A stretch of DNA of 64,000 nucleotides, from positions 67,727 to 131,726 of the forward strand of contig JBKEEF010000013.1 of assembly GCA_047975765.1 (NCBI GenBank). Direction: 5' to 3'. Position 1 is the stretch's first letter. Each line of letters starts with the position of its first letter. This document shows positions 1 through 64,000 of the stretch, one piece after another. The notes under the pieces were generated by a model. The model did not search any database, had not been told where the DNA came from, and worked only from the letters and a program-made list of their open reading frames with translations. The position numbers and the translations under genes were made by a program. This DNA is from Alphaproteobacteria bacterium (GTDB lineage Bacteria > Pseudomonadota > Alphaproteobacteria > RF32 > CAG-239).

Positions 1-920
1 GAAATTTTGAATTTTATCAGTTTGAAAAAGAAAGGCAAAAAAACTTGGTTGAAGAAAAAATTGTCACTTTGAAAGAAACTCAAAAAAATCTTCAAAAAAC
101 ATTGATAGAAAATCAGATAAAAGCAGATAAATCTGCCAAACAAGGGAAGTCTAAAATTGCTTCAAAAAAATACAATCCACTACAAGCTGGTGCAATGAAA
201 GGGCTTTCGGTTGTTTCGAATGCAAAGAAAAAGAACAAAGCAGAAAATAAATTAGGTGAAGCAAGAGAAGAGATGAAAAGTTTGGAATTGAGTATTTTAG
301 AAGAAAATATAAAGATTCCGCTTCCAGAAAAACCCTTTATCAAAGCCAAGCTTCTTGAAATTACAAATCTATATTTTTCTTATGGAGAAAGAGAGATTTT
401 TAGACGCTTTAATCTGTTTGTTGGTGGAAAAGATAGGCTTGTTATCAAAGGCAAAAATGGGGCAGGTAAAACAACTTTGCTTAAACTCATTTTAGGGAAA
501 CTGTTACCTGCAAAAGGAGATGTTCGTTTGTATGCAAACGTTGTTTATATTAATCAAGATTTAAGCCTGCTTAATCGAGAAAAAACACTTTTGGAAAATA
601 TGGAAGAAAACAACCCTGAAATATCACTCAATGAGGCTTATAGCATTTTAGCAAATTTCAAGTTTAGAAACGAACTGGCACATAAAAAAGTTTCAGTCTT
701 AAGTGGTGGAGAGCTTTTAAAAGGGTGTCTGGCTTCTGTTTTGGGAACAAACAAGCAACCTGAACTTATTATTTTGGATGAGCCAACAAATAATTTGGAT
801 ATCAAATCTGTTCAGATACTGGAAAGTGCTTTGCAGCAATATCAAGGTGCACTGCTTGTCGTTTCTCATGATGAAAAGTTTTTAGAAAATATTCATATTA
901 GTAGAGAACTTGAGCTTTAA
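1..920 (+). CDS. ABC-F family ABC ATPase, C-terminal linker plus second nucleotide-binding domain (5' partial)
   Basis: The frame is open from the window start. Coiled K/E-rich linker, then Walker A GKNGAGKTT, signature LSGGE and Walker B LIILDEPTNNLD. No transmembrane domain. Confidence 0.7.
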   Translation, partial: NFEFYQFEKERQKNLVEEKIVTLKETQKNLQKTLIENQIKADKSAKQGKSKIASKKYNPLQAGAMKGLSVVSNAKKKNKAENKLGEAREEMKSLELSILEENIKIPLPEKPFIKAKLLEITNLYFSYGEREIFRRFNLFVGGKDRLVIKGKNGAGKTTLLKLILGKLLPAKGDVRLYANVVYINQDLSLLNREKTLLENMEENNPEISLNEAYSILANFKFRNELAHKKVSVLSGGELLKGCLASVLGTNKQPELIILDEPTNNLDIKSVQILESALQQYQGALLVVSHDEKFLENIHISRELEL

Positions 921-1007
921 AGCAATTAGCCACGAACACTTGTTGTTCTGCTAGATGCCATTCTTGGATCCATAGAAATAATATGAGGCGATTTGCGTGG
1001 TTGCTTG

Positions 1008-1913
1008 CTAACAGCATATTCTGTTATTCTTTCGGCAGTAAATTGCGCTGCAGCCATAAATGTTTTCTTCATTTCTGACATTTTGAGTTTCAAAATATCT
1101 CTTTTTGGTTTTCTTTTTTTTTGCTATTTTTTCAAGTTCAAAAAGATCATTTTTAGGGTTTTCTCTGATGAATTTATTGAAACGGGAAAAATGTTTCACA
1201 AAGTCTTCTTTTTTAGAAACTTTCATGAAATAGACATTGAGGCTTTGAGCTAAGATCTCAGAAGTTTGTTCAATAGTTTCAGGATTTTCCTTTGGAGAAA
1301 GGATGTCTGAAAATTTTTTCTTAGTTAAGATGTCTGAAAATTCAAAACCATTGAAAATTGGAAAATTAAACTCATCAGGTTTCGAGCTAATTGGTTCTTT
1401 CAATGCTGCTTTTTTGATTTGGTTATAAATGAATTGATTCAGTGTTGAAACATTTCTTTTGATAATTTCATTATCGGATTTGACATTCAAAGAGCTAATA
1501 AGTTTCCCAATAGATTCTTTTTCTTTCATGTCGTCCAAATTCCAAGTGATTTCATTCTTTGTAGAATCAGCAGTCACGAGAGGTGGTAAAACTTTCAAAA
1601 AAGATTCAGCATATGGTTGTTCAACGAGTTCTTTATCATATTTATCGTTAATTTCTCCAATTTTTTGAAGTGTTGATGTTAGAAATTTATAACTTCCTTC
1701 AACATAAATATCATCAAGATTTGACTTGGTTTTCTGGGCCTCTTCAACACGTGAATCTAATTCAAATTTGTTACCAACCTTGAAAGAAGGGATTTTAAAA
1801 TCACCCAAATTCAAACCTTCTGTATCAAGGTTTAAATCCAGAAAAACATCCTCATTTTTCTGATGAAATTGAGTGTCTTTATATGCTTTTCTATTGAGTT
1901 GTTCTGAAATCAT
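1008..1913 (-). CDS. hypothetical protein
   Basis: 301-aa ORF on the minus strand. No recognisable motifs. Confidence 0.35.
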   Translation of the reverse strand: MISEQLNRKAYKDTQFHQKNEDVFLDLNLDTEGLNLGDFKIPSFKVGNKFELDSRVEEAQKTKSNLDDIYVEGSYKFLTSTLQKIGEINDKYDKELVEQPYAESFLKVLPPLVTADSTKNEITWNLDDMKEKESIGKLISSLNVKSDNEIIKRNVSTLNQFIYNQIKKAALKEPISSKPDEFNFPIFNGFEFSDILTKKKFSDILSPKENPETIEQTSEILAQSLNVYFMKVSKKEDFVKHFSRFNKFIRENPKNDLFELEKIAKKKKTKKRYFETQNVRNEENIYGCSAIYCRKNNRICC

Positions 1914-2077
1914 TTTTCATTCTTTCACTTGGAGTCGTTTTAATAAGTTAAATATACCACAAATTTGGTTATTTTAATATTAATTTTTCTGGAAATTAGT
2001 TATATTATTGACTTGATTTTATATCGTAAAAAGTTTAGGTTTTATGTAGATTTTTATAAATATTCAAAGGAACGAAG

Positions 2078-2530
2078 ATGTTAAGAGATACAATTCAAAA
2101 TGCTTTGAAAGAAGCAATGAAAAATAAAGACACAAAAATAGTTTCTGCAACGAGATTGATTGTTGCTGGTATTAAAAATAAAGATGTTGATGCAAGAACA
2201 AAAGGTGAAAAAGAAGCAACTGAAGCAGATATTTTATCTTTGATGCAATCTATGATCAAACAAAGAAAAGAGTCTCTTAAAATTTATGAAGATGCTAATC
2301 GTCCTGAACTAGCAGCTAAAGAGCAAGATGAAATTGATGTTATTCAAACTTTCTTGCCAAAACAACTTGGTGACGCTGAAACAGAGGCTGTAATTAAGGC
2401 AATTATTCAAGAAACTTGTGCGACATCAGCGAAAGACATGGGTAAAGTTATGGCGGAACTTAAAACAAAATATTCTGGTAAGATGGATTTCTCAACAGTT
2501 TCTGGAAAAGTTAAAGCACTTCTTTCTTAA
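2078..2530 (+). CDS. GatB/YqeY domain protein
   Basis: 150 aa, YqeY-like composition, immediately upstream of dnaG. Confidence 0.7.
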   Translation: MLRDTIQNALKEAMKNKDTKIVSATRLIVAGIKNKDVDARTKGEKEATEADILSLMQSMIKQRKESLKIYEDANRPELAAKEQDEIDVIQTFLPKQLGDAETEAVIKAIIQETCATSAKDMGKVMAELKTKYSGKMDFSTVSGKVKALLS

Positions 2531-2545
2531 GAAGATTGGGTAGTT

Positions 2546-4321
2546 ATGGCAGATTTACAAAGGTTTATTGAAGAGCTTCGCAGCAAAATTTCCATTGCGG
2601 ATGTTGTTGGCGAAAAAGTCAAACTTTCCCGAAAAGGGCGAGAATATACTGGGCTATGTCCGTTTCATAATGAAAAAACACCTTCTTTTACAGTTAATGA
2701 GGCTAAAGGGTTTTATCACTGTTTTGGTTGTGGAGCACATGGAGATATTGTTAAATTTGAAATGGAGGCTAATCACCTTCCATTTATGGATGCTTTGCAA
2801 AAGCTTTCTCGTAAGGGTGGGGTGCCAATGCCTCAGTTTTCGCCTGAAAACAAAGAGGTTTCTGAAAAAAGAAAATCATACTATGATATTATGGAGTTGG
2901 CTGCTAAGTTTTTTGAAAAAAACTTGCGTCTGACAGGCGGAAAACAAGCCTTAGATTATCTTTATAATCGTGGTTTTGATGATGAAATTATCAATAAATT
3001 TAGAATGGGTTATGCGCCAAGCAACAATGGTTTGAAAGCTTTGCTTGCTTCTAAAGATGTGGCGGAAACAGATTTTATTGAACTTGGTTTGGCGGTAATT
3101 TCTGATAATGCTTCACGTCGAGTGTTCGACTTTTTTAGAGATAGAGTGATTATCCCAATTATGGATAAGCAAGGTAGAGTGATTGCTTTTGGTGGGAGAA
3201 TTATGGGTGACGGACAACCAAAGTATTTGAACTCGCCTGAAACACCTGTCTTTAATAAAAGAAAAACGCTCTATAATCTCCATAATGCACGAGATATGGG
3301 CTATGAAAAGAAACAATTGATTATCTGTGAAGGCTATATGGATGTGATTGCTTTGGACAAGTTTGGGTTTTCTAATGCAGTTGCACCGCTTGGAACCGCT
3401 TTGACAGAGGAACAAATTTTAGAAGCTTGGAAAGTTGCCCCAGAGCCAATTCTTTGCTTTGATGGAGATAGTGCTGGAGTGAGAGCAGGGATTAGATCAA
3501 TTGACAGGGCTTTACCAATCTTGAAACCAGGATATTCGCTTAAATATGCTTTTTTACCTGATAGACTTGATCCAGATGATTTTCTGAAAGCTCGTGGACA
3601 AGATGCATTTGAGAAAATTTTGACTGAAACGGAAACACTGACCAACCTTCTTTGGAAAAAGAATATGGATGATGTTGATGTTTCAACACCTGAACAAAAA
3701 GCTTTGTTTGAAAAAAATGTCAGAGAAGAAGTTGCAAAAATCAAAGATGACACGGTAAGAAACTATTATGCTCAAGAAATGAAGAAACGAATTTCTGATG
3801 CCTTTGGGGTTGTTTTGAATCGTAAAACAAGCTATAACTTCAAAAAAACAGAAAAAATCACTCGTCCAAGCATTGATGATAGAAGTTTGAATTTTGTCTT
3901 GGCTGCTATCGTATGTATGCCTAAGCTTATTGCCGTTTATGAAGAAAAAATTATGATGTTTGACATCAAGGATGAAGTGCTTAAAAAAATTATCCTAGAA
4001 GTTTTTGACGTTTATAATCACCGTTCAGATATTACGAGTGATGATTTATTATTGATTCTCAAAGATAAAGGTTTTGAAAAAAATCTTCAAGAAAATTGGG
4101 AAATTAGAATGTTGAAACAACAGCTTCCTACAGATTTGCAATTGATGGAAGATGTTGATGCAAAAATTTTGGAAGCTCAAGTAAAGTTTATTGACGGTGA
4201 AATTAGGGAATGTATGAGAATAATTCAAAATTCTGAAAGCTTTCCTGAAGAAGTCTTTGATAAGTTTGAGAGTTTAAAAAAAGAACGAGAATTGTTGTTT
4301 GTCAAAGAAGATGTTAACTGA
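2546..4321 (+). CDS. dnaG: DNA primase
   Basis: N-terminal zinc finger CPFHNEKTPSF...HCFGCGAHGD, a Toprim region (ICEGYMDVIAL...DGDSAG), and position upstream of rpoD. Confidence 0.92.
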   Translation: MADLQRFIEELRSKISIADVVGEKVKLSRKGREYTGLCPFHNEKTPSFTVNEAKGFYHCFGCGAHGDIVKFEMEANHLPFMDALQKLSRKGGVPMPQFSPENKEVSEKRKSYYDIMELAAKFFEKNLRLTGGKQALDYLYNRGFDDEIINKFRMGYAPSNNGLKALLASKDVAETDFIELGLAVISDNASRRVFDFFRDRVIIPIMDKQGRVIAFGGRIMGDGQPKYLNSPETPVFNKRKTLYNLHNARDMGYEKKQLIICEGYMDVIALDKFGFSNAVAPLGTALTEEQILEAWKVAPEPILCFDGDSAGVRAGIRSIDRALPILKPGYSLKYAFLPDRLDPDDFLKARGQDAFEKILTETETLTNLLWKKNMDDVDVSTPEQKALFEKNVREEVAKIKDDTVRNYYAQEMKKRISDAFGVVLNRKTSYNFKKTEKITRPSIDDRSLNFVLAAIVCMPKLIAVYEEKIMMFDIKDEVLKKIILEVFDVYNHRSDITSDDLLLILKDKGFEKNLQENWEIRMLKQQLPTDLQLMEDVDAKILEAQVKFIDGEIRECMRIIQNSESFPEEVFDKFESLKKERELLFVKEDVN

Positions 4322-4440
4322 TATTTAAAATTATTCGTTTAAGTTTAGGTCTAAGTATCTAAATGTTGATATTGACAAATGAAATATAAGTAACTAAATA
4401 GTCTTAGCTAGCTAAAAATATATACTTTTCAAGGAATGAC

Positions 4441-6489
4441 ATGTCAGAAATAGAAAATCAAGAATTTTATGACGCGGGCAGTAATGATGCTCCTTTAATC
4501 GATTCATTGGGTGCGAATGTCAAAAGACTCATTGAAAAAGGAAAAGTGCGTGGTTTTATCACAATTGAAGAACTAAACAAAACCTTGCCGTCTGAAAGAG
4601 AAACGTCTGAACAGATTGAAGACATTATATCTGAAATTTCAGATATGGGAATTAGTCTCATCTCCGAGTCTGATGCTGATAATTTTGAAGCAGAAGTGAC
4701 TGAAGAAGATGAAGAAGATGAAAGCGGTAACTTTGATGAAAAAGAACTAGGCCGCACAGACGACCCAGTAAGAATGTATCTGAAAGAAATGGGAACGGTT
4801 GAGCTTCTTTCTCGTGAGGGCGAAATTGCCATTGCTAAAAGAATTGAAGCTGGAAAAACAGTTATGATTGATGGACTTTGCGAAAGTCCAATGACACTTC
4901 GTGCAATCGCTTCATGGAAAAATGATTTAATTGAGGGCAAAGTTCAACTGCGTGATATCGTCGATTTAGAGATGATGTATGGTGCAGATGAAGAAGCTTT
5001 GGTGTATGACGAAGAAGAAAATTCAGTTGATGATTTAGAAAAAGTTGCAGCAGATCTTGAAAAAGAAGATAATCTTGATGAAGATGATGATATCTTGGAT
5101 AACGACATTGAATTAAGTGATGCCGATGAAGAAGATGATGAAGAAGATGAAACTGAAGTAACTGAAACTGAAGGTGAAAGCAGTGAAGATGGTGATGATG
5201 AAAATTCTGGTGCCAGAAATGTTGCTTCAATCTCTTCAATGGAAGAAGCTTTGTTCGAACCTGTTTTGGAAACTTTGAACAATATCGGCGGATATCATGA
5301 TACTTTGAAGAAAATTCAAATCCAAAGACTTGAAGCGCTTATCAAGGGAAAACCAGTTAACGCAGCAACTGAGAAAAAATATTTCCAAGTTAAAAGGGAT
5401 TTGGTAGAACTTTTGAGTTCAATTCACCTTAACTCAAACAGAATTCAACAACTTGTTGAGCAGTTGAATGATATCAATAAACGTTTGATGGGTTTTGAAG
5501 GAAAACTGCTTCGCTATGCAACATCTTGCAAAGTTAAACGTGAAGATTTCTTAGAGACATATCGTAAGTCTGAGTTGGATCCTAATTGGGTAGAAAGTCT
5601 TGCGAAGAAAAAAGATAAACATTGGAATATGTTTGTCGAAAAGCATGGAAAAGAAATTGTAGAACTCAGAGAAAGTATTGCTGAAATGGCATACGAATGT
5701 GGTCTACCAATCAGTGAATATCGCCGTATGGTTGAAACAATCAAAAAAGGTGAAAGAGAAGCTGAGCGTGCTAAAAAAGAAATGATTGAAGCAAACCTTC
5801 GTTTGGTGATTTCAATTGCTAAGAAATATACAAATCGTGGCTTGCAATTCTTAGATTTGATTCAAGAAGGTAATATCGGTTTGATGAAAGCCGTTGATAA
5901 ATTTGAATATCGTCGTGGTTATAAGTTCTCAACTTATGCAACTTGGTGGATTAGACAAGCGATTACTCGTTCAATTGCAGATCAAGCAAGAACAATTCGT
6001 ATCCCTGTCCATATGATTGAAACAATTAATAAACTTGTTAGAACTTCAAGACAAATGCTTTCAGAAATGGGCAGAGAACCAATTCCAGAAGAATTAGCAG
6101 AAAGACTTTCTATGCCTTTGGAAAAAGTTCGTAAAGTTATGAAAATTGCTAAAGAACCAGTGAGTTTGGAAGCACCAGTTGGTGATGAAGAAGATTCTTC
6201 TTTGGGAGATTTTATTGCTGATGAAAGTGCATTACAACCTCTTGATTCTGCAATCCATTCAAACTTGAAAGAAACTTGCACGAAGATTTTATCTTCTCTC
6301 ACGCCAAGAGAAGAAAGAGTGCTTCGTATGAGATTTGGTATTGGTATGAATACAGACCACACTTTGGAAGAAGTTGGACAACAATTTAGTGTGACACGTG
6401 AACGTATTCGTCAGATTGAAGCGAAGGCATTGCGTAAGCTAAAACACCCAAGCCGTTCTCGTAAACTTAGAAGTTTCTTGGATAATTAA
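4441..6489 (+). CDS. rpoD: RNA polymerase sigma-70 factor
   Basis: Region 1.1, a long acidic non-conserved insert, and regions 2-4 ([50 protein letters not shown]; [17 protein letters not shown]). Confidence 0.93.
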
Positions 6490-6492
6490 AAT

Positions 6493-6530
6493 AAAAAAGC
6501 CTCCGAAATTCGGAGGCTTTTTTATTTTTT
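6493..6530. terminator. rho-independent terminator hairpin (bidirectional)
   Basis: AAAAAAGCCTCCGAAATTCGGAGGCTTTTTTATTTTTT lies between rpoD and the convergent gene. Confidence 0.65.
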
Positions 6531-6535
6531 ATGTT

Positions 6536-8293
6536 TTAAGGACAGCTTGAACTAGAACAAGATGTCGCTTGATACGCAGGGGTTCCTGTAGAATATGAAT
6601 TTTTACAAATTACTGTATTTCCTGAACTTGGTGCATTTCCCGTTAATGATACAGAACCTGAGAACTGAGCAGTTCCACATAGATAAACAACAGCATTTGT
6701 TGATTTCGGAGTAACAACAGAGCTTCCGTATACTTTTGCATCACCTTGTACATAAAAACCTTTTCCTCCTATCACTGCATTTCCATATACTTCAGCATTA
6801 CCTTGTACATGTGCACTCTCATAAAGTTTTGCAGAACCGTGAACTTTTGCACTTCCACTTACTTCTGCATTACCAAGAATTGTTGCATTCTCATAAACTT
6901 CTCCAAGATATGTAATTCTGCCACAAAGAACTTCTGTTGTAGAACCATAACCTGTGATACCACATCCCATTGTCGCATTTCCGTATATTTTTGGGTTGTT
7001 TGTTGAACCAGCACTTCCAGACCCCCCTAATCCAGCACCAGCATAGATTTGGGCGTTACCATATGCTTCTCCTGCAATAGATATTCTTGCTGCCCAAGAT
7101 GTAGCAGAAGCTGCTCTATCATCACTAGGGTGATGTTTGTAGCCGTGGAATATTGCATTTCCATATACTTTTCCTGCGTAGATTTTTGATCCACCATAAA
7201 TTTTCGCATCACCATATACTTCAGCTGTGTTAGCAACTATTGTTACATTTCCGTAAGAGTCATCTCCATCACCAATTGGTCCGTTTGGTCCACCATAAAC
7301 TTGTGCATTTCCGTAGACTTTTGCCTCTCCAAACACAATTGCACAGCCATAACTATCACAGCCAACCCAAGAATTACCCTCTTGAGATAAGTTGCTTTCA
7401 CTTTCTACATAACCACCTAAATCACCATACTTAACATTGCCGAAGTTTTTAACAGCTTTAATTCTTTTGAATTTTTCTTTGTAATATTCATATGTTACTG
7501 GTGCAAAGTCATTTTGCATGATGACATATTTTTTAGTAGTGCTACAGCTACAAGTAGCCTCTGTTGCATTTGCAATTGTCCAGTCGCCAGCCACCCCACC
7601 AATTTCACTTGCACAGATTGCTGTTGTTTTTGTACAGGCAGCCTTACAACTTGTATATTTAGTACCTTGAGTATCTGTACAAGACTTTGCCCCTGTATCA
7701 CCGCCATTATCACACTTCATAAAAGTAGTATTACATGAACAAGAAGCAAATTTATCTTTTCCATCATTACAAACAGTTCCAACACCAATTTGATCGCTTG
7801 AACAAACATCATATCCAGTAGGACATGAACAAGTGTCATAGAGTATTTTAAGTGAACTATTAGGACCACCATCAGGATTGTTATTACATTGGTTTCCAGT
7901 TAATTGTTTTGGAGAAGTACAAGTGAGGGAACTCCATTTATAGGTGCTTTCATTACATCCACAATTTTCATATTTTCCACCGCATTGCTCACCTGTTAAA
8001 CTTTTTCCGCCTGTACAATTTGTAGCATCATATTTAAATTTTGCATCACAAGCACACGTTTTTCCATAAGTAGGATCCGTTGGGCAAATATCTTTTAGGG
8101 CTTTTCCCTGAGCAGTGCAATCCTTGCTCGTATATTTATAACCACCAAGTTGACAAGGTTTTTGGTTGCCAACTGTTGCAGGGGTATCCTCTTTGTCAAT
8201 AAACCAAACACGCGCATACGAATTATCTATGTTGATGAATGTTAAAATAAAGAGAGAAAATATCCCTAAAATAAAAATATAGCGTTTTTTCAT
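6536..8293 (-). CDS. secreted cysteine-rich protein with C-terminal hexapeptide (YGNA-type) beta-solenoid-like repeats
   Basis: Signal peptide MKKRYIFILGIFSLFILTFINIDNSYA. The N-terminal half is rich in Cys, Thr and Gly. The C-terminal half has a 6-residue periodicity (AKVHGS AKLYES AHVQGN AEVYGN AVIGGK). Confidence 0.6.
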   Translation of the reverse strand: MKKRYIFILGIFSLFILTFINIDNSYARVWFIDKEDTPATVGNQKPCQLGGYKYTSKDCTAQGKALKDICPTDPTYGKTCACDAKFKYDATNCTGGKSLTGEQCGGKYENCGCNESTYKWSSLTCTSPKQLTGNQCNNNPDGGPNSSLKILYDTCSCPTGYDVCSSDQIGVGTVCNDGKDKFASCSCNTTFMKCDNGGDTGAKSCTDTQGTKYTSCKAACTKTTAICASEIGGVAGDWTIANATEATCSCSTTKKYVIMQNDFAPVTYEYYKEKFKRIKAVKNFGNVKYGDLGGYVESESNLSQEGNSWVGCDSYGCAIVFGEAKVYGNAQVYGGPNGPIGDGDDSYGNVTIVANTAEVYGDAKIYGGSKIYAGKVYGNAIFHGYKHHPSDDRAASATSWAARISIAGEAYGNAQIYAGAGLGGSGSAGSTNNPKIYGNATMGCGITGYGSTTEVLCGRITYLGEVYENATILGNAEVSGSAKVHGSAKLYESAHVQGNAEVYGNAVIGGKGFYVQGDAKVYGSSVVTPKSTNAVVYLCGTAQFSGSVSLTGNAPSSGNTVICKNSYSTGTPAYQATSCSSSSCP

Positions 8294-8413
8294 GATGGTA
8301 TTCCTTAGTGATTTAAGAATCTAAAAAAATAATACTCATTCAACCAATTATATAATAAATATTTTTTTACTACAATAAAAATTAAATATGAGATTATGAA
8401 GATTTTATAATCA

Positions 8414-8451
8414 TAAAAAAAAAGCCTCTGAAATTCGGAGGCTTTTTTTTA
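8414..8451. terminator. rho-independent terminator hairpin, near-identical to the one at 6493
   Basis: AAAAAAAAAGCCTCTGAAATTCGGAGGCTTTTTTTT. It shares the stem and the GAAATTC loop with the hairpin at 6493-6530. Confidence 0.6.
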
Positions 8452-8463
8452 TTCAAATTAGAC

Positions 8464-9624
8464 TTATGCAGCTTTTGTTTTTGATGCAAAAGAGTTCAAG
8501 CATTCAATGATGTAGTCTTGTTCTTCTTTTGTCAAATATGGGTGCATAGGAATGCTCAAAACGCGGCTTGCCATTTTTTCGCAAACTGGAAGTGAACGTT
8601 TGTTGTAGTGTGTGTATGCAGTTTGAGTGTGAACTGGTCTTGGATAGAAGTTAGCAAAAGGAATGCCACACTCTTTCAAGTGATCTTGAAGTTCAGCTCT
8701 GTTGTCAACCAAGATTGTGTAAATTGCATAAGCAGAAACACAGTTATCCAAAACTTTTTGTGTTTGGAAAGCAGAGCTTAAATTTGCTTCATAATATCTA
8801 CCAATTTTTTCACGGTTAGAAAGTTCTTCATCAAATACTTTCAATTTTTCAATTAAAACGGCAGCTTGGAAACTGTCCATACGAGCTGTCATGCCGAGAC
8901 GCGCATTGTCATATTTGTCTTCAGGGTTTGAACCATGAACACGGCAAGATTTGATGATTGAAAGTTCTTCATCACAGTTTGTGAAAACAGCACCACCGTC
9001 ACCATAGCAACCCAAAGGTTTTGTAGGGTAAAAACTTGTTGCAGTAATATCTGCAATGTCAGCATGTCCAACTTTTTTAGAATTATAAACTGCACCGTAG
9101 CTTTGAGCCGCATCAGACATATATTTCATGTTGTTTTCTTTAGCAATTGCATGAATTTCTGAATAGTTTGCAGGGTTTCCAAAAATATCAACAGAAATGA
9201 TTGCTTTTGGAGTAAGTTTACCTTCGCTCTTAACTTCTGCAATTGCCTTTTTGAGGTCAGCAACATCCATATTCCATGTTTCTGGATTAGAGTCAACAAA
9301 CACAGGTGTTGCACCTAAGAAAGCTACAGCTTCAGCTGTTGCAACAAAAGTGAAAGATGGAACAAACACAGCATCACCAGCTTTTACGTCCCAAGCCATC
9401 AAGCCAAGAATGAGTGCATCTGTACCAGAAGAACAAGTTGCACAATGCTTAACACCAGAATAGTTGGCAAGTTGTGTGTCGAGTTCTGCACATTCAGGAC
9501 CTTGAGCATATCCACCATGGTTCAAGATTTTTTCAAAAGCTTTCAAGAATTTTTCTTGTCCGATAACTTTTTGATTTGATGGAATGTCAAAAAGACCAAT
9601 TGGTTTTGAAGGTTTGTTTGTCAT
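8464..9624 (-). CDS. DegT/DnrJ/EryC1/StrS family PLP-dependent sugar aminotransferase
   Basis: 386 aa with family-typical N-terminal motifs and spacing (GPECAELDTQLANYSGVKHCATCSSGTDALILGL; DVFGNPANY). Confidence 0.8.
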   Translation of the reverse strand: MTNKPSKPIGLFDIPSNQKVIGQEKFLKAFEKILNHGGYAQGPECAELDTQLANYSGVKHCATCSSGTDALILGLMAWDVKAGDAVFVPSFTFVATAEAVAFLGATPVFVDSNPETWNMDVADLKKAIAEVKSEGKLTPKAIISVDIFGNPANYSEIHAIAKENNMKYMSDAAQSYGAVYNSKKVGHADIADITATSFYPTKPLGCYGDGGAVFTNCDEELSIIKSCRVHGSNPEDKYDNARLGMTARMDSFQAAVLIEKLKVFDEELSNREKIGRYYEANLSSAFQTQKVLDNCVSAYAIYTILVDNRAELQDHLKECGIPFANFYPRPVHTQTAYTHYNKRSLPVCEKMASRVLSIPMHPYLTKEEQDYIIECLNSFASKTKAA

Positions 9625-9819
9625 ATTTTTAAATCCTATATATTGATTAACACTAAAGGGATACTACTTTAAAATTGTTCAGATTGCAAAACACAAAAGA
9701 TTTATATTTGTTACAAATCAAAAAATGTTGCTAATCGACTTATTTTGTTGATTTTGTCTTGTTTACTGCTATATTTACAAAAATTGTAATGATATATAAT
9801 ACTATATAAGGATGTAGAA

Positions 9820-10587
9820 GTGACCATTTCTCTCAAAAGATTTTTAGGAACAAACACTCTTGTTTTGACCGTTTTTGGCTTTTCTTCAATGGCTTTTTCT
9901 GAAACTCAAGACAATGAAGATAAATTTGAAACATTCAATCGCGCAATGTTTGGCTTCAATATGACTGTTGATGACTATGTTTTAGAACCTGCTGCTCAAG
10001 GGTATCGTAAGGTGACAAATCAGTATGTCAGAAACAGAGTAAGCTCGGTCATTTCAAACATCAGAGAGCCAGTTTCAGCTGTGAACCATTTGTTTCAAGG
10101 TGAGTTTATAAAAGCTGGAAAAAACATTGGAAGATTTGTTTTGAACTCAACTTTGGGTTTGTTTGGTATGTATGATGTTGCTAGTGGCGGTTGGGATATG
10201 TCTCCTGCCAAGACAGGTTTTGATGAGACCCTTGCAACTTGGTGTGTGAAAGATGGTCCATATATTGTTTTGCCAATTTTTGGCGGGAACACAATGAGAT
10301 CTGCAACGGGTGAAGTTGTTGATAGCTATATGAGTCCAGTTTACATTGCAACTTATGATCAAGCAGATATTAGTGCAAAAATTGTATATCCTTATGCTGC
10401 TACTGTTGCTATTTCAAAAAGAGAAAGAAGTATGGATTTAGTCAATGATTTTAAGAAAAACTCTGTTGATTTATATGCTATGTCTCGTTCTGCTTTCTTG
10501 CAAAGTCGCAAGAATATGCCAAGATGTGGGATAGTTGAAGAAAATACTGCCCCAGATTATGATTTTGATTTTGATGAAGAAGAATAA
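9820..10587 (+). CDS. mlaA: MlaA/VacJ family outer-membrane lipoprotein
   Basis: GTG start, signal peptide, and MlaA-like core (FNRAMFGFNMTVDDYVLEPAAQGYR...LGLFGMYDVAS). Confidence 0.7.
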   Translation: MTISLKRFLGTNTLVLTVFGFSSMAFSETQDNEDKFETFNRAMFGFNMTVDDYVLEPAAQGYRKVTNQYVRNRVSSVISNIREPVSAVNHLFQGEFIKAGKNIGRFVLNSTLGLFGMYDVASGGWDMSPAKTGFDETLATWCVKDGPYIVLPIFGGNTMRSATGEVVDSYMSPVYIATYDQADISAKIVYPYAATVAISKRERSMDLVNDFKKNSVDLYAMSRSAFLQSRKNMPRCGIVEENTAPDYDFDFDEEE

Positions 10588-10608
10588 GTTTATTTAGGAG
10601 AAATAAAA

Positions 10609-11208
10609 ATGAAAAAATTTGCTTTGATGCTCGTTGGTTTGATGTTCATTTCAACAAACTCTTTTGCAGATATAGACTCTCAGAAAGCAGAAAGTTTTGT
10701 TAAAAACCTAACATCAGAAGGAATTGAAGGTTTAGTCAACTCTAATGCTTCCAAAGAAGTTAAACAAGAAAAATTCCGTAAGCTTTTCAATCAAGATTTA
10801 GACTTGGATTTCATTGGAAAATTTGTTCTGGGTCGCTACTGGAGAACAGCAACACCAACTCAACAAAAAGCTTTCTTAGATGCCTATAGAGAACTCAACA
10901 TTCAAACTTGGTCTGGTAGGTTTGATGAATTCAAAGGCAAAACATTTGTATTCCAAAATGTGACACCTTCCACAAGTCAAGATCAAGTTTTTGTAAATAC
11001 AACAGTTGATATGCAAAATGGTCAACAACCAGCTAAAGTGGTTTGGAGAGTGAGAGAAAAAGGCGATAAATATAGAGTTGTTGATATCATCATTGAAAAT
11101 GTGAGTTTAGCAATTTCCGCTCGTAATGAATATGCTGGATATATCAAAGCAAATGGTTTAGATGCGTTGATTAAAGACTTGCAATCTAAAGCCAAAGCGG
11201 TGAAATAA
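10609..11208 (+). CDS. mlaC: MlaC/Ttg2D-like periplasmic phospholipid-binding protein
   Basis: Signal peptide, about 200 aa, FVLGRYWRTATPTQQKAFLDAYREL motif typical of toluene-tolerance Ttg2D, and position next to mlaA. Confidence 0.6.
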   Translation: MKKFALMLVGLMFISTNSFADIDSQKAESFVKNLTSEGIEGLVNSNASKEVKQEKFRKLFNQDLDLDFIGKFVLGRYWRTATPTQQKAFLDAYRELNIQTWSGRFDEFKGKTFVFQNVTPSTSQDQVFVNTTVDMQNGQQPAKVVWRVREKGDKYRVVDIIIENVSLAISARNEYAGYIKANGLDALIKDLQSKAKAVK

Positions 11209-11669
11209 TGACTGTACTTGTCAGAAAATTTGAAGAAAAAGACATGGCTCCAGTTTTGGAGCTATGTTCTTATGTACGAGATTTTCATATCAAAATTTTA
11301 GATGGTGTTTTTAAACCACAAGCTGATGAAATTGAAAAGAGCATATTGAATAGAGTTTTTTTTGATGAAAACTTTATAGGATTTGTTGCTGAAAAAGATA
11401 ATGAAATTTTAGGATATGTTTTTGCTGAAAAAAGATTTCCGCCTTATTTGCTTTTACCTCACTTTAATATTGTAAATATTGGGGTTAGTGAAAAGGCTCA
11501 AAATTTAGGAATTGGAAGACAGCTAATGGATGTTGTTGTTTCAGTTGCAAAAGAACAGGGTGTTTCAGAAATTAAGTTAGGCGTTTATAATAAAAATATA
11601 AATGCACATAAGTTTTATGAAAAATATGGATTTGAACCAGAAGAACAAAAAATGGTCCTAAAACTCTAG
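11208..11669 (+). CDS. GNAT family N-acetyltransferase
   Basis: 153 aa with an acetyl-CoA binding-like segment (NIGVSEKAQNLGIGRQLMDVV...HKFYEKYGF). Confidence 0.6.
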   Translation: MTVLVRKFEEKDMAPVLELCSYVRDFHIKILDGVFKPQADEIEKSILNRVFFDENFIGFVAEKDNEILGYVFAEKRFPPYLLLPHFNIVNIGVSEKAQNLGIGRQLMDVVVSVAKEQGVSEIKLGVYNKNINAHKFYEKYGFEPEEQKMVLKL

Positions 11670-11690
11670 AGAAAATAAAAAGCCACTTTA

Positions 11691-12155
11691 TTAAGTGGCT
11701 TTTTTACGTTTAGTTTTGAAGAATTCTTTAAGAATTTGAGAACATTCTTCCTCCATAATCCCAGAATAAACGCTTGGTTTGTGATGACAAGTTGGAGAAT
11801 TGAAAAACTTTACACCATTTTCAATTGCTCCACCTTTAGGGTCATAAGCTCCAAAATAGAGGTTTTTAATTCTGGCAAAAGAAATTGCTGCTGCACACAT
11901 GGTGCAAGGCTCCAGAGTTACATATAAATCTAAATCCCAAAGGCGGTTTGAACCAAGTTTTTGACAAGCTTGATTAATAGCTAAAATTTCTGCATGAGCA
12001 GTGCAACAGTCAGAATGTTCACTCAAATTGTGCGTTTCACTGATAATCTCTCCTGTCTGAGAATTGACAATTAGTGCTCCAATTGGAACTTCATCGGTTT
12101 CAAAAGCTTTTTGAGCGAGTTCTATAGCTCTTTTCATATAAATATTTTCGGTCAT
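11691..12155 (-). CDS. tadA: tRNA-specific adenosine deaminase
   Basis: HAEILAI...TLEPCTMCAAAI zinc-binding CDA motifs, 154 aa. Confidence 0.88.
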   Translation of the reverse strand: MTENIYMKRAIELAQKAFETDEVPIGALIVNSQTGEIISETHNLSEHSDCCTAHAEILAINQACQKLGSNRLWDLDLYVTLEPCTMCAAAISFARIKNLYFGAYDPKGGAIENGVKFFNSPTCHHKPSVYSGIMEEECSQILKEFFKTKRKKAT

Positions 12156-12230
12156 ATTTATTCCTTTTCTTTCTCAATATTTTATATTATGATGTGGCAA
12201 AATAAACAAGATAAAATTAGGGAAATTCAA

Positions 12231-12953
12231 ATGGCAGAAAGAATTGCAAAGTTTATTGCTCGTAGTGGCGTTTGTTCTAGAAGAAAAGCTGAGGAGCTTA
12301 TTCTTCAACAACGTGTGAGCGTGAACGGTGAATTTATTACATCTCCAGCTTTTAATGTTGAGGGAAATGAAAAAATTTGTATTGATGGCGAAAAAATTTC
12401 GGAAAAAGAAGAAACAAGAGTTTGGTTATATCACAAACCAGTTGGTTTGGTGACAACGCATAAAGACGAAAAAGACCGTCCAACCGTTTTTGATAATTTG
12501 CCATCTGTTATGCCTCGCGTGATTTCTGTCGGCCGTTTAGACTTGAACTCTGAAGGTTTGTTGATTTTGACAAACAATGGAGAACTCGCTCGTAAATTGG
12601 AACTTCCTGAAAATGGTTGGATTCGTCGTTATAAAATTAAGGTTCATGGTACAATTAGCCGTGATAAATTTGCTGAAATTTCTAAAGGAACTTCTGTTGA
12701 TGGTGTTAGATATGCCCCAACTAAGATTGAAGTGGAAAGTACGCAAGGTTCAAACTCTTGGTTGGTTATTTCCATTTCTGAAGGAAAAAATCGAGAAGTT
12801 AGAAAATTGATGAAATATGCTGGTCTTGATGTGGCTCGTTTGATTAGACTTTCTTATGGACCTTTCCAGCTTGGAAGCTTGAAAAGAGGGGAAGTGAAAG
12901 AAGTTCCAATGAAAGTGTTGAAAGAACAACTTGGTGAAGGTTTTGAGCTGTGA
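12231..12953 (+). CDS. RsuA/RluB-family pseudouridine synthase with S4 domain
   Basis: Start trimmed to the ATG at 12231 (RBS AGGGA). The longer ORF would overlap tadA. N-terminal S4 domain (RIAKFIARSGVCSRRKAEELI) and catalytic GRLDLNSEGLLILTN. Confidence 0.78.
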   Translation: MAERIAKFIARSGVCSRRKAEELILQQRVSVNGEFITSPAFNVEGNEKICIDGEKISEKEETRVWLYHKPVGLVTTHKDEKDRPTVFDNLPSVMPRVISVGRLDLNSEGLLILTNNGELARKLELPENGWIRRYKIKVHGTISRDKFAEISKGTSVDGVRYAPTKIEVESTQGSNSWLVISISEGKNREVRKLMKYAGLDVARLIRLSYGPFQLGSLKRGEVKEVPMKVLKEQLGEGFEL

Positions 12954-13495
12954 GAATAATTGCTGGAAAATATCGTGGAAAAAAACTTTTCACTCCAACA
13001 ACAGATACTATTCGCCCAACATCTGATAGGGCGAGAGAAAGTATATATAATATTATAAATTCTAAAATTGATGGGGATTGGGAAGATATCTCTTTGCTTG
13101 ATGTTTTCTCTGGCACAGGAGCTTTCTCTCTTGAAGCTGTTTCAAGAGGCGTAGGAGAGGTTGGTCTGATTGATTTAGATATTACGCTCTCTTCCAAAAA
13201 TGCAACTCTCTTTTCGGCTGAAAAATCCAAAATTAAAATCATCAAAGCAAATGCACTCAATTTGCCTCTTTCCAATAAGCAATATGATATTGTCTTTCTA
13301 GATGCGCCATATTTCAAGGATATGAGTCCAAAAGTTTTGGAAGAACTTTCAACAAAAGGGTGGCTCAAATCGAATGCACTTTGCATCATCGAACTTGAGA
13401 AAAAAGAAGACTTAGTCTTGCCTAAAAATTTTGAAGAACTAGATGAGCGAAGATATGGGTTAGCAAAAATTATTTTTGCAACATATCATAAATAG
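12950..13495 (+). CDS. rsmD: 16S rRNA (guanine966-N2)-methyltransferase
   Basis: GTG start overlapping the upstream stop (GTGA). RIIAGKYRGKKL...DVFSGTGAFSLEA...FLDAPY motifs. Confidence 0.8.
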   Translation: MRIIAGKYRGKKLFTPTTDTIRPTSDRARESIYNIINSKIDGDWEDISLLDVFSGTGAFSLEAVSRGVGEVGLIDLDITLSSKNATLFSAEKSKIKIIKANALNLPLSNKQYDIVFLDAPYFKDMSPKVLEELSTKGWLKSNALCIIELEKKEDLVLPKNFEELDERRYGLAKIIFATYHK

Positions 13496-14486
13496 GCACA
13501 TTTTCCAAAAGAACTTTAGAGCCTTTAATCATCACAGAAGTTGTAGATGTTTTATAGTCATCTTCTTCTTTGAGTTTATAGGCTTTATTTTCAATGAGAA
13601 GTTTCACGACATAATATGAAGCACTATCAATAGTTTTTTGTTCATTAAGCATTTCAAGTGTCTCTAATAGACCTTTAGATGTTGTATTGAGTTTGATATT
13701 ACTTTCTTTGTTGCTATCAAAAGTCAAGTTACCCTTTCCAACTAAAACAAGTGGTTCCCAGCGGATAATTAGCTTGTCTATGTTTGCAGAACCATTGTTT
13801 GCAATCCATTTCCCCCAAATGTTGTCGCTTGTATCTTCGCTTTTGATTGTTCCAAGAGTACTAAATTTGAGTAAAATTCTATCAATTTTTCTCAAAAGAG
13901 GGGTTTGTACATTGTCACTAATTTGGACTTGCTTAAATTCAATAGAATTTTGAGAAGTGATTCTTCCTTGCTCAGGAATTTTGAGCTTGAGATTGATTTC
14001 TTCAGCATCAAACAGATTCCCAACAGTTACATTTTTGAGTTCAAAAGAAAGTTTGTTTATATTTTTTTCATCATGTTCTTCGACAATTCTAAACTCATTT
14101 ACACCAAAATCATATTTGTGATTGTTAATTGTGATTGTTTCTTTTTGTGCAGGAAAAAGAGAAAGTTTGCCGAAATTGAAAAAATTGTCTTTAATGGTCA
14201 CATTTCCCAAGTTCCAGTCAAATTTGGCTACATCATAAACATCATAAACCCTAAAATTTTCAACGGACATAATCGGTGCAAAGGGAACACGCGAAAAAGA
14301 AAGATTCTCATACGAAACGTCAATACCTTGTGCATTTAAGAGTTCTGTCGAACGAGTAATTTGTTTTTTGATTTCAGAAATGAAACTGTTTCTTTTGATA
14401 AAAAAGCCAAAAGCTGCCATTGTTAAAACAAAAGTTAAAACAAAAGTAAAAAGAGCAAATCTGTATTTTTTTATAATTGAAAACAT
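13470..14486 (-). CDS. hypothetical membrane-anchored protein
   Basis: 338 aa with an N-terminal transmembrane helix and no recognisable catalytic motifs. Confidence 0.4.
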   Translation of the reverse strand: MFSIIKKYRFALFTFVLTFVLTMAAFGFFIKRNSFISEIKKQITRSTELLNAQGIDVSYENLSFSRVPFAPIMSVENFRVYDVYDVAKFDWNLGNVTIKDNFFNFGKLSLFPAQKETITINNHKYDFGVNEFRIVEEHDEKNINKLSFELKNVTVGNLFDAEEINLKLKIPEQGRITSQNSIEFKQVQISDNVQTPLLRKIDRILLKFSTLGTIKSEDTSDNIWGKWIANNGSANIDKLIIRWEPLVLVGKGNLTFDSNKESNIKLNTTSKGLLETLEMLNEQKTIDSASYYVVKLLIENKAYKLKEEDDYKTSTTSVMIKGSKVLLENVPIYDMLQK

Positions 14487-14501
14487 TTTCTCTAAATAAC
14501 C

Positions 14502-15281
14502 TTATTTTTCTATAAATTTTTCAGTATAGGGATAATTTTTAACCGTTTCACGATTGATTTCATTGCATTTTGTTTCTATCGCATCTCTTAGTTTATCCAT
14601 AAAATCTTTCTTATCAAGGTTTTTTTCGATAGGTGGCATAAATTCGAAAATAATCTTTCCTGGGTATTTCAAAAATGAACGTTTCTTCCAAAAAAGACCT
14701 GTGTTATGGGCTACTGGAATAATAGTTGCATCAAGGTTTTGATAAAGAAAAGCAACACCTGGTTTATATGGTACGATTTTCCCTGGTTTTGTTCTTGTTC
14801 CTTCAGGGAAAATAACGATTGAACGACCTTTTGCAAGAAATATCTTCGCAACGTTCAACATATTTTTCATCGCACTGCTTCCTCCACTTCTGTCAATTGG
14901 AATAGCACCATAAGCAGCAACAGCCCAACCAAAAAGTGGAATATATGAAAGTTCTTTTTTGAAGATATATGTTGCTCCACCCTTGACGAAGGATGTAATC
15001 ATATATGTTTCTAATTCAGATTGATGACGAGAAGCATAAATTGCACCTTGTCCTTTAAGGATATGTTCTTCACCTCTAACTTCAATTTTCAAACCACAAA
15101 CAATATGGAGCAAATATCTGAAGAAAACGAGCATGAAGCTATTCCAAAAAGCTGTTTTGATTTTTGTTGGTAAAAACCAACCAAGAACAGAATATAAAGC
15201 CAAGGCACTAAATCCTGTGATATAAAAGATAATATTAAAAATTAAGGAACGTATAAAAGTGAGGATAATCATGATTTTCAC
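14502..15281 (-). CDS. plsC: 1-acyl-sn-glycerol-3-phosphate acyltransferase
   Basis: N-terminal transmembrane helix, acyltransferase HX4(D/E) block (YASRHQSELE), and a later FPEGTR motif. Confidence 0.75.
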   Translation of the reverse strand: MKIMIILTFIRSLIFNIIFYITGFSALALYSVLGWFLPTKIKTAFWNSFMLVFFRYLLHIVCGLKIEVRGEEHILKGQGAIYASRHQSELETYMITSFVKGGATYIFKKELSYIPLFGWAVAAYGAIPIDRSGGSSAMKNMLNVAKIFLAKGRSIVIFPEGTRTKPGKIVPYKPGVAFLYQNLDATIIPVAHNTGLFWKKRSFLKYPGKIIFEFMPPIEKNLDKKDFMDKLRDAIETKCNEINRETVKNYPYTEKFIEK

Positions 15282-15286
15282 CTAAA

Positions 15287-15859
15287 TTATAAAAGCGTTT
15301 TTAAATAGACATAGAGAAATTTATTATATTCTGATGCCAAGAAATAGAAACTATGCCAGTCTTGCCACCAGTTTTTTGTGAGATTATCCGTAAAAACAGG
15401 GTGAGCAATAATTTGCACGTTTTTATTTTTTGCAGAAATCTCTTGAATGCTTCTAAACATATGATAGTTCGAAGTGACAAGCCTTATGGATTTTATATTA
15501 TTTTTCTTTATCCAGTTGTCAACCTCAATTGCGTTTTCCACCGTGTTTGTTGCTTCATTTCCAATTTGAACTTTTTCAAAATGGATGTTTTCAATATTAT
15601 TAATATCAATAATTTTTTGCAGAGAGATTTTTTTATCTACGCCTGAGATGAAAAGTTTTTCTGCTAAATTTTCGTTTAGGAGGACCATAGCTTCGTGAAG
15701 GCGATATTTTCCTCCTGTCAATACCACAATAGCATCTGTTTTGCTATCTTTGTCAATTCTCAAGTCATAAATTCGATGCGAAAAAATGGCAAATCCAATA
15801 AACCAAGTACAAAGAAAGAAGATAAAGCTGAAAAAGAAAATTCGTCCTATTTTTTTCAT
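15287..15859 (-). CDS. DUF218 (YdcF/SanA/ElyC-like) domain protein
   Basis: N-terminal transmembrane helix plus AIVVLTGGKYRLHEAMVLL...LVTSNYHMFR. Confidence 0.6.
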   Translation of the reverse strand: MKKIGRIFFFSFIFFLCTWFIGFAIFSHRIYDLRIDKDSKTDAIVVLTGGKYRLHEAMVLLNENLAEKLFISGVDKKISLQKIIDINNIENIHFEKVQIGNEATNTVENAIEVDNWIKKNNIKSIRLVTSNYHMFRSIQEISAKNKNVQIIAHPVFTDNLTKNWWQDWHSFYFLASEYNKFLYVYLKTLL

Positions 15860-15874
15860 TTTTGAACAGTTCCT

Positions 15875-16801
15875 CTACATCATCTTTTCAAGTGTTTTCT
15901 TAACAGTGTAATAAGCTGTAACCATTGCAATCCCTGCACTAAAAAGTGGAAGAGACAAAATAGAAGCCCAAGAAAAGGCAGAAAGGGAAGCTTCACTGAT
16001 AATTCCCCCCTCAATGCTTTCAGAGAGTTTTGAAATTACAAAAATAGTTGGAACAGCAAAAGCAATGCCAATCAGACCACCAATAAATGAAATATAACCG
16101 ATTCTTCTTGCAAATTGCTTGGCAATATATGCATCTTTTGCACCCATAATGTGCAGAATATTAATCACATACTTATGAAGTCCAAGAGATGATTTGGTTG
16201 TATAGACAATTCCTCCAGCAGAAATGCTAAGAACAAGAGCCAAAGTGACAAGTGCCAAATTTTTAAGCCCATCAGCAAATTCAATGAGTTTTGCTAGCCA
16301 AAGCTTGTGGCTATCCAGAGATGCTAAAGGCGAAACATCAGCAAGTTTTTTTGCCAGTTCTTTGAAATCAATTGCAGCGTTTTTTCTGACTTTAACATCA
16401 ATCAATCTTGGAATAGGTAAGTCTTGAAGGTCTATACCATCTCCAAGCCAAGGTTTGAGAAGTTTTTGAAGTTGTTTATCTTCAAGTGGTGTAACACTTT
16501 CAATGCCATCAATTGTTTTCAAAAGTTCAATTGCTTTCTTTTGATGAATGAGGGTTTCTTCAATTGCTTTTTCTTTGTTGACATTATTGACAGGTATAAT
16601 TTGAACAGTCAAAGCACCTAGAATGCTGTCGCTCCAGTTAGAGAGCATAGAATTAATAGCGAGAACACCCGCAAGCGTCACACCAAAAAGAAAAACAGAA
16701 ATGGAAATCATTACCTCTAAAAAGAGATTAGAACTATCTCCTTTGAGCGGAATTTCATCTTTATTGAATTTGATATCATTGATGTTCTTAATTTTCTTCA
16801 T
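15875..16801 (-). CDS. ftsX: cell division permease FtsX
   Basis: 308 aa with 4 transmembrane helices and a periplasmic loop. Adjacent to, and overlapping, ftsE. Confidence 0.8.
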   Translation of the reverse strand: MKKIKNINDIKFNKDEIPLKGDSSNLFLEVMISISVFLFGVTLAGVLAINSMLSNWSDSILGALTVQIIPVNNVNKEKAIEETLIHQKKAIELLKTIDGIESVTPLEDKQLQKLLKPWLGDGIDLQDLPIPRLIDVKVRKNAAIDFKELAKKLADVSPLASLDSHKLWLAKLIEFADGLKNLALVTLALVLSISAGGIVYTTKSSLGLHKYVINILHIMGAKDAYIAKQFARRIGYISFIGGLIGIAFAVPTIFVISKLSESIEGGIISEASLSAFSWASILSLPLFSAGIAMVTAYYTVKKTLEKMM

Positions 16802-17538
16802 TATATGGTATCCATTTCAATTTTGTCGTTTGGATAGTATATTCTCAAATTTTTATTTTCTAAATTGAGACGTGGATAGCTGAAGTCGTGGATAAGTTTT
16901 TCACTATGTGTTGCAATTACAACAGTTGTTCCCAATTTGTTGAGTTCTACAAAAAGGTTCATCAATTTTGGTGCAATGTAATTATCTACGTTTCCTGTCG
17001 GTTCATCGGCAAGTAGAAGTTCAGGACGGCTGATAACGGCACGAGCAATTGCTACTCTTTGCTTTTCTCCACCGGAAAGCGTACTGGTTTGTGCGAACAT
17101 ATTCTTGTCAAGCTCAACCCATTCCAACATTTCTTTCACACGTTGCTTGATTTCTCTTTCTTCCATCCCCATAATTCTGAGTGGTAAAGCCACATTTTCA
17201 AAAGCAGTAAGGTGTTCAATGAGACGAAAGTCTTGAAAAACGACTCCAATTTTTCTACGAAGCATAGATAAGTTATCGCGGTTGGCAAAATTGACATTAT
17301 GTCCAAAGACACTCACGCTTCCTCGACTTGGTTTTTGTGCCAAATACATCATAGAAAGCAATGAAGTTTTTCCAGCACCACTTTTTCCAGTCAAAAAATG
17401 GAAAGAGCCTTTTTTAAGAGAAAGCTTAATGTCGCTCAAAATCTCTGGTCCATGACCATATCTAATGCCAACATTTTGCATTTCGATGATAGAAGATATT
17501 TTGGATTTAGTTTGCATTTTTGCTCCGATAACATTCAA
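16801..17538 (-). CDS. ftsE: cell division ATP-binding protein FtsE
   Basis: Walker A GKSGAGKTSLL, LSGGEKQRVAIARA and LLLADEPTGNVD. Confidence 0.9.
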   Translation of the reverse strand: MNVIGAKMQTKSKISSIIEMQNVGIRYGHGPEILSDIKLSLKKGSFHFLTGKSGAGKTSLLSMMYLAQKPSRGSVSVFGHNVNFANRDNLSMLRRKIGVVFQDFRLIEHLTAFENVALPLRIMGMEEREIKQRVKEMLEWVELDKNMFAQTSTLSGGEKQRVAIARAVISRPELLLADEPTGNVDNYIAPKLMNLFVELNKLGTTVVIATHSEKLIHDFSYPRLNLENKNLRIYYPNDKIEMDTI

Positions 17539-17682
17539 ATAATATATGTATATAACAACATTTAAGAACTCTATACAAGATTAATATTGAGGTTATTATA
17601 CTAAAGACATAAATTTTTTACTTGGATTAAATCTTTTTTGTACATATATTAGTAAAAAAATAAATCTAAAGAGGAAAAAACG

Positions 17683-18450
17683 ATGATAATTACCTGTCCG
17701 ACATGTGGAACAAGTTTCAAAGTTCATGATGATGTTGTTCCAGAATATGGAAGAAAAATGCGCTGCTCAAGTTGTGGCGAAGTTTGGCTTGTGAAAAAAG
17801 AACAAGAACCAGAAATTATCAGAGAAGAATTAGTGATAGAAGAACCAACAAATGAAAGAGTTGAACCAACATTTGATGCAAAATCAGATAAAAGTTCAAC
17901 CGAAGAATTTGGTGACATCTATCAAAGACTTAATGCAAAGTCTGAGTCGATTGAAAGCGAATATGAAAAAATGTCTGGTTTCAGAAAATTCACAATGGCA
18001 TTTAAGAAAAAAACAGGTTTGGATAGTCGTTTCAATCGTATCCTATTTTATATTGCATTGCTTGGTGTGGTTGCTTTGGGGCTTCTTCAGTTTAGATTTG
18101 ACATTGTTCGTCACTATCCAAAAGCAGCATATTACTACAATCTAGTTGGTATTAAAGTCACAGCAATTGGCTATGGATTGGAATTTAAAAATGTTTCTCG
18201 TTCTGAAATTGAGCTGAATGATAAAAAATTTATCATTGTTAAAGGTTTTATCCATAACAGAACAGAAAAAGAAATTGTTTTGCCAAAACTTCAAGTTCAA
18301 ATGTTTGGCACAAGTGGTAATTTGATTAAAGAATTCAGTTTTGAAATGAAAGAAAAAACACTTGCTGAAAACAACCAATTTCCATTTGATGTTTTAATAG
18401 AAAAGCAAAAAGCCTTTGTTAAATATATCATTTTAACATTTACAGAATAA
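17683..18450 (+). CDS. MJ0042-family zinc-ribbon domain protein with transmembrane helix
   Basis: N-terminal double CxxC (ITCPTCGTSF...RCSSCGEVW) and a mid transmembrane segment. Confidence 0.6.
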   Translation: MIITCPTCGTSFKVHDDVVPEYGRKMRCSSCGEVWLVKKEQEPEIIREELVIEEPTNERVEPTFDAKSDKSSTEEFGDIYQRLNAKSESIESEYEKMSGFRKFTMAFKKKTGLDSRFNRILFYIALLGVVALGLLQFRFDIVRHYPKAAYYYNLVGIKVTAIGYGLEFKNVSRSEIELNDKKFIIVKGFIHNRTEKEIVLPKLQVQMFGTSGNLIKEFSFEMKEKTLAENNQFPFDVLIEKQKAFVKYIILTFTE

Positions 18451-18452
18451 GA

Positions 18453-18486
18453 AAAAAAGACCTCTCAAAGAAGAGGTCTTTTTTAT
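18453..18486. terminator. rho-independent terminator
   Basis: AAGACCTCTCAAAGAAGAGGTCTTTTTT. Confidence 0.6.
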
Positions 18487-18581
18487 ATCTATATGCCGAA
18501 AGTCGGGTTTGATAATATTTTCTATGTATAATATTATATAGTTTCAAAGGTATTATTGAGGAATTTTTAATTTTTATTTTT

Positions 18582-19064
18582 ATGAAAAGTTTTATATTAG
18601 TTATATCGTTTTTGTTGACAAGCTCTTTTATAACTGCTCAAGCTATTGAAATTTTTCCTTCATCTCTTGATGTTGTTAATATTGTTGAAGAAGATGTTTT
18701 CAATCATTTAGATACAATGGTTCAAGCCAAAGGTTTGAATTTTATATCTGAAGATAACTATTTTTCATCAAAAGACTTAATCGCTTATAATTGGGATAAG
18801 GAAATGAAAGTTGACATCTTTGATGGTTCATTCAGTGTTCTTATCTTCAAGAATGGTGACTTTGTCCAAAAGGCAGTGATTTATCACAAAATTGAACAGA
18901 GTGTTGAAAAAATTTCATTAGAGAATTTCGAAGATGCTGTTATGACAAAATTGGGTGACTATGAAATTATGGTGAGTAAAAGGGTAGTAGGGGTGAAACA
19001 TATTCCTACCGAAAGTTCTTCCTATACTCACTTCCTATCCAAGATAAAAAAGCCTCTCAATTGA
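18582..19064 (+). CDS. secreted hypothetical protein, paralog A
   Basis: Signal peptide. Shares an approximately 70-aa core with the next gene (FPSSLDVVNIVEEDVFNHLDTMVQAKGLNFISED... vs FPTSSKSVEAIQKEVFSKLDTIVQAKGLNFVSAE...). Confidence 0.5.
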   Translation: MKSFILVISFLLTSSFITAQAIEIFPSSLDVVNIVEEDVFNHLDTMVQAKGLNFISEDNYFSSKDLIAYNWDKEMKVDIFDGSFSVLIFKNGDFVQKAVIYHKIEQSVEKISLENFEDAVMTKLGDYEIMVSKRVVGVKHIPTESSSYTHFLSKIKKPLN

Positions 19065-19184
19065 GAGGCTTTTTTAGGTGAAATGTAGAAGTTTTAGAAA
19101 ATATATAAGATTGTAAAATTTATCAAATATGATACAATTGTCATGTTATATATAATTATGTTAAATTTTTAATTTTTTAAATTC

Positions 19185-19685
19185 ATGAAAGTTTTTTTTA
19201 TTATCCTAGGTATGATGTTGATATTTCAGGTCAATGCTCAGTCTGTAAAAAATTTTCCAACATCTTCCAAATCAGTTGAAGCAATTCAAAAAGAAGTGTT
19301 TAGTAAGTTGGATACAATTGTTCAGGCAAAAGGTTTGAATTTTGTTTCAGCTGAAGGAGAATTCTCTGCTGAAGATTTAATTGTTTATGATTGGGAAAAA
19401 AGTGTTGAAATGGATTTGTTTGATGGCTCTTTTGGTGTTCTTCTCTATCAACAAAATAGCAATGAGAATGTTGTGAAATCTGTTGTCATATACTATGAAC
19501 AAGCAGGTAAACAAGATGTTCAAAAGATTGCTTTTGAAAACATTGGAGAAGAAAAAATTTCTAATAAAATAAATGATTATGAAATTTCTGTGAGCAAATG
19601 GGGAGTAACCATTTTACACATCCCATCTCAGAAAGAATTTTCGGTTTATTTTTTGTACATGAATGAAATGCCAAAGTACTGTTAA
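19185..19685 (+). CDS. secreted hypothetical protein, paralog B
   Basis: Signal peptide. Tandem paralog of 18582-19064. Confidence 0.5.
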   Translation: MKVFFIILGMMLIFQVNAQSVKNFPTSSKSVEAIQKEVFSKLDTIVQAKGLNFVSAEGEFSAEDLIVYDWEKSVEMDLFDGSFGVLLYQQNSNENVVKSVVIYYEQAGKQDVQKIAFENIGEEKISNKINDYEISVSKWGVTILHIPSQKEFSVYFLYMNEMPKYC

Positions 19686-19729
19686 AAACAACCCGCTTAA
19701 ATCTTAGGATTTTAGCGGGTTTGTTTTTT
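19685..19729. terminator. bidirectional rho-independent terminator
   Basis: AACCCGCTTAAATCTTAGGATTTTAGCGGGTT hairpin flanked by A and T runs, between convergent genes. Confidence 0.55.
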
Positions 19730-21449
19730 AAGCTTTGAGCATGATTTCTGGTGATTTAATGCCAAGTAAATCTAGTAGAAGAACCATTACATCTCTGGTG
19801 AGTTTTGCAAGGTTCAATCTTGAAGCTGCAACTTCTTTGTTTTCTTCGCCCATAATTTGAGAAGCATTATAAAAGCTACTGAAGCTTTGTGCCAAATTAT
19901 AAGTATAATCAGAAAGAATACTCGGTTCAAATTCATCATATGCACGGTGAATTGTAGCATAAAATTGAAGAAGTTTGAGCGTGAGTTCTCTTTCTTCTGG
20001 ATTGGTAATAATTGTTTTTCCAAAGCCAAGACCACTTTCATCTGCTTTTCTTAAAATAGAGTTGATACGAGCAATTGCATACTGAATATATGGACCCGTT
20101 TTTCCTTCAAATTTTGCAAAATCATCAACTTCAAAAACATAACCAGAAGCAATGTTATTTTTCAAATCTTGGAATTTGATAGCAGCAATTGCTACTTCAT
20201 TCACTAAATTATCAATGTAGTCTTGAGAATATTCTTCTGAGGCTTTTGGCATAGATTCGCGAACTTTTTCTTTTGAAAGTTCAATCAAACTGCCCAAAGA
20301 CATCACGCCACCGTCACGTGTTTTGAAAGGTTTTCCATCAGAACCATTAACTGTTCCAAAACCAATATGTTTCAATTCCAGATTATTTGCAAGACCAAGT
20401 TTTTCAGCAGCTTCAAAAACTTGTTCAAAGTGAAATTCTTGTCTTTGGTCTGTGAAATAGACAATCTTATTTGCTTTCAAATCTCTTGTTCTAAGCAAGA
20501 TTGTTGCAATATCTGTTGTGTGATATGTAAAACCACCATCTCTTTTTACCAAAATGACTGGAGGTTTAGGCTTATTGCCTTCATCAAGACGAATAATGTT
20601 TGCACCATCATCAATTTCGGAAAGTCCCTTTGTTTCTGCTAGTTTAACAATTTCGGAAGAGGCATCATGCGCATCACTTTCACCCCACCAGAGACTGAAG
20701 TTTACATCAAGTTTTTCATAGTTACTACGAACATCATCTACGGAAACTTTGCGGATATACTCCCAAATTTTGCGATATTCTGCATTTCCATTTTGAAGTT
20801 CTGCAGTCACAATACGAGCTTTTTCTCTTGCTGTTTCATCTTCTTTGCATTTTGTGGTTGCTTCTTTGTAGATATTTGTGATGCCTTGAACATCCAAAGA
20901 AAAAGCATCAATTCCTTGGTTGGAGATTTCAGCAATGATCATGCCCATTGGAGTTCCCCAGTCGCCGAGGTGAACATCGGAGATGACGTTGTTTCCCATA
21001 AATTTTTCAATTCTCTGAACAGATTCACCAATCACGCCAGAACGCAGGTGTCCAACATGCATGGTTTTTGCCACATTTGGGCCGCCAAAATCAAGAATGA
21101 CTGTTTTAGATTCTTTTTCAGTTGGTACACCAAATCTTTTATCTTCTCCCATTTGATTAATAATAGAAGTAATAAAGTCGTTTTTCAAAGTGAGATTGAT
21201 AAAACCTGGGCCATCAATGGAAGTTTTTTCAATATCTGTATCTTTTTCAAGTTCAGCAACAATTTGAGTAGCAATTTCGCGTGGATTCTTCTTGAGTTCA
21301 CGTGTAAGAGCTAAAGCCCCATTACATTGAAAATCGCTCAAGTCAGGGCGGTCAGAGTTTTTTACAATTGCAAATTTTTCATTAAATCCAAGGCTTTTAA
21401 AAATATTTTCAAATTTTTGATTGATAATTTTCTCAACAGATAATTCCAT
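19728..21449 (-). CDS. argS: arginine--tRNA ligase
   Basis: 573 aa with a class I HIGH motif (MHVGHLRSGVIG) and an anticodon-binding C-terminus. Confidence 0.9.
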   Translation of the reverse strand: MELSVEKIINQKFENIFKSLGFNEKFAIVKNSDRPDLSDFQCNGALALTRELKKNPREIATQIVAELEKDTDIEKTSIDGPGFINLTLKNDFITSIINQMGEDKRFGVPTEKESKTVILDFGGPNVAKTMHVGHLRSGVIGESVQRIEKFMGNNVISDVHLGDWGTPMGMIIAEISNQGIDAFSLDVQGITNIYKEATTKCKEDETAREKARIVTAELQNGNAEYRKIWEYIRKVSVDDVRSNYEKLDVNFSLWWGESDAHDASSEIVKLAETKGLSEIDDGANIIRLDEGNKPKPPVILVKRDGGFTYHTTDIATILLRTRDLKANKIVYFTDQRQEFHFEQVFEAAEKLGLANNLELKHIGFGTVNGSDGKPFKTRDGGVMSLGSLIELSKEKVRESMPKASEEYSQDYIDNLVNEVAIAAIKFQDLKNNIASGYVFEVDDFAKFEGKTGPYIQYAIARINSILRKADESGLGFGKTIITNPEERELTLKLLQFYATIHRAYDEFEPSILSDYTYNLAQSFSSFYNASQIMGEENKEVAASRLNLAKLTRDVMVLLLDLLGIKSPEIMLKA

Positions 21450-21808
21450 TATTCTTTTCCTTCAGTATTTTTATCTTCTTCATTTTCGTAAACACATTTG
21501 TAGTAGATGTGATTTGGTAACATCAAACGGCAAGTGAAATAAGTCTGTTTTTCCATAACTGCTTTGTTACCAGTCTTTTGTTTGACACATTCTTCATCTG
21601 CCAATTTTTGAATGTCTTCAATGTCTGCTGTGAAATAATTATAGCAAATGGCAGGGTTTGTTGGAGTCGATTGTCCAACATAAAGTTTTGTCATATCTCT
21701 TTCGCCTGCATTTCGTCGTCGATCAACAAAAGGATCAAACAAGGAACAGCCACTCAAACCAATGAGAGTGAGTGAAAGGCATAAAACTTTAAATCTGGAC
21801 AATTTCAT
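21449..21808 (-). CDS. lipoprotein
   Basis: Lipobox LIGLSGC after the signal peptide, 119 aa. Confidence 0.55.
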   Translation of the reverse strand: MKLSRFKVLCLSLTLIGLSGCSLFDPFVDRRRNAGERDMTKLYVGQSTPTNPAICYNYFTADIEDIQKLADEECVKQKTGNKAVMEKQTYFTCRLMLPNHIYYKCVYENEEDKNTEGKE

Positions 21809-21826
21809 AAACTCCGCTATATATAT

Positions 21827-22471
21827 TTGTGTTTTTACAATTTATATATGAAGAAGAATAAAATGCAAAGTCAAAATAATTATATTGGTGATGATAAGTT
21901 CAAAAAACTATTAGAACATTATAATTGCCCAACTTCGGTTGAAGTGATTAAGATGAAGTTTTTAGGTGCAATTTGCAGTCCTAATCTTGAGCTTCGTCCA
22001 ACAGATGTCATCTCTTCTTTTTGGGAACAAGGAAAAGAGCCTCGCTTAGAAACCAAAGATGAGGCAGATTTGTTTTTCAAGTTTTTTATGGGACTTTGGG
22101 ACGAAATGTTTACTTTGATGAAAGAAAATAAAGTCAAGTTCGGAAAATCTAAATATAAGACAAAAGAAGAGTTTCTTACGCTTTGTGAACAGAGATTCCA
22201 AGAGATTGAACTAGGATTCGTTGAAGGATTCTGGGGTGGAAAAGATGATTTAGATATTCCTTCATATTTGGCAGAATTGATAGATTCTTTGACAAGCCTA
22301 GCAGAGGTTTATGTTACACTTGCCAAAAAAGTTTCAAAATTAGAAAATATGGATAAAAAAGTTCAAGATTCCTTTGAACATACTGACAGTATGGTGCTAA
22401 AAGGAATCAGTTTTATCATTGAAAATAGTGTACATCCAAGAATTGAAGAAATTTCTAGGACAGTCAATTAG
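21827..22471 (+). CDS. hypothetical protein
   Basis: 214-aa ORF. The start is ambiguous (21827, 21849 or 21860). Confidence 0.4.
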   Translation: MCFYNLYMKKNKMQSQNNYIGDDKFKKLLEHYNCPTSVEVIKMKFLGAICSPNLELRPTDVISSFWEQGKEPRLETKDEADLFFKFFMGLWDEMFTLMKENKVKFGKSKYKTKEEFLTLCEQRFQEIELGFVEGFWGGKDDLDIPSYLAELIDSLTSLAEVYVTLAKKVSKLENMDKKVQDSFEHTDSMVLKGISFIIENSVHPRIEEISRTVN

Positions 22472-22482
22472 GAGAAAATCTT

Positions 22483-23016
22483 ATGGATTTAATGCAAGGT
22501 CTTTTAACCCGTCGTTCTGTCAGAAAATATCAGGCAGATAAGAAAATACCACATCATGAATTGAAAGAAATTATCAAGGCAGCTCAATATTCTCCATCAG
22601 CACACAATTCTCAGCCATGGGAGTTTTTGGTGGTTGAAGACAAAGAAGATTTAGCAAAATTTAGAACACTTCAACGAGCTTCTCTTTTTGCAGAAGGTGC
22701 CTCTGCTGTGATTTTGGTTTGTGTTGACGAAACAAAATCTTTTAGTCGTGAAAAAGAAGGTTGGAGCTATGTAGATATTGATGGCTCATCTGCAACCTCA
22801 AATGTTTTGCATGCAGCACATGCACTAGGAATTGGAGCTTGTTGGTGTGGTTGTTCGCCAATGACAAAACCAATTGTTGATGTTAAAGAATATTTCAAAC
22901 TTCCTGAACATATTAGACCTTTTTCAATTGTGGTTTTGGGTTACCCTGAAGGGGAAGTTAGACAGCCAGAAACAAGATATGATGAAACGAAAATCCATTT
23001 TGGTAAATGGGAATAA
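22483..23016 (+). CDS. nitroreductase family protein
   Basis: LTRRSVRKY...AAQYSPSAHNSQPWEF typical of the FMN nitroreductase fold. Confidence 0.78.
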   Translation: MDLMQGLLTRRSVRKYQADKKIPHHELKEIIKAAQYSPSAHNSQPWEFLVVEDKEDLAKFRTLQRASLFAEGASAVILVCVDETKSFSREKEGWSYVDIDGSSATSNVLHAAHALGIGACWCGCSPMTKPIVDVKEYFKLPEHIRPFSIVVLGYPEGEVRQPETRYDETKIHFGKWE

Positions 23017-23104
23017 AAAAAATCGGAAGTTAAAGCTTCCGATTTTTTTTATTCCTAGCGATTGTTAAAATTTAACAAGGGCTTGGTAAGGATAACATAA
23101 GTTA

Positions 23105-23398
23105 TTAAATGCGACAGGTCCGCAGATTTGCCACCCTTCTTCGATTTTTTTTACAAACATTTTGCTCCAAAGGTGCAATAGCATGTTCTTTGAAAATGAG
23201 ATAATCTGCAAGTTCTTGCGATTGGTCTTCATAAGCAACAACTGTTTGGTGGGCAACTCTGGATTCATCAACAACAACATTTCCTACAGGAAGGTAAATA
23301 AGAGAATCTGCTTGTTTTTTTCCCAGAGCCTTCACTTTTTTCACAAGTTCTTCAATTTCTTTTGATGATAAAATTTTGTACCCGATTTCTTTTTTCAT
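23105..23398 (-). CDS. hypothetical protein
   Basis: 97-aa ORF. The true 3' end is uncertain. Confidence 0.3.
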   Translation of the reverse strand: MKKEIGYKILSSKEIEELVKKVKALGKKQADSLIYLPVGNVVVDESRVAHQTVVAYEDQSQELADYLIFKEHAIAPLEQNVCKKNRRRVANLRTCRI

Positions 23399-23589
23399 TT
23401 CTTTGGTTTTTTAATGTGGATAAACTAATATATAAATAATTATGATTCCCTAGGAATTTGAGGGAAATCTAAGAAACAGTCAAGTAAATTATGTGTAATA
23501 AAGTGAAATTTTTCTTGAATAATCTTCATTAAATGCTAGATTATTGGCGAATTTAGAATAAACCGTGCAGGGTTTCTGCATAAACATAA

Positions 23590-24618
<1,029 letters not shown>

Positions 24619-24692
24619 TCATAAAATTAATGACATAGGGGCAAAGCGATTTTGCCTCTATGTTTTTTATTTATAACTATTAAGGAATAAAC

Positions 24693-25934
24693 ATGAGTAA
24701 GTTTAGAACAATTGAAGATTTGGGAAATTTGAATGGTAAAGTAGTTATGCTTCGTGCAGACCTCAATGTTCCTGTAAATGAAAAATTTGAAGTTACCAAC
24801 ACAGCTCGTATTGACAGAACAGTTCCAACAATCAACGAATTGATGTCAAAAGGTGCTAAAGTTGTTGTTATCTCTCACTTCGGACGTCCTGAAGGCAAGG
24901 GTGATGAAGCAAACTCTTTGAAACACATTGTGAAAAATTTGGAAAAATCATTGGGCAAAAAAGTTGTTTTTGTTGATGATTGTATTGGTCCAAAAGTTGC
25001 TGATGCGATCAAAAATATGAGTGCTGATGAAGTTTTACTCTTGGAAAATCTTCGTTATTACAAAGAAGAAAGCAAAGGCGATGAAGGTTTTGCAAAAGAA
25101 CTCGTTGCTCCTGTTGATGCTTATGTTTCAGATGCTTTCTCAACAGCTCACCGTGCACATGCTTCTATGGTTGCTGCAGTTAAGTTGAAACCTGCCTCTT
25201 TTGGTCGTTTGATGGAAGAAGAAGTTAATGCGCTTGATGGTGCTTTGTCTAATCCAAAACGTCCATTAATGGCGATTGTTGGTGGTTCTAAAGTTTCTAC
25301 AAAATTAGATTTGCTTAACAATTTGGTTAAAAAAGTTGATAAGCTTGTAATTTCTGGTGGTATGGCTCATACATTTATGAAAGCTAGCGGAATTAATACA
25401 GTTAATGAAAAAAATTCTCTTGTTCAAATGGATATGTTGGACACTGCAAAAGAAATTATGGCAACAGCAAAAGCTAATAATTGCGAAATTATCTTGCCGG
25501 TTGATGTTGTTGTTTCTAAAGATTTCAAAGCAAATGCAGAGCACAAAACTGTTGGTCTTTCTGATATTCCTGCAGAAGGTTGGATTTTGATGGATGTTGG
25601 CGAAAAAACAATTGCTGCTATCAATTCTAAACTCGACGAATGCAAAACACTCGTTTGGAATGGACCTTTGGGTGTGTTTGAACTTCCTCCATTTGACACA
25701 GCAACAAATGAAGTTGCTCAATATGCAGGTAAATTGACTAAAGAAGGCAAACTGATGTCTGTAGGTGGTGGCGGTGACACTGTTTCAGCTTTGGAACATG
25801 CTGGTGTTGCTGAAGTATTCACGTATATTTCAACAGCTGGTGGTGCTTTCCTTGAATGGATGGAAGGTAAAGAGCTTCCTGGTGTTGTGGTTTTGAAAAA
25901 ACAGACAGTTTTGTCTAATAAAGCTTGCTTGTAA
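24693..25934 (+). CDS. pgk: phosphoglycerate kinase
   Basis: Conserved PGK segments (LRADLNVP, HFGRPEG, ENLRYYKEE, GGGDT) and gap-pgk synteny. Confidence 0.92.
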   Translation: MSKFRTIEDLGNLNGKVVMLRADLNVPVNEKFEVTNTARIDRTVPTINELMSKGAKVVVISHFGRPEGKGDEANSLKHIVKNLEKSLGKKVVFVDDCIGPKVADAIKNMSADEVLLLENLRYYKEESKGDEGFAKELVAPVDAYVSDAFSTAHRAHASMVAAVKLKPASFGRLMEEEVNALDGALSNPKRPLMAIVGGSKVSTKLDLLNNLVKKVDKLVISGGMAHTFMKASGINTVNEKNSLVQMDMLDTAKEIMATAKANNCEIILPVDVVVSKDFKANAEHKTVGLSDIPAEGWILMDVGEKTIAAINSKLDECKTLVWNGPLGVFELPPFDTATNEVAQYAGKLTKEGKLMSVGGGGDTVSALEHAGVAEVFTYISTAGGAFLEWMEGKELPGVVVLKKQTVLSNKACL

Positions 25935-26069
25935 ATAAGCTAATCGAAAGGGTTGTATAGAGATATATGACCCTTTTGTGACAAAAAAATATTTTCGACA
26001 AAAAAGATTGTGTTTTATTAAAAAATATGCTAAATATAATTTATTATCAATGAATTCAAGGAATTTGAC

Positions 26070-27992
26070 ATGGAAGAATTTAAAATTCAATCTCTTGCTA
26101 GCAATGATCCTCTTTCTGACACAGATAAACTAAATCTTTCTATGGATTATCTGGAAAAAACAGATCGTAGTTTGGATGAGTATTTGAAGTCTATTTCTGA
26201 AAATAATGTTGAGCATAATCGTAAGATTTATGCAACTTTTACATCTATTAAAAGTGATACATCATATGATGAAAAGTTTGGTAATACGAAGTTCAAACTC
26301 AAAGATAAGGACAATGAGCTGTATCTTGCAATTGAATTGTCTAAGCCAAGTACATGGAGTTTTGAAATTCATGATGGTAAAGTTTGCTTTCCTGAAAATG
26401 CAAATCCAGAACAATTGAAAGAAATGCTTTCTTTTTTAAGTGCTCGAGGTATTAAAAGTTTTAATCTTCCTACGAATTTACTGGAGCAGCAAAAAAAGAT
26501 TGAAGATGAAAAAAGACCTCTTGATAATGAAGATTTAAAGAGAGGAAATGTTCAAGAGTTTGAAAATAGATCTTCAGGTTCTTCCACTTCTGATTCTAAA
26601 GGAATTAGAAGAAAAGATTATGTCAATTCCATGAGAACTTGGTATGAGAAAAGTGGAAAGAGAAAAAATCAAAGTGCTTTCCATTCTTCTCGTATCATTG
26701 GTGGTTGGGATGTTTGGACAGTTTTTCCAAATGAAAATCGCAATAATATGAATATGCTTGGAAAAAGAGATAAAGATGGCAATATTAAGGTTAATATTGA
26801 GGCTCAAATCTTTGCTAGAATTAAAAGAGGAAAACTTCAAGTAGAATTCTATCTTCCACCTCAAGGTAAAATGACGCCAATGGTTGCAGAACAGTTGGTT
26901 GAACTTCATACAATGAATGGTGCTAAAAAAATCAAATTTACTGGTCTTTGTGATACAGATTTAAAAGAAGTTAGAATGGCATGTGGTAAAAAGATGGTTG
27001 TTCCAACAGGAATTGGTCTGAATATTGCACAAGTTCAAGAAATGTTACAAGAAGCTCGTAAAAAGAACAATATTGGTCCTGAAATCTTAGACTATGAAAG
27101 ACGTTTGGCTGAACAAATTAGAGAAAATGCTGAAAATAAAGGTTCTTCAATGAGCCAAACAGAAGCAAAATTTTATAATGATACAATGGAAAAAGTTAAC
27201 ATTGCAGCTTATAAATCAAAGTTTGAACAAGGTATTAATTCATTTTTAGCTAGTGTTGATAAAGCAGGAAGCAGTGTTTCAGATGTAATGGCATCAAGAT
27301 ATACAGCTGCAGATGTTTTTACAATTTATTCAAATGTTGTTAATTCAAATAAAGATAAAACAGTTAGGGGTGTTTTAGGACAAATTGAAGAAGTTAATGC
27401 ACGTTTTGGGGTTCAAGGAAAAGTTAAGGCTCAAGAGCAATATAATAATTTCATTAAAGCCGCTGGACTAAAGGGTAATGAAAAAATGGTTGATTTGGGA
27501 CCAGAGCAAATTGCAGCTTTATATGACTCTTTACGCCATTCTAGAAAAGTTACGGCTGAAAAAAGAATGGAAAAACTTTATCTTGATAATACACGTCATA
27601 ATTCAACAGATAATACGGACAGACTTGTTAAAACAGGGTTAGGAGAAGCTAATAAGTATTTTGATACATTCTTTAGTAAGGCTTATAGTGGTGTTGTTGA
27701 TAAGGAATATCCAATCATTCCTTCTTCTAATGAAGGGTTACCTTTTGATTTGCCTGATAATGTTAAAGAGCTTATTGAAGAGAAAAGAGTTGCAAAATTA
27801 GAAAATTCTGTGGCTAAGTCAGGTAATGAGGGTAGAAAAAATAACTATCAAACTAAAGTTAATCAAATTAACAGTAGTAAAGCTCCTGAGGCTAATACAA
27901 GCACTCAACAAGGGCAAAAGAATAAAACGAAACAAACTCAAGTTGATATGAGTCAAGTATATAATTCAACAAGAGGCGGTATTAATTCATAG
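26070..27992 (+). CDS. large low-complexity hypothetical protein (ORFan)
   Basis: 640 aa, K/N/E-rich, no signal peptide or transmembrane helix, no recognisable enzyme motifs. Followed by a terminator at 28001-28037. Confidence 0.5.
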   Translation: MEEFKIQSLASNDPLSDTDKLNLSMDYLEKTDRSLDEYLKSISENNVEHNRKIYATFTSIKSDTSYDEKFGNTKFKLKDKDNELYLAIELSKPSTWSFEIHDGKVCFPENANPEQLKEMLSFLSARGIKSFNLPTNLLEQQKKIEDEKRPLDNEDLKRGNVQEFENRSSGSSTSDSKGIRRKDYVNSMRTWYEKSGKRKNQSAFHSSRIIGGWDVWTVFPNENRNNMNMLGKRDKDGNIKVNIEAQIFARIKRGKLQVEFYLPPQGKMTPMVAEQLVELHTMNGAKKIKFTGLCDTDLKEVRMACGKKMVVPTGIGLNIAQVQEMLQEARKKNNIGPEILDYERRLAEQIRENAENKGSSMSQTEAKFYNDTMEKVNIAAYKSKFEQGINSFLASVDKAGSSVSDVMASRYTAADVFTIYSNVVNSNKDKTVRGVLGQIEEVNARFGVQGKVKAQEQYNNFIKAAGLKGNEKMVDLGPEQIAALYDSLRHSRKVTAEKRMEKLYLDNTRHNSTDNTDRLVKTGLGEANKYFDTFFSKAYSGVVDKEYPIIPSSNEGLPFDLPDNVKELIEEKRVAKLENSVAKSGNEGRKNNYQTKVNQINSSKAPEANTSTQQGQKNKTKQTQVDMSQVYNSTRGGINS

Positions 27993-28385
27993 TTTTATAT
28001 TTGTTTTCTTAAACATCCCTTTTCTTGGAAAAGGGATGTTTTTTTATGAATATCCTAGAACATAATCGCGTTAATGAGGGTGTTCTATATAAAAAAGTGT
28101 ATTTGTCATTAGTATTAGCTTGACTGAGAATCTATCTTTTTCTTTGTCATTCCCAACTTGATAGAATTCAGTGTATTATGGATACTCGGGTCAAGCCCGA
28201 GTATGACACTAAAAAACTCAGATATGATGATTAAAAAGGTTTCCAAAGTATGACAATTTTTTGTTGTTGTTTCCAGATTTTCACTCTATCATTCCCAACT
28301 TGATTGGGAATCCACCAGAATAAATAGCTGTAAGTTTGTAAAAACCCCGAGAGTATCGGGGTTTTAGAGGATTTTTTTCTAAAGA

Positions 28386-29840
28386 TTATCTTCTTGCAGA
28401 TTTTTTAGATTTGCCTTCAGCAAACATACTTTTATGATTACTTTTAAGCTCTGCAACAACAGCTTGGAATTTTTTCATACTGTTGCCAACCAAATTTTCA
28501 CCTGTTGCAGCTTTGATTGCTGTTGGGTTAACACGTTTTCCATTTTTAACCACTTCATAGTGAAGGTGAGCGCCTGTTGAACGTCCTGTATTACCTACAT
28601 AACCAATAATTTGTCCTTGTTTAACTCTTGTTCCACTACGGACACCTTTAGCAAAACTTTGCATGTGACCATAAGCTGTTGAATATTCAGAGTTGTGACG
28701 AATTTTGATATAGTTACCATAACCGCCATTATATTTTGCAACTTGAACGACACCATCCCCAGCAGCAAAGATTGCAGTTCCTCTAGGAGCGGCATAGTCT
28801 ACACCCCAGTGAATTCTTGTATCTTTATAAATTGGGTGACGTCTGCGTCCAAATGGAGACGAAATTCTAGCATTTTGGAAAGCTAAAGGTTTACGGTGAA
28901 GTGTTCTTTTTAAAGCAACACCTTTTTCATTATAATAGTCAACGTTTCCTTTAGAGCTTTCAAAACGGAAAAGTTCAATTTTATCATTATGAAGATTGAG
29001 TGCTGCATACAAAATGTTACCAGTCTTTACAACTTTTCCATTTTTATTGATTTTGTTTTCATAGATAATTTCAAACTTATCGCCATTTCTCAAATCTTTT
29101 CTAAAATCAATAGAATATGAGAAAATATTGATGAAGTTTGCAATAACTGTTCTAGGAACACCATTAGAATTCATAGCAGTTGAAAGGCTACCATTAACAG
29201 TCCCTGTTGCACTAACAACTTCTTCTATGAGTTCGTCTTCTTCAACTTGAACCTTATATTTATTCTCACCTTCTTTTTTAAGAATGATTCGTTTTGAATG
29301 TCCTTGAGAGATAATCATCTTTTCAAGAGAAACGAGTTCTTTATTGGATGTTTTTTCTAGAACTTCAAACTCAATATTTTGACCAACTTTGATGCTTCTT
29401 GGGTTGAATTTACTTTTGAGTGTAGAAACAATTGTGTGAGCCTCATTTGTATTAACACCAATTTTTTGGGTTAAAATTCCAATAAAATGATCGCCTTTAC
29501 CAACTTCTACAGATTTTTTAACAAGTTCTTCAGTTTTTTGAGCTTCTGGTTTCTTTTCTTTTTTGCTATCAGACTTGATGAGAACTTTAAGGTTGTCTAA
29601 GATTCCGAATTCATTATCAACGTAATTATTATTAATATTGATAAGTGCAATTTCTTCAGCTTCTTGGTCAAGCATATTAATATAATCAATAGAATCAGTA
29701 GAAACCGACGCAATAACATTATTATTGTTTGTTGTAGATAAAACAAAAGCAAAAATAATTGCAGCGGCATAGCCCATTGCAATAAATCTTGGTTTGTGTT
29801 TGTTTTTAATCTTAATATTAAATTTCTTAGTTAATCTCAT
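28386..29840 (-). CDS. M23 family metallopeptidase with N-terminal membrane anchor
   Basis: C-terminal HxxxD and HxH motifs (HWGVDYAAPRGT...GNTGRSTGAHLHYEV). Confidence 0.82.
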   Translation of the reverse strand: MRLTKKFNIKIKNKHKPRFIAMGYAAAIIFAFVLSTTNNNNVIASVSTDSIDYINMLDQEAEEIALININNNYVDNEFGILDNLKVLIKSDSKKEKKPEAQKTEELVKKSVEVGKGDHFIGILTQKIGVNTNEAHTIVSTLKSKFNPRSIKVGQNIEFEVLEKTSNKELVSLEKMIISQGHSKRIILKKEGENKYKVQVEEDELIEEVVSATGTVNGSLSTAMNSNGVPRTVIANFINIFSYSIDFRKDLRNGDKFEIIYENKINKNGKVVKTGNILYAALNLHNDKIELFRFESSKGNVDYYNEKGVALKRTLHRKPLAFQNARISSPFGRRRHPIYKDTRIHWGVDYAAPRGTAIFAAGDGVVQVAKYNGGYGNYIKIRHNSEYSTAYGHMQSFAKGVRSGTRVKQGQIIGYVGNTGRSTGAHLHYEVVKNGKRVNPTAIKAATGENLVGNSMKKFQAVVAELKSNHKSMFAEGKSKKSARR

Positions 29841-29990
29841 ATATTTAGTCTCTTAATCGCAAAAAAAATACTTACACCAACATATATAACTTTTTTTAAA
29901 ATACAACATAAAAAGTTGTTTTGCTATACTATATTTAGTGAGACTATAACCTTAGTATTAAAAAAAATATAATTTTATTGAAAAAAGTTC

Positions 29991-30019
29991 TTGCAATTAT
30001 AAATTTTGCCCTGTATAAG
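29991..30019 (+). promoter_or_regulatory. sigma-70-type promoter for tRNA-Asp
   Basis: TTGCAA-N17-TATAAG, ending about 18 nt before the tRNA 5' end. Confidence 0.45.
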
Positions 30020-30037
30020 GGTTAACGAAACGACATT

Positions 30038-30114
30038 GGGGGTGTAGCTCAGTTGGTTAGAGTGCTTGCCTGTCACGCAAGAAGTCGCGGGTTCGAGCCC
30101 CGTCACTCCCGCCA
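30038..30114 (+). tRNA. tRNA-Asp (anticodon GTC)
   Basis: 77-nt cloverleaf folded by hand: GGGGGTG acceptor stem, anticodon loop CTGTCAC, T-loop TTCGAGC, encoded CCA. Confidence 0.9.
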
Positions 30115-30147
30115 TTCAAAGCCTTGCTTTTGCAAGGCTTTTTGTTT

Positions 30148-31296
30148 TCATTCTGACTTTTTATTTTTCTCATTCTGACTTTTTACATATTCAACTAATT
30201 TATTTGTTGCAGTAAGTCCTATTTTTTCAGTTGGGCTTTTGTATGTGCTATTAAACATTTTTTCGCTTTCGTGACCTGTTATTACGATTGCAGCAGCACT
30301 TGTGACACCAGCTTCTATATATGCAGTGCTTCCAGAATGTCGCATTAGTCTGAAGGTATAGTTAAACCCTAGTTCTTGACAAACATTTCTAAAGTAATCT
30401 TGAAAACGTCTGACTGTGAAATCTCCAAAATCATCACAAATGATGAAATCTTTTTTAGATAATATTTCTCTTTCCAGATGTTTTGGTACAGGAAGAATTA
30501 CTTTCTTGCCTAGTCTTTCCATTTTGTTTTGAATTATGCTAAAGAAATAATGGCCATCTTTTTTGTAAAGGTCATCTTTTCTTAGTTTTAACACATCAGC
30601 TGGCCTTTGAGCAAAATATAAATCAAGTTCAGTTCCTAGCGCTATTGCTCTATATGCTTCCGCTTTGTTTTTATATTTTTCATCTTCAGCCATTTCTTTA
30701 GCTTTATTAATAATTGCATGAACATCTTCAATTGGAATATATAGTTTTTCTGGTTTTTTTCTTCTTATTCTCATATTCTCAAAAGGATTTTTCTTTGAAA
30801 GTCTTTCTTTTCTTAGTCCAAAATTGTATATTAACCTTAGAAAATCCATACAGTTTTTAGCCCATCTTTCTTTTATTTCTTCAACCAGATTTTCATATAG
30901 TTTATATGCGATGTCATAATTGAATAAATCTAAAGGAGTGTCGCTTAACATTACTCCTTTTTTGTTTTTCTTTTTTGAAAGAATTTTATAAGCATTTTCA
31001 TAATCTTTCTTTGTTCTTGCTGCTAAATCTTTGTAAAAACGGCTATCAATATATATTGTCCAGAGATAGGATAGAGATTTATTGATGATTAGATCTTTTT
31101 TGTTTCTAAATTCTTTAATCTCTTTATTTAGTTTTTCAGCTTTTGCGTATGCTTCCCACTTTCCAGAGCCAAGTGGAATTGACTTTCTTATTTCTAAACC
31201 TTCAGGAACAAGGCGAGCAGGCATAACGAAGTAATAAGATATTACTCCGTTAGCAAGTTTCTTTTCTTGAACATATTTAGGTTTATCTCTTTTCAT
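30148..31296 (-). CDS. int: tyrosine-type site-specific integrase
   Basis: 382 aa. The C-terminal catalytic region contains LMRHSGSTAYIEAGV and HESEKMFNSTY (R-H-R-Y type). Confidence 0.9.
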   Translation of the reverse strand: MKRDKPKYVQEKKLANGVISYYFVMPARLVPEGLEIRKSIPLGSGKWEAYAKAEKLNKEIKEFRNKKDLIINKSLSYLWTIYIDSRFYKDLAARTKKDYENAYKILSKKKNKKGVMLSDTPLDLFNYDIAYKLYENLVEEIKERWAKNCMDFLRLIYNFGLRKERLSKKNPFENMRIRRKKPEKLYIPIEDVHAIINKAKEMAEDEKYKNKAEAYRAIALGTELDLYFAQRPADVLKLRKDDLYKKDGHYFFSIIQNKMERLGKKVILPVPKHLEREILSKKDFIICDDFGDFTVRRFQDYFRNVCQELGFNYTFRLMRHSGSTAYIEAGVTSAAAIVITGHESEKMFNSTYKSPTEKIGLTATNKLVEYVKSQNEKNKKSE

Positions 31297-31529
31297 TATG
31301 CTGTTTCACTAAAATCCATGTCAAATTCTTCATTATTGTTGTTGTTGTTGTTGTTGTTTCCATTTTCAATAGTAGGGAAGCGATATAGTTTTATTTTTCT
31401 TGAAAACTCTTTGATTTCCAATTTTCCCATAACAACATATTTATTCAAAGTTCTGTTGTCGCCATTTTTGGCAAGAATACCAAGTGTTTCTTTCATCTCT
31501 TTCGGAGTTTTCCAATCGTTATCATTCAT
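31296..31529 (-). CDS. putative excisionase-like small protein with poly-Asn tract
   Basis: 77 aa immediately upstream of int. Contains N9 encoded by an (AAC)7(AAT)2 run. Confidence 0.3.
   Translation of the reverse strand: MNDNDWKTPKEMKETLGILAKNGDNRTLNKYVVMGKLEIKEFSRKIKLYRFPTIENGNNNNNNNNNEEFDMDFSETA
31336..31357. repeat. trinucleotide microsatellite (GTT)7 / (AAC)7 inside the xis-like gene
   Basis: An uninterrupted GTT repeat is visible in the sequence. Confidence 0.8.
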
Positions 31530-31942
31530 ATTTTTTCTCCTAATTTAATCTCAAAAACCTTTTCAAGGTTGAGGTCGTTTTTGTTGCGTGTGACAGAAAT
31601 TGAGATAATCTCAAAAGTCATTTTTCTGCCACCATATCCCAAAGAAAACTCAATGTATTTGAATGGTTGCTTTTTAAGTCTGGTTATCCAGTAAGGCTTA
31701 AATTCTCTGAACTCGCTTGTCTTTGAACCGTTTTCAATCTTTTCGAACCATTCAGCTTTCAAGATGATGTTCTTGAGAGTTCCGAACCTTGCTTGACCGC
31801 AATCGCAATATTCATCATATCCGTTTTCGGTATCGATATTTTTTGAGCCACAAGTTGGGCAAATAAAACTACTCATCGTCAAGCCGCACCTATTACAAAC
31901 ATAAATTGGTTCATTACTCATTGTTTGGTTGCTCCTTATCAA
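31526..31942 (-). CDS. zinc-ribbon plus ASCH (PUA-like) domain protein
   Basis: N-terminal CNRCG...CPTCG zinc ribbon. C-terminal ILKAEWFEKIENGSKTSEFREF resembles the ASCH GxKTxExR core. Confidence 0.45.
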   Translation of the reverse strand: MIRSNQTMSNEPIYVCNRCGLTMSSFICPTCGSKNIDTENGYDEYCDCGQARFGTLKNIILKAEWFEKIENGSKTSEFREFKPYWITRLKKQPFKYIEFSLGYGGRKMTFEIISISVTRNKNDLNLEKVFEIKLGEKI

Positions 31943-32144
31943 AATTTCTTACAAAGCCTTCAATAAATCTTCCAATTACCTCTTTTTCATAAGATGATAG
32001 TTCTTTTTTAGAAAAAAAATTGAATGTTGCAGAATAGGAATCACTACCTTGAATGGAGACACCTCTTTTCTGCTTTTTCACTTCACAGCAAGTTAAGTCA
32101 AAAACTTTTACTTCATTGCCGTTAATTTCCAATGTCATACTCAT
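31914..32144 (-). CDS. hypothetical phage protein
   Basis: 76-aa ORF in the early-left operon. Confidence 0.3.
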   Translation of the reverse strand: MSMTLEINGNEVKVFDLTCCEVKKQKRGVSIQGSDSYSATFNFFSKKELSSYEKEVIGRFIEGFVRNFDKEQPNNE

Positions 32145-32344
32145 TGCTGCATCTCCGAAATTATTTGATATGTCGTTGTTGTTCCGTCGGGATACACAAT
32201 CCCTGTTTGTTCGCCTTCTTCTAGGCTTTTTCTGAATTGGTCAGTGTCTTCGACCCTTTCTTCAATTCGTTCTAGGTATTCATCAAGCTGTTGTCTATTC
32301 ATGAGAACAACGCTAGTAACGAGCAATTTTATTTTGTCACTCAT
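32141..32344 (-). CDS. hypothetical phage protein
   Basis: 67 aa. Its start overlaps the stop of the upstream ORF. Confidence 0.3.
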   Translation of the reverse strand: MSDKIKLLVTSVVLMNRQQLDEYLERIEERVEDTDQFRKSLEEGEQTGIVYPDGTTTTYQIISEMQQ

Positions 32345-32506
32345 CTTTGAACATCCTTAAAATATAAATTATTGCGCATATAGCCCATGCGGAGAATGAA
32401 ATAAACCAAGCAAAAATTGTTTTGTTTCCCAAAATTTCAAAAACTGGTAAAAATAAAAACATCAAACCGTTGAAAAGATACATAAGGAAAAGAAATTTTT
32501 TGTTTT

Positions 32507-33142
32507 TCATGCTACCTCCTTGTTAATTATCTCTAGTATTTCTCGGGCTTTCATCTTTATATCTTCCAACCTAGCGTGAGGGTCACAATTACAATCGCTG
32601 TAAATTTCTATGTCATTTATCCCGTCTTTAGCCTGTTGGAGCTTAGCTTGAAGACTACCAACTTGATTAGATAATCTAAATATAACTTCTGTAGCCGTGT
32701 CGTATTCAAGTTCTTTGGCTTCTAGTTGTTGCTCTTGATTTCTTATAGTTTTTCCAAAATCTATCAATTCTTTTGAATCTCTATTCTGTGTCTGAACAAG
32801 CAATTCAATTTGTGAATTTGCAGTGAGGAGTTGTTCTTCCTTTTTCTCAAATTCTTCACAAAGTCTTGAACGCAGCTCATCAAGAGCCATAAGGTCTTTT
32901 TTGTGATCTTCTGAAAGTTCTCTCTCGGAGTTTTCAAAAACCACTATTCCTTCCATTTCTTCAAGGAAATTTCTTTCTAATATTTCTACAGGAGCTTTCT
33001 TTTCTTCCTTACCAACAAAGAAGTCAAAGTCTTTATTAATTTCTCTTGTACTTTCAGATACGCAATCAGTTATTGTAGCGACACCAACGATACCTCCAAA
33101 ATCTAATTCTTTAGGTAAATCTCTTAATCTTTTAATAGCCAT
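32507..33142 (-). CDS. hypothetical coiled-coil phage protein
   Basis: 211 aa with a heptad-rich middle region. Confidence 0.4.
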   Translation of the reverse strand: MAIKRLRDLPKELDFGGIVGVATITDCVSESTREINKDFDFFVGKEEKKAPVEILERNFLEEMEGIVVFENSERELSEDHKKDLMALDELRSRLCEEFEKKEEQLLTANSQIELLVQTQNRDSKELIDFGKTIRNQEQQLEAKELEYDTATEVIFRLSNQVGSLQAKLQQAKDGINDIEIYSDCNCDPHARLEDIKMKAREILEIINKEVA

Positions 33143-33178
33143 AATTACTCTCCTAAAACTGCTTTAATTTTATTAACC

Positions 33179-33631
33179 CTAAGAGCCAGAGCCATCGCCA
33201 AAGCCATCGCCAAAGCCAGAGCCATCGCCAAAGCCATCGCCAAAGCCAGAGCCAGAGCCAAAGCCAGAGCCATCGCCAAAGCCATCGCCAAAGCCAGAGC
33301 CAGAGCCAAAGCCAGAGCCAGAGCCAAAGCCATTGCCATCGCCATTGCCATAGCCATCGCCAGAGCCATTGCCAGAGCCATTGCCATCGCCAAAGCCAGA
33401 GCCAGAGCCAAAGCCAAAGCCAGAGCCAGAGCCAGAGCCATTGCCATTGCCAAAGCCAGAGCCAGAGCCAAAGCCATCGCCAGAGCCATTGCCATTGCCA
33501 GAGCCATTGCCATTGCCAAAGCCAGAGCCAGAGCCAAAGCCATCGCCAGAGCCATTGCCATTGCCAAAGCCAGAGCCAGAGCCAAAGCCATCGCCAGAGC
33601 CAAGACCTAGATATTCATCTTCTTTATTCAT
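33179..33631 (-). CDS. glycine-rich (GSG/GNG/GDG/GFG) low-complexity protein
   Basis: ATG with an AAGGA RBS. 150 aa, almost entirely G-x repeats, encoded by a hexanucleotide repeat. An alternative MALAMAL frame (33145-33603) is also open but lacks an RBS. Confidence 0.4.
33180..33600. repeat. hexanucleotide-based tandem repeat (GCCAAA/GCCAGA/GCCATC/GCCATT units), about 420 bp
   Basis: Direct inspection. Three of the six frames are open across it. Confidence 0.85.
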
Positions 33632-34139
33632 AGGAAATCCTTCTTAAAATATCTGAACCATAATTATTTTTACAAATTTCTAAAAACTCCAAAGGTGTGA
33701 ACCCTTTTTGTAAGTCAATACTTTTATTTTTTACAAAATTTTCTCTTCCTTGTTCGCATGAACCAGTTAAGATAAAATGCCAATTGAAGAAATCTTGACC
33801 TTTATATTTCTTGTTTTTTTTGAAAATATTTTTGAATTCTTTTATCTTTTCATCTATATGCATATTTGCAAAAAATTTTGCCATTGCACTATCTGATGAT
33901 TCTTTTATAGTTTTCCCGTGTGCAGTAAACCCATTAAAACTTGATACAAAACATTCTTCTGTTGTCATATTGTCGTTTAGGATAAATCCTTTTATAATAC
34001 CCTTTTTTATAGATTTTATAAGTGTTGGGACTTTATCTATATAAATAACCTCCATACCAAAAATCTTTTTAAATATTGGTTTTGTATTATTTGGATTTCC
34101 ATTATATTTGAAATCAATTGCCATGTTTAAGCTCTCCAC
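33624..34139 (-). CDS. hypothetical phage protein
   Basis: 171-aa ORF. Confidence 0.4.
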
Positions 34140-34477
34140 TCTGGGACGTTATCTATATTTGCTTGAGCTTCTTTTGTTACTGGGAGCACCTCTATAACGT
34201 TAGGTAGATATATCCCTCCTTCATCTTTTATGGTGACACAAAACTTACAATTTGAAGGGCTTTTAGTTCCGTAAACTGCTAATTCAGAAAGGCTCGCAGC
34301 TCCAGACCAATACCATATACGACGTGCATTTTGTAATATACATTCTCCTTTTTCTAGTTGTTTGATATTGCCATACCAAACACCAGCAGAATATGTTCTT
34401 ATAATGTATTTTTTTGTAGAATTTGTTTCAGTCATTGTTATTTTCCTTAAAAAAATTAGAATATTTTTCTGAACCAT
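34127..34477 (-). CDS. hypothetical phage protein
   Basis: 116-aa ORF. Confidence 0.35.
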   Translation of the reverse strand: MVQKNILIFLRKITMTETNSTKKYIIRTYSAGVWYGNIKQLEKGECILQNARRIWYWSGAASLSELAVYGTKSPSNCKFCVTIKDEGGIYLPNVIEVLPVTKEAQANIDNVPEWRA

Positions 34478-35762
34478 ATTGACCTTTAGTCAATTCGATT
34501 ACGATTGCAGGTGTAATCTCCTTTAGAGATTTTATTTTTTCTGAATTATTACTACAGAAGTTCTTTATTCCAAATTCGCAAGCACCAGTTATAATTCTAT
34601 AACTTTCAATCGCATCTTTTAGAGATATCTTTGTCTTGAGATTCCATTTTTTGAATTTACTAGTATCTTTTGAAGATATCTTGTAAATCAAACTTTCTTT
34701 TGCTTGCTTGATTGTTTCGCCGTGGGAATAAACATTTCCATCAGTGACGATGTAAGTTAATTTTCCTCTAACTTTAACCTTCATAGCATTTTTAAGCTGC
34801 TTAACGACTTCGCAGAAAATTCCATCAATTTTACGGTATTTTCCATTTTGCCAAGAAAATTCAATATTGATTGTTATGCTTGCTCTTATTCTTGAAGATA
34901 TATTGTATGTAGGTTTATTTACTTTAACTTTTTTATGTAGATCACTTCTGAGGTCTAGATAACCACCAACAGTTGGATTAAATCCCTCTGGAATTGATGT
35001 CAAACTACTGAGGTCTAGATAACCACCAACAGTTGGATTAAATCCCTCTGGAATTGATGTCAAACTTCTGAGGTATAGAGAACCGCCAACAGTTGGATTA
35101 AATCCCTCTGGAATTGATGTCAAACTTCTGAGGTCTAGATAATCACCAACAGTTGGATTAAATCCCTCTGGAATTGATGTCAAACTACTGAGGTCTAGAG
35201 AACCGCCAACAGTTGGATTAAATCCCTCTGGAATTGATGTCAAACTACTGAGGTCTAGAGAACCGCCAACAGTTGGATTAAATCCCTCTGGAATTGATGT
35301 CAAACTTCTGAGGTATAGAGAACCGCCAACAGTTGGATTAAATCCCTCTGGAATTGATGTCAAACTACCGAGGTATAGAGAACCGCCAACAGTTGGATTA
35401 AATCCCTCTGGAATTGATGTCAAACTTCTGAGGTATAGAGAACCGCCAACAGTTGGATTAAATCCCTCTGGAATTGATGTCAAACTTCTGAGGTCTAGAG
35501 AACCGCCAACAGTTGGATTAAATCCCTCTGGAATTGATGTCAAACTACTGAGGTCTAGAGAACCGCCAACAGTTGGATTAAATCCCTCTGGAATTGATGT
35601 CAAACTACCGAGGTATAGAGAACCGCCAACAGTTGGATTAAATCCCTCTGGAATTGATGTCAAACTACTGAGGTCTAGAGAACCGCCAACAGTTTCTTTA
35701 CCGAAAAATTGGTCTTCCGTTAAATTGTATTTTTTACAAAAATTTTGCTGTTCTTTATTCAT
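34428..35762 (-). CDS. tandem-repeat protein with 12.5 x 20-aa LRR-like repeats (..SL[D/Y]L[S/R/G]SLTSIPEGFNPTVGG..)
   Basis: A 60-bp near-perfect DNA repeat array translates into 20-aa units. The C-terminal 180 aa is non-repetitive. Confidence 0.6.
   Translation of the reverse strand: MNKEQQNFCKKYNLTEDQFFGKETVGGSLDLSSLTSIPEGFNPTVGGSLYLGSLTSIPEGFNPTVGGSLDLSSLTSIPEGFNPTVGGSLDLRSLTSIPEGFNPTVGGSLYLRSLTSIPEGFNPTVGGSLYLGSLTSIPEGFNPTVGGSLYLRSLTSIPEGFNPTVGGSLDLSSLTSIPEGFNPTVGGSLDLSSLTSIPEGFNPTVGDYLDLRSLTSIPEGFNPTVGGSLYLRSLTSIPEGFNPTVGGYLDLSSLTSIPEGFNPTVGGYLDLRSDLHKKVKVNKPTYNISSRIRASITINIEFSWQNGKYRKIDGIFCEVVKQLKNAMKVKVRGKLTYIVTDGNVYSHGETIKQAKESLIYKISSKDTSKFKKWNLKTKISLKDAIESYRIITGACEFGIKNFCSNNSEKIKSLKEITPAIVIELTKGQYGSEKYSNFFKENNND
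34941..35700. repeat. 60-bp tandem repeat array, about 12.5 copies, coding
   Basis: Units such as AATCCCTCTGGAATTGATGTCAAACTTCTGAGGTATAGAGAACCGCCAACAGTTGGATTA differ at only a few positions. Confidence 0.9.
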
Positions 35763-35829
35763 TGATTTTATATCCTTTTATTGTTTGTAATTTGTGAGCC
35801 TTTTCTCAACTTGCTTAGGTTGGTTGTAA

Positions 35830-36897
35830 CTAAACTTCTGTAATCCTTACACCTCGATTTTGGTTTTCAGCAAAAAGTAAAATGTTGCCGATATGTCCAG
35901 CCCTAGCGTTAGCTCTAACTTCCGACAATATTGTTTCGTAGCTGACAATCTGATTCGACACCCCTTTTAGGATTCGGCAGAATATTTCTACGCTTTTAGT
36001 TCTCTCGATTTTATCAAAAGACTTAATGAAATAGTTCAAACAGTCCACCACTTCATAAGGTTTTAACATTGTACGAGTTAGTAAGAATTCCATGTCATTT
36101 AGGAACTCGAAACGATCGACACTTGTGTTTTTTGCTATAGTTGGGAGTTTTTCATCTAAAGCATGGTTTACAACTGATTTAATTATACCGCCGATTTCTT
36201 GTCTGGCTTTGGATGATAAAACAATCTCACGCTTGCTACTTGGCTTTTTACGTAAGTGCGTAGAGACTTTAACTAGGTCATTGCTTGTAGAATAAGAGCC
36301 TGTTTTACGAATACTAGGGAGTACTTCTTCACATACCCAATCAGTAAATGCCTCAGCCTCTGGTTTTCGGCTTTGAAAAGCAACTTTATAAACGTTCTTC
36401 TCGTTTATAAATGAAACTGATTGAGTTCTACCTAAGTTGTCGATGGTGTCCACAGTACGGACGCCATCTTTTAAACGGGCAATAACATTGCGATTGTTTT
36501 TGATTGATAAAGCTTCACACACATCCACACCGCAAAAGTATGGTTCGTTGTTAACTAGCTCAGCTCTTACTTGATTGTTTTTGAAATTAAATATAGTTAA
36601 TGAATTTGTCATTTTGTATACTCCTTGAATGATTAGGAGCAGTCCGAAACGACATTTTTCTAAGAATGGCGTCCCGAAGTTAGAAAACCCGTATTCAAGG
36701 AAACGAGCAACATAGCCTTTAGCTTTCGCTTGGACATAGCTAAGTTCTTCGGGACATAAAAAATTCGCCATATAATTAACGATTGGCGATTGTCCGCCTT
36801 GAATAAAGGAGTTTCTACGCTCCATTACAGCATTTACTGTAACAACTCCATTGTATCTATATTTAGAATCTATTGTCAACATATTTTTATTTCTCAT
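35830..36897 (-). CDS. Bro-N domain protein (putative antirepressor) with N-terminal extension
   Basis: The central FNFKNNQVRAELVNNEPYFCGVDVCEALSIKN...KPEAEAFTDWVCEEVLPSIRKTG matches the Bro-N consensus. A possible internal start is MTNSL. Confidence 0.7.
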   Translation of the reverse strand: MRNKNMLTIDSKYRYNGVVTVNAVMERRNSFIQGGQSPIVNYMANFLCPEELSYVQAKAKGYVARFLEYGFSNFGTPFLEKCRFGLLLIIQGVYKMTNSLTIFNFKNNQVRAELVNNEPYFCGVDVCEALSIKNNRNVIARLKDGVRTVDTIDNLGRTQSVSFINEKNVYKVAFQSRKPEAEAFTDWVCEEVLPSIRKTGSYSTSNDLVKVSTHLRKKPSSKREIVLSSKARQEIGGIIKSVVNHALDEKLPTIAKNTSVDRFEFLNDMEFLLTRTMLKPYEVVDCLNYFIKSFDKIERTKSVEIFCRILKGVSNQIVSYETILSEVRANARAGHIGNILLFAENQNRGVRITEV

Positions 36898-37002
36898 TTT
36901 TATTAAGTTGTTAAGAGTTAGTACGTTTTAGTTTATTATTTAGAATGGGATATCATCATCAAAATTGTTATCCATTTGCTCGGGTGGTCTTGGGGCATTT
37001 CG

Positions 37003-37863
37003 TTATGCGAGAGGGTCTACATCTCCTTCAATTACTTCTCCCGTCTCAGCATTAAAGTTTTCTTCAATTTGTTTTTGATGTTGATTTGTAGTTTCCTCAA
37101 AGTCGGCGTCAATGTAATTAGGTTCGCCTTTGTCGTTCAAGACAGCCATGTCGTTCTCGTAGGCTTTTTGCATATCAACGGACATGATTCCCCATTTACT
37201 GATGAGCTGACGAAGCATTGTTTTGAACGCCATTCCGTCAAAGTCCTTTTCCCAAAAAGTGTAGCCTTTCTTTGCTTTGTAACCCATCGAGTATTTAAGG
37301 GCATGAGCTTCCATTTTTGCTTTAGACCAGTACATAGTCTTTCTAAACCCATTCATGTACTCAAACATTGCATAGTAGCCAATTGTAGTAGCATTTTCTC
37401 TTGCTTCTTCATCATCAATGAGCTTGACTTCAATTTCTTCGTTGAGAGGATCATACTTAATTAGTTCACCCTCTTTGATAGCGATAACGTTCAGTTTTTT
37501 GTATTGTCCTGAGCGGATAGCAAGCTGAATATATCCCTTGTATCCAAGTTGGAATTGAGCCACTGTGCGACCAAGTTTGTTGTCTTTGAATGGCACAAAA
37601 TAATATTGACCGAGCTGAGGGCTTGGAGATAGCTTCAAAGCTTCCCCGAGCATTGCTGCCGACAAAACTGTTCCGTGGTCACATTCTGCAATAGCAGGGT
37701 TTGTGCTGACTGCAGAAATTACAGATGTAATAAAACGTTGTCCGTCTTTTCCTCCAATCACTTCATTGATTTTAGCTTTCACTCCTTCTCCCGTTAAAAA
37801 AGTGCTGAAAGTTGCTTTTTTTTGGACTAAAGAATTTTTGTTTTGATTTGCTACCGTGTTCAT
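37003..37863 (-). CDS. recT: RecT family single-strand annealing recombinase
   Basis: 286 aa. RecT-like core GQYYFVPFKDNKLGRTVAQFQLGYKGYIQLAIRSGQY. Confidence 0.85.
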   Translation of the reverse strand: MNTVANQNKNSLVQKKATFSTFLTGEGVKAKINEVIGGKDGQRFITSVISAVSTNPAIAECDHGTVLSAAMLGEALKLSPSPQLGQYYFVPFKDNKLGRTVAQFQLGYKGYIQLAIRSGQYKKLNVIAIKEGELIKYDPLNEEIEVKLIDDEEARENATTIGYYAMFEYMNGFRKTMYWSKAKMEAHALKYSMGYKAKKGYTFWEKDFDGMAFKTMLRQLISKWGIMSVDMQKAYENDMAVLNDKGEPNYIDADFEETTNQHQKQIEENFNAETGEVIEGDVDPLA

Positions 37864-38696
37864 TATTTTACGCTCCCGTATTTAATGTTGTTTTTTGTTA
37901 AAAATTCTTTCAAATCTTGTTTTTGTTTTTCACTTACCCAAACACGAAAATCAATTTGTTGTAGACTTTCAGGTTGTTCTGCCTGTTTAATTGGTGTTTG
38001 GATAAAATCTGTTTTTGCTTCAACAGCTGGTTGTGGTGTTAAAGCTATTTTGCTTTCTTCATAAGCTTTGAGCTTTGCTCTCTGTTCTTCAAGCCTATTT
38101 TTTTCTTGAAGTGCAGCTGAAAGGTCAAAATTCTTTAGGTAAAAATCTTTAATTTGTGACTCAAATTCTGATTTCAAATCAGTGATAACCTTTAGGTCTT
38201 TCTCTGTTCTTTCAATAAATTCATTTATTTCATCATTAACAGATGCAATCTTGACAGTGGCATTAAGCCATTTTTCATTAAAGATTGTTTCAAATTGTAT
38301 TAACTCTTTAAGTCCACCAGAAAAGTTATCCCAAAACTCATGAATTTGAGCCTTTTTTTCTTCTTTTTGGGAGTTTTCAAAATTTTTTACTTGCGTATCA
38401 ATCGCAAGAATTGGTTCATCAATCATTGAAACAATTTCTTTGATGTCTTTTTCAAAAGCTTCATAAGGCTCTAAGCATTTTTTCTTAATTTCTTTTCTTT
38501 TTTCTTCAATTGCAGCCTTAAACTTATTAAGAGTAGCTCTATCTGATTTGGCATCTTTAATTTCATTTTCGCTATAAGTTAGACCTTTATATTTTTCCAA
38601 ACTTGCAGATAGTTCCTTCTTGATTTCTTCTTTGTTAAACTCAATAGATTTCAAAAAGCCTTTATCTTCTGTTGGATTGAGGATTATTATTTCCAT
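37863..38696 (-). CDS. coiled-coil K/E-rich phage protein (between RecT and exonuclease; DUF1351-like position)
   Basis: 277 aa, largely heptad repeats. Confidence 0.4.
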   Translation of the reverse strand: MEIIILNPTEDKGFLKSIEFNKEEIKKELSASLEKYKGLTYSENEIKDAKSDRATLNKFKAAIEEKRKEIKKKCLEPYEAFEKDIKEIVSMIDEPILAIDTQVKNFENSQKEEKKAQIHEFWDNFSGGLKELIQFETIFNEKWLNATVKIASVNDEINEFIERTEKDLKVITDLKSEFESQIKDFYLKNFDLSAALQEKNRLEEQRAKLKAYEESKIALTPQPAVEAKTDFIQTPIKQAEQPESLQQIDFRVWVSEKQKQDLKEFLTKNNIKYGSVK

Positions 38697-38709
38697 TGTC
38701 TTTTCCTTG

Positions 38710-39378
38710 TTAAATTTGCGGTAACACTAGGTTTGGTTTAATGTCTTTGGCGACATATTGTTGCCAAAATTTGATTTCTTCTTTTTGCAAGAACTCAATA
38801 TCATCTTGGATATTCTCGCGTTTGAAGAAATAGTGGCGTTGAGTTATACGGATTTGTCCGTCGTAAATGCTCTTTAGTTGAGCTTTAAGGATAGCGAAGT
38901 CATAACCTGTTACGCCGAGATAGTGCAAAATCTGACAGTAGTAATTTTGAGGAATCCTGTCGTTCCATTTTTCAAGCTGCATAGATTGCAAAATGTTAGT
39001 GGTCTTGATCTCTAAGATTCCTTTTCTCCCTGTTGATTTTTCAGTCAACTCACCATCAAGAGATGCTGAAAGAAAATCAAACCTTGGGTGTCTGATAATA
39101 TCAAACCCTTTTTCAACTACTTCGTATTCTGGATAATCCAACTTAAAGAGTTCTCTCAATGGGTTCTCAGCCTTAACGCCATATTGAACACAATCTTTGT
39201 TTGAGATGTCGGCTTGTTCTTTACGGCCTGTTTTGATTTCCCAAAGTTGAACATTGGTCATATATGGATTGCAGCCTACTATTGCTGCAGCATCTGAACC
39301 ACCGATGCCTTTTTTTCTTTCTTCAAGCCACTGTTCACGAGTTACTTCCATCACTCTAATCCTTTTCTTTTTCTTCAA
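38710..39378 (-). CDS. YqaJ-like viral recombinase-domain exonuclease (PD-(D/E)xK)
   Basis: GIGGSDAAAIVGCNPYMTNVQLWEIKTG...LEIKTT matches the YqaJ/lambda-exonuclease family. Paired with RecT. Confidence 0.8.
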   Translation of the reverse strand: MKKKKRIRVMEVTREQWLEERKKGIGGSDAAAIVGCNPYMTNVQLWEIKTGRKEQADISNKDCVQYGVKAENPLRELFKLDYPEYEVVEKGFDIIRHPRFDFLSASLDGELTEKSTGRKGILEIKTTNILQSMQLEKWNDRIPQNYYCQILHYLGVTGYDFAILKAQLKSIYDGQIRITQRHYFFKRENIQDDIEFLQKEEIKFWQQYVAKDIKPNLVLPQI

Positions 39379-39616
39379 TCATCTTCAATATCGTTTGCCT
39401 TAAAATTCTCATCTCATACCTAACTTCAGGAACATCACTTTCTTTTTCGATTTTTAGGCAATAACCAATAATTTTATGTAATTCATTCATAACCCACCCC
39501 ATTCACCAGTTAAAATCCCGATTGTTAAAACACTTCCCCAGACGATTATTGTTGCAATAATCAACATGACTGAAATTGGGTGTGACAGGTCCATATTTGA
39601 AAGAAATTGTTTCATT

Positions 39617-39928
39617 CTAATTCTCCAAAATTTCTTTGATTAAAATTCTTGCAAGCTCTGTTAAATCATCTCGGATTTTGTCCTCGTGGATAAAGTCTTC
39701 AAAACAGCCACTATTGTCAGACAATAGTTTTTCAATAGCTTTATCTTCGACTTCTTCCTCGGAAAGTTCATAGGGAAAGTATTTGTTGCTATCTCTGTCA
39801 AAGATCATTCCTTTCTTTTCAGGTTTGAAATCCCTTACAAAAGAATTGTTTATATTGAGATTTTCCTTCACTCCTTTTTCGAAAGAAATGAACGCTGGTA
39901 TGTTTCTTAATTGTTGAATGATTTCCAT
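39617..39928 (-). CDS. hypothetical phage protein (first gene of the leftward early operon)
   Basis: 103 aa, acidic. Confidence 0.35.
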   Translation of the reverse strand: MEIIQQLRNIPAFISFEKGVKENLNINNSFVRDFKPEKKGMIFDRDSNKYFPYELSEEEVEDKAIEKLLSDNSGCFEDFIHEDKIRDDLTELARILIKEILEN

Positions 39929-39957
39929 TTTGTTTGCCCCGTGTTAACTTATAGAAC

Positions 39958-40012
39958 TAGATTATGATATTCGTAATTTAATGTCAATAATAAAATTATT
40001 AAAATCGTAATT
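39958..40012. promoter_or_regulatory. putative OL operator cluster (2 x TCGTAAT sites)
   Basis: ATATTCGTAATTTAAT and AAAATCGTAATTATTT share the core found three times in the cI/cro intergenic region. Confidence 0.4.
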
Positions 40013-40168
40013 ATTTAAACATGGAGCATTCAACCGATTGATTTTCAATGAAAGATTTTTTAATTTTGATATGAGATAATGCCAATTATGACGAATATTT
40101 CATGATTAAATTTGAAATTGTGCATAAAAAAAAGAGCCTTAACTGGCTCTTTTTGGGTAAATGTTATA

Positions 40169-40645
40169 TTATTTTTTATCTTTATGAATTGATTTAGATT
40201 TTATTCTTGCTACCCCAGATATTACAGAAACAGTTGCTAAAATTGATAAGAGAACTTTTACAATCCAAGATTTATCTAAATAAATTGCATACGATGAGAG
40301 TAATAAAACTCCTATTACTATTATGAAACCCATTATTGTGCCAAATAAGCGATATTGGTTATCTTTCATTTGAAAAGTATGTGAAAAGTTTTGTTCTTTT
40401 TCTGCCATCGAAATAATTCTATCCATAGATCCTGGACATGCTTTTTCATAATCTGCTAATATTTCTGGTGGAGGTAATGGGCCTCTATGAATGGATTGAC
40501 TCGTCTGTTCAACTCTTACAGTCAACTTTGGGTCTTTACTTAAAGAATCAGCACCACTTAAAAGCCTTTTTTTATTATCTTCAATATTTTTCTTTTGAGT
40601 TATATTTGTCAAAACACTTTTATTTGTTTTTTTGTTCTTTTTCAT
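40169..40645 (-). CDS. membrane protein encoded downstream of cI (lysogeny operon moron)
   Basis: 158 aa. Basic N-terminus and two C-terminal transmembrane helices. Same strand as cI, upstream of the putative OL. Confidence 0.45.
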   Translation of the reverse strand: MKKNKKTNKSVLTNITQKKNIEDNKKRLLSGADSLSKDPKLTVRVEQTSQSIHRGPLPPPEILADYEKACPGSMDRIISMAEKEQNFSHTFQMKDNQYRLFGTIMGFIIVIGVLLLSSYAIYLDKSWIVKVLLSILATVSVISGVARIKSKSIHKDKK

Positions 40646-40796
40646 AATTTACCATACTAGATTTGAGGTAGCTTCCTGTTTTAGCCCAATAGCTATAAAT
40701 ATTACTCTTTGCTGAGTTATTCTCTATTACTCTTGGTATGTAAGATGTAATTCCATATGCAATACCTAATAAAAAGGCTTTGGTTTTTGTTTTCAT
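40620..40796 (-). CDS. small single-transmembrane protein between cI and the membrane protein
   Basis: 58 aa, MKTKTKAFLLGIAYGITSYI..., with a strong AGGAG RBS 7 nt upstream. Below the ORF-track length cut-off. Confidence 0.3.
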   Translation of the reverse strand: MKTKTKAFLLGIAYGITSYIPRVIENNSAKSNIYSYWAKTGSYLKSSMVNYEKEQKNK

Positions 40797-40929
40797 TTCT
40801 CACTCCTGATGGTTAATGAAATAACCTAACTATGTTATTATCACATAAAATATATAAATATACAATCAATAAAAAAGTTCATAATAGAATTGTTGATTTT
40901 TTTCAAGTAAAAATTTATTAAAATATTTT

Positions 40930-41607
40930 CTATAACTCTTTCATTTTGATTTGGTAATCAATCACCACAGCAGCGATATCATATTCTTTGTCGTCGGGGT
41001 GGAGAATGATATTGTTTATTGTTGGGTTGGTCGATTCGGCAACCAGAACAATTGTGTTGTTATCTGTTTTCATATATCTTTTGACAGTAGCTTCATATAG
41101 TCCGTCAGAGCTTTTTCGATATGCAATGATGTAGTCGCCATTTTCAATCTTGCCGTCATAATCATCTATGCAACAACATATAAGCGTTGTTTTTTCTGGC
41201 GGAAAGATTTTATTCATCGAATCGCCACGAACTCCTAGAGCGAAAATTCTTTTGTTTTTGAGGTTATCATTAACAGGATAATATACTTCTTCCCATTCAT
41301 CTTCAGGGAGTTGCGTCGCTTCATTCCATGCACCAGCTTGAACAAAACCGATTTTTGAAATTGTTGTTATTTGATTATTATTTTCATAGTCTAATTCTTT
41401 GGTAACACCTGATATATATTTTGTAAAGTTTTCTAAATTTATGTCTAAAAATTTAGCAAAAGAAACGATTTCTTTTTGCTGAATTTCCCTAATACCTTTA
41501 ATTATAGCACTTAAATGGGGTGGGGCAATGTTAACATAATTAGCTAATTCTTTTTGTGTTTTTCCAAGATCTTTCAATCTATCTTTTATAAACTCATATT
41601 TTGTCAT
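40930..41607 (-). CDS. cI: CI-like repressor (HTH_XRE plus S24 LexA-like peptidase)
   Basis: N-terminal HTH (KTQKELANYVNIAPPHLSAIIKG). C-terminal S24 with ALGVRGDSM and a Lys further downstream. Confidence 0.85.
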   Translation of the reverse strand: MTKYEFIKDRLKDLGKTQKELANYVNIAPPHLSAIIKGIREIQQKEIVSFAKFLDINLENFTKYISGVTKELDYENNNQITTISKIGFVQAGAWNEATQLPEDEWEEVYYPVNDNLKNKRIFALGVRGDSMNKIFPPEKTTLICCCIDDYDGKIENGDYIIAYRKSSDGLYEATVKRYMKTDNNTIVLVAESTNPTINNIILHPDDKEYDIAAVVIDYQIKMKEL

Positions 41608-41643
41608 ATTTTACCTTAATTTTAAATTTTGTCTATAATAATA

Positions 41644-41715
41644 CGATTATCGTAAAAAGTAAATTATTATTATCGTAATTTTTAGATTGACTTGTTATTA
41701 TGATTATCGTAATAT
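41644..41715. promoter_or_regulatory. OR operators (3 x ATTATCGTAA) with rightward promoter PR (TTGACT-N17-TAATAT)
   Basis: Repeats at 41646, 41669 and 41703. The third overlaps the -10 of the promoter that reads into cro. Confidence 0.55.
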
Positions 41716-41747
41716 TCTCTCAGGTTAATTAAATTCGGAGAATATAA

Positions 41748-41948
41748 TTGAAGAAAATATCAGAAATAATAAAGGATTTTGGGGGATTAGCGGAGATGTC
41801 AAGAACTCTTGATGTTGCAATTTCTACAATTCAATATTGGGAAGAAAAAAATAAAATTCCTTATTGGAGAATAGAAGTCGTTTTAAAGAAAGCAAAAGAG
41901 CTTGGCTTGTCAATTAATGAAAAATCAGAAGACGAAAGTGCTGCATAG
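41748..41948 (+). CDS. cro: Cro-like small DNA-binding protein
   Basis: 66 aa, TTG start with a GGAG RBS, divergent from cI. Confidence 0.5.
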   Translation: MKKISEIIKDFGGLAEMSRTLDVAISTIQYWEEKNKIPYWRIEVVLKKAKELGLSINEKSEDESAA

Positions 41949-41966
41949 CATTGTCGTCTTTTTTTG
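41929..41966 (+). terminator. tR1-like hairpin plus T7 immediately after cro
   Basis: Imperfect stem AGACGAAAGTGC / GCATTGTCGTCT followed by TTTTTTT. Confidence 0.4.
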
Positions 41967-41979
41967 TAGGAGAAATAAC

Positions 41980-42270
41980 ATGAATGAAAAAGAAATAAGA
42001 AAAGAATTAGTACTTTTGAATCTACAACGTGATAATCCGCTTTGTATTAGAGAGCTGAAAGATTTTGAAAAATATATTATGGGAAATGAAATAGAGGATG
42101 CGTCAACACCCTCTAAAGCTTGGGAAAAAAGAAATCCAGAGTTAGCAAAAGAAGCAAAAGAAAGAGCTAGAAAAAAGACTCTTCGTTTTCTTCTTGATGT
42201 TGGCGGCCGTGATTTTGTTCGCTTTTGTGGTTCTCATATTCGCAAAGGACATTGTAATGATGCTTCTTAA
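41980..42270 (+). CDS. hypothetical phage protein
   Basis: 96 aa from the ATG at 41980 with an AGGAGA RBS. Confidence 0.35.
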   Translation: MNEKEIRKELVLLNLQRDNPLCIRELKDFEKYIMGNEIEDASTPSKAWEKRNPELAKEAKERARKKTLRFLLDVGGRDFVRFCGSHIRKGHCNDAS

Positions 42271-43001
42271 TGTAATTAAACAAAAAGAATTCATCTTTAA
42301 CAGTTTCTTGCAAGTCGCGGATTCTTTGCTTTGTTTCATAAAGCTCAGTTTCAAGTTTTGCTATCTTGTCATTAAGCTTCATTATTTCAGTCCCTTTATC
42401 GTCCATAACCAATTTCCTTTTGTAGTTTTTACAAAAGGTATCGCTAAACAAAACATGAGTCAATTCTAAAAGGAGATAAAAATGGAAAACAGAACAAAAA
42501 ATAATATCAAAACGATTTATGAAATTTCTCCTACTTTTTTTCTGAAACAAGCCGAAAGAGCCGGAGAAAAACTCAACGAAGCTTTGAAGCTAGGGCTGAT
42601 TGTTTCAGCAAATGACAACATGTTAGAGGACATCATTGCGTAACTTATGATGTTCACAGGGTGTGAAAGTGGCTAGCGTCCTGTTCCTGAAAACAAAATC
42701 TGTTCTGCTATTTAGTTAAAACTCTTTTGAGCATTTGAGGAAAGAACAGAGCCACATTTTTTTTAATTTTATATTAGAGGAAAAGATTATGGCACGAAAG
42801 GAATCAAAGACTTTTATTCTCAATCTTCTTTCTGGAAGACACAGAAGAGTGAAAAAGAATGAAGTTTGTTGTGTCTGCGAACAGGTGAATATTGAAGGTG
42901 CGATTGATACTATCGTTTACATGATAAGCGGGCATTCATATTTGGTACAAGACACAAAAAAAAACAGTTGAAGAGAAAATTATAGTTAAAGGAGAAGAAT
43001 A

Positions 43002-43244
43002 ATGGGTGAAGTTGGTGGAATTGCAGTTGATAGATTGAAATCTCTGATTGAACGAGTTGAAAGACTTGAAGAAGAAAAGAAAGCTTTGAGTTCTGATGTC
43101 AGAGACATTTTTGCAGAAGCAAAATCTGCTGGGTTTGATGTTAAAATTATGCGTATGATTTTGAAACTCAGAAAGATGAATGCAGCAGACAGAGATGAAG
43201 AAGAGTTCTTGCTCGAAACGTATCGCAAAGCTTTAGACATATAA
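43002..43244 (+). CDS. GapR-like DUF2312 protein
   Basis: 80 aa. LKSLIERVERLEEEKKALSSDVRDIFAEAKSAGFDVKIMRMILKLRK closely matches the DUF2312/GapR consensus. Confidence 0.7.
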   Translation: MGEVGGIAVDRLKSLIERVERLEEEKKALSSDVRDIFAEAKSAGFDVKIMRMILKLRKMNAADRDEEEFLLETYRKALDI

Positions 43245-43255
43245 AGGATACAGCA

Positions 43256-43456
43256 ATGGCAGATGAACAGTTGATGGTTGGGAAAGGTGCAGAGCATCAG
43301 ACGAGATGTTTAGTTGATAAATTTAATAGCTATCAACCTACAATTTTTCATATCAAAAAAAATCCAAAGAAAGGTTTTCAGCTTCCTGTTTTGTTCGAGT
43401 TTTCAAAATTGCTCAAAAAATCAGTAATGTATTTAATTGGGGGTGAGAATGTTTGA
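43256..43456 (+). CDS. hypothetical phage protein
   Basis: 66-aa ORF. Confidence 0.3.
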   Translation: MADEQLMVGKGAEHQTRCLVDKFNSYQPTIFHIKKNPKKGFQLPVLFEFSKLLKKSVMYLIGGENV

Positions 43457-43547
43457 CATTGTTGTTTCTCTATTTGATGGCATGTCTTGTGGGCAAGAGC
43501 TATTATTTCAGCTCAGTTGAGTGTTGAAGCATTTTGCATAGGAGAGG

Positions 43548-43892
43548 GTGATGAGTGGGTATATTAAACTTCATAGAGGGCTTTTAGACTGGGAATGGTA
43601 TTCTGATATGAATTGTTTCAGATTATTCACTCATTTGCTCTTAAAAGCTTATAACGGAGAAGACGTGACTTATAATAATAACATAAGGAAAGGGCAGATA
43701 TTTATCTCTATAGCATGTCTTTCTCGTGAAACTGGATTGACTGTTAGCCAAACTAAAACAGCCCTTTCTAAGCTTATTAAAACGGGATTTTTAACTAAAA
43801 GTATTCAAAGAGGACATCAGTTGTTTTCAATTAATAACTATTTCTTTGAAGAAGAGTTTGTTTGTGGAGGTAAAAATGCAAGGGTGGATTAA
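43548..43892 (+). CDS. phage replisome-organizer N-terminal domain protein (short paralog)
   Basis: GYIKLHRGLLDWEWYSD N-terminal signature shared with the next gene. Lacks a C-terminal domain. Confidence 0.5.
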   Translation: MMSGYIKLHRGLLDWEWYSDMNCFRLFTHLLLKAYNGEDVTYNNNIRKGQIFISIACLSRETGLTVSQTKTALSKLIKTGFLTKSIQRGHQLFSINNYFFEEEFVCGGKNARVD

Positions 43893-44607
43893 GCTACATA
43901 GACGTCTTTTAGACTGGAGATGGATTAAAAATCCAAATGTTTTAAGTGTTTTTATACAACTTTTGTTAAGAGTTAATTTTGAAAAAGGTTACTTTGAAAG
44001 TATAGAAATTTCAAGGGGTTCACTTGTTACATCCCTCGAAACCCTAGCAAATTCAACCAACTTGAGTTTGCAACAAGTTAGGACAGCATTAAGTAAGCTA
44101 AAATCAACAGGCGAAATAACAACCGAATCAACAAACAAATTTACTGTTATAACTATTGTAAAATTTGATACTTACCAAGATGAGTATACAGAAAATAACA
44201 AACAAATTAACAAGCAATCTAACAATCAAATAACAAACGAGCAACAAACAAATAACAAACAAATAACAACAATAAAAGAAGAACAAGAATTTAAGAATGA
44301 AAGAATGAAAGAATTTAATTTAAATTATATGCCCGTTGCTGAAAATTTTGAAAAATCTAAATATTACTTTGAAGGTAAAATTATCAAATTAAATTCAAAA
44401 GATTTTTTAGACTGGGAAAAAGCATATCCTGAATTAAACCTTTATGCCGAATTGATGATGTACGACAAATGGCTTTCTGAAAATTCACCTGATGAAAAAA
44501 AATGGTTTCCAAGGGCTAGCAGATACTTGCTAAGCCAAAATGAATTGAGAAAAGAACAAAGAATTAAAACATCAAAAGAAACAGCAGAAGAGGAGTTTTA
44601 TTTATGA
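43876..44607 (+). CDS. phage replisome-organizer / replication initiation protein
   Basis: Start at the ATG at 43876 (GGAGG RBS). GWIKLHRRLLDWRWIKNPN N-terminal domain, then an N/Q-rich linker and a C-terminal domain. Confidence 0.6.
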   Translation: MQGWIKLHRRLLDWRWIKNPNVLSVFIQLLLRVNFEKGYFESIEISRGSLVTSLETLANSTNLSLQQVRTALSKLKSTGEITTESTNKFTVITIVKFDTYQDEYTENNKQINKQSNNQITNEQQTNNKQITTIKEEQEFKNERMKEFNLNYMPVAENFEKSKYYFEGKIIKLNSKDFLDWEKAYPELNLYAELMMYDKWLSENSPDEKKWFPRASRYLLSQNELRKEQRIKTSKETAEEEFYL

Positions 44608-45254
44608 GTGACGAAACAAAAAAAATAATTGACCACATCATTGACCTTTATGGTATAAGTGGCAATGACGCTGAAAAGATGAATAATAATATCTCAGAAT
44701 ATGAAAAAGCTTTTGAAGGGTATTCTTGTAAAGATGTGATTAAAGCTGTTAGTGAATATTGGCGTTGGAAAAGTGATAAAACAAGACCTAGTTTGTCAAA
44801 AATTCTTGCCATGCTTGAAAGTGACAAGGATGTTGAAAAAGATGATTTTAAGCCAAAGAGTTCTACTGATAAAAAATCAATCGATCCATCTTCTGCTTGG
44901 ATGGACCGAGATATTAAACTCGGAAAATGCAAACATTTGAAAAGAATTTATGACTTAGCTACAAAAAGAATTCTAAAAGATTTAGTTTACAACCTAGTCG
45001 GCCATGAGGAATATAAAAAGCTTAGTGATTTTGGAAAGTATCAAATTGCTTTGAGAAACAATCTTTTCACAGATGATATTTTGGAAGAAATCAGCACTCA
45101 AAGAGGAGATGAAGTATTCCAATCTGTAAATGAACTTCCGAAAACAAATGAAAAATTTGCTTATAACGGAAAACTTCTCGCAGCACATTTTTCTGCGAAA
45201 GAAAACCAAAATTTAGTTGGAAATGACAACGATTATTTTGATTTAGCTCAGTAG
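44604..45254 (+). CDS. hypothetical phage protein (replication module)
   Basis: 216 aa. Its start overlaps the upstream stop. Confidence 0.4.
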   Translation: MSDETKKIIDHIIDLYGISGNDAEKMNNNISEYEKAFEGYSCKDVIKAVSEYWRWKSDKTRPSLSKILAMLESDKDVEKDDFKPKSSTDKKSIDPSSAWMDRDIKLGKCKHLKRIYDLATKRILKDLVYNLVGHEEYKKLSDFGKYQIALRNNLFTDDILEEISTQRGDEVFQSVNELPKTNEKFAYNGKLLAAHFSAKENQNLVGNDNDYFDLAQ

Positions 45255-45266
45255 GGGAGATATAGA

Positions 45267-45770
45267 ATGAATACAGCAAAGAAGTTGAAGGCTGAAGAAA
45301 AGGTTGAGTTCACAAAAGAACAAATCGAAAAAAGAAGTTTAGAGAAAGTTCTAGGTCGTTTTCAATCAAAAACAGTTCTGGAAAAATATTGTGACAATGG
45401 AGATTTAGGAATACTCCGAGATGTTTCTCCAAATGATTTGCTGTCTGCTGGTAAAAGGCTCTATCGTGATTGGTATCTTTCTGGACTTCCCGAACTCAAA
45501 GCAAGTCAGTATGATAAGCCAATTGTTGATAGCTCCGTTTCTAGTTATTGCCCAACTAGCAAGGAAGATGCATTTGACCGTTATGAAAAAGCTATGAAGT
45601 CTGTATCTTCTCATTTTAGAGAAATTGTTCGTATTGTTTGTGTTGAGGATAAGCCGATTGTGGCGAATGATAACAACTCAGCCTATCGTAAGTCAATCGA
45701 TATTGGTTCACAAAAAAAAGACCTTTGCAGGGGACTTTTTGAACTTGTTTGTCATTACAGGGGGAGATAA
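45267..45770 (+). CDS. hypothetical phage protein
   Basis: 167-aa ORF. Confidence 0.4.
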   Translation: MNTAKKLKAEEKVEFTKEQIEKRSLEKVLGRFQSKTVLEKYCDNGDLGILRDVSPNDLLSAGKRLYRDWYLSGLPELKASQYDKPIVDSSVSSYCPTSKEDAFDRYEKAMKSVSSHFREIVRIVCVEDKPIVANDNNSAYRKSIDIGSQKKDLCRGLFELVCHYRGR

Positions 45771-45907
45771 CCAATGAATGAAAAAGCAATCGGAAAAATA
45801 AAAGAAAGATGGTATAAAAAATTATGGAAATGATACCGACCGACTACCGACTTTTAAGTTGAATTTTAATATTTTTTTATTTATGATTGCAAAAAAGGGA
45901 GATTGAT

Positions 45908-46876
45908 ATGTTTTGTGGAAAATGCGGAAAAGAGATTTCTGATGATGTTAAGTTTTGCCCCCATTGTGGAAAATCAACATCTAATGAAGCTATAAAACCT
46001 GTTTCAGAAAATAAAAAGGTTGAGTTTAAAGTGAGTAAAAAAGAACTTCCAAAAAATAAATTTGTTTGGTACTTATCCTTTGTTTTATTTCTTTTCGTTT
46101 ATACTTGTGTAAATAATATGGATAATCATAAAAACTCCACAAGTACACCTAAAGTTAGTTATTCAACAAAAGTGGATACTTCAAAAAAGGAAGATGTTAA
46201 AAAAGTTGAGGAAGAAGTTACAATAAAAGAAAATGTACCAGCAAGTGAAGATAATCAGATAGGTGCATTTATCATAAAAGAAGAGTATGAAAATATAAAA
46301 GAATATATTGGATGTAAAACAAAAAAAGAGCTTTCAAAAATAACAGATGCTTATAAAGGTAATATTGATAGATCTAATATTCCTTCTCTTTTAAATTCTA
46401 AAAGATGTATGTATATTGATAATAAAGAAGAAAATTATTATAAAATTCAGCTTTTAGAAAAAAATAAAGAAAATACAAGAATAAATAAAGTTAGATTAGT
46501 TCACTATGCAATTGATGATGTTGATTTATATGTTGATATCTATTTATCCTTAAAAGATATAGAGTTAAAAAGTAAATATGAAGTTTTCTCAGAAAAAATG
46601 AAGATTAAAGAGGAAAGTGAAAATAAAAATAAAATAGTTTATAATGATACGGCCTTTTATATTTGCACTACTATGAAAAATTGGAATGCTCTGTTTTTCT
46701 ATAGCAGCGGCACTCCTGAATTTAAGCGATTATTTAGTAGTGGAAAATGTATAAAAATAAGAAGTAAAACAAAACTTAAGAAATTATTTTATTTTGATGG
46801 TGCTTGGCAATATGAAGTTTTGGATGGTCCACATAAGGGTGAAAAATATTTTGGCACGAACATTGAAGATAAATAA
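45908..46876 (+). CDS. zinc-ribbon membrane protein
   Basis: Start at the ATG at 45908 (AAGGGAGA RBS). N-terminal CGKCG...CPHCG, one transmembrane helix, then a K-rich domain of about 250 aa. Confidence 0.5.
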   Translation: MFCGKCGKEISDDVKFCPHCGKSTSNEAIKPVSENKKVEFKVSKKELPKNKFVWYLSFVLFLFVYTCVNNMDNHKNSTSTPKVSYSTKVDTSKKEDVKKVEEEVTIKENVPASEDNQIGAFIIKEEYENIKEYIGCKTKKELSKITDAYKGNIDRSNIPSLLNSKRCMYIDNKEENYYKIQLLEKNKENTRINKVRLVHYAIDDVDLYVDIYLSLKDIELKSKYEVFSEKMKIKEESENKNKIVYNDTAFYICTTMKNWNALFFYSSGTPEFKRLFSSGKCIKIRSKTKLKKLFYFDGAWQYEVLDGPHKGEKYFGTNIEDK

Positions 46877-46932
46877 ATATTTTGTATAATTGTAGTAATA
46901 AATTAAAATAACAGTAAGGGAGAAAATTAATA

Positions 46933-47391
46933 ATGTCTAAAGAAATAGTCTATCTAAAAAAAGGTTTATCAAAAAATGAAGAAATATTAGGTGTGGCAGA
47001 GATACATTGGAGTTGCTATATCGTACCTAGTTTAATTTTGTTATTTTCTATTATTATTTTTCTTGGTGGGGGAAAAGATTCTTTTATACCAGGCTTATTG
47101 TTTTTATTTTGGTCTGTATTATCTTTTCTTTCCAGATATAAAACAGAATATGTGGTTACAAACAAAAGAGTTATCTCAAAAACAGGAATTATCACTGTTA
47201 AGACAAGAGAAATTAAAAATTCTCAAGTAGAATCGGTTTCTTTGGATCAGGGGGTTTTAGGAACTATTTTAGGATATGCGGATATTTCTTTTAGTGGAAC
47301 AGGAACAACAAAAGTTTCTTTTCAAGATATAAAAGATCCTGTGTTTATAAAATCTAAATTAGAAGAAATAATAGAAGGTAATAAAAAATAG
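46933..47391 (+). CDS. bacterial PH (bPH_2 / YdbT-like) domain membrane protein
   Basis: Two N-terminal transmembrane helices, then YKTEYVVTNKRVISKTGIITVKTREIKNSQVESV typical of bPH_2. Confidence 0.65.
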   Translation: MSKEIVYLKKGLSKNEEILGVAEIHWSCYIVPSLILLFSIIIFLGGGKDSFIPGLLFLFWSVLSFLSRYKTEYVVTNKRVISKTGIITVKTREIKNSQVESVSLDQGVLGTILGYADISFSGTGTTKVSFQDIKDPVFIKSKLEEIIEGNKK

Positions 47392-47690
47392 TATTAAAGA
47401 GAGCATCTAGCTCTCTTTTTTATTGACAGATAGTTTGTAATCTAATAATATTCTAAACAGAGCTAGAAACTCTGTAGTAAAGCGTAACGCACCCAAGACG
47501 AAAAGGTGTCTTTTGTATTTTAAATGAAATTCCACGTTTGCTCCGTGTGAGTGTCAAATTTATACATTTCATCTCTTTCTATGCTAGGAGTGCGAGGAAT
47601 ATATTGAATAACTCCGCACATCTTTGCTTGTGTTTCTAGCTCCTAGCACCTTACTATTTAAGGGAATCCTATAGAAAAGGAAGTAAAGAA

Positions 47691-48332
47691 ATGAAAAAAG
47701 AGTTACAAAATTTATCTATTCATAGTTTAGAAGTGATTGATGATGAACCTAGAATCAAAGATGTGATTTTGGGTGAAAGATTGGGCTTGAAAAAAGCGAG
47801 AGATGTTAGAGTTGTTATTAAGTCAAATATGGCGGAATTGTTAAAATATGGTGGTACGCCGTTACTGACGGCGAACGAGAAATTAGGTTGCTTAACCAGA
47901 ATGACAGAAGCTTATTATCTCAATGAAGCACAGGCCTTGTTGATTTGTATGTTTTCACGAACAACAAAAGCGGCGGAAGTGAGAAAAGAGCTGATTGATG
48001 TTTATATGGCTTATCGGACAAAAGGCTTGGTCAAGGTCAAAGAACATTATCGCAATAGTGTTAAGCAAGTTGAGGAAGTAAAAATCAAGAACAACAATGG
48101 TGTTATTGCAGTTCCTGAGCCAGTTTATAAATATATTCATACTGAGCTTGGTGTTTATGACCCAACAATGAGTAAGTTGTTTTCTTTTATCAAGAATGCT
48201 TGTAAGACAGCCGTTCGGGAAGAATTAAATCTTGAAGCTCTTAAGGTTTTAGAATCTCTTGAAGATAAAGACAGGCAGATTGCCGAACTTGACTTTAAGC
48301 TGATGAATATTAGGAAGCTTGTTGTTAGGTAA
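47691..48332 (+). CDS. hypothetical phage regulatory-like protein
   Basis: 213 aa. Weak resemblance to Rha or antirepressor N-terminal domains. Confidence 0.3.
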   Translation: MKKELQNLSIHSLEVIDDEPRIKDVILGERLGLKKARDVRVVIKSNMAELLKYGGTPLLTANEKLGCLTRMTEAYYLNEAQALLICMFSRTTKAAEVRKELIDVYMAYRTKGLVKVKEHYRNSVKQVEEVKIKNNNGVIAVPEPVYKYIHTELGVYDPTMSKLFSFIKNACKTAVREELNLEALKVLESLEDKDRQIAELDFKLMNIRKLVVR

Positions 48333-48432
48333 AGTTATAAAGCCCCGAGAGATTGGGGCTTTACATTTTATGTAAATTATGCTACCTATGGTGTTAGATA
48401 TAACTTTCGTAAAATCTAACAGGAAAACAATA

Positions 48433-48846
48433 ATGGCTAATGTATATGATGTTGCTAAACACATTTTAGAGAAGATGGGTAAAGTTACAGGGATGAAACT
48501 CCAAAAGCTTTGTTATTACTCTCAAGCTTGGTCATTGGTTTGGGATGAAGAGCCTCTATTTTCTAACCCAATTAAAGCATGGAAATACGGTCCAGTTTGT
48601 CATGATCTATATAATTTGCACGATGGACAATTTATTGTTGAGATAAGTAAAGATCTTACTTCACGTTGTGAGAATAATCTCACAGAGAAACAAGTTGAGA
48701 CAATAGATGCTGTGATTAGAGATTATGGTGATTTCACTGCACAACAATTGAGCGACTTAACACATTCTGAGGATCCATGGAAAAATGCTAAACAGAATGA
48801 AATTATATCTGCTACAGCAATGCACGAGTTTTATAGCAGTTTATAG
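48433..48846 (+). CDS. Panacea-domain (DUF4065, COG3600 GepA/SocA-like) protein, putative PanA antitoxin
   Basis: VAKHILEKMGKVTGMKLQKLCYYSQAWSLVWDEEPLFSNPIKAWKYGPVCHDLY matches the DUF4065 core (KLQKLLYYAQ..W...G.PLF...AW..GPV). Confidence 0.65.
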   Translation: MANVYDVAKHILEKMGKVTGMKLQKLCYYSQAWSLVWDEEPLFSNPIKAWKYGPVCHDLYNLHDGQFIVEISKDLTSRCENNLTEKQVETIDAVIRDYGDFTAQQLSDLTHSEDPWKNAKQNEIISATAMHEFYSSL

Positions 48847-48861
48847 ATATAATGGTGTTGT

Positions 48862-49332
48862 ATGTCCAAGGTAAATAAGAAGGCTAAGGTTAATCGTTCT
48901 AATATAAAATCAAATACTAAAGTATCAAAAATAGGGTCTTTGGCAGATAATAATAGATTTAAGTGGGCTTTGAGAAGTGATATTGTTGACTGGGATTGGA
49001 GACATAATGATTTCAGTTTTGGAGATAAAATAAAAGATTTGCTTATCTTTTATAATAAAATAAAGCCAACTTTAGATAGCTATGCACAAATGACATGGGA
49101 CGAAGTAAATCTAAGAAAGCATTGCCATTCTTGGGACATTACCTATCTTCATAGTGATTTAATTAAAAGATTCAAAGACAGATTTAGGTCTGAGGAATGT
49201 TCAGAAACGCTTTATCAAATAAATATTAATCAAAAACATAGGATAATAGGCTTCAAAGAAGGCGAGGTTTTTTATATTATGTGGAATGACCCTAATCATA
49301 AGGCTTATATTACACAAAAAAAGAATACATAG
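48862..49332 (+). CDS. candidate toxin partner of the PanA-like gene (novel; RelE/YoeB-like C-terminal motif)
   Basis: 156 aa, basic N-terminus, C-terminal HRIIGFKEGEVFYIMWNDPNHKAY. Starts 16 bp after the PanA-like stop. Confidence 0.35.
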   Translation: MSKVNKKAKVNRSNIKSNTKVSKIGSLADNNRFKWALRSDIVDWDWRHNDFSFGDKIKDLLIFYNKIKPTLDSYAQMTWDEVNLRKHCHSWDITYLHSDLIKRFKDRFRSEECSETLYQININQKHRIIGFKEGEVFYIMWNDPNHKAYITQKKNT

Positions 49333-49442
49333 TTAAATAGTTCTTGACATCATTCAGAATGTCGTATTATAAACAAATTAAGATGTAGAAGTGTGTGAAT
49401 GTTTCTGCATCTTTTTTTATGGAAACATAAAATAAAATTCTA

Positions 49443-49472
49443 AAGCCCTGAGTTCGTTCTCGGGGTTTTTTA
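49443..49472 (+). terminator. rho-independent terminator preceding phage tRNA
   Basis: AAGCCCTGAGTTCGTTCTCGGGGTTTTTT. A second hairpin plus T-run lies at about 49385-49425. Confidence 0.5.
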
Positions 49473-49473
49473 T

Positions 49474-49549
49474 TGCGAGATGGAGAAGATGTTATCTCGT
49501 TCCGCTCATAACGGAAAAATCGTAGGTTCAAATCCTACTCTCGCAACCA
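49474..49549 (+). tRNA. phage-encoded tRNA with CAT anticodon (Met or Ile2)
   Basis: Manual cloverleaf: acceptor TGCGAGA/TCTCGCA, D-stem GAGA/TCTC, anticodon stem TTCCG/CGGAA with loop CTCATAA, T-arm GTAGG-TTCAAAT-CCTAC, discriminator A, encoded CCA. Only position 19 is atypical. Confidence 0.6.
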
Positions 49550-49645
49550 ATTTAATTTAAGGAAATATAATGTCGGATATTAGCCAAGTTTGGAATAAGA
49601 ATTCAAACTCAATCGATCAGCAATATAGAGATAACTACAACAATA

Positions 49646-50164
49646 TTGACTGGCCTTCAAAACGAGAGCAAGAAAATGACAACAAAAACACAGAAGAAAG
49701 CGATAACTCCTAAACAGGAGATGTTTTGTCAAAATGTTGTTTCTGGAATGAATAATCTTGAAGCATATCGTGCCGTGTTTTCTAATAATCAATCGGATAA
49801 AACTGCAAGAAATAACGCATACAGACTTACGCAACTTGACCATATTAAAAATAGAATTGAAGAACTTAATAAAAAAATTGAAACGAAACTTATTAAAGAA
49901 CTAGCTTATTCTAAAGAAGAGAGTTTTAGGAACTTTGAAAAGGTTCAAGAGTTGGCACTTGAAAAAACATATTTTGACAAGCCTGCACCTGATTTGAATA
50001 ATTTTATCAAAGCTGAGGAGCTTAAAGGAAAGTTATTTGGACTTTATAATCTAGATAAATCTAATATACCAGCAGTAGATTTTAACATAAACTTAAAACA
50101 ATCTGTTTCCCAAGAAGATTTAGAAAAAATGACGGCCTTAATTATAAAGGAGATTAATGAATAA
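49646..50164 (+). CDS. terS: terminase small subunit
   Basis: KQEMFCQNVVSGMNNLEAYRAV...KTARNNAYRL is Terminase_2-like. Sits immediately upstream of terL. An alternative start is at 49676. Confidence 0.72.
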   Translation: MTGLQNESKKMTTKTQKKAITPKQEMFCQNVVSGMNNLEAYRAVFSNNQSDKTARNNAYRLTQLDHIKNRIEELNKKIETKLIKELAYSKEESFRNFEKVQELALEKTYFDKPAPDLNNFIKAEELKGKLFGLYNLDKSNIPAVDFNINLKQSVSQEDLEKMTALIIKEINE

Positions 50165-50177
50165 TAAGGAGTGAGTT

Positions 50178-51713
50178 ATGAATCCATTGTTGCTAGGTTC
50201 TTTCCTACTTAGTCAGCCATTTGAGATTTGGCTCAGATTCTTGTTTAAGAAAGTGGAAAGTCGTCCTTTTGTTGTTGAAAATGTACATAGGAGTATTTTT
50301 GAAACCTATGAAAACATTTTCAACATGAATGAAGATTACACATTCACAAATTTAAATCTTCCGCCCAGGTCTGGAAAAACTATTATTGCTGAATATTTTC
50401 TTATTTATTGTCTTCTAAAGGCTGCAATAAATAAAAAGGGAACAAATTGGATATATATATCATATTCAATTAAACTTTTGAAAGAAGTATCATCTGGTAT
50501 TAAAAATATTGTAGAATCACAGATATTTAAATTATTGTATGGAGATCAGTATTTCAATATTCATCAATCTGATATTGAATTTACAGATGATGCTTTCGAA
50601 GATTACTATAAATCAATTGGTGAAAGTAAAGAAGTTATTAAATTTTCATCAACAGATATTACGCTTGGTAGAAGCAGAATTGTTCTTTCTCCTCTTGGTG
50701 GGCAAATCACAGGATTTGGTGCTGGTGTTCGTGGTGGAGAAGACTATGTTAGCGGTGGTATATTCTTAGATGATATTAATAAAATTCAAGATACTGTACG
50801 GTCAGAACTTTTAAGAGAAAAAACAAGACAATATTTTTCAGGTGTTATTTTCTCAAGAAGAAACAATCCAAAAGTTTTAATTATGAACATTCAGCAACGT
50901 GTTCATATTGAAGATATGACGGGATATTTAGAAGATACATACAACTTCAAGACAATCAAAGCTCCTTTGATTGGGGAAACAGGAATATGTCAAATTCCAA
51001 GTCAGTATGACCAAAGAACTATAGATATGCTTAAAAAGGATAATTTTACTTTTCAGGCTCAATATCAACAAGATCCAATTCTCGAAGGTGGATATCTTAT
51101 TAAAACAGATTTTATTAAAAGATTTGAAGAACCTTTGGTGACCTATAAACAAATGTTTATTGTTTGCGATACAGCTTTTAGCGAGAAGAAGTCATCAGAT
51201 TTTTCCGTCTTTGGGTTGTTTGGAATAGATGAAAAAAATAATATTTGGCTTGTTGAAGGTTATTGTAAGAGAGTTTCATTTCCAGACTTGAAACGAGACT
51301 TAAGGAGTTTTTACCTTTCTGCAGTATATAAATTTGGTAAATATAACAATATAAGCACAATATATGTTGAAAATAAAGGCTCTGGAATAAGCTTAATTCA
51401 ACAGTTGAGGGAAGATGGACTACCAATAAAAGAGCTATCACCAACATATTATAATGCTGAGTTTAAGAAAGAAGAAGTTTCTGATAAATATACTAGGTTC
51501 TTAGAAATATCCGCTGACATAGAAAGCGGATATTTTTATATGCCTAGAGAAGCTCATTTTTTAATGGAACTTATTCGCCAATGTGAATCTTTTACAGGTG
51601 GTAAACAATCCTATCATGACGATTGGGTTGATGTGCTTATATATGCTTTAAAAATTAGAAGAAAAAATATTCAAGATATTGATTGGCAAAATTTCGGGAA
51701 CATATTTAGATGA
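50178..51713 (+). CDS. terL: terminase large subunit
   Basis: Walker A PPRSGKT. C-terminal RNaseH-like nuclease with CDTAFSEKKSSDFSVFGLFG. Confidence 0.88.
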   Translation: MNPLLLGSFLLSQPFEIWLRFLFKKVESRPFVVENVHRSIFETYENIFNMNEDYTFTNLNLPPRSGKTIIAEYFLIYCLLKAAINKKGTNWIYISYSIKLLKEVSSGIKNIVESQIFKLLYGDQYFNIHQSDIEFTDDAFEDYYKSIGESKEVIKFSSTDITLGRSRIVLSPLGGQITGFGAGVRGGEDYVSGGIFLDDINKIQDTVRSELLREKTRQYFSGVIFSRRNNPKVLIMNIQQRVHIEDMTGYLEDTYNFKTIKAPLIGETGICQIPSQYDQRTIDMLKKDNFTFQAQYQQDPILEGGYLIKTDFIKRFEEPLVTYKQMFIVCDTAFSEKKSSDFSVFGLFGIDEKNNIWLVEGYCKRVSFPDLKRDLRSFYLSAVYKFGKYNNISTIYVENKGSGISLIQQLREDGLPIKELSPTYYNAEFKKEEVSDKYTRFLEISADIESGYFYMPREAHFLMELIRQCESFTGGKQSYHDDWVDVLIYALKIRRKNIQDIDWQNFGNIFR

Positions 51714-53659
51714 ATTTAGTAAATAAGATATTTGGAAAAAATAACAATAAGAATAAAGATAAAATACAAAATGATTGGATAGGTTTCAATTTTTCTCTAA
51801 AATCTTTGGAAGATAAAGATAAAATTGTAGAAATAGTTGAACCAAAAACATTAGCAAATATGCGTCTTGAAGGTAATGCTAATGATTATGGTTCAGGAAA
51901 GGGAATAAAATTATATAATTCTCATAAGCTTAAGATGGATAATCAGTGGGTTAATCCTTTTAGTTCTGTAAACACTGGGTATGGAACTGCCCATCTTTCA
52001 TTATATATGTATCAACCAGTTAATTATTACCAATGTGCTGTTATGGCACAAGATCCACTTTTTGCAAGGCTATTTAGTATTTTATCTGATGAACCCCTTG
52101 CTAAAGGCGGAGAAATAAGAACAAAGGATACAAAAGAAGATAAATTTTTTGATGAAATTGATGTCTTGGTAACAAGATATAAAATTATTGAGACTGTTAA
52201 ATTAGCTCTTAAAAAATCTTATAGCTTAGGTGGTTGTCTGGTTTTAAAAGATTGCGGGTCCAACAATCTAGAGTTACCATTTAGAAAATCAGATTATAAA
52301 AAATTCAAGGGATTTAGAATTATTGAACCTATGAATTGTACAGCTGTTGATGTTAATACTACAGAACCTGCAAAAGAAAATTATATGGACCCAGATAAGT
52401 GGTATATTATTGGTTTAGGAGTCGTCCATAAAAGCCATGTTATTAAATTTTCATTAAATGAACCTGAAGAATTTCTTAAGCCTATTTGTATGTATTTGGG
52501 AATGCCTTTAACGCAAATATTAAAGCAAGATGTAGCAAATTCAAATCTAGCTTCTCAAGGTCTCGCAAATATGATGAACAGATTTAGAAATATATATCTC
52601 AAAGTTGACGATACAAATTTTACTGGATCTGGAGCTTCTAATTTTAGATCGAGACTTGAAGCTATGGGGATATTACAAGATAATTTTAATGTCACTCCTC
52701 TTAAAAAAGATGAAGATGTTGTTCAACTTGTATCATCAATAGCTGGAATGAATGAATCTGTTGAGCTTTTCTATCAAATTGTAGCTTCAAAATCAGGTGT
52801 TCACTTCTCAAAATTATTCAAAACATCTCAAGGTTTAAATAATGATGGAGAAGGTGACAGAACAAATCATTATGATAACCTTAAAGCAGTTCAATCATAT
52901 CTTTCTCCAAAAATGGTTGAGATGTATAATATTATTGGAAAAATATATACTCAAGATGATGATTTTGAATTTATAGCTTATGATTTTAATGAGCTTGAAA
53001 TTCCTACACCAAAAGAGAAAGCGGATCTAATTAAAGCACATATTGAAGCAGGAAAAAATCTAACAGAAATGGGGGCTAAACGTGAACAGGTCTTTGAATG
53101 GATAAAAAGAAATAAAGAATTTGATTTAGAAGATATTGAACTTGATTTAGAAACAGATTTTCTTGATGAATATGAAGAAAAAGAAGTTAGTGTTCATAAT
53201 GAAAAATTTATTGAAAGTGATCATACAAGAGATGAAGATGGAAAATTTACAAGCACTGGTTATTCTCGTGATACATCAGAATATTTATCCAAAGAAACCA
53301 AAGATTTTTTGGGCGAAAAATTTGAAGGATTTAAAGGAAGAGATGCTATTGATAAATTGATGGGAGAAAAAAGAGGATATGTTCCTAATGCATTTAGCCG
53401 TAAAGATATTGGAGATGTTTCTTTAATATGGGGTGATGATGAAATGGGATTGCAACATATTATTAAAAGAAGAAAAGAAACAAACCAGCCCATTGGAAGA
53501 CTTTTCGAATCATTAACAGAAGTTATTGAGAAAGGAAATATTTCAGAAGGCAAGAAAGGAAGATTTGAAATAAACTATAAAGGCAAGTTAGCAATTATTG
53601 AGCCCAAACTTTACAATGAAACGATAAATTTTCTTTTTACTGCTTATTACGAAAGATAA
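51710..53659 (+). CDS. portal protein with C-terminal extra domain
   Basis: 649 aa between terL and MuF, with an ATGA overlap onto terL. An acidic linker at about residues 465-495 is followed by a C-terminal module of about 150 aa. Confidence 0.65.
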   Translation: MNLVNKIFGKNNNKNKDKIQNDWIGFNFSLKSLEDKDKIVEIVEPKTLANMRLEGNANDYGSGKGIKLYNSHKLKMDNQWVNPFSSVNTGYGTAHLSLYMYQPVNYYQCAVMAQDPLFARLFSILSDEPLAKGGEIRTKDTKEDKFFDEIDVLVTRYKIIETVKLALKKSYSLGGCLVLKDCGSNNLELPFRKSDYKKFKGFRIIEPMNCTAVDVNTTEPAKENYMDPDKWYIIGLGVVHKSHVIKFSLNEPEEFLKPICMYLGMPLTQILKQDVANSNLASQGLANMMNRFRNIYLKVDDTNFTGSGASNFRSRLEAMGILQDNFNVTPLKKDEDVVQLVSSIAGMNESVELFYQIVASKSGVHFSKLFKTSQGLNNDGEGDRTNHYDNLKAVQSYLSPKMVEMYNIIGKIYTQDDDFEFIAYDFNELEIPTPKEKADLIKAHIEAGKNLTEMGAKREQVFEWIKRNKEFDLEDIELDLETDFLDEYEEKEVSVHNEKFIESDHTRDEDGKFTSTGYSRDTSEYLSKETKDFLGEKFEGFKGRDAIDKLMGEKRGYVPNAFSRKDIGDVSLIWGDDEMGLQHIIKRRKETNQPIGRLFESLTEVIEKGNISEGKKGRFEINYKGKLAIIEPKLYNETINFLFTAYYER

Positions 53660-53801
53660 AAAAAGCCGTGCAAGAGGGGTTTACTAATGCACGGTTACCT
53701 GATTGACAGACACTGATTGGGGGCTAGCCCCTTCCTCAATCAACTTTTATGAAATAATAGTATATTAATATAATCAAATTGTCAATAAAAAAGGATGTAA
53801 A

Positions 53802-54662
53802 ATGAGAGGTCTAACAGTTGATACTTCACCTAAAAGACCATATTCAGAATATTATTATAGGAATGCTCTTGAAAAAGAGACAGATAAGTTTTTGAAGAAG
53901 ACAATAAGTACCTCAAAAAGACATTTCTTAAACCTTGAGAAAGAAAAAAATAATAGAGGTTTTGAAGACATTATAAAAGCTTTTGTTTCTTTATATGTTG
54001 TCAATTACGGAATATATATAAAAAATTCCGAGAAGATTGTTAATAAGTTTCTGAACATAGCACAAAAAGACTCTGCTGTTGCCTTCAAACGAGCAATGAA
54101 AAAAATTACAAAAGAAAATCTTTCATTTAATTTAAATGCACCTATTTTTAAGGATGTATTGAAACTTAAAATTAGACAGAATGTTTCTTTAATTAAGACA
54201 ATATCAACCCAGTCTTTTTCAAATATAGAAACGATTGTTTATGATGCTGTAACCAAAGGTCAGGGATGGGGAGAGATTGAAGAAAGTTTATTTCATCAAT
54301 ATCATATTTCTACTGAAAAAATAAAAAAGATTGCAAGAGACCAAGCTGCTAAGACAACTCAATCTCTAAATGAACTGTCACAGAGACAATCAGGGATTGA
54401 GTATTTTGAATGGCAGACTATGGAGGATGAAAGAGTATCTGAAGGATTTGGGGGGCATGAAAAACTTAATGGAAAAATATATAAATGGGGCGATACTGAA
54501 AATTACCCCATTATTGATTCATATGGAAATCGTGGTGTTCCTTCTGAAAGGGTGAACTGCAGATGTATTGCTTTGGCAGTTATACTCAGAGAAAATGAAG
54601 TATTGATTAAGCAAAGCGATGGTAGTTATAAAAGGGAAATAAAGAGAAATGCAAAAGTTTAA
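53802..54662 (+). CDS. head morphogenesis protein (Mu gpF / SPP1 gp7 family)
   Basis: ARDQAAKTTQSLNELSQRQSGIEYFEWQTMEDERVSEGFGGHEKLNGKIY...RVNCRCIA matches Phage_Mu_F. Confidence 0.82.
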   Translation: MRGLTVDTSPKRPYSEYYYRNALEKETDKFLKKTISTSKRHFLNLEKEKNNRGFEDIIKAFVSLYVVNYGIYIKNSEKIVNKFLNIAQKDSAVAFKRAMKKITKENLSFNLNAPIFKDVLKLKIRQNVSLIKTISTQSFSNIETIVYDAVTKGQGWGEIEESLFHQYHISTEKIKKIARDQAAKTTQSLNELSQRQSGIEYFEWQTMEDERVSEGFGGHEKLNGKIYKWGDTENYPIIDSYGNRGVPSERVNCRCIALAVILRENEVLIKQSDGSYKREIKRNAKV

Positions 54663-55776
54663 GATTGAAAATAATTCATCTCTTCGTCACAAAGATGATA
54701 ATGGATATCTCTATGTCCAAGAAAGTCCTATCTTAAAAAGTGGAGTTTTAGAATATTATGGAGAAGAACTTATTAGAGGTGGTAGTGACGTAATTGATGG
54801 AGTTAATATAGACCCTGATAAGATATATAAAGTTTATATTTCAGTTGATGAACTTGAAAAATCAAAAGATAGTTTTACTCTCCTTCCGATTGTCAATGAT
54901 CATACTTGGCTTGGAGATGAAGGGGATGATGCTAAGGACTATCAAGAAGGCACGACAGGAGAAAAGGCTGTTGTAAAAGATGGCAAAATTTATGTTCCTT
55001 TAAAATTCACAGGTAAAGAAACAGTTGAATCCTTGGAAAATAAGGAAAAAGAAGAGTTATCTGCGAGCTATACAAATAAACTTAAAAAATCAGATAGTGA
55101 ATATGATTTTGTAGCTACGGAGATAAAAGGCAATCACATTGCCTTGGTTGAACAGGGTCGATGTGGCTCTGATGTTAGAGTATTAAATAACAATATGGAG
55201 ATTTCAAAAATGAAAACCAAAAATGAAGAAGAAAGCAAAGTCGATAATGAAGACAAAAGAAAGCTAATTGATGAAGTTGCTGGAATTTTGAAAGACAAAA
55301 TCGATGATGAAATTTTAAAAAATATCATTAAGAAAATTGAAAAATTATCTTATGATACATCTGAAAATTCAAAAACAGATAATGAAGATAAAGAAGAAAA
55401 GTCTGAAAATGAAGATGATAAATCTGAAAAAAAAGAAGTTAAGTCTGAAAATGAGGACAAAGAAGATGAAAAGGAAATTGCTAAAAAGGTTGAAAATTCA
55501 ATTATAAGCAAAATTTCTAAGGAAAAGGAAGAACTTTCTAAAGCATATAATCATGCAAAAGCAGCAGGTATTGAGGTTGATCCTTTTGGATCAACAGCAA
55601 AAGATATTTATGTATCAGTTCTTAACCATAAAGGTGTAGAAGTTGATGGTAAAGAAACAACTAAGGAGCTTGAGCTTATGTTAAGAACTTGTAATGCTGT
55701 GTCAGTGAAAGTTGATAATGCTTATAATTATGGGTCTTCAGATAAAAATTTAGAAGAAAAAACATTTAACTTTTAA
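54649..55776 (+). CDS. putative scaffolding protein (DUF2213-like N-terminus, acidic K/E/D-rich middle)
   Basis: Position between MuF and capsid. Long charged low-complexity segment. Confidence 0.5.
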   Translation: MQKFKIENNSSLRHKDDNGYLYVQESPILKSGVLEYYGEELIRGGSDVIDGVNIDPDKIYKVYISVDELEKSKDSFTLLPIVNDHTWLGDEGDDAKDYQEGTTGEKAVVKDGKIYVPLKFTGKETVESLENKEKEELSASYTNKLKKSDSEYDFVATEIKGNHIALVEQGRCGSDVRVLNNNMEISKMKTKNEEESKVDNEDKRKLIDEVAGILKDKIDDEILKNIIKKIEKLSYDTSENSKTDNEDKEEKSENEDDKSEKKEVKSENEDKEDEKEIAKKVENSIISKISKEKEELSKAYNHAKAAGIEVDPFGSTAKDIYVSVLNHKGVEVDGKETTKELELMLRTCNAVSVKVDNAYNYGSSDKNLEEKTFNF

Positions 55777-55794
55777 TCATAGAGGAAAATAAGA

Positions 55795-56262
55795 ATGCAA
55801 AATCAAGTATATATTAATAACCCAGTCTTTAGGGTTGGACAAGTAACTCGTGGCAATCCTGCTATTAAGTTACCAAGAATTGTTGAAGGATCTGATGTTA
55901 AAATCGGGTCCTTTGTTTTTGAAGGAACTGAAAAAGGTCAACAAGTAACTGGAAAAGATGCTTCTGCAACATCTGTTGCTGGATTGATTCTTTTTGAAAG
56001 ATATCAAGTAGCAAAGAATGGTTTTGATGATAGTCATAAACTTGAAATCATTGAAGGTTCAGAAGTTGCTACATATCAAACTGGATTTGGTGCTGTAATT
56101 TCTTCAACAGCTTCAACGTATCGTCAAAAAGTAGGTGTTAATCCTACAACTGGTGAAATTGAAACATTTGATGCAACACCAAGTACGGGATTTATCGATA
56201 CTGGATGGTTGGTAGAAACACCTGCAGGGGCAAATGAACCTTGCGAAATCTTTAAAATCTAG
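55795..56262 (+). CDS. putative head structural / decoration protein
   Basis: 155 aa between the scaffold and the major capsid gene. Confidence 0.35.
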   Translation: MQNQVYINNPVFRVGQVTRGNPAIKLPRIVEGSDVKIGSFVFEGTEKGQQVTGKDASATSVAGLILFERYQVAKNGFDDSHKLEIIEGSEVATYQTGFGAVISSTASTYRQKVGVNPTTGEIETFDATPSTGFIDTGWLVETPAGANEPCEIFKI

Positions 56263-56273
56263 GAGAAAAAAAG

Positions 56274-57311
56274 ATGAAGATACAAGTAAATAACTCTGTT
56301 GGTTTGAACCATAGAGACAACACAAAACTTTTAAACGAAGCAATAAGAAAAGGTATTATTGCTGTTGATAACTCTACCCATTTTATTGGTGGCGTATCAA
56401 GCGTAGCTCCGCTTGGTGCTTTGAATTATATCAGACCAGAGGCAATTGAAATTTTGACTGCTCCATTAGAGGCTGATGCAATTGCTACAGCTCAGAAAAA
56501 TGGTAATTGGGGAGACGAATCTGTTACAATTAAATTGAAACAATTTAGTGGCTCTACCTCTCCAGATGACGGAACCCCAGATGATGGGAAAAATTCAACA
56601 GCTAATTATAACACAACTGCTCGCGGAGTTTATTATTATAGAGCAGACTGGAAATCATCTGACAGAGATGAAGCTTCTGTTGGAACAGCGTTCAAGGAAA
56701 ACTATCGTGCAGATCAAGCAAAAGCAGCAATGACAAGTTTGAATATTGATAGAAACTCATTTTTCTTCAGCGGTATTAAACTTAAAAATTCTCCTCTTGC
56801 CGTTTATGGTTTTTTGAATGAACCTTCTCTTGGTGCTTATAAAACGGTTCCTGCAGTAAATAGCAAGAGAAAATGGGAAGAAAAAGAACCTCAAGATATT
56901 GTAAATGATGTTGTTCTTGCTTTTCAAGATATTACTTCTAAATCCAATGGATTAAATAACAAATTTGGAGGTAAATACAAGTTGAATATTGCTACAGATT
57001 CTATTGGATATATTGATAGAGCCAATAGTTACGGTGTAACTGCTCGAAAGCTTTTGAAAGAAATGTATGGTGATAAGTTAGAAATTATTGCAGTTCCTCA
57101 ACTTTCTAAAGCAGATTCAAATTCAGATGTTTTCTATCTTGTTTTTGAGAGCACAATTGCACCAACAGTTATAAACAGCTATGTTGAGCTTGCAAGAGCG
57201 TATCCTTTGTTCCAAAAACATAGTGAGGTTTCTCAGAAAATCTCTGCAGGAACTTCTGGATGTGTTGTTCAATATTCAATGTTTATTACCAGATATAATG
57301 GTATTGGTTAA
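56274..57311 (+). CDS. putative major capsid protein
   Basis: 345 aa. Position after MuF, scaffold and a small protein. The structural-protein-like composition is itself only a weak indicator. Confidence 0.55.
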   Translation: MKIQVNNSVGLNHRDNTKLLNEAIRKGIIAVDNSTHFIGGVSSVAPLGALNYIRPEAIEILTAPLEADAIATAQKNGNWGDESVTIKLKQFSGSTSPDDGTPDDGKNSTANYNTTARGVYYYRADWKSSDRDEASVGTAFKENYRADQAKAAMTSLNIDRNSFFFSGIKLKNSPLAVYGFLNEPSLGAYKTVPAVNSKRKWEEKEPQDIVNDVVLAFQDITSKSNGLNNKFGGKYKLNIATDSIGYIDRANSYGVTARKLLKEMYGDKLEIIAVPQLSKADSNSDVFYLVFESTIAPTVINSYVELARAYPLFQKHSEVSQKISAGTSGCVVQYSMFITRYNGIG

Positions 57312-57356
57312 GTTAAGGGGAGTTTTCTCCCCTTTATTTATTTTTGGAGAAGTAAA

Positions 57357-57686
57357 ATGAAGATTATTATCAAAAAAGGAACGAATGCCTCTGCTTTTAA
57401 ACTTAGTAGTGGCATCATGATTACACTAACACCTGACTTGATTTCACCCATTAAGGATGAAGATTTTGAACTTTTAATGGAAGAATATGGAGATTTTATC
57501 ACTCCTCGCATTCTCTCAGATAAAAACCCTAGTGGATGTTTCATTATTAATAATAAAGAAGCAAACGCACAAGCGCAATCTTCTGAAATTGCTAATGAAA
57601 CTCAAGATAATTCAAGACAATTAACTGAAGAAGAAGCAAACGCACAAGCGCAATCTTCTGAAAAAAAATCTAAAAAGAAAGGTTAA
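57357..57686 (+). CDS. hypothetical phage protein with internal EEANAQAQSSE duplication
   Basis: 109 aa. A direct 33-nt repeat lies at 57551-57585 and 57624-57660. Confidence 0.35.
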   Translation: MKIIIKKGTNASAFKLSSGIMITLTPDLISPIKDEDFELLMEEYGDFITPRILSDKNPSGCFIINNKEANAQAQSSEIANETQDNSRQLTEEEANAQAQSSEKKSKKKG

Positions 57687-57689
57687 TAA

Positions 57690-58100
57690 ATGGAGAATAT
57701 AGCTGTAGAACTTGATGAGTTCTTGCTTAAGTTCCCATATTTTGTAAATAAAAATATATCTCAAGTAGGATTAGATGCTCAATATCCTTTAATTGGAACA
57801 TATATTTCCACAAAATATGGTGAAATTATTTTAGATAGAAACTTACAAAAACAAGGTGTCTATTTAGCGATGGCGCATATTATGTATTTGCAGCTAAATC
57901 CTTCTTCTTCAAGACCTGTTTCAAATGTATCGCAAGGTTCAGAAAGTGCAGGATTTGAAAAAATGCCTACAAATGATTGGCTTGAATATGTTTTAGGAGC
58001 TACTATGTATGGGAGAGACCTTATTTTGATTTTGAGAAAAGTTCAGCCTAAAATGGCTATTAGACCTTCAAGTATTTATCCATATTATGGGGGATTTTGA
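57690..58100 (+). CDS. hypothetical head-tail joining region protein
   Basis: 136-aa ORF in the structural operon. Confidence 0.35.
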   Translation: MENIAVELDEFLLKFPYFVNKNISQVGLDAQYPLIGTYISTKYGEIILDRNLQKQGVYLAMAHIMYLQLNPSSSRPVSNVSQGSESAGFEKMPTNDWLEYVLGATMYGRDLILILRKVQPKMAIRPSSIYPYYGGF

Positions 58101-58690
58101 TGAGGGGGAATTGTGAGGTTAATACTTCAGATGTTGACAAACTTTTTGATGATTTAATTGAAGAATTAAAAAATACTCAAGGAATCAAGGTTGGCTTTAT
58201 GAATGATGACAAATACCCCAATGGAAGATCTTTAACACAAAATGCTATCACTCAAGAATATGGAGCAATTATAGATGTTCCAACAAGGAAAGGCAAAGTT
58301 TATCATTCAATCAATGAAAAAACAGGTAATTTTAAAAGAAGCGGTAAATTTACAAAACTTTCTAAATCAAATTTAGTGAGAGATGTTCTTAGTCCCGCTC
58401 ATAAGATTATCATCCCTTCTCGTGCTTTTATGGAAAAAGCTTTTAATAAGGCTAGTAGTTGGTATGATTTTTTTGTTTCAAGACTAAATGGATTTAGAAC
58501 TCTTCAAGACGCAGTTAATGATGTTGGAGAGGAAATGAAAAAAGATGTGCAACGAGCTATTATGGAAATTGATACGCCTGTAAATGCCTCAAGTACGATA
58601 AGAAGAAAGGGAAGTTCTAAACCACTTGTGAATACTGGTCATATGGTTGGAAACGTTCAAAAAGCGGAGATAACAAAAAATGATAGATAA
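58097..58690 (+). CDS. hypothetical head-tail joining region protein
   Basis: 197-aa ORF with overlapping start and stop. Confidence 0.35.
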   Translation: MMRGNCEVNTSDVDKLFDDLIEELKNTQGIKVGFMNDDKYPNGRSLTQNAITQEYGAIIDVPTRKGKVYHSINEKTGNFKRSGKFTKLSKSNLVRDVLSPAHKIIIPSRAFMEKAFNKASSWYDFFVSRLNGFRTLQDAVNDVGEEMKKDVQRAIMEIDTPVNASSTIRRKGSSKPLVNTGHMVGNVQKAEITKNDR

Positions 58691-59075
58691 TCTTAATGGT
58701 GTTGTTTCAGAAGCTCTTTGTTGCATAAATCCATATAAGGAATTTGTTTTCACAAAAATATCTTCAAACTGGGAAGGCAGTAATAGAGAACCTATCTTAA
58801 CAAAAGAAAATGTTACATTGAAAGGAAAGCTTCAACCCCTAAGTTTAAAAGATATTAAAGAAACAGGCTTTAATTTGATGGATTATACACCTCTTAGAGC
58901 ATACGTATCCTCAGACAAAGATAATATATCATCTCTTGATATCTTGCAACAAAGAGGAGCAGACACTTTTACTTGTGATGGGGTAAAATATAAAGTTATA
59001 AATCAAGAAGATTGGACAAGCCAGAATTGTTGGAAAGCTTTATATTGTTATATTATAGGAAAAGATGATGAATGA
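58680..59075 (+). CDS. hypothetical head-tail joining region protein
   Basis: 131-aa ORF. Confidence 0.35.
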   Translation: MIDNLNGVVSEALCCINPYKEFVFTKISSNWEGSNREPILTKENVTLKGKLQPLSLKDIKETGFNLMDYTPLRAYVSSDKDNISSLDILQQRGADTFTCDGVKYKVINQEDWTSQNCWKALYCYIIGKDDE

Positions 59076-59559
59076 AAAAGAAATATATGACTTTTTACAA
59101 GATCTTCTACCTAAAGAAATAAGATATATTAATCCATATATTGATGAGGGAACAATTCCGAATGGAAGCTTTGTCCAAATGGCGGTTGTTAATATTAAAG
59201 ACTCTGGAGTTTTTGATGAGAGACAAATAGGTTTTAATGAAGAAAATGATAAAATCATTATGGAGTATGATCAAAACAGAATCTATGTTGTTCAATTTGA
59301 TTCTTATGGAATAGATGCTTTTGATAATATTTCAAGAATAAAAGCCATTCTAAATGTAAATTTATGGTATAAAAAAAATCCTTTATTAGATTTAGGATAT
59401 GCAAGTAATATTGACAATTTAACATGGCTACAGCCAAATCAAGAATATATACAGAGATGGTCTTTCAGAATAGAGCTTATTTCGGTATTTACAATTCGAC
59501 AAGAACATGAATATTTTGAAGATATAAAAGTTAAAAATGTTTATATTTCCGATAAATAA
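59065..59559 (+). CDS. hypothetical tail completion-like protein
   Basis: 164-aa ORF. Confidence 0.35.
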   Translation: MMNEKEIYDFLQDLLPKEIRYINPYIDEGTIPNGSFVQMAVVNIKDSGVFDERQIGFNEENDKIIMEYDQNRIYVVQFDSYGIDAFDNISRIKAILNVNLWYKKNPLLDLGYASNIDNLTWLQPNQEYIQRWSFRIELISVFTIRQEHEYFEDIKVKNVYISDK

Positions 59560-59706
59560 ATATTGACCCTTTCAGAATGATAATATATAAATTAATTATT
59601 ATGAAAATTTGTGCCTAAAGATCAAAGAATTAAATCCTTGGTCTTTTTTTGTATAAAAGATTTTTTTTATAACAATGATCCTATTTAGGGTCATTTTTTA
59701 TTTTAA

Positions 59707-61275
59707 ATGGAGAATAAAAAGATGTCAGGTTTACCATATTCCTACTTCGTTCCTATCACTTCAAAAGTTCAAAGTCCTGCTTTTGGTGTTGAGAAGCAAC
59801 ACATGCTTCTTGCGATGGTGAATGATTTAATTCCAACAACACATTCAGGGTATGAACTCTATGGAGCGGCTGCTCTAACAGATTTCAAAAAATATTTTGG
59901 GACTCAAATACCCGAATATAAACAACTTCAAAAATATTTCTCATTCCTTTCAAAAACAGGGACATCTCCTGAAAAAGTAGTTATAGCAAGGTGGTATAAA
60001 GAAACAGCAAAACCTTTTGTGAAAGCCGAAGAAAATCCGACTTCACTTTCAGTTTTGAAGGGCGTTTCAAATGGAAGCTTTATAATTTCTTTCGATGGTG
60101 AAGAAAAAGAAATTATTTGTGATTTTTCTTCTGCAACCTCATATTCAGAAGTCGCACAAATCATTCAAACATCTTTAGATGTTTATTTTTCTGGAGCAAC
60201 TTGTTGTTATAGTTCAATTACTGGTGGTTTTATTATTACAAGTGGAGAATCTGGAAAAGGAAAAACTTGCGATAAAATCACATCAGGATCAACTGGAATA
60301 AATTTATATCCTTTACTTGGTTTTTCAAATCATGTGCTTTCTCAAGGTGCTAATGCTGAAAGCTATGCAGAGTTTTGTGATAGAATGTATCATGCTAACA
60401 CTAGTGGTTTTTCAATCACAACACTTGAGCCTCTTTCTGCTGAAGAAATTGTAGAAGCTTCTGAGTGGATTCAGTTGATCTATGATGGACAGACAGTAAA
60501 TTCAAAAATGAGGCTTGTATTCAATTTTAAAATCAAGACTGAAGCTAAGGTAATATCTTCTTATCTTGAAGAAAAAGAATATACAGGCGTTGTATTAACA
60601 TATGACCCTTTATCTGAATATATCAATATCCTTGATTGTGCAATTTGTGCAAGTATTGATAGAAACGCAACTGATGGAGCAATCAATTTCAATTTCCAAC
60701 CAGCTAAGGGATATACACCAATCACAGATAAAGACACAGTCGTTGACTATCAAAATGGAGATACAAATACTAGTCTTTTTTCTGAACTTGAAAAATATAA
60801 GATTAGTTGTGTTTATAGTGTTGGTTTTGGAACAAATACTGTTAATTATTACGGCATGGGGTTGATGCAGGGAGATTTTGCAACTGAAGGAGCACAGTCT
60901 GACGAATCTTGGCTTACTCAAGATATTCAAGTTTCTGTTATGAATGCTTTTGACACACTAAATAAATTCCCCAATCAGGGAGAGAAGGCTCAATCAATTA
61001 CAACAGCAGTGATTGACCCTTCTTTTAAAAGAGCACAAACTGCAGGTGTTGTTGCAAAGGGTGGAACATTGTCAGATACTGATAAGATTAATATTGCTCA
61101 AGCAACAGGAACAACAACAGCAGCTAGCTCAGTTGAGCAAAATGGATATTATTTTCAACTTCAAGAGCTAACATCTGATGATATTGAAAAAAAACAAGCA
61201 AGGGTAATCACTTGTTATCTCAGACAAGGAGAAGTTAACAAACTTCGCATCACTAACAATATTTATGGAGCATAA
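59707..61275 (+). CDS. putative tail sheath protein
   Basis: 522 aa immediately upstream of a roughly 150-aa tube-like gene, a chaperone and the tape measure. This is the myovirus gene order. Confidence 0.45.
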   Translation: MENKKMSGLPYSYFVPITSKVQSPAFGVEKQHMLLAMVNDLIPTTHSGYELYGAAALTDFKKYFGTQIPEYKQLQKYFSFLSKTGTSPEKVVIARWYKETAKPFVKAEENPTSLSVLKGVSNGSFIISFDGEEKEIICDFSSATSYSEVAQIIQTSLDVYFSGATCCYSSITGGFIITSGESGKGKTCDKITSGSTGINLYPLLGFSNHVLSQGANAESYAEFCDRMYHANTSGFSITTLEPLSAEEIVEASEWIQLIYDGQTVNSKMRLVFNFKIKTEAKVISSYLEEKEYTGVVLTYDPLSEYINILDCAICASIDRNATDGAINFNFQPAKGYTPITDKDTVVDYQNGDTNTSLFSELEKYKISCVYSVGFGTNTVNYYGMGLMQGDFATEGAQSDESWLTQDIQVSVMNAFDTLNKFPNQGEKAQSITTAVIDPSFKRAQTAGVVAKGGTLSDTDKINIAQATGTTTAASSVEQNGYYFQLQELTSDDIEKKQARVITCYLRQGEVNKLRITNNIYGA

Positions 61276-61280
61276 AGATC

Positions 61281-61730
61281 ATGAACGATAATATAGGCTT
61301 TCAAAAGCTAAGCTATACTTTGACAGCAACTCCTATTATCCCTATTTTGGAACTCACAGGTTTTGCAAGTGATGGTATTCAGTGGGATAAAATACAACCC
61401 GCAAAGATAAAAAAAGGAGCAGATGGATTATCTGCAATTAATAAAATTCCTGTTGTTTATCCTGGTACTTTTACTCTACAGGCAAATTCATCTTCAAGAA
61501 AAGTTCTTGATAATCTTATTCAGCTTTCAACTCCTGATTTTGGGAATGCAGGAACAGATTATGAACTTGGTCTTGTTGTAACAAACAAACTGACTAGAGA
61601 AACAACGATTTATTCAGGTGGAGCTGTTACAGAAGCAGATTCAGGAGATAGTGCAAATAAAGATGATGGACAGGCCGATAAAACATATAAAGTTGAGTTT
61701 GCAACTAGAACAATCTTACCAGTATCATAA
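61281..61730 (+). CDS. putative tail tube protein
   Basis: 149 aa, positioned between the sheath and the chaperone. Confidence 0.45.
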   Translation: MNDNIGFQKLSYTLTATPIIPILELTGFASDGIQWDKIQPAKIKKGADGLSAINKIPVVYPGTFTLQANSSSRKVLDNLIQLSTPDFGNAGTDYELGLVVTNKLTRETTIYSGGAVTEADSGDSANKDDGQADKTYKVEFATRTILPVS

Positions 61731-61735
61731 GAGGT

Positions 61736-62131
61736 GTGACTATGGAAAAAATAAAAAAAGTTGTCATTGATGACATGGGTAATAAAAAATATTTCACAAT
61801 TGGTTTGTTTAAGGCTCTTCAAGGTTTGGAGTTTTTTGATAAAGCAATTGAAGATATCATGTCAGGCTCTTTTAATAGGATTGCAACAAAGTATCTTAGA
61901 GATCTTTTACCTTTGTCTGTGATGACAGATCCGACAGGAGAAAAGGCTGTTCAACAAATGTCTATTGAAATTGTTGATACGCTATTTGAAAACCCTATGT
62001 CTGTTGTTGAACTTGGCATGGAGATTTTAGAACACCAAAAGGTTTTTATGAAAGACTCCGAAATATTCCAAAAATTAAAAAGTATAGTACCACATTTATC
62101 CACTATCAAGACTTCGGGGTCAATCAACTAA
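61736..62131 (+). CDS. putative tail assembly chaperone (G-like)
   Basis: 131 aa upstream of the tape measure. The -1 frame is open across its 3' end and the following 140 bp. Confidence 0.4.
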   Translation: MTMEKIKKVVIDDMGNKKYFTIGLFKALQGLEFFDKAIEDIMSGSFNRIATKYLRDLLPLSVMTDPTGEKAVQQMSIEIVDTLFENPMSVVELGMEILEHQKVFMKDSEIFQKLKSIVPHLSTIKTSGSIN

Positions 62132-62277
62132 TTGGGAATTTATTAAAAGAAGATATTTCTATTCTTGAGATCTATAAAATAGACTTGGATGATCTATATA
62201 CACTTTTGATTGTTAAAGCTGTCAATACTCAAAATGAGATATCTTCTTTTAATAAACAAAAGAAGGAATGAGAAAAA

Positions 62278-63660
62278 ATGGAAAAAGAACTTGTTGTTAA
62301 ATTTATTCTCAAAGCACAAGAAGCTAAAAAAGAAATTGATGAAGTTAGAAATAAAATAAAAAGTGCTAAAGAAGAAATAAAAAGTAGTTTTGTTGCTAAG
62401 GCAGGTGGACTTGTCGCTGGTCTTGTAAGCATAAAAGCAATCAAAGACGTATATCAGGAAACATTAAAACTTTCTCAAGTTTCAGAAGCTTTTAATTTAC
62501 CAGTAGAACAAGTGAGTAAGTTCTCTAATCTTCTCTCAATGCTTGGTGGAGATTCAAGTGAGGCAGTAAGTGCACTTGAAAGTTTAGGAAGTGCTATTGA
62601 TGATTATAGAGCAAAAGGTCAGGGTGCTTTGGTTGATACAGCAGGAAGAGTTAATATTTCATTGTTTAAAAAAGATGGTGGAGTTAAAAATCAACTTGAT
62701 TTATTAAGAGATTTAAGAGGTCAACTCGGTAAGATGCGCCCTGACCAACAGAGAACAATTCTTAAAGATATGGGAATATATAGTGTTGCTCTCCTAAGGT
62801 ATATTCGGGCAAGTAATGAAGAATTTAATAAGGCCATTTCAGGTGCTGAGAAAATGGGGGTAATAACTGAAGGTATAAAGGATACAACCATAAGAACACA
62901 AGTTATTTTATCGAGACTACGACAATCATTCTTTATGTTTGGTGCTGCATTATTGGGGGTGGTAGAGCCAGTTCTTAATAAAATAATGTATTTTTTTGAT
63001 TCTAATACTTGGGAAACAATAAAAAGAAACATCTCAGATTTATTCAGTTTTATGCGGAATAATATAAAAAAAGGGGATGATTTTTTGAGAGATGCAGGAA
63101 AGTCATTTGTTACAGGTTTTTTAGAAAGTAGCCCTAAATTAATTACAGATTTTTTATCAGGTGTTAAAATGATTATAACTGATATTAAAAATTTATCTAC
63201 AGATTGGATAAAATACCTAGGTGGTTTGGAAAATATATTATCTAAAATATTTATATTTTTTAAAGCTATAGGTTCTGTTATTGGTGATATAACAAGATGG
63301 GCAAGTCTTATATTTGAATTGGGGTTCGGAAAAATATTAGGTGTTGATGGAAGAACAATATCAGAAATGCAAGAAGACGCAAAAAATAACATTGAAAGAC
63401 AAATCAAACAAGAACAAGATTTAAGTATTGCTCGAAAATATGCCCCTAGTATGTCATATATGCCAACAAGAGCAGAAAGACTTGCTACAACTATGGCAAC
63501 TGTAAATAACCAAAGCACAACAAACAAGCCTTCATACATTGATAATAAGCATGTAAACATCACAGTAAATGAATCTAGAGATGGAAGGCAAACTGCAAGG
63601 AATATATCTTCAGAGATTTCTATACCTTGGAGTTCAAATATGTCGCCAGTAAAATATTAG
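62278..63660 (+). CDS. tail tape measure protein
   Basis: 460 aa. N-terminal coiled coil, central hydrophobic segment, and position after the chaperone. Confidence 0.6.
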   Translation: MEKELVVKFILKAQEAKKEIDEVRNKIKSAKEEIKSSFVAKAGGLVAGLVSIKAIKDVYQETLKLSQVSEAFNLPVEQVSKFSNLLSMLGGDSSEAVSALESLGSAIDDYRAKGQGALVDTAGRVNISLFKKDGGVKNQLDLLRDLRGQLGKMRPDQQRTILKDMGIYSVALLRYIRASNEEFNKAISGAEKMGVITEGIKDTTIRTQVILSRLRQSFFMFGAALLGVVEPVLNKIMYFFDSNTWETIKRNISDLFSFMRNNIKKGDDFLRDAGKSFVTGFLESSPKLITDFLSGVKMIITDIKNLSTDWIKYLGGLENILSKIFIFFKAIGSVIGDITRWASLIFELGFGKILGVDGRTISEMQEDAKNNIERQIKQEQDLSIARKYAPSMSYMPTRAERLATTMATVNNQSTTNKPSYIDNKHVNITVNESRDGRQTARNISSEISIPWSSNMSPVKY

Positions 63661-63669
63661 GTAAAATAA

Positions 63670-64000
63670 ATGAGTATTGTTCTTTCTTTTATGAAAAACT
63701 TTTTCAATTCGGATACTTATGTCATTAAGGAAATAACACCTGATGGAGAAAAGCCAGTTCTAATATCTGATTCTATGGATGAGTTTAAAAGATCTTCTAG
63801 ATCAAATATTGCTAAATTTCCAGTTGAAAGTGGTTTTTTAGCAAGTGATTATAAATATTATGAAGGTGCAAAGATAACTGTAAAGGCAGTTATCTCAAGA
63901 AATAATGCTCTAGCTATTATGGGATTTGGAATTGGTGGAAACTTTGGTGGTGGTGTAACTTCAACAAAGAAAGAACTTATTTCTAACATTGAAAAAGACC
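63670..64000 (+). CDS. putative distal tail protein (3' partial)
   Basis: ORF from the ATG at 63670, open to the window end. Confidence 0.35.
   Translation, partial: MSIVLSFMKNFFNSDTYVIKEITPDGEKPVLISDSMDEFKRSSRSNIAKFPVESGFLASDYKYYEGAKITVKAVISRNNALAIMGFGIGGNFGGGVTSTKKELISNIEKD

Follow-up and report, generated by a model that had tools for sequence, protein, structure and literature searches.

Which kind of protein is encoded between rpoD and a DegT-family aminotransferase gene in this alphaproteobacterial genome, and how did its gene come to stand between two almost identical hairpins? In the window, i.e., the whole stretch of 64,000 nucleotides that was analyzed, the gene is a complete minus-strand open reading frame (6536-8293), which bears out the predicted length of 585 amino acids. 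Its product is identical to the protein ACK5N8_06465 of the NCBI MAG, where it is annotated as a hypothetical protein. In its neighborhood only rpoD, the DegT-family gene, mlaA and mlaC were found as open reading frames. Our reading, to which we give a probability of roughly 60%, is that of a Sec-exported, disulfide-rich protein of two modules, an N-terminal Cys-rich module (N-module) and a C-terminal beta-helix, encoded by a terminator-bounded unit at a non-conserved locus. The features are listed in Table 1.

Table 1. Features of the gene, its product and its flanks (positions in the window; strand “.”: none assigned).
Feature	Position	Strand	Details or basis
rpoD	4441-6489	+	neighbor of the target gene
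Hairpin H1	6488..6528	.	core GCCTCCGAAATTCGGAGGC at 6499-6517; A-run before, T-run after
C-terminal tail, aa 556-585	6539..6628	-	Cys563, Cys579, Cys584 (..SCSSSSCP)
YdcK-type left-handed beta-helix domain, aa 253-555	6629..7537	-	NF040481, 2f9c, phrogs, periodicity, model
Connector, aa 219-252 (C..IGG.AGDW.....C.C.T.KK)	7538..7639	-	tblastn and BLAST boundaries at aa 216-217
N-module, aa 28-218	7640..8212	-	alignments, profile search, AF2
Sec-type signal peptide (predicted), aa 1-27	8213..8293	-	direct sequence reading, AF2
Putative sigma-70 promoter	8347..8375	-	-10 TATAAT (8347-8352 on the + strand, read as complement), 17-nt spacer, weak -35 TTGTAG (8370-8375); read from sequence, positional alignment with paralogues
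Conserved upstream motif ATAAAATCTTCATAATCT	8391..8408	-	directly downstream of H2 in gene orientation
Hairpin H2	8416..8450	.	core GCCTCTGAAATTCGGAGGC at 8424-8442
DegT/DnrJ/EryC1 aminotransferase gene	8464-9624	-	Pfam E=1e-99

The gene is flanked by the 23-nt hairpins AAGCCTCCGAAATTCGGAGGCTT (6497-6519) and AAGCCTCTGAAATTCGGAGGCTT (8422-8444), which differ from each other by a single base. The original prediction had pointed to these nearly identical sequences, and they are present as quoted. At up to 3 mismatches they are the sole matches in the 64-kb window, with 0.01 expected by chance. RNA folding of H1 gave -25.1 kcal/mol for the plus strand and -25.6 kcal/mol for the minus strand (z about -7.3 to -7.9). 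For H2, -20.1 and -16.6 kcal/mol were obtained, respectively, and on its minus strand an A.C mismatch arises from the C-to-T change. The terminator scan revealed at both places a GC-rich stem-loop with a directly following U-run just after a stop codon. The DegT stop codon is followed by H2 after 14 nt, and the start codon of the target gene comes about 120 nt further downstream. From this anatomy, H1 is predicted to be a bidirectional intrinsic terminator common to rpoD (plus strand) and the target gene (minus strand), and H2 is the predicted terminator of the DegT gene (minus strand). The Logan contig L035, an independent one from the same strain, shows the junction of rpoD, H1 and the gene as well. 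H1 and H2 would insulate the gene from rpoD and DegT.

Like terminators between convergent genes, H1 and H2 have a GC-rich stem of 7-9 bp with an A-run and a T-run, are stable on both strands and follow immediately after stop codons. Unlike usual bidirectional terminators, near-identical copies bracket a single gene here, and the arrangement is repeated around a homologue in another genome. Palindromes at gene boundaries and single-gene units at variable loci also recall integron attC sites and REP/REPIN elements. However, unlike in attC sites, neither GTTRRRY core sites nor extrahelical bases occur in the hairpins, and the target gene has a promoter-like region of its own. With respect to integrons, RYYYAAC/GTTRRRY cores and a promoterless cassette were not seen, and no integrase was found among the adjacent ORFs. 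REP/REPIN elements occur in many dispersed copies, by the hundreds, whereas the hairpin was found twice in the 64-kb window (at up to 3 mismatches) and, as an exact match, twice in the closest relative's assembly. In Rfam, the hairpins matched only terminator parts of leader and sRNA models, and all these matches stayed below threshold. A literature search on duplicated terminators returned nothing relevant.

Between H2 and the start codon, a sigma-70 promoter can be proposed, which aligns by position with TTGCAA..TATCAT / TATAAT of paralogues. The motif ATAAAATCTTCATAATCT upstream of it is the sole exact copy in the window, where no further copies beyond chance were detected, and is common to the 5' flanks of the paralogue P0241 of the same genome and of P0264 of the relative STF2_225. 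In the promoter spacer of these two paralogues an A13 tract was observed; the promoter of the target gene has an A7 tract only.

It has to be asked whether the twin hairpins are a coincidence, i.e., two independent terminators of the lineage-typical form AAAAAGCCTC...GAGGCTTTTT that are silent on the arrival of the gene. As a pattern, the hairpin type can be given as GCCTC[CT]GAAATTCGGAGGC or as GCCTNNGAA(A)ATTCNNAGGC. In a scan of 185,579 species genomes, a set that does not include the source MAG, the exact 23-mer was found at 29 loci in 28 genomes compared to about 0.03 expected; these genomes span Bacteroidota, Firmicutes, Chloroflexota and Alphaproteobacteria, and the sequence is hence convergent. 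The closest relative carries two exact copies at unrelated convergent-gene junctions (terC, typA). Many terminators of the lineage begin with AAAAAGCCTC, several of them with the same outer stem, and together with the convergence of the 23-mer this raises the prior for coincidence. The sub-threshold Rfam matches to terminator parts fit as well.

Three observations speak against it. Among 678 ORFs from 99 loci, 178 are flanked by hairpins on both sides, and merely two of the 178 carry twins: the target gene and P0052, two homologous genes that belong to different genomes and lie at different loci. P0052 is a full-length, co-linear homologue (28% identity, E=9e-40), and three independent assemblies place it between mscL and aspS; two compensatory base pairs distinguish its hairpins from H1/H2. 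Secondly, all three hairpins of the H1/H2 type within about 80 kb of the source genome adjoin N-module genes. Finally, the likeness of H2 to the 5' flank of the paralogue P0241 runs on past the hairpin through the adjacent 18-nt motif and the promoter. We therefore regard coincidence as unlikely, and the near-identity of H1 and H2 is probably not fortuitous. The original prediction had named a generic terminator as the finding that would count against it. This applies by half: the hairpin type is generic (28 genomes), whereas the twin pairing is probably not due to chance. Twin hairpins are absent at P0242 (L040), at P0264 (L103) and at the human-gut loci, for which both flanks were examined; the downstream flank of P0241 comprised 166 nt only. 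A further locus of a relative (L034) was considered as a third case and discarded, since its apparent twins are direct repeats of 94-145 nt of a tRNA-linked island. This locus shows a tRNA-linked border, unlike the target locus, where no tRNA att-site island was recognized and the nearest tRNAs are located at 30038 and 49474.

In the two relatives compared, the yqeY-dnaG-rpoD block is syntenic, and rpoD is 89% and 81% identical. Gene order differs in both from the first base after rpoD, and this concerns the whole downstream block, not just the target gene. The rpoD terminator of the closest relative differs from H1, and homologues of the target occupy unrelated genomic contexts. Judged from these two genome comparisons, the gene is not locus-conserved. 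Conservation at this place in all relatives, which had been named as a second point against the original prediction, thus does not apply. The proposed cassette-like insertion between rpoD and DegT is partly supported: the locus is not conserved and the twins recur at P0052, whereas no empty site consisting of rpoD, hairpin and DegT was found in the two relatives retrieved by rpoD. Among the ORFs beside the gene, neither a recombinase or transposase nor any integron feature was seen. Its GC3 of 0.19 falls within the range of the window (0.16-0.27), and this comparison gives no compositional sign of recent import or foreign origin.

The match of H1 and H2 most likely goes back to local duplication or to recombination at a terminator, when the unit of hairpin, promoter and gene was installed. 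A more far-reaching version would treat hairpin, promoter, gene and hairpin as a mobile or exchangeable cassette with terminator palindromes as ends. In this version, the N-module family would provide uncultured Alphaproteobacteria, among them lineages of the human gut, with a repertoire of stalked surface proteins that has not been described before and may be phase-variable. The cassette might be transferred from one terminator site to another through recombination at its hairpins, without a self-encoded recombinase, e.g., by excision to a circle and Campbell-type re-entry into a similar terminator, or alternatively by a hairpin-recognizing enzyme that acts in trans. We consider this version as a whole to be rather doubtful. 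Matched hairpins around homologous genes at different loci are nevertheless a small, testable clue that terminators may serve as points of recombination or insertion.

The protein itself appears to be exported via a Sec-type leader. Its N-terminus reads MKKRYIFILGIFSLFILTFINIDNSYA before RVW and comprises a basic n-region, a hydrophobic core of 16 residues and a small-x-small site (S-Y-A), with predicted cleavage between SYA and RVW. In the AF2 model, residues 2-22 are helical. The signal peptide assumed originally is therefore supported by sequence reading and by the model. Many family members have an A-x-A-type site, which is directly followed by (V/I)-(Y/H)-F-I. A lipobox Cys after the leader is absent, and the first 46 residues contain no Cys at all, so that the protein does not qualify as a lipoprotein. 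No C-terminal beta-barrel translocator of a type V autotransporter was found among the Pfam matches.

The N-module is made up of five repeats, each about 30-40 amino acids long, rich in Cys and with the pattern ..C..[ST]GxxC..Y..CxC. An N-terminal half rich in Cys had been noted before. This is correct as far as it goes; the region is not a matter of mere composition, as its five repeats are ordered and conserve a pattern of Cys. The number of Cys residues is 32 in total (24 in aa 31-265, 8 in the C-terminal part) and not about 40 as stated initially. In the alignment of the module, 22 invariant or near-invariant Cys are common to the target and 32 relatives. AF2 modeled it with a pLDDT of 89.6 as a chain of beta-hairpins, and the predicted shape is a rod in which these hairpins are stapled by disulfides. 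No match was obtained in a Pfam search with the module, and no significant one in a fold and structure search (best E=0.47). The top but weak Foldseek neighbors are tandem EGF-like and TNF-receptor Cys-rich-domain rods (Pvs25 and the ectodomains of TNFR1 and CD40). Like them, the N-module is predicted to string small beta-hairpin units, stapled by disulfides, into an elongated array. Unlike these, it has a Cys spacing of ..C..GxxC..Y..CxC and a bacterial origin, and there is no sequence similarity. It is a resemblance only and not a membership.

A profile search with the N-module yielded 167 representatives among 1.84e9 (1.84 billion) proteins, with the target as the top match (E=1e-93). The target shows the marks by which we define the new family, namely the leader, (V/I)(Y/H)FI and the five ..C..GxxC..Y..CxC repeats. 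In the closest members the module begins at residue 25-31, directly behind the leader; in more distant ones it begins 40-260 residues in. Few members carry a taxon label, and all labeled ones are from alphaproteobacterial MAGs (‘Azospirillum sp.’ KH081, Ca. Scatocola faecipullorum and one Alphaproteobacteria bacterium MAG). In a metagenome scan, 62 N-module loci were detected in human-gut metagenomes. The family is small and among its labeled members has been seen so far only in uncultured Alphaproteobacteria. A literature search on Cys-rich proteins of gut Alphaproteobacteria gave nothing relevant. The same MAG encodes four further paralogues, which are 56-76% identical over aa 1-220 and differ in their C-termini; over the N-module itself P0002, P0003 and P0014 of this MAG show 57-74% identity. 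The gut homologues P0004-P0020 align with the target over aa ~217-585 only. The connector is common to the target and the gut homologues that carry the C-terminal module. In Mycoplasma, variable surface proteins of the Vlp/Vsa type are encoded by multigene families whose 5' end is conserved. The target family is similar in that several paralogues per genome have the promoter region, leader and N-terminal part in common while the rest varies. Unlike Vlp/Vsa proteins, its members are not lipoproteins, and the variable parts are whole domains instead of short repeats.

After cleavage of the leader, residues 28-218 would form an elongated rod in which five Cys-rich beta-hairpin repeats follow one another, and we read this rod as a stalk. 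The same unit of leader and stalk is joined to different C-terminal ‘heads’ in many members. The target most likely is an extracytoplasmic binding or surface protein of adhesin-like type; no known sorting signal that would back a surface location was found in it. The N-module is an unannotated Cys-rich module without a Pfam family, for which a rod-like fold is confidently predicted. It marks a small multigene family of apparently exported proteins in poorly known uncultured Alphaproteobacteria, some of them from the human gut, and these proteins are obvious candidates for surface structures that bind to the host or to particles. Overall, this is a modest, lineage-restricted finding, which does not overturn the current understanding.

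A conserved leader and N-module with diverse C-termini and several paralogues per genome would also be expected of polymorphic toxins or effectors, in which the N-module serves for trafficking and the variable C-termini are payloads. One paralogue in a relative even adjoins a TraG/VirD4-like coupling protein. However, Pfam revealed no toxin, nuclease, deaminase or peptidase domain in 94 N-module members, and the PADLOC defense-library search gave no match. A small immunity-like ORF is not present directly downstream of the target gene, where a terminator follows within 8 nt. The C-termini vary and mostly contain no Pfam domain; those that can be recognized are of adhesin type (Lcl_C in 4 members, a pectate-lyase-like adhesive domain, Big_13, beta-helix). 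A toxin function is very unlikely on these grounds, and the stalked, adhesin-like protein remains preferred.

The head of the target is, by sequence homology, a left-handed beta-helix of the YdcK type; its handedness is assigned from the family. It carries the cap motif of the family, RIKAvKnFGnVKyGDLGGYvEsesNLSQeGNsWV, followed by turns of six residues. NCBIfam NF040481 was matched with E=9e-16 within aa 274-555, and aa 253-555 align to positions 25-288 of this 326-position profile. A phmmer search matched PDB 2f9c (E=4.9e-8), and phrog_7964 (E=5e-49) and phrog_5070 (E=1e-46) were also found for the domain. The six-residue periodicity that had been predicted is confirmed: over aa 310-560, lag-6 identity reaches 0.224 compared to 0.084 +/- 0.017 in 2000 shuffles (maximum 0.147; z about 8), with the consensus A-x-V-Y-G-N. 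The left-handed beta-helix or solenoid suggested with it is thereby specified as YdcK-type. The near-invariant cap residues A280, F284, G293, G294, N301, L302 and W309 are kept across 48 homologues, and the model of the domain has a pLDDT of mostly 65-93. The curated cut-offs were not reached (NF040481: 57.7 vs. 350 bits; PF18836: 16.1 vs. 30 bits), and the full-length structural match to 2f9c in Foldseek was not significant (E=0.37). The profile evidence thus indicates significant domain-level homology to the YdcK family, and the target is not an equivalog. Bactofilin (PF04519) was considered and rejected (E=0.3; 11.8 bits vs. a cut-off of 27.9).

The target has the same cap motif and hexapeptide turns as YdcK (NF040481; PF18836; PDB 2F9C/2PIG, Salmonella YdcK). 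YdcK proteins are single-domain proteins of about 326 amino acids (family profile length) compared to 585 in the target. In contrast to YdcK, the target domain sits behind a signal peptide and a Cys-rich module of 190 amino acids and has extra Cys pairs and a Cys-containing tail. The tail is conserved in gut homologues in the form SYCSSKNCPQ. The extra Cys pairs in the head are conserved, too, and fit a life outside the cytoplasm. The fusion of a Cys-rich stalk to a YdcK-type beta-helix involves a stalk module that was previously undescribed.

Hexapeptide turns are also the reason to consider a trimeric LpxA-like acyltransferase, which would act in the periplasm as a partner of the DegT sugar aminotransferase encoded next to it. 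PF00132 (Hexapep) is matched by some relatives only, and some sources label them as ‘acetyltransferase (isoleucine patch superfamily)’. The target itself, however, has no PF00132 match at E<=1, the adjacency to DegT is kept in no relative or homologue context examined, and a terminator lies between both genes. The periplasm is not a compartment in which an enzyme dependent on acyl-CoA would be expected, and a literature search on YdcK found no function for this family. Such an enzyme is highly improbable. The chance of an ice-binding or antifreeze-like surface protein, as suggested originally, is close to nil: some ice-binding proteins are beta-solenoids, which is a generic fact only, while Foldseek gave E >4 to ice-binding proteins, the repeats follow A-x-V-Y-G-N without a Thr-x-Thr ladder, and the family occurs in gut metagenomes.

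Returning to the adhesin-like protein with its YdcK-type head, it should be added that this domain is widespread in phages, with 64 phage records for phrog_7964 and phrog_5070. Its presence in an apparently exported, disulfide-bearing form gives a hint at the use of this scaffold.

The gene under study lies, as the original prediction had it, between rpoD and the gene of a DegT-family aminotransferase. Its product is identical to the hypothetical protein ACK5N8_06465 of an NCBI MAG labelled 'Alphaproteobacteria bacterium'. Read from the sequence, the N-terminus (MKKRYIFILGIFSLFILTFINIDNSYA, followed by RVW) has the tripartite layout of a Sec signal peptide, which is consistent with the predicted export, and residues 2-22 form a helix in the AF2 model. 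The protein contains 32 Cys instead of the about 40 first counted, 24 of them within aa 31-265. The 6-residue periodicity described for the C-terminal half was recovered (lag-6 identity of 0.224 for aa 310-560 vs 0.084 +/- 0.017 after shuffling). The most likely reading of the target is a stalk-and-head protein that is exported and stabilised by disulfides; it would belong to a multigene family, restricted to the lineage, whose heads are exchangeable.

Coordinates of the target gene, its flanking hairpins and further features mentioned in the text
Feature	Sequence	Position	Strand	Size
Target ORF	window	6536-8293	-	585 aa
H1, 23-mer	window	6497-6519		23 nt
H2, 23-mer	window	8422-8444		23 nt
Gly-rich repeat ORF	window	33179-33631	-	
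LRR-like repeat ORF	window	34428-35762	-	444 aa
Reversed GC skew	window	~28-40 kb		
LBR70 region past rpoD	L034 (contig Ga0466714_074198)	10178-14240		
tRNA 3' end, two copies	L034	10248; 10418		
Direct repeats	L034	10429; 14088		94-145 nt
TraG/VirD4-P0264 neighbourhood	L103	2127-4325		
A13 tract, P0241	L036	9931-9943		
A13 tract, P0264	L103	4930-4942		
Palindromic units	L033	12100-12460		
Palindromic units	L103	4380-4790		

The Cys-rich N-terminal module (N-module, residues 28-218) is built of five repeats that follow ..C..[ST]GxxC..Y..CxC and has no match in Pfam, NCBIfam or PHROGs. When 1.84 billion representative proteins were searched exhaustively with a profile, only 167 contained it at E<=1e-3 and 81 at E<=1e-10. 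Members span 77-1470 aa. In the closest ones the module directly follows the leader peptide and opens with (V/I)(Y/H)FI, while in more distant ones it begins 40-260 residues in. Those with a label come from MAGs of Alphaproteobacteria ('Azospirillum sp.' KH081, Ca. Scatocola faecipullorum and an Alphaproteobacteria bacterium MAG). In a metagenome scan, human-gut assemblies yielded 62 loci, several to a contig. Many of these gut paralogues (L041-L102) have near-identical leaders (MKKSVLMFSLLSGTALM...), just as the target and its paralogue P0002 have identical ones. The AF2 model of the module, based on a 33-sequence alignment, is confident (pLDDT 89.6) and shows a chain of beta-hairpins. Foldseek returned no significant match for this fold in PDB or BFVD; the weak top matches were EGF-like and TNF-receptor Cys-rich rods. 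The N-module is an undescribed Cys-rich module without a match in any library searched.

The C-terminal half, judged by its sequence, is a YdcK-type beta-helix. Residues 274-555 match NCBIfam NF040481 'YdcK family' (E=9e-16, profile positions 25-288 of 326), and the target matches the Salmonella YdcK crystal structure 2f9c in phmmer (E=4.9e-8). The phage families phrog_7964 (E=5e-49) and phrog_5070 (E=1e-46) also match this half, and tblastn detected the domain in 64 phage records, whose annotations vary between hypothetical, 'polymer-forming cytoskeletal' and 'putative acyltransferase'. Both scores fall well short of the curated cut-offs (57.7 vs 350 bits for NF040481, 16.1 vs 30 bits for the Pfam repeat); the domain is a divergent domain-level relative, not an equivalog. 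Its pLDDT in the AF2 model is mostly 65-93; 2f9c ranked first among the Foldseek matches of the full-length model, yet not significantly (E=0.37). In contrast to single-domain YdcK, the domain bears the Cys pairs C312/C317, C444/C457, C539/C563 and C579/C584, most of which are kept in its closest homologues and would fit an oxidising compartment. Its family is already known but has no characterised function, and none was reported for YdcK in the literature searched.

Both the protein and its family are modular. Four proteins of the same MAG (P0002, P0003, P0014, P0241) have only aa 1-220 in common with the target (56-76% identity) and then diverge completely; the first 32 residues of P0002 are identical to the target. 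Conversely, P0004-P0020 from higher-GC gut bacteria have only aa ~217-585 in common (45-53% identity) and bear other Cys-rich N-termini in place of the N-module. Both modules together were found only in P0052, P0242, P0257, P0264 and a 605-aa protein of the closest relative, the MAG STF2_225. Over its full length, P0052 aligns co-linearly with the target (28% identity, E=9e-40). One Logan contig from this strain ends inside the N-module, as expected of a repeated paralogous segment. Another Cys-rich repeat, KTCADGGYVAAIPSGQTCTTQVYEGLTCYKDCKA, is present in three copies in P0014 (aa ~222-330) and in one copy in P0052 (aa ~203-240) and is apparently a further module shuffled within the family. 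The gene of P0264, an N-module/YdcK-like protein of STF2_225, lies downstream of a gene for a TraG/VirD4-type coupling protein.

This architecture suggests an extracytoplasmic binding or surface role. Most of the 94 N-module members scanned lack a Pfam domain, and the domains of the remaining few are of adhesin type (Lcl_C in 4, a pectate-lyase-like adhesive domain, Big_13), which points in the same direction. No catalytic or toxin signature was found in the Pfam scan of members, nor in PADLOC, which argues for a binding or surface protein over an enzyme or a toxin. The ice-binding-like protein raised earlier from the periodicity is a very unlikely reading.

The nearly identical flanking hairpins of the original prediction are present. 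The two 23-mers differ in one base and are the only matches within the window, even at three mismatches. Each hairpin consists of an A-run, a GC-rich stem of 7-9 bp, a short loop and a T-run, and folds stably on both strands (H1 about -25 kcal/mol; H2 -20.1 on the plus and -16.6 on the minus strand). H1 overlaps the rpoD stop codon and begins 8 nt past the target stop codon; H2 lies 14 nt past the DegT stop codon. Rfam gave only sub-threshold matches, to terminator parts of leader and sRNA models. From the stem and T-run anatomy, both are predicted to act as bidirectional terminators. The exact 23-mer AAGCCTCYGAAATTCGGAGGCTT was found at 29 loci (L004-L032) from 28 genomes of Bacteroidota, Firmicutes, Chloroflexota, Actinomycetota and Alphaproteobacteria, where ~0.03 are expected by chance, and is therefore a striking convergent, favoured terminator sequence. 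STF2_225 (rpoD 89% identical) carries it at two unrelated convergent-gene junctions, one beside terC, the other between typA and a HAD-hydrolase-like ORF, and AAAAAGCCTC starts many terminators in the lineage. The hairpins are of a generic type.

That so widespread a terminator flanks the gene twice by coincidence is a less likely reading. We scanned 678 complete ORFs from 99 fetched loci for hairpins within 300 nt on each side, counting a match within 3 edits. Hairpins stood on both sides of 178 ORFs, and they matched each other in only two cases, the target and P0052. The pairing around the target is probably not random. In three independent assemblies, P0052 is found between mscL and aspS, with the hairpins GCCTTAGAAAATTCTAAGGC and GCCTTAGAATTTCTAAGGC on its two sides, the sole two copies in 13.4 kb. 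These match H1 at 15 of the 19 core positions, and two compensatory base pairs account for the four differences. The geometry is identical in both cases: co-directional upstream gene, hairpin, promoter region of ~110-125 nt, gene, hairpin, convergent downstream gene. H2, with the 18-nt motif and the promoter region that follow it, can be aligned to the sequence 5' of P0241, where the thrS stop codon is followed by the hairpin GCCTCTGAAATTCAGGGGC. Motif and promoter are also conserved 5' of P0264, without an adjacent hairpin, and the promoter upstream of P0242. Since twin hairpins are absent around P0242 and P0264, the feature is not family-wide; matched terminators around homologous genes are unusual and rest on two cases. 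Most likely, the matched hairpins would record duplication or recombination at the terminator when the unit was installed.

In P0241 and P0264, an A13 tract separates -35 (TTGCAA) and -10 (TATCAT) of the conserved promoter and could permit slipped-strand phase variation; the target promoter has an A7 tract only. Long intergenic regions of STF2_225 contain short repeated palindromic units (GTCATATTCGGG...CCCGAATAT, GGGAATGACA), which resemble MITE-like elements.

The block of a 301-aa ORF, yqeY, dnaG and rpoD is kept in STF2_225 and in a second relative, the MAG LBR70 (rpoD 81% identical). In both, the gene order departs at the first base past rpoD, with lpxK-waaA in STF2_225 and a tRNA and an island in LBR70, so the position of the target gene is not conserved. 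STF2_225 has another hairpin as its rpoD terminator, with only the outer stem in common with H1. As rpoD is not beside DegT in either relative, the proposed simple insertion between these genes is not demonstrable. The target GC3 of 0.19 is inside the range of the window and gives no sign of foreign composition; no tRNA was found near the gene and no recombinase among the adjoining ORFs. In LBR70, the tRNA gene directly follows rpoD and its 3' end is duplicated; direct repeats bracket CoiA-like, HEPN RiboL-PSP and GmrSD genes. This block resembles a small defence island inserted at a tRNA att site, and the region downstream of rpoD appears to be a hot spot for insertions in the lineage. LBR70 is labelled 'Lactobacillaceae bacterium' (L034, P0127, P0256), which looks wrong given its rpoD, the same synteny and its N-module protein.

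Elsewhere in the window, a 444-aa ORF contains ~13 LRR-like repeats of 20 aa in tandem (LTSIPEGFNPTVGGSLYLRS); the 60-nt units that encode them share 95-97% identity. It adjoins an ORF for a Gly-rich repeat protein, and the GC skew is reversed around both.

Follow-up and report, generated by a model that had tools for sequence, protein, structure and literature searches.

The hexanucleotide repeat tract found near the middle of the window (the whole 64-kb stretch of DNA that was analysed) is probably the gene for a genuine early protein of a prophage, namely the repeat part, here detached, of a two-gene cassette that is widespread in phages, and we propose that this protein acts in partnership with its neighbours and associates with itself. 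The usual cassette is composed of a DUF6948 gene, followed by one gene that encodes a leader, a (Gly-X)n repeat and a conserved domain of ~150 aa, referred to here as domain X. The window prophage carries a split version of the cassette, with DUF6948, a repeat-less domain X and a stand-alone repeat. The relevant features of the window are as follows:

33185..33601, no strand assigned: hexanucleotide array, with ~70 GCCNNN units in one register as read on the plus strand, corresponding to GGC-NN-T in the coding orientation, and with nested 48- and 66-nt duplications
33179-33631, minus strand: Gly-X ORF, 150 aa, ATG start
33145-33603, minus strand: 'MALA' ORF, 152 aa, TTG start
33369-33647, plus strand: 'PEPKP' ORF, 92 aa, TTG start
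33624..33631, minus strand: 8-nt stop/start overlap from the domain X gene to the Gly-X gene, ATGAATAA, with AAGAAGGA before it
33624..34139, minus strand: repeat-less domain X protein, 171 aa from a GTG; 166 aa from the ATG at 34124 according to NCBI (MFV0627004.1)
34127..34477, minus strand: DUF6948 protein (Pfam PF22253, E 2.5e-24); the 102-aa NCBI version (MFV0627005.1) starts at 34435
34428..35762, minus strand: second domain X paralogue, with 13 LRR-like units of ~20 aa (SLTSIPEGFNPTVGGSLDL) and then a C-terminal domain X

The original prediction of a hexamer tract at this position was borne out. A single array (33182-33603; scores of 383-478) was reported by Tandem Repeats Finder, in which periods of 12, 18, 30, 48 and 66 nt are nested. 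The pattern (GCCNNN)4GCC gave 66 overlapping matches in a single register at 33185-33601, with no matches elsewhere in the window and none in 100 shuffles. Read on the minus strand, the tract comprised 71 hexamer units, a figure whose interior part (33214-33572) depends solely on the MAG assembly, since the contigs of a Logan short-read assembly of the same sequencing run (SRR30067233) break 30 nt into the tract on each side; both flanks match the window exactly, and the junctions are thus confirmed. Only six unit types were present (GGCTCT x27, GGCTTT x18, GGCGAT x12, GGCAAT x12, GGCTAT x1 and GGTCTT x1). The longest exact duplications inside the tract were 70 nt at an offset of 66 and 64 nt at an offset of 48.

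The tract had been described as open in three frames. The three named ORFs do exist; the count, however, was understated, as the tract is open over its whole length in five of the six frames, and the sixth (PEPKP) contains a single TAG, which is due to the only Tyr codon of the tract. The openness of the five frames follows from the GGC-NN-T composition and is therefore no evidence of multiple coding. Because the hexamer array keeps frames open, the intact Gly-X ORF is likewise, by itself, no evidence of selection. An ATG with a Shine-Dalgarno-like AAGAAGGA (6 nt upstream) was present in the Gly-X frame only, in agreement with the original prediction; inspection of the tract identified no ATG or GTG start in the antisense frames or the WLW frame, and no ribosome-binding site in any frame other than Gly-X. 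The translated frame is further indicated by the relatives, as over 100 homologues carry the repeat and a conserved domain as one in-frame fusion, and on these sequence grounds the Gly-X frame is the coding frame of a genuine prophage early protein. The 8-nt stop/start overlap is an arrangement typical of genes that would be translationally coupled, and the junction of the domain X and Gly-X genes was identical in the Logan contig (L006). Exact-sequence look-ups in a protein collection returned no Gly-X ORF, MALA ORF (with five alternative starts) or PEPKP ORF; as the 444-aa repeat protein is also absent from this collection, these absences are uninformative as to which frame was annotated by NCBI as ACK5N8_06625.

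The Gly-X protein (13.1 kDa, net charge of -14.5) begins with MNKEDEYL, a leader-like stretch of 8 aa, and otherwise consists of 71 Gly-X dipeptides, in which X is S (27), F (18), D (12), N (12), Y (1) or L (1). There are 18 GFG motifs, spaced 4-6 residues apart, and no Cys. AlphaFold analysis of the single sequence gave a mean pLDDT of 36.7 with no secondary structure, and the protein is therefore predicted to be disordered; the disordered protein of 150 aa that had been proposed thus holds as a prediction. The fit of the leader to the consensus ME..[IV][KE].FL, built from 161 leaders, is only loose, with Y-L replacing F-L. To count as a repeat of the cassette, an array was required to alternate Gly with X, in most cases S, D, N, Y or F, over 7 units or more, and to be covalently fused in frame to domain X or DUF6948. 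The window tract shows this alternation over its 71 units; however, it is not fused to either partner and forms a separate ORF in a different frame.

Nothing meaningful was matched by the Gly-X protein in Pfam, NCBIfam, PHROGs or PADLOC. Neither the Gly-X protein nor the DUF6948 protein of the window matched PHROG 18306, with no PHROG match for either at E<=0.01. The match to Pfam PF22807 (TrAA12-like) scored 24.9 bits against a cut-off of 30.9, covered only a glycine-rich stretch of the profile and was also given by all the Gly-X proteins tested; it is an artefact of low complexity. The PDB sequence matches were low-complexity noise. A collagen-like phage protein (Gly-X-Y, with Gly at every third residue) was ruled out, as the period is two residues (6 nt) throughout. 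A Gly-Ser-Cys precursor of the microcin B17 (thiazole/oxazole) type, with a Cys/Ser-rich core, was not supported, given the lack of Cys and the absence of a YcaO-type cyclodehydratase or dehydrogenase among the scanned neighbours.

The domain X ORF of the window is, as judged by alignment, a homologue of the C-terminal domain to which, in most relatives, the Gly-X repeat is attached (39% identity to the phage protein P0005 by BLASTP, E 7e-37). Residues D35, H74, K88, T125, G126, C128, G131 and T148 were invariant in a domain X alignment (A1) that included the window sequence and the second paralogue, and domain X may be an enzyme, given the invariant Asp, His, Lys, Thr and Cys. The AlphaFold model of the domain had a pLDDT of 88. 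Domain X gave nothing meaningful in Pfam, NCBIfam, PHROGs or PADLOC, and no credible match in the PDB, either by sequence search or by Foldseek comparison of the model with solved structures. There was no match to DUF6948 in a search of PDB chain sequences, and no anti-phage defence family was matched by domain X or DUF6948. The end of the DUF6948 gene is separated from the ATG of the domain X gene by a 2-nt gap. The second paralogue was related to the 171-aa domain X protein with a BLASTP E of 1e-8, and its architecture of LRR-like units with domain X was also seen in P0385 and in BFVD matches named E3 ligase/SspH2 LRR.

These genes lie in a leftward prophage early operon, running from a CI-like repressor through YqaJ, DUF1351, RecT and Bro-N to an integrase adjoining a tRNA-Asp. 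The early location assigned to the Gly-X protein in the original prediction is thus correct. The protein is no orphan oddity, being a detached piece of a widespread cassette. A promoter and terminator scan near the Gly-X gene gave counts at or below the shuffle expectation, with nothing separating the gene from the operon. The start of the next gene downstream (a 211-aa ORF) resembles a fragment of another domain, with a weak match to phrog_3193.

An N-terminal Gly-X repeat with a C-terminal domain X was present in 97 of the best 120 homologues of the Gly-X protein. The repeat was in frame with domain X in 111/120 IMG/VR phage loci, which were gathered using a degenerate DNA motif from domain X, and was fused in frame in 94/149 family representatives. 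HMMER analysis identified domain X in 555 cluster representatives at 50% identity. The DUF6948 gene lay immediately upstream of the domain X gene in 66/81 IMG/VR loci, and also in L004, L005, L110 and L127. The repeat was found fused to DUF6948, on either side, in P0042, P0023, P0069 and PHROG 18306 (a profile matched by P0042, P0021 and P0096), and further Gly-X fusions involved DUF7666 and DUF6745. Family-wide, X was S, Y and D, then N, C and F. Two arrangements resemble that of the window. The unrelated phage L110 has DUF6948, a repeat-less domain X and a Gly-X-only ORF overlapping by 17 nt, together with three more Gly-X-only ORFs, and in P0132 a single protein has domain X first and the Gly-X repeat at its C-terminus, which is the window order in fused form. 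No description of the cassette of DUF6948, Gly-X and domain X was found in the searchable literature. No curated database names domain X or gives any part of the cassette a function; DUF6948 and the combination of repeat and DUF6948 are listed as unknown by Pfam and PHROGs.

A comparison of repeat length in related phages had been proposed in the original prediction. A megablast of the phage collection for close relatives of the prophage returned only a chance 63-bp match of tRNA type, and tblastn of the Gly-X protein, under the low-complexity filter, returned none. Scans of genomes, viruses and metagenomes with the window domain X protein identified only two distant relatives, L002 and L127, so that repeat length was assessed for the family and not for direct relatives; at that level it was hypervariable, at 14-120 aa among the 111 repeats measured in IMG/VR loci. 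The window repeat (~144 aa) is longer than any of these. Within clusters of domain X at least 95% identical, the repeat ranged over 50-98 aa and 46-96 aa, and the proteins P0127 and P0128 were 266 and 220 aa long and otherwise near-identical. Part of the variation across the family could be an artefact of metagenome assembly. L127, whose domain X is closest to that of the window (54% identity), has the repeat fused in the usual way.

Gly is encoded by GGC in 70/71 codons of the window repeat, compared with 15% in the genome's long ORFs within the window, and a single codon is used for each amino acid over 143 codons, with synonymous variation absent. In the phage loci, GGC accounted for 86% of the Gly codons of the repeats, compared with 39% where these genes encode domain X. 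These observations, together with the five open frames, would agree with a tract that functions as DNA or RNA (e.g. as a hotspot of recombination, an array bound by protein or a target for mutagenesis), or with translation of the MALA or antisense PEPKP product, the Gly-X ORF being incidental. We nevertheless consider this extremely unlikely. Across phages it is the peptide pattern that is kept and not the DNA: several lineages have 0% GGC in the repeat, their Gly codons being GGT or GGA, and the Ser codon differs between tracts (TCT, AGT or TCC). In over 100 homologues a conserved, folded domain continues the Gly-X frame, and the other frames have the lack of starts and ribosome-binding sites described above. 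An obligatory GGC signal in the DNA was ruled out by the lineages without any GGC. The target of a diversity-generating retroelement was ruled out as well, as the 64-kb window holds no second copy of the tract as a template repeat and there was no reverse transcriptase among the 20 neighbouring proteins scanned. An RNA element was excluded by the absence of an Rfam match and by a predicted RNA fold no better than that of shuffled sequence (z = +0.39). The DNA-level function offered as an alternative in the original prediction therefore found no support.

The stand-alone ORF could be a by-product of rearrangement, as most relatives, including the closest, are N-terminally fused. Taken further, it would be a non-functional relic of a rearranged or split gene for leader, repeat and domain X, remaining open only since hexamer arrays rarely gain stops. 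The predominance of the fused layout in the family, and its presence in L127, agree with this, as do the five frames that are open irrespective of selection; the fragment-like start of the downstream 211-aa ORF, weak as its phrog_3193 match is, hints at local rearrangement. A relic is nonetheless unlikely, given that the ATG, the well-spaced Shine-Dalgarno sequence and the stop/start overlap of coupled-gene type have all been retained, and that the longest repeat of the family (144 aa, compared with a maximum of 120 aa), with its recent exact duplications of 64-70 nt, appears to be expanding and not decaying. Moreover, L110 has the split layout independently, and P0132 has the same domain order as a fusion. 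The latter protein also raises the prospect that domain X and the repeat form one polypeptide in vivo, either because ribosomes shift frame by +1 within the 17-nt overlap region or because one wrongly sequenced base has created the apparent split. P0132 is a natural fusion of domain X and (Gly-X)n in this order, the two ORFs of the window share 8 nt, and the Gly-X frame is open for just four codons before its ATG, so that a shift would fall exactly there. However, the junction was base-for-base equal in two assemblies, both from the same reads, inspection of the sequence showed no recognisable slippery or shift-prone motif, and the Shine-Dalgarno sequence and ATG are canonical; with L110 showing the same two-ORF arrangement with a 17-nt overlap, a single polypeptide is very improbable.

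If the tract is the gene for a detached repeat module, as we prefer, the Gly-X protein would most likely be produced by coupled translation after domain X, because its ATG overlaps the domain X stop and is preceded by a good ribosome-binding site. The hexamer array evolves by slippage or unequal recombination, its length shifting fast between near-identical phages and always in frame, and codons are homogenised within each tract, with one codon for each amino acid. According to the 'Rosetta-stone' principle, proteins that are fused in some genomes usually cooperate where they are separate; since the parts of the cassette are fused in some genomes, and in several orders, we infer that the repeat serves the same task as domain X and DUF6948. 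Large changes in length are tolerated, and the repeat occurs at either end of its partner or as a separate polypeptide, so a structured domain or simple linker is less likely than an autonomous, disordered and acidic module with aromatics at regular spacing (GFG in the window, GYG in other cases). Our best guess is that weak multivalent association, with itself or with its partners, would tether or concentrate domain X and DUF6948 in early infection, and that the cassette belongs to an accessory part of the phage genome used in host takeover. The grounds for self-association are the composition, the single-sequence disorder prediction and the analogy with eukaryotic low-complexity domains. The protein may be a phase-separating or mimicry protein, as suggested in the original prediction.

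DUF6948, domain X and the repeat might together represent an undescribed three-part early system. The repeat, acidic and with regularly spaced aromatics, would then be a self-associating counterpart, in a bacterial virus, of the eukaryotic FG/GY low-complexity scaffolds, forming a condensate or gel. It would concentrate domain X or regulate it, and the split form in the window would show that it does so in trans. Hexamer slippage would rapidly tune the length of the repeat, as in a contingency locus, that is, a gene with a fast-changing repeat length that alters its function. This fuller proposal is unlikely.

The FG-repeat nucleoporins and the [G/S]Y[G/S] domains of FUS and hnRNP proteins are cohesive low-complexity domains of eukaryotes, and the plant GRPs and lamprin are glycine-rich structural proteins. 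The Gly-X protein shares with these a Gly-rich and polar composition, predicted disorder, aromatic 'stickers' (GFG/GYG) every 4-6 residues and a tolerance of length changes. There is, however, no homology; the Gly-X protein has a strict two-residue period, is strongly negative and is without Gln, Pro and Arg, and the likeness stems from composition and predicted disorder. Glycine-rich PPII segments in condensates are the subject of a review (PMC8409303).

The window protein may also be compared with repeat proteins of bacteria. The staphylococcal ClfA/Sdr surface proteins contain a Ser-Asp dipeptide (R/SD) repeat, which forms a wall-spanning stalk, together with a signal peptide and an LPXTG motif. 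They likewise have a long run of dipeptides, for which short DNA units recur without loss of frame, a length that varies between strains, and a flexible, non-globular character. In contrast, they are secreted, wall-anchored adhesins with Ser-Asp repeats, whereas the window protein has a Gly-X repeat and no signal peptide, and would be a cytoplasmic early product of the phage. The C9orf72 GGGGCC expansion is pathological and non-coding, and is translated without an AUG into dipeptide-repeat proteins from several frames. The window tract resembles it in being built of repeated hexanucleotides, in having open frames on both strands and in spelling a different dipeptide repeat in each of them. It differs in that a normal start and ribosome-binding site mark one frame, which is conserved at the protein level, and nothing points to the use of the other frames.

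The nearest counterparts are the phage (Gly-X)n/domain X proteins encoded near DUF6948 (P0005, P0017, P0127 and BFVD A0A8S5SZK3, with PHROG 18306 for the repeat and DUF6948). They are alike in the alternating array with X = S, D, N, Y or F, in a loosely similar leader-like N-terminus, in having DUF6948 and domain X as neighbours and in their location in the early/replication region of tailed phages. The window repeat differs from theirs in being separate and placed after domain X, not forming its N-terminal part, in being Phe-rich where theirs are Tyr-rich, and in exceeding the length of all 111 measured.

Tailed phages with the cassette number in the hundreds and come from metagenomes of the gut, soil and aquatic habitats, and the most conspicuous part of the cassette is the Gly-X repeat, whose length differs between nearly identical phages. 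The window represents a natural experiment, in which the repeat, domain X and DUF6948 are present as three genes that could be separately cloned, deleted or tagged. If the repeat were a self-associating or decoy module, it would constitute a new kind of tool for phage takeover of the host and a simple prokaryotic model of how low-complexity proteins behave; if it were a mere spacer, the results would still be useful for annotation. Gly-X tracts break short-read assemblies, draw wrong names ('Lamprin', 'TrAA12-like') and are easily called in the wrong frame. The first of these names is the one mistakenly given to BFVD A0A8S5SZK3 [Siphoviridae sp. ct6h44].

The repeat tract at 33145-33647 was present as the original prediction had described it when the sequence was read directly. 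Tandem Repeats Finder resolved one array (33182-33603); its nested periods run from 12 to 66 nt, and the highest score was 478. A pattern search of the 64-kb window for (GCCNNN)4GCC returned 66 overlapping matches in a single register, between 33185 and 33601, with none elsewhere in the window and none in 100 shuffles. Read on the minus (coding) strand, the tract comprises 71 hexamers, all drawn from six kinds (GGCTCT, 27; GGCTTT, 18; GGCGAT, 12; GGCAAT, 12; GGCTAT, 1; GGTCTT, 1). Exact duplications inside the tract include 70 nt at an offset of 66 and 64 nt at an offset of 48.

The three ORFs named previously (Gly-X, MALA and PEPKP) were all identified. The tract had been described as open in three frames; the openness was confirmed but the count was too low, as the six-frame translation showed five frames open over the whole tract. 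The sixth contains one TAG, from the tract's single Tyr codon. This openness is due to the GGC-NN-T composition. As predicted, the Gly-X frame alone has an ATG preceded, at 6 nt, by a ribosome-binding site (AAGAAGGA). Since the homologues carry the repeat in frame with a conserved domain, the Gly-X frame is, on sequence grounds, the coding frame, and an ordinary coding repeat accounts for the tract. The exact Gly-X (150 aa), MALA (five alternative starts) and PEPKP (92 aa) products were absent from the protein collection searched. The genes on either side of the Gly-X ORF are ACK5N8_06620 and ACK5N8_06630; the NCBI protein MFV0627003.1 (ACK5N8_06625) is placed by accession order between the 211-aa and domain X genes.

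The window contains a prophage, with the following features:

30038-30114, tRNA-Asp
30148-31296, tyrosine integrase
40930-41607, minus strand, CI-like repressor (HTH plus S24 peptidase), first in the leftward operon
Minus strand, next in the leftward operon and in this order, YqaJ exonuclease, DUF1351, RecT and Bro-N anti-repressor-like genes
34428-35762, minus strand, 444-aa protein with leucine-rich-repeat-like units, after the Bro-N gene
34127-34477, minus strand, DUF6948 protein (Pfam PF22253), after the 444-aa gene
33624-34139, minus strand, 171-aa ORF (domain X), after the DUF6948 gene
33179-33631, minus strand, Gly-X ORF, after the 171-aa ORF and followed by several small ORFs

The stop of the 171-aa ORF and the Gly-X start lie in an 8-nt overlap (ATGAATAA), and 2 nt separate the DUF6948 stop from the annotated ATG of the 171-aa ORF. 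Co-translation of the Gly-X protein and domain X is very likely.

The sequence comes from an NCBI metagenome-assembled genome (MAG) that bears the label 'Alphaproteobacteria bacterium'. In the independent Logan short-read assembly of the same run (SRR30067233), both flanks were identical to the window and broke off 30 nt inside the tract at either end. Both junctions of the tract are thus secure; the number of copies in its interior (33214-33572) depends on a single assembly, that of the MAG. One Logan contig (L006) also breaks within the 444-aa gene (window 34977).

The homology search with the Gly-X protein gave 639 matches, and 97 of the best 120 of these had a Gly-X repeat at the N-terminus and, C-terminal to it, a conserved domain of ~150 aa, which we call domain X. 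The 171-aa ORF of the window is domain X (39% identity, E 7e-37 to the homologue P0005). The 444-aa protein consists of 13 near-identical ~20-aa leucine-rich-repeat-like units (SLTSIPEGFNPTVGGSLDL) followed at the C-terminus by a second, more distant domain X copy (E 1e-8); domain X is thus encoded twice in the prophage, with another kind of repeat in each case. HMMER identified 555 domain X proteins among 1.84 billion cluster representatives (50% identity), with the N-terminal repeat present in 94 of the best 149. IMG/VR phage loci were fetched by a degenerate DNA motif built on WH..LTGSC..GR, where domain X is most conserved. The repeat was in frame upstream of domain X in 111 of these 120 loci, and eight of the other nine were cut off by a contig end. 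The gene directly preceding domain X encoded DUF6948 in 66 of the 81 loci with sequence there; DUF6948 was also upstream in the loci L004, L005 and L127. No other conserved neighbour genes were found around the domain X loci.

The Gly-X repeat was also fused to DUF6948 (on either side), to DUF7666, to DUF6745, and to a TIGR02996 domain together with DUF6948. Homologues P0069, P0096, P0021 and P0013 carry the repeat with small uncharacterised domains, namely TIGR02996, DUF7666, DUF6745 and a 'C..G.LHAT' domain; these combinations are found in phage and bacterial genomes, planctomycete-like ones among the latter. It looks like a mobile module common to many uncharacterised families. The window DUF6948 protein is known to Pfam (PF22253), with no match in the PDB sequence, NCBIfam, PHROGs or PADLOC searches; domain X had no sequence match in PDB, Pfam, NCBIfam, PHROGs or PADLOC. 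Judged from these comparisons, the Gly-X gene of the window belongs to a widespread cassette (DUF6948 / Gly-X / domain X), of which it is one part, here in split form.

Repeat length was hypervariable in related phages, both across the family and within near-identical clusters. It ranged from 14 to 120 aa (median 46) in the 111 phage loci, against which the 144-aa repeat of the window is the longest seen. Phages with domain X at least 95% identical differed in repeat length in almost every pair, one such cluster having repeats of 50, 58, 70, 86, 88, 94 and 98 aa; P0127 and P0128 are 46 repeat residues apart and otherwise differ by one substitution. The frame was kept in all of these differences, part of which could be assembly error.

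Each Gly-X tract uses essentially one codon per amino acid. In the window tract, which lies in a 33% GC genome, Gly is encoded by GGC in 70/71 cases and Ser by TCT (27/27), compared with 113/773 for GGC and mixed Ser codons in the long ORFs of the window. The tract of L004 (33% GC; 8001-8756) uses GGC (44/45) and AGT, and that of L005 (52% GC; 8001-8786) uses GGC (46/46) and TCC. Across all phage loci, GGC made up 86% of Gly codons in the repeats; within the domain X portion of these genes its share was 39%. It was below 80% in 17 tracts and absent in several, so the repeats need no fixed DNA signal. The pattern is read most simply as concerted evolution through slippage or unequal recombination, with a GGC preference in addition; this preference may reflect translation by tRNA-Gly(GCC). 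The codon homogeneity and open frames would also suit a role at the DNA or RNA level, or translation of another frame, but we consider this the least credible explanation. The DNA-level function raised in the original prediction is not supported: the nucleotide sequence is not conserved across lineages, the window contains no second copy of the tract, there was no Rfam match, RNA structure was not in excess (z = +0.39), and the other frames had no start signal.

In the window prophage, the repeat is detached from domain X and located after it as a separate ORF. L127, at 54% identity the nearest relative identified, has the usual fused layout; the split is therefore a derived state. The fused layout dominates the family, and the stand-alone ORF might be a relic of gene fission; this is unlikely, given the intact start signals, the recent expansion of the tract and the recurrence of the split in L110. 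In this unrelated IMG/VR phage contig (972-3822), DUF6948 and a repeat-less domain X accompany an overlapping Gly-X-only ORF and three further ones (80, 110, 66 and 74 aa for the four), three of which have clear 'ME..EF[IL]KN' leaders. Both window ORFs have leader-like starts (family consensus ME..[IV][KE].FL, to which the Gly-X start conforms only loosely), and L110 suggests that leader-plus-repeat mini-proteins are a recurring form. It is highly improbable that a frameshift joins domain X and the repeat into a single polypeptide, or that their apparent split is a sequencing error. The fused order does exist in P0132, which ranks second among matches to the window domain X and has a C-terminal repeat fused after its own domain X. 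Against this reading, the junction is the same in both assemblies and has no shift-prone motif, and the split recurs in L110. We favour a coding gene that is a split cassette member with a hypervariable, homogenised array, and regard this structural and genomic account as probable; the mechanism proposed for it is tentative.

The Gly-X protein has 150 aa (13.1 kDa), a net charge of -14.5, no Cys and one Lys, with 18 GFG motifs mostly 4-6 residues apart. The disorder originally predicted was in line with the single-sequence AlphaFold model (mean pLDDT 36.7, no secondary structure), which is weak evidence. AlphaFold modelled domain X confidently (pLDDT 88), with a beta-sheet at residues 24-75 and helices after it. 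Foldseek gave no match to this fold in PDB, and among predicted viral structures (BFVD) only unannotated or mis-named entries, such as 'Lamprin' and 'E3 ubiquitin-protein ligase'. The invariant residues are D35, H74, K88, T125, G126, C128, G131 and T148; of these, Asp35, His74, Lys88, Thr125 and Cys128 are candidate active-site residues, possibly of a Cys-His-Asp enzyme.

The fusion of DUF6948, Gly-X and domain X in several orders suggests that they act together. Tolerance of 7 to more than 70 units, at either end of a partner or separated from it, points to a module that is unstructured and autonomous, not to a folded domain or simple linker. The regular aromatics in a glycine-rich, polar, acidic background resemble cohesive low-complexity domains. 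In the mechanism that we prefer, the repeat would bind weakly and multivalently to itself, to other proteins that bear Gly-X or to a partner, and would so tether domain X and DUF6948, or raise their concentration, in early infection. The nearest functional parallels, to be taken as analogies only, are the Ser-Asp repeat stalks of staphylococci, low-complexity domains of the FG-nucleoporin and FUS types, and the dipeptide products that the C9orf72 hexanucleotide repeat yields from several frames. The literature search found no paper on DUF6948, DUF7666, DUF6745, TIGR02996 or phage Gly-X repeat proteins. Pieces of the cassette are in databases (DUF6948 in Pfam, the repeat plus DUF6948 form in PHROG 18306, and misleadingly named models in BFVD); the split form is a new variant of a database-visible, uncharacterised kind. 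The cassette carrying the repeat is widespread, unstudied and easy to test.

Other features of the prophage were noted. A 77-aa ORF adjoining the integrase (31296-31529, minus strand) has a nine-asparagine run (NGNNNNNNNNNEEF) and is possibly an excisionase-type protein. A tRNA-Met (49474-49549, plus strand) lies among plus-strand genes upstream of the late region. The 211-aa gene directly downstream of the repeat (32507-33142, minus strand) begins with ~35 residues like the end of another phage domain (a weak match to phrog_3193, profile positions 150-173), followed by a long helical, coiled-coil-like region; this domain-fragment start may be the scar of a local rearrangement.

Follow-up and report, generated by a model that had tools for sequence, protein, structure and literature searches.

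A prophage protein with near-identical leucine-rich-type repeats belongs to a large, undescribed family of phage proteins with a conserved C-terminal domain

Introduction

Tandem units of 20 to 30 residues with the pattern LxxLxLxx(N/C)xL are the hallmark of the leucine-rich repeat (LRR) superfamily, and the x residues of the xLxLxx segment form its classical ligand face. In bacterial proteins of the IpaH/SspH type, a NEL domain of about 300 aa carries its catalytic cysteine in a CxD motif. Rapidly changing repeats have been described in fungal NLR proteins such as Podospora HNWD and het-d/het-e, in which WD, ANK and TPR repeats are near-identical within a gene, are exchanged, vary in number, and are under positive diversifying selection at three to five positions of the binding surface; no LRRs were found in fungal NLRs by the authors of these studies (PMC1805685, PMC4986451). 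Repeat mining has also identified hypervariable LRRs in Flavobacterium psychrophilum (surface proteins) and Dictyostelium purpureum (IP22-type), and describes no phage family (PMC10392669). Here, we describe the anatomy and genomic context of a repeat gene in an alphaproteobacterial prophage, the relationship of its repeats to LRRs and their predicted solenoid fold, and the family to which it belongs, with its concerted evolution and its excess of nonsynonymous variants at a few codons.

Results

Anatomy of the repeat array and its open reading frame

The window analyzed here is a 64,000-nt stretch (positions 67,727 to 131,726) of contig JBKEEF010000013.1 from assembly GCA_047975765.1, assigned to an Alphaproteobacteria bacterium (RF32; CAG-239). 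The original prediction, made from the sequence alone, had placed 12.5 near-identical 60-bp coding repeats at 34428-35762. Tandem Repeats Finder recovered this as a single array (period 60, 12.5 copies, 96% matches, 0 indels) inside one open reading frame (ORF); however, the coordinates first assigned to it are those of the whole ORF, and the array itself occupies 34944..35694. The ORF runs on the minus strand, encodes 444 aa and is preceded by an AAGGA ribosome-binding site 8 nt upstream of its ATG. Among ORFs of 40 aa or more, it is the only one that crosses the array. The gene comprises the following parts:

34428..35762, minus strand: whole coding sequence, 444 aa, with leader or cap, 12.3 LRR-type units, linker and C-terminal domain
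35688..35762, minus strand: N-terminal leader or cap MNKEQQNFCKKYNLTEDQFFGKETV, residues 1-25, predicted to form two short helices
34968..35687, minus strand: twelve full 60-nt (20-aa) units, GG-x3-L-x5-L-x7-S-LTSIPEGFNPTV
34944..34967, minus strand: partial thirteenth unit GGYLDLRS, 8 residues, at the C-terminal end of the solenoid
34863..34943, minus strand: linker, residues 274-300
34431..34862, minus strand: conserved C-terminal domain, residues 301-444, ~145 aa

In the register GGSLDLSSLTSIPEGFNPTV, the 12 full units correspond to residues 26-265 (nt 34968..35687). Their mean pairwise identity was 96.4% for DNA, close to the ~95% estimated beforehand, and 91.6% for protein. The last 36 nt were identical in all 12 full units; this core, TTGACATCAATTCCAGAGGGATTTAATCCAACTGTT, occurred 12 times with 0 mismatches (0 occurrences expected in shuffles), and no copy was found outside the array elsewhere in the window. 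Variable DNA columns of the unit were 3, 5, 8, 13, 19 and 21. Amino acid differences were observed only at unit positions 2 (G/D, in one unit only), 3 (S/Y; in full units 10 and 12 and in the partial thirteenth), 5 (D/Y) and 7 (S/R/G), accompanied by one synonymous change in codon 1 (GGC/GGT); variation is thus not confined to two positions, as had been assumed. The 12 units are built from only six distinct unit sequences, and the x3x5x7 triplets of units 1 to 12 read SDS SYG SDS SDR SYR SYG SYR SDS SDS YDR SYR YDS. The array was also considered as a target of a diversity-generating retroelement and rejected as such: its base changes (G/T, A/C, A/G and A/T) were not adenine-specific, and no template copy of the unit was present elsewhere in the window.

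Neither a secretion signal nor a hydrophobic segment (Kyte-Doolittle maximum, 0.50) was found in the 444-aa protein. Both of its termini are common to homologues, and leader residues F8, T15, Q18, F19 and G21 are nearly invariant across the family. The exact protein was absent from a collection of 15 billion proteins.

Relationship of the repeats to LRRs

The original description of the units as LRR-like was borne out at several levels. A profile of the family, compared with PDB sequences, matched the LRR of SspH1 best (E=2.6e-6 and 1.5e-5), followed more weakly by IpaH7.8, IpaH9.8 and SspH2; in IpaH/SspH proteins, only the LRR part aligned (query profile 31-186). One homologue with 55% identity to the window protein (P0058; E=6e-110) contains 22-residue units of the form LxLxxNxLxxLP. 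It passed the Pfam models LRR_4 (50.4 bits versus a cutoff of 27), LRR_8 and LRR_1, and matched SlrP (8e-23) as well as SspH2 models. A further family member, P0182, narrowly missed the cutoff for LRR_4 (25.0 versus 27) and narrowly exceeded that for LRR_1 (21.6 versus 20.6). The window protein itself gave no match to Pfam LRR models at E<=10. Its unit can be written as (G)xxLxLxx-LxxIP, in which the two core leucines and the downstream L..IP are kept, while the Asn/Cys position and one residue are missing. Membership in the FNIP/IP22 group was rejected, as neither the scans nor the precomputed Pfam assignments of the matches contained a Pfam FNIP hit.

Structure prediction with AlphaFold2, the check proposed at the outset for distinguishing a solenoid from disorder, yielded a confident solenoid over the repeats, with one turn per unit. 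Mean pLDDT was 91.5, with values of 92-98 across residues 1-270 and about 97 over the repeats. The model showed EE---EE at regular 20-residue intervals, equivalent to two 2-residue strands per unit, and its best PDB fold match was again the SspH1 LRR, which is a weak match (Foldseek E=0.011) with a large rmsd. As judged from profiles and model, the repeats appear to be divergent 20-residue LRRs of the bacterial IpaH/SspH/YopM type.

Across the family, sequence entropy was 2.5-3.1 bits at unit positions 3, 5 and 7 and at most 1.6 bits at all other positions, including values of at most 0.3 bits at the core residues L4, L6, P13, F16, N17 and P18. Residues at positions 3, 5 and 7 were mostly S, Y, D, N, G, R and W, and position 5 was occupied by Y (354 counts), D (333), N (82) or H (20). 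The alternation of these three positions with the core leucines suggests that they are exposed. They correspond to the x residues of xLxLxx, which fits the binding role that had been envisaged for the protein.

The C-terminal domain and its repeat-less paralogue

In the AlphaFold2 model, the solenoid is followed by the linker (pLDDT of <50 at residues 284-299) and by a C-terminal domain composed of a five-strand sheet and then a helical bundle. Conserved residues of this domain include D313 (34824..34826), H347 (34722..34724), R389 and C395 (34578..34580, within the motif ITGAC). Across the family, the His was present in 285/286 sequences and the Cys in 279/288, and the Asp was also nearly invariant; these three could be structural residues or metal ligands. 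The domain family comprises 1754 representatives at 50% identity. Its position is always C-terminal, and stand-alone copies also occur. Some family members match T4 gp5 C-terminal, ice-binding-like and hexapeptide repeat models.

No match to the domain was found in Pfam, PHROGs, NCBIfam, PADLOC, PDB sequences or PDB folds; the best hit of its profile against the PDB had an E value of 0.48. Since the domain has no recognizable fold or family, calling it an "effector" is an assumption. Its conservation makes a pure anti-defense decoy, one of the roles first suggested for the protein, less likely.

The original prediction mentioned neither the conserved C-terminal domain nor a paralogue of it, which is encoded two genes downstream of the repeat gene:

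33624..34139, minus strand: repeat-less paralogue of the C-terminal domain, 171 aa
34127..34477, minus strand: DUF6948 gene, between the two genes encoding C-terminal domains

The paralogue matched the C-terminal domain in BLASTP (E=3e-8) and retains the motifs AHG and TGSC. The DUF6948 gene overlaps the repeat gene by 50 nt and the paralogue by 13 nt and is therefore probably translationally coupled. It was not a conserved neighbor elsewhere (tblastn, 47 loci).

Prophage context

The repeat gene is part of a leftward operon that also contains phage recombination genes. The relevant features of the prophage are as follows:

30038..30114, plus strand: tRNA-Asp, prophage end
30148..31296, minus strand: tyrosine integrase, at the prophage end
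35830..36897, minus strand: Bro-N anti-repressor-like gene, upstream in the same leftward operon
37003..37863, minus strand: RecT, upstream in the same operon
37863..38696, minus strand: DUF1351, upstream in the same operon
38710..39378, minus strand: YqaJ exonuclease, upstream in the same operon
40930..41607, minus strand: HTH_3/Peptidase_S24 CI-like repressor, head of the leftward gene string

Scans for promoters and terminators gave nothing above chance. Genes of the family were located in early, recombination and replication regions of temperate phages and of jumbo-sized contigs. Such a gene had been regarded as unusual for a phage early operon; it is not unusual for phages, as its family has >1200 clusters and typically lies in these regions. 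Neighbors across the examined loci included RecT, ERF, single-strand binding protein (SSB) and exonucleases, and a recombinase gene of the RecT or ERF type was close by in several of them. No conserved partner gene was identified, either by tblastn of the window neighbors against 47 loci or by all-against-all clustering of 894 neighbor ORFs from 74 loci, in which the largest cluster spanned 6 loci only.

A large family in phages of many phyla

The repeat-protein family comprises 1232 clusters at 90% identity, with members on 136 IMG/VR contigs. It extends over many bacterial phyla, including phages of Planctomycetota, Bacteroidota, Clostridia and Actinobacteria, the last represented by the cultured Tetrasphaera phage TJE1 (gene at 5698..6435), as well as of many environmental phyla. 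A Riemerella phage also encodes a member. One viral contig of 195 kb contained two copies, and contigs of jumbo-phage size (364 and 430 kb) contained one each. Repeat number ranged from 0 to 18, and the reading frame, the 60-nt unit length and the peptide were conserved over >1200 clusters.

The window gene has no close relatives among the sequences searched: a megablast search of the phage collection with 33000..37000 returned no match, the best IMG/VR relative was 47% identical in the C-terminal domain, and exact 30-mer and 36-mer searches of metagenome and viral contigs found nothing. The sole other assembly breaks at the array. The prophage is also represented in the short-read run SRR30067233. 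In the literature searched, we found no mention of the motif PEGFNPT or of DUF6948, and nothing on the family in work on phage LRRs and anti-defense. The family is large and, in this literature, undescribed.

Evolution of the arrays

Homogenized arrays, defined by at least 90% internal DNA identity, accounted for 42 of the 77 arrays in relatives. Over the 51 nt outside codons 3, 5 and 7, identity was 97.1% within these 42 arrays, versus 70.4% between array consensus units. Units are thus more alike within a gene than between genes, i.e., the arrays undergo concerted evolution. At codons 3, 5 and 7, variants were almost exclusively nonsynonymous (148 versus 4 synonymous), in contrast to 60 nonsynonymous and 73 synonymous variants at the other 17 codons (Fisher p=1e-25, based on simple variant counts and not on a recombination-aware codon model).

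The ongoing recombination that had been expected from the window array, or homogenization, was supported at the level of the family, both by these within- and between-array identities and by three related contigs (L051, L086 and L077) with 18, 8 and 6 units. Their flanks are 100% identical over 600 nt upstream and over 1220 nt covering the C-terminal domain and downstream sequence. Their unit orders, ABCDEFGHIAJKLGHAMN, EFGHIAMN and ABCDEO, respectively, correspond to in-register deletions, although repeats may have collapsed in these short-read metagenome assemblies. By analogy, the repeats appear to evolve in the manner of immune-receptor repeats, a mode documented for those of fungal NLRs (PMC1805685, PMC4986451).

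Discussion

A two-module reading and its alternatives

Overall, the original interpretation of this locus is partly supported. We favor, tentatively and at somewhat less than even confidence, a reading in which the protein combines a cytoplasmic target-recognition solenoid under an arms race with a constant effector domain. The N-terminal module would be a 12-turn solenoid of 20-residue LRR-type units, whose outward strand residues 3, 5 and 7 would line up to a continuous recognition surface specific to each phage. The C-terminal module would provide a common activity, either catalysis on the captured ligand or its tethering, and a catalytic role of the Cys and His is conceivable. Unit shuffling and gene conversion would keep the scaffold codons identical, while diversifying selection would alter the contact residues only, as expected for an arms-race interface. 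The product would be made from the operon that it shares with the phage recombination genes, and we take its expression to be early and its location to be cytoplasmic. Its ligand would presumably be a protein, namely, a fast-evolving host protein, most probably a defense component or another target of host takeover, so that the direction of its effect would be counter-defense.

Among the alternatives, the one that survives best is that of a sensor for prophage defense or superinfection exclusion, in which the hypervariable LRR face would sense an invading phage through one of its proteins, much like the LRR, TPR and WD sensors of NLR/STAND immune proteins, and the C-terminal domain would act as a toxic or abortive-infection effector. 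The region between integrase and recombination genes often carries exclusion genes in prophages, and the repeat gene lies in this region and shares its strand with the CI-like repressor. Moreover, hypervariable but internally conserved repeats are a hallmark of immune receptors (PMC1805685, PMC4986451). However, the protein has no NTPase or switch domain, and neither it nor the paralogue had a PADLOC match at E<=0.1. Family copies also occur in the 195-kb viral contig, in the jumbo-phage-sized contigs (364 and 430 kb) and within early lytic gene strings (ERF, SSB, NinG and helicase), and the C-terminal domain is found without any sensor as well. We consider such a sensor unlikely.

A modular nucleic acid binder, in which each unit would read one nucleotide in the manner of TALE, PUF or PPR proteins and which would act with the single-strand annealing machinery, is improbable. 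Near-identical repeats with two to three variable residues each, a D/Y toggle at position 5 in 32 of the 42 homogenized arrays, and the vicinity of RecT, ERF, SSB and exonucleases would all be in line with this idea, and a similar one was put forward for the D. purpureum LRRs with their hypervariable Y, D, H and N residues (PMC10392669). Yet the 966 units examined contained 401 different x3x5x7x8 combinations, the ten commonest of which made up about 21%, so that there is no small code; a TALE-like code was rejected because of this diversity. In addition, aspartate-rich faces would repel phosphate, searches of families and folds gave no DNA- or RNA-binding match, and no specific recombination gene is a conserved neighbor.

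Regular faces of beta-solenoids often bind glycans, and the matches of some members to T4 gp5 C-terminal, ice-binding-like and hexapeptide models might point to a virion adhesin or decoration protein, with the solenoid binding surface polysaccharide or mucus and the C-terminal domain serving as an anchor to capsid or tail. Among the examined loci, however, the gene was never part of a structural module and had early and DNA metabolism genes as neighbors instead, which renders this role very improbable.

We give hardly any credence to an IpaH/SspH-like effector directed against a eukaryotic host of this low-GC alphaproteobacterium, comparable to the eukaryotic association module of phage WO. 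Among proteins of solved structure, the repeats are most closely related to the LRRs of type III effector E3 ligases, one BFVD relative was automatically named "E3 ubiquitin-protein ligase," and the host is an alphaproteobacterial metagenome-assembled genome with ~33% GC. Nevertheless, there is no NEL domain, as the alignment is confined to the LRR part, a secretion signal is absent, and most bacterial phyla carrying phages of the family have no eukaryotic host. Equally implausible is a neutral or selfish minisatellite, or a retroelement target, whose variable positions would lack adaptive meaning: slippage alone can expand tandem 60-bp units, but the frame, unit length and peptide have been kept across >1200 clusters, and the almost purely nonsynonymous variation at three fixed codons contradicts this explanation.

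Implications

If the two-module reading is true, the 1754 clusters of the C-terminal domain would represent a widespread, nameless class of phage proteins spanning many phyla and phage genome sizes, and the list of phage effectors would grow by a new conserved domain, which has a candidate Cys/His site. The proteins would provide a handle on those host proteins that phages must recognize in a lineage-specific manner, and binder engineering would gain a compact natural LRR scaffold with a unit of 20 residues. Phages would then share a trick of fungal NLRs, lamprey VLRs and plant resistance proteins, in which an identical scaffold is maintained and contact residues are renewed by recombination.

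In a more far-reaching version, which we consider rather unlikely as it stands, phages would possess rapidly reprogrammable recognition proteins as a viral mirror of immune receptors: shuffled 60-bp units would rebuild the hypervariable face and retarget a Cys/His enzyme domain onto fast-evolving host defense proteins. In this version, the domain is joined to many other internally repetitive solenoids, with 8-, 18-, 20- and 22-residue units, and the window gene would be one of a broad, undescribed "binder-effector" class. A recombinase of the RecT or ERF type, encoded by the phage itself, may in this case drive the shuffling.

Short-read assemblies break or collapse such repeat genes, and reference annotations can be wrong for the family, as for orf50/orf51 of Tetrasphaera phage TJE1.

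Comparison with known systems

The IpaH/SspH/SlrP/YopM proteins ("LPX," 20-22-residue LRRs) resemble the window unit in their length of 20 residues and their LTS(L/I)P core, and in both cases a recognition LRR is followed by a C-terminal domain that contains a Cys. In contrast to this class, the window unit has no LRR asparagine, and its LxLxx[Nx]L segment is shorter by two residues. The window C-terminal domain (~145 aa) has an unrelated predicted fold and is no NEL E3 ligase, with the motif ITGAC in place of CxD. Moreover, the family is phage encoded, is without a secretion signal, and occurs in phages of bacteria that lack a eukaryotic host.

TAL effectors share with the window array near-identical tandem units, two or three variable residues, and arrays that are broken by short-read assemblers. 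They differ in their helical fold and small residue-to-base code, as opposed to a predicted beta-solenoid with the combinatorial diversity given above (401 combinations in 966 units).

The hypervariable LRRs found by repeat mining are, like the phage family, solenoids with few hypervariable positions and variable repeat numbers, and those of D. purpureum mostly use Y, D, H and N, as does position 5 of the phage units (PMC10392669). These proteins are, however, either secreted or exposed at the cell surface (T9SS) or eukaryotic; their units differ in sequence, and they lack an equivalent of the C-terminal domain (PMC10392669).

Lamprey VLRs and engineered LRR binders, like the phage repeats, vary mainly at the x residues of xLxLxx, on a single face, and both they and the phage repeats favor Y, S, D, N, G and R at these sites. 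Somatic assembly from flanking cassettes generates the VLRs, whereas no donor cassettes were present in the window, and the diversity of the phage family lies between phage lineages and between units.

Compared with fungal NLRs, the phage protein is viral rather than cellular, lacks a NOD/STAND NTPase and an N-terminal death or effector domain, and is built from a much shorter unit (20 aa) of another repeat type. Yet the window array, with 96.4% DNA and 91.6% protein identity, lies above the repeat identity of at least 85% within one gene that characterizes the fungal NLR type, and the phage family exhibits the same concerted evolution combined with diversifying selection, as judged from variant counts, at a few positions.

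Structure and LRR relationship of the repeat protein

Tandem Repeats Finder detected a single array at 34944..35694, with a period of 60 bp, 12.5 copies, 96% matches and no indels. The array is contained in one 444-aa open reading frame (ORF; 34428..35762, minus strand), the only ORF of at least 40 aa crossing it, with an AAGGA ribosome-binding site 8 nt upstream of its ATG. In register (GGSLDLSSLTSIPEGFNPTV), it encodes 12 complete units (residues 26-265) followed by a partial unit of 8 residues. The last 36 nt are identical in all 12 full units; this 36-mer occurred 12 times with 0 mismatches, and neither elsewhere in the window nor in shuffled sequences. Only six DNA columns of the unit are variable, and residues vary at position 2 (G/D, once), position 3 (S/Y), position 5 (D/Y) and position 7 (S/R/G), besides one synonymous change (GGC/GGT). 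The original prediction thus described the repeats correctly in general, but counted two variable positions where four residue positions vary. The protein is organized as follows.

Domain organization of the window protein
Residues 1-25: leader/cap, conserved and helical, FCKK..(I/L)TEDQF.GKE
Residues 26-273: repeats
Residues 274-300: linker
Residues 301-444: conserved C-terminal domain (C-domain), absent from the original prediction

An AlphaFold2 model built with a 121-sequence alignment reached a mean pLDDT of 91.5. Structure prediction had been proposed as a test for a solenoid, and the modeled repeats were indeed strictly periodic (pLDDT 92-98), with a pair of 2-residue strands in every 20 residues. 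Residues 284-299 were disordered, and the C-domain was modeled confidently as a five-strand sheet with a helical bundle. Since a hydrophobic segment is absent (maximum Kyte-Doolittle value of 0.50 over 19 residues), the protein is predicted to be soluble and cytoplasmic.

Although the window protein itself matched no Pfam leucine-rich repeat (LRR) model, even at E ≤ 10, the LRR-like character originally proposed for it was supported from three sides. In a search of the PDB, the family profile matched the SspH1 LRR domain best (E = 2.6e-6), followed by the LRRs of IpaH7.8, IpaH9.8 and SspH2, and nothing beyond these four. P0058, a clear homologue (E = 6e-110, 55% identity), has 22-residue units (GGSLYLNNNQLTSLPDGFNPTV) with the canonical LxLxxNxLxxLP, passes Pfam LRR_4, LRR_8 and LRR_1, and matches the SlrP and SspH2 NCBIfam models at 1e-22. 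The SspH1 LRR was also the top PDB fold match of the window model, though a weak one (E = 0.011). On the basis of profile, P0058 units and fold match, we assign the 20-residue unit to the short bacterial LRRs of the IpaH/YopM class, as a predicted divergent form in which the "Nx" of LxLxxNxL has been lost. The variable residues of the window unit correspond in LRR numbering to x3, x5 and x7, the classical ligand-contacting positions of the LRR strand. Because they alternate with core leucines, all three should face one way.

Homogenized scaffold and diversified putative contact positions

Entropy, computed over 966 units from the best 120 relatives, was 2.5-3.1 bits at positions 3, 5 and 7 (chiefly S, Y, D, N, G, R and W) and at most 1.6 bits at every other position, with core L4, L6, P13, F16, N17 and P18 nearly invariant (≤0.3 bits). 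Internal DNA identity was at least 90% in 42 of 77 arrays from independent contigs. Outside codons 3, 5 and 7, units were 97.1% identical within arrays versus 70.4% between consensus units of different arrays, which nevertheless encode near-identical peptides. This gap indicates that many lineages have undergone concerted evolution or repeated recent expansion, and bears out at family level the recent expansion or ongoing recombination that had been expected. In the homogenized arrays, codons 3, 5 and 7 carried 148 nonsynonymous and 4 synonymous variants, compared with 60 and 73 in the other 17 codons (Fisher p = 1e-25). The G/T toggle underlying D/Y at position 5 recurred in 32 of 42 arrays. 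A diversity-generating retroelement is probably not involved, as the base changes are not adenine-specific and the window has no template copy.

Repeat number and assembly breaks

Family members had between 0 repeats (a lone C-domain) and 18. In three viral contigs recovered from different metagenomes (L051, L086 and L077), the flanks matched at 100% identity, both in the 600 nt upstream and in a 1220-nt stretch that covers the C-domain and sequence downstream of it; the contigs contained 18, 8 and 6 units, respectively. Their unit orders (one letter per distinct unit), ABCDEFGHIAJKLGHAMN, EFGHIAMN and ABCDEO, correspond to in-register deletions between like units. Unequal recombination would produce this pattern, but short-read repeat collapse would as well, so that it is suggestive only. 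No close relatives of the window phage were present in the collections searched.

Since assemblers break within the array, many family matches were terminal on their contig, some contigs having one at each end; the sole other assembly of the window prophage (Logan SRR30067233) ends 32 codons into the window gene. Contigs with family genes at both ends (locus pairs L069/L108, L095/L126, L083/L088, L023/L034 and L026/L037; L046 was also listed) show the pattern that cutting a circular genome in the array would give. In L041 and L007, runs of N occurred inside the array. Breaks in these genes, or their collapse, are a systematic fault of short-read assemblies.

A widespread family with a conserved C-terminal domain

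The window protein has 1232 relatives at E ≤ 1e-3 (clusters at 90% identity); among the matches listed, all source-named ones are called hypothetical. All 14 relatives read share the architecture of leader, n 20-residue units and C-domain. Species-representative genomes contained 39 family loci, in Planctomycetota, Bacteroidota, Deferribacteraceae, Alphaproteobacteria, Clostridia, Elusimicrobiales, Saccharibacteria, Zixibacteria and others, and IMG/VR yielded 136 viral contigs, including one of 430 kb and one of 195 kb with two copies. Two family genes, or two arrays, occur in some genomes: the copies in IMGVR_UViG_3300028361_000012 (195 kb; L063, L089) are ~90% identical in the C-domain region, and a Taibaiella MAG (L006) has arrays of 5 and 7 units.

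Cultured phages also encode members. Tetrasphaera phage TJE1 (L044, NC_019930) has a complete 245-aa protein (5698..6435, plus strand, GTG start) with three full 20-residue units and a partial one, then the C-domain; its GenBank annotation (5628..6435) shortens the member to orf51 (132 aa) and places a spurious antisense orf50 across the repeats. In Riemerella phages CRP5 and CRP6, the C-domain follows BspA-type repeats and the protein is annotated "ribonuclease inhibitor." A literature search found no paper on the family, its motif or the C-domain.

D313, H347, R389, T392 and C395 were invariant in the 121-sequence alignment. Among 288 distinct sequences, the His was kept in 285/286 and the Cys in 279/288, with Ser in 8 of the 9 exceptions. 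The Cys lies within ITGAC, in the turn preceding a helix, and the His within (S/A)HG, where the last strand ends; as a reasonable guess, they might form a catalytic or metal site, possibly with the Asp. The C-domain had no significant match in Pfam, NCBIfam, PADLOC, PHROGs, PDB sequences or PDB folds, and BFVD returned only uncharacterized phage proteins of the same family. Against 1.84 billion representatives, its profile matched 1754 proteins at E ≤ 1e-3 (1192 at E ≤ 1e-10), and it was C-terminal in all 150 best matches. The N-terminal extension was shorter than 45 residues in 20 of 140 representatives; the remainder had internally repetitive, solenoid-like N termini of many kinds.

Kinds of N-terminal repeat
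PxGFxP 20-mer
LPxxLxVGG 20-22-mers, some passing LRR models
...TxxGGx(V/L)x(V/I/L)x... 18-20-mers, e.g., LTSIGGSVYIRE and LQTVGGWLYIYA
8-residue TGxxSTVT-type units, matching T4 gp5 beta-helix, ice-binding-like or hexapeptide models

Periods of 20 and 8/16/24 residues dominated, and the examples read again varied at alternating strand positions. Given these N termini and their variation, the window gene looks like one member of a modular family that joins a variable solenoid to a constant C-domain.

Genomic context

The prophage of the window belongs to a MAG that carries the annotation Alphaproteobacteria (~33% GC); it is integrated at tRNA-Asp, adjoining a tyrosine integrase. A leftward string of genes encodes a CI-like repressor, DUF2335, YqaJ exonuclease, DUF1351, RecT, a Bro-N protein, the window protein, DUF6948, a C-domain paralogue and a glycine-rich ORF, with several short ORFs without matches between the latter and the integrase.

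Genes directly downstream of the window gene
34127..34477, minus strand: DUF6948 gene (E = 2.5e-24), between the two C-domain genes and overlapping both
33624..34139, minus strand: C-domain paralogue without repeats (E = 3e-8), same operon, two genes downstream

DUF6948 was not mentioned in the literature searched and did not neighbor family members elsewhere. The glycine-rich low-complexity ORF (150 aa; 33179..33631, minus strand), whose start overlaps the stop of the paralogue, lies on a degenerate 12/18/30/48/66-nt tandem array (33182..33603), two other frames of which are also open. In BFVD, one relative of the C-domain bears the automatic name "Lamprin"; fusion of the C-domain to Gly-rich repeats of this sort elsewhere may be the reason. 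The portal protein (51710..53659, plus strand) has a C-terminal PBECR1 domain (phage Barnase-EndoU-ColicinE5/D-RelE-like nuclease; E = 3.6e-9), and a tRNA-Met (49474..49549, plus strand) is located within the prophage, just upstream of the terminase region.

The window gene had been considered unusual for a phage early operon, a view that its relatives contradict: they adjoin ERF, SSB and NinG; YqaJ and an S24 repressor; a helicase-methylase; ERF and an exonuclease in TJE1; and ERF and a replicative helicase in a Riemerella phage. Because no individual neighbor is conserved (the largest neighbor cluster covers 6 of 74 loci), the gene appears to behave like a single-gene module within the early, DNA-metabolism region.

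Proposed function

The evidence best supports reading the protein as a cytoplasmic recognition module joined to a constant domain. The contact residues of the module would be under diversifying selection on a scaffold homogenized by recombination, and the C-domain would supply a common activity. In lambda-like phages, the early DNA-metabolism region holds host-takeover and anti-nuclease genes. We tentatively consider the likeliest use to be against a fast-evolving host protein early in infection, i.e., counter-defense or takeover, at somewhat less than even chances. The main rival, a prophage defense sensor, seems rather unlikely: the protein has no switch domain, free-standing C-domains occur, and the family is present in jumbo-phage-sized viral contigs (195-430 kb). 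Less likely is a nucleic-acid code, since 401 residue combinations among the 966 units argue against a small TALE-like code; so are an IpaH-like eukaryote-directed effector, a virion adhesin, and a neutral minisatellite or retroelement target.

Comparison with known systems

By sequence, the LRRs of IpaH, SspH and YopM are nearest to the window repeats. The window protein is not an NEL ligase. In the way they evolve, the internally conserved WD/ANK/TPR repeats of fungal NLRs come closest: they undergo concerted evolution, are polymorphic in number and show positive selection at the binding face (PMC1805685, PMC4986451). Flavobacterium psychrophilum and Dictyostelium purpureum have hypervariable LRR proteins that were uncovered by genome mining, those of D. 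purpureum with Y/D/H/N usage similar to that of the window family; that study does not describe a phage family (PMC10392669). The family would thus belong to a general kind that is already known, recognition proteins with hypervariable repeats, but in a setting that is viral and cytoplasmic and with a partner domain that is new.

Follow-up and report, generated by a model that had tools for sequence, protein, structure and literature searches.

The repressor-proximal part of a prophage carried by the 64,000-nt stretch of DNA analysed here (the window) contains a cassette of two overlapping genes, encoding a small protein of 58 aa (ORF58) and a predicted inner-membrane protein of 158 aa from family DUF2335 (ORF158). 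Relatives of the small protein were found to be near-obligatory companions of DUF2335, always encoded directly upstream, which makes ORF58 better described as a conserved DUF2335 partner than as an independent membrane peptide. The cassette is best explained as a translationally coupled two-gene 'moron' of the immunity region; the mechanism preferred here, to which a probability of roughly 0.4 is given, is that it works as an exclusion module by analogy with abortive-infection (Abi) or toxin-antitoxin (TA) systems. Many functions in phage defence and host conversion are encoded by prophage genes that adjoin the repressor, and homologous pairs were present in prophages of tractable hosts, namely Salmonella, Klebsiella, E. 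coli and Staphylococcus.

The cassette and its prophage setting

The window carries a lambda-like prophage integrated at tRNA-Asp, in a low-GC MAG labelled Alphaproteobacteria by NCBI. The tRNA-Asp gene (30038-30114, plus strand) directly adjoins a tyrosine integrase gene (int; 30148-31296, minus strand), and their junction is likely to be the attachment site and the left prophage end. A second tRNA gene, for tRNA-Met (49474-49549), was located inside the prophage. The early-left operon runs leftwards from position 39928 on the minus strand and includes genes for a RecE-like exonuclease, RecT, an Ant-like protein and the integrase. The cI-type repressor (40930-41607, minus strand) displayed HTH_3 (4e-10) and Peptidase_S24 (6e-13) domains and is opposed by a cro-like gene (41748-41948, plus strand) across a spacer in which three exact TTACGATAAT repeats form the OR-like operators (41646-41713, minus strand). 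Downstream of the cro-like gene (41902-42550), gene calls were ambiguous, long ORFs of 122 aa (plus), 127 aa (minus) and 91 aa (plus) overlapping there on opposite strands.

An OL/PL-like region (39961-40011, minus strand), oriented into the early-left operon, combined operator-like sites at 39967 and 40001 with a promoter-like sequence, TTGACA-15-CATAAT (39961-39987). Just downstream of PL, a 42-aa strongly hydrophobic ORF of the early-left operon (39487-39615, minus strand; containing ISVMLIIATIIVWGSVLTIGILTG) may encode a small membrane peptide used in the lytic programme. The motif ATTACGAWWWT occurred four times in 64 kb, against 0.57 copies expected by chance, with two copies in the cI-cro spacer (41669, 41703) and two just upstream of the early-left operon (39967, 40001). 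Because all four copies fall in these two regions, the slot between cI and OL/PL, in which an earlier note on this DNA had placed two membrane proteins, is considered real. No DNA match for the immunity region was obtained among 50,697 phage records.

Both genes of that slot were recovered on the minus strand as described earlier, ORF58 at 40620-40796 and ORF158 at 40169-40645, and the cassette displayed a slightly lower GC content (29 % versus 33 %). The strong ribosome-binding site attributed to the 58-aa gene was confirmed as a Shine-Dalgarno sequence AGGAG (40803-40807) located 6 nt ahead of the ATG at 40796. ORF158 starts at 40645, within ORF58. This overlap of 26 nt, together with the absence of a good ribosome-binding site proper to ORF158, suggests that the two genes are translationally coupled.

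The 133-nt spacer between cI and ORF58 (40797-40929, minus strand) contained the Shine-Dalgarno site and a candidate promoter. The latter, read from the sequence, consists of an extended -10 element (TGTGATAAT, 40837-40845) with TTGTAT (40860-40865) 17 nt further upstream; no promoter was called in the spacer by a consensus scan, and the extended -10 element stays a weak candidate. The earlier note had named a terminator between cI and the cassette as evidence against its view, and neither a terminator nor a stable RNA fold (z = +0.5) was encountered in this spacer. An intrinsic terminator was found instead at the 3' end of the cassette (40121-40154, minus strand), in which a stem of 10 bp with the core GAGCC/GGCTC encloses a 6-nt loop and is followed by U8. 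Its predicted RNA fold reached -13.1 kcal/mol (z = -4.6), and 0 of 200 shuffled sequences folded as well. This terminator had been overlooked by the consensus scan because its stem reaches into the T-run and, given the A-run on the other side, it is potentially bidirectional.

Expression of the cassette in the lysogen, as anticipated in the earlier note, is likely since it lies on the cI strand, is reachable from the cI promoter and no hairpin follows cI. Being located upstream of the PL-like promoter, it is not transcribable within the early-left lytic operon. The architecture thus suggests that the lysogen transcribes the pair from the cI promoter by read-through, from a weak promoter belonging to the pair or from both, and the terminator closing the cassette would insulate the pair from PL.

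Family DUF2335 and its small partner

ORF158 belongs to Pfam family DUF2335 (PF10097; 47 bits against a cut-off of 25, E = 2.4e-12, residues 58-95) and matched phrog_3996 (3e-25), listed in PHROGs as 'membrane protein' in the category 'moron, auxiliary metabolic gene and host takeover'. The two transmembrane (TM) segments announced previously agree with this membership, with the AlphaFold2 helices and with two hydrophobic segments, at which Kyte-Doolittle scores in 19-aa windows exceed 1.6 (residues 97-108 and 125-131) and between which only the very short LDKS loop is found. In the AlphaFold2 model (pLDDT 74.6), helices 73-122 and 126-157 were packed together, the first of these uniting the conserved block and TM1 in one long helix. 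Since the N-terminal region and the C-tail are both basic, an N-in/C-in hairpin is predicted, which implies that only about four residues would be periplasmic and that the conserved residues would all be cytoplasmic.

Alignment of ORF158 with 14 homologs revealed an invariant G-P-L-P-P-P ... R-I-x-x-M-A-E block, with G55, P56, L57, P58, P60, R76, I77, M80, A81 and E82 as invariant columns; the N-terminus MKKNK was common to ORF158 and its closest homolog, P0002. ORF158 carries this block as GPLPPP...RIISMAEKEQ in its cytoplasmic N-terminal part, ahead of the TM hairpin and a basic tail, and it displayed the complete family signature (G-P-L-P-P-P ... Y ... G ... R-I-I-x-M-A-E, then two TM helices). 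The GPLPPP stretch (40466-40483, residues 55-60 of ORF158) was nearly invariant across DUF2335. PPP runs are ribosome-stalling motifs and, purely as an idea, translation of DUF2335 may depend on EF-P through this run.

Family DUF2335 was found to be very large, with 16,864 representatives of 50 % identity clusters at E <= 1e-3, and extended to CPR bacteria, enterobacteria and Staphylococcus. Neither a solved structure nor an informative structural neighbour was found for it. Natural fusions between DUF2335 and its partner were not found either, long homologs only adding acidic low-complexity N-termini. A literature search under PF10097, COG5346 and phrog_3996 yielded no functional study of DUF2335, the sole phenotype on record being the reduced potato maceration of a Dickeya zeae DUF2335 deletion mutant (PMC8809351). 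The 'DUF2335 phospholipase' toxin domain mentioned in two T6SS effector papers (10.1101/2023.07.16.549128; PMC6267618) was set aside as incompatible with a two-TM family, and the name is probably a slip for DUF2235.

In four unrelated DUF2335 phages, a small ORF was located just upstream of the DUF2335 gene and had a W-x2-[VI]-G-x2-[LIM] motif in common with ORF58. A further 80 DUF2335 loci were gathered, drawn from viral contigs and from genomes sampled at one per species, and a profile HMM of the partner, for which 18 small ORFs served as seed, was run over the 12,393 ORFs on both strands of 88 loci. Every match was situated directly upstream of DUF2335 and on the same strand. The single nominal off-target was itself followed by another DUF2335 copy, which leaves zero true off-targets. 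After iteration of the HMM, the partner was detected at E < 0.01 in 76 loci, hence in at least 76 of the 86 loci with upstream sequence (two of the 88 had none), and seven more displayed the motif by eye, below the HMM threshold. These loci were distributed over phages and more than ten bacterial phyla. At the junction, the two genes mostly overlapped by 8-50 nt or were separated by less than 25 nt.

Partners consist of two helices with a C-terminal W-x2-[VT]-G motif. A reciprocal profile search of a large protein database retrieved 82 proteins of 53-107 aa, all designated 'hypothetical protein' or unnamed; in each of those examined (from Salmonella, Klebsiella, Staphylococcus, gut Firmicutes and Terriglobia) DUF2335 was the next gene. 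Two apparent orphan partners (loci L092 and L111) were rejected, their DUF2335 genes being intact and merely uncalled. Directly upstream of DUF2335 genes there is therefore a near-obligatory small helical protein. None of 26 partners matched a Pfam or NCBIfam model, and we could not find the family described in Pfam, NCBIfam or named PHROG entries, nor a model for it in the first two. DUF2335 is accordingly one half of a fixed two-gene unit rather than a lone membrane protein, the small partner sometimes remaining uncalled as a gene.

ORF58 was the sole match to the partner HMM among 1,283 six-frame ORFs of the window when the window and its closest relative were excluded from the profile; the score was modest (E = 1e-4, 18.3 bits). 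No Pfam or NCBIfam match was obtained for ORF58, a word-indexed homolog search with ORF58 alone as query returned nothing beyond ORF58 itself, and pairwise tblastn against phages gave nothing significant. One weak tblastn match, in Alteromonas P24, was situated just upstream of the DUF2335 gene of P24. ORF58 displayed an N-terminal F-L-x-G-h and a C-terminal W-x2-T-G-x2-L-K motif, with W37 and G41 conserved. AlphaFold2 (pLDDT 75) predicted helices at residues 3-23 and 27-57, the motif-bearing C-terminal helix reaching pLDDT 82-93. No recognisable DNA-binding or sensor domain was found in the partner.

The single TM segment formerly ascribed to ORF58 was not upheld. Its best 19-aa hydropathy window was 1.14; across the partner family the median best window was 0.78, and only three out of 64 members reached 1.6. 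In the family alignment the hydrophobic stretch fell on the conserved motif F-L-x-G-h-x-x-h-D-h, and most members have an amphipathic version of it. From its hydropathy, ORF58 is thus not convincingly a TM peptide. The ortholog from phage contig L005 attained 1.98, and membrane association of the ORF58/L005 subfamily is possible.

Genomic contexts of the pair

A survey of 854 neighbouring ORFs from 78 non-identical loci disclosed no conserved third gene beside the pair, no neighbour family being present in more than four of the 78. Synteny was shared by only three locus pairs, all close relatives. The pair is therefore autonomous, with neither a fixed third gene nor a fixed location. Its mobility is illustrated by locus L088, where partner and DUF2335 genes (7741-8411) form an insertion midway through a gene cluster for cobalamin biosynthesis. 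Chromosomal copies were encountered beside such housekeeping genes as cob genes, fusA, gyrA and tpiA. In locus L006 (1-10501), a DUF2335 pair with uncalled partner was surrounded by AAA_13, RnlB antitoxin, Abi_2 and DUF2971 genes, a neighbourhood which looks like a defence island.

Five distinct prophage slots were found to hold the pair. Besides the position after cI, shared by the window and L005, it was located between int and the convergent early-left operon in lambdoid prophages of Salmonella, and between tail-tube/chaperone genes and the tape-measure gene in Klebsiella and Acinetobacter phages, there beside variable pRha, KilA-N or HNH genes. In Staphylococcus it was found at the prophage end, behind the genes for holin and amidase, in an E. 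coli prophage it belonged to a BRO-N island, and in prophages of gut Firmicutes it was situated upstream of the terminase genes. Some phage copies displayed late-gene orientation, which makes expression during lytic growth possible there. Temperate phages of Proteobacteria, Firmicutes and Bacteroidota have captured the pair repeatedly in accessory slots.

The otherwise unrelated contig L005 displayed the same succession of cI, 58-aa gene, DUF2335 gene and terminator. Its repressor was of the S24 type (Pfam), and window and L005 had almost nothing in common except the pair, their repressors not being detectably similar. No homolog of the window cI was detected next to the pair elsewhere (phmmer). 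A promoter matching 11 of 12 consensus positions (TTGACA-16-TATTAT) occupied in L005 the same place as the candidate of the window, and promoter-like sites matching 9 of 12 positions preceded the pair in the Salmonella and Klebsiella prophages of L093 and L096. A hairpin equivalent to the cassette terminator was located immediately 3' of the pair in L005, L093, L096 and L100.

In many phages, a gene of the Ant, BRO-N, KilA-N, pRha or ORF6N type was encountered about 0.1-3 kb from the pair (L001, L003, L093, L096-L099, L104 and L105-L106, as well as the window at 35830-36897). This proximity could reflect shared hot-spot cargo or a functional link.

Candidate functions and known systems

In the preferred Abi/TA-like reading, ORF58 and ORF158 would associate with each other on the cytoplasmic side of the inner membrane, the partner binding the conserved cytoplasmic helix of DUF2335 and holding or controlling the hairpin; the contact would be expected between the C-terminal W-x2-V-G helix of the partner and the RIISMAEKEQ helix. 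A trigger, for instance infection by another phage, would release the hairpin, which would then perturb the membrane; the outcome would be an exclusion of the Abi or toxin-antitoxin kind, similar in logic to lambda RexA/RexB or to the gp30/gp31 pairs of mycobacteriophages and unrelated to both. This reading was favoured because of the near-obligatory pairing, the autonomy of the pair, its moron behaviour and its lysogen-compatible layout. A hint at defence came from the context of L006 and from the PHROGs moron and host-takeover category, and the mycobacteriophage pairs and the moron concept were taken as precedents. Several observations were counted against it: the absence of a PADLOC match, the housekeeping neighbours of many chromosomal copies, a partner devoid of recognisable DNA-binding or sensor domain, the weakness of the candidate promoter in the window and the late-gene orientation of some phage copies.

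The earlier note had gone further and taken position as a strong indication of superinfection-exclusion or abortive-infection factors. An exclusion or abortive-infection role may at most be suggested from the layout and distribution described above; the proteins displayed no homology to RexA/RexB, characterised Sie proteins or PADLOC components, and the pair also occurs in ordinary chromosomal contexts. It is a still more tentative proposal that partner and DUF2335 in general constitute an unrecognised, very widespread conflict module (Abi or TA-like), repeatedly taken up as lysogen-expressed phage cargo. If the pair proved to be a defence or TA-like module, annotation would become possible for more than 10,000 protein clusters; as a conflict module it would constitute a defence family not recognised before, in which the small protein would be a new regulator or sensor.

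A physiological membrane function, in which the pair would serve the envelope, stress physiology or host interaction and act in phages as a lysogenic-conversion fitness factor, appears rather unlikely. The maceration phenotype of the Dickeya zeae mutant (PMC8809351) is in line with such a role, as are the very large and taxonomically broad family (16,864 cluster representatives) and the ordinary metabolic neighbours at many loci. A housekeeping role accords less well with a location that is conserved only among close relatives, with repeated capture in phage accessory slots and with the defence-island-like context of at least one locus.

It was judged unlikely as well that the pair is a selfish TA-like addiction module with no anti-phage role, in which ORF158 would inhibit growth, ORF58 would neutralise it and the prophage or region would be stabilised. 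A small upstream gene overlapping a larger downstream gene, near-obligatory co-occurrence and arbitrary, non-syntenic locations, including the insertion in the cobalamin operon, would all suit an addiction module, and the layout resembles that of E. coli CptB/CptA (YgfY/YgfX). The partner nevertheless lacks the DNA-binding domain usual in type II antitoxins, and orphan partners were not encountered, since both candidates came down to the uncalled intact genes mentioned above.

Classical superinfection exclusion, with hairpin and partner blocking phage genome entry at the inner membrane in the manner of P22 SieA, HK97 gp15 or lactococcal Sie2009, seems improbable. Although the cassette is membrane-located, lysogen-oriented and adjacent to the repressor, a hairpin with only about four periplasmic residues and exclusively cytoplasmic conserved residues is poorly suited to this task, DUF2335 is found widely in CPR bacteria and at chromosomal sites outside phages, and no homology to a named Sie family was found in Pfam or PHROGs. 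The repressor-side slot itself has precedents among sie genes (PMC10883804, PMC11436027).

A holin/antiholin-like pair tuning lysis timing is highly improbable: the N-in/C-in two-TM hairpin and charged C-tail do recall class II holin topology, but the holin homology that the earlier note had named as counter-evidence was not found in Pfam or PHROGs, no endolysin gene adjoins the cassette, whose position is in the immunity region and upstream of PL, pair-bearing prophages of Staphylococcus and E. coli possess separate annotated holins, and a cytoplasmic N-terminal domain of 95 residues is atypical for holins.

The rexAB-like slot proposed earlier held as to position, strand and terminator, and not as to homology, neither RexA nor RexB being among the Pfam, PHROG and PADLOC matches of ORF58 and ORF158. 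Lambda rexAB ends in a terminator; like it, the cassette is encoded on the cI strand, fills the interval from cI to OL/PL and closes with a terminator, and forms a two-gene unit with one membrane protein that is presumably lysogen-expressed. RexB has four TM segments and RexA about 280 aa, in contrast to the two predicted TM segments of ORF158 and the 58 aa of its partner, and in the cassette the membrane gene is preceded and overlapped by the small one. E. coli CptB/CptA (YgfY/YgfX), a small soluble protein encoded upstream of an inner-membrane toxin of about 135 aa with two TM segments, offers an architectural analogy to the cassette, no homology being expected, and its TM hairpin is N-terminal where that of ORF158 is C-terminal. 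None of the component models of PADLOC-DB v2 matched ORF58 or ORF158; the best, CARF_TM (E = 0.11), covered the TM hairpin only, and SLATT_1 (E = 0.19) fell below the cut-off.

The mycobacteriophage pairs Sbash gp30/gp31 and Butters gp30/gp31 are lysogenically expressed, combine a cytoplasmic with a membrane protein and have been proposed to act at the membrane (PMC6426596, PMC7542560). The cassette follows the same cytoplasmic-plus-membrane logic with no detected homology to them, and is known from sequence alone whereas experimental exclusion data exist for the mycobacteriophage pairs. As for phage morons, conceived by Hendrix and Juhala as independent transcription units inserted in a phage genome (PMC3594210) and including HK97 gp15, the likeness comprises an own terminator, varied positions in unrelated phages, a lower GC content and, in relatives of the window, a clear promoter. 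It is less complete in the window itself, where the pair's own promoter is a weak candidate and expression may need transcripts that read through from the cI promoter. Lysogen-oriented membrane morons of the immunity region are an already known kind of arrangement, and the new, moderately interesting lead provided by this cassette is the near-obligatory partner of DUF2335.
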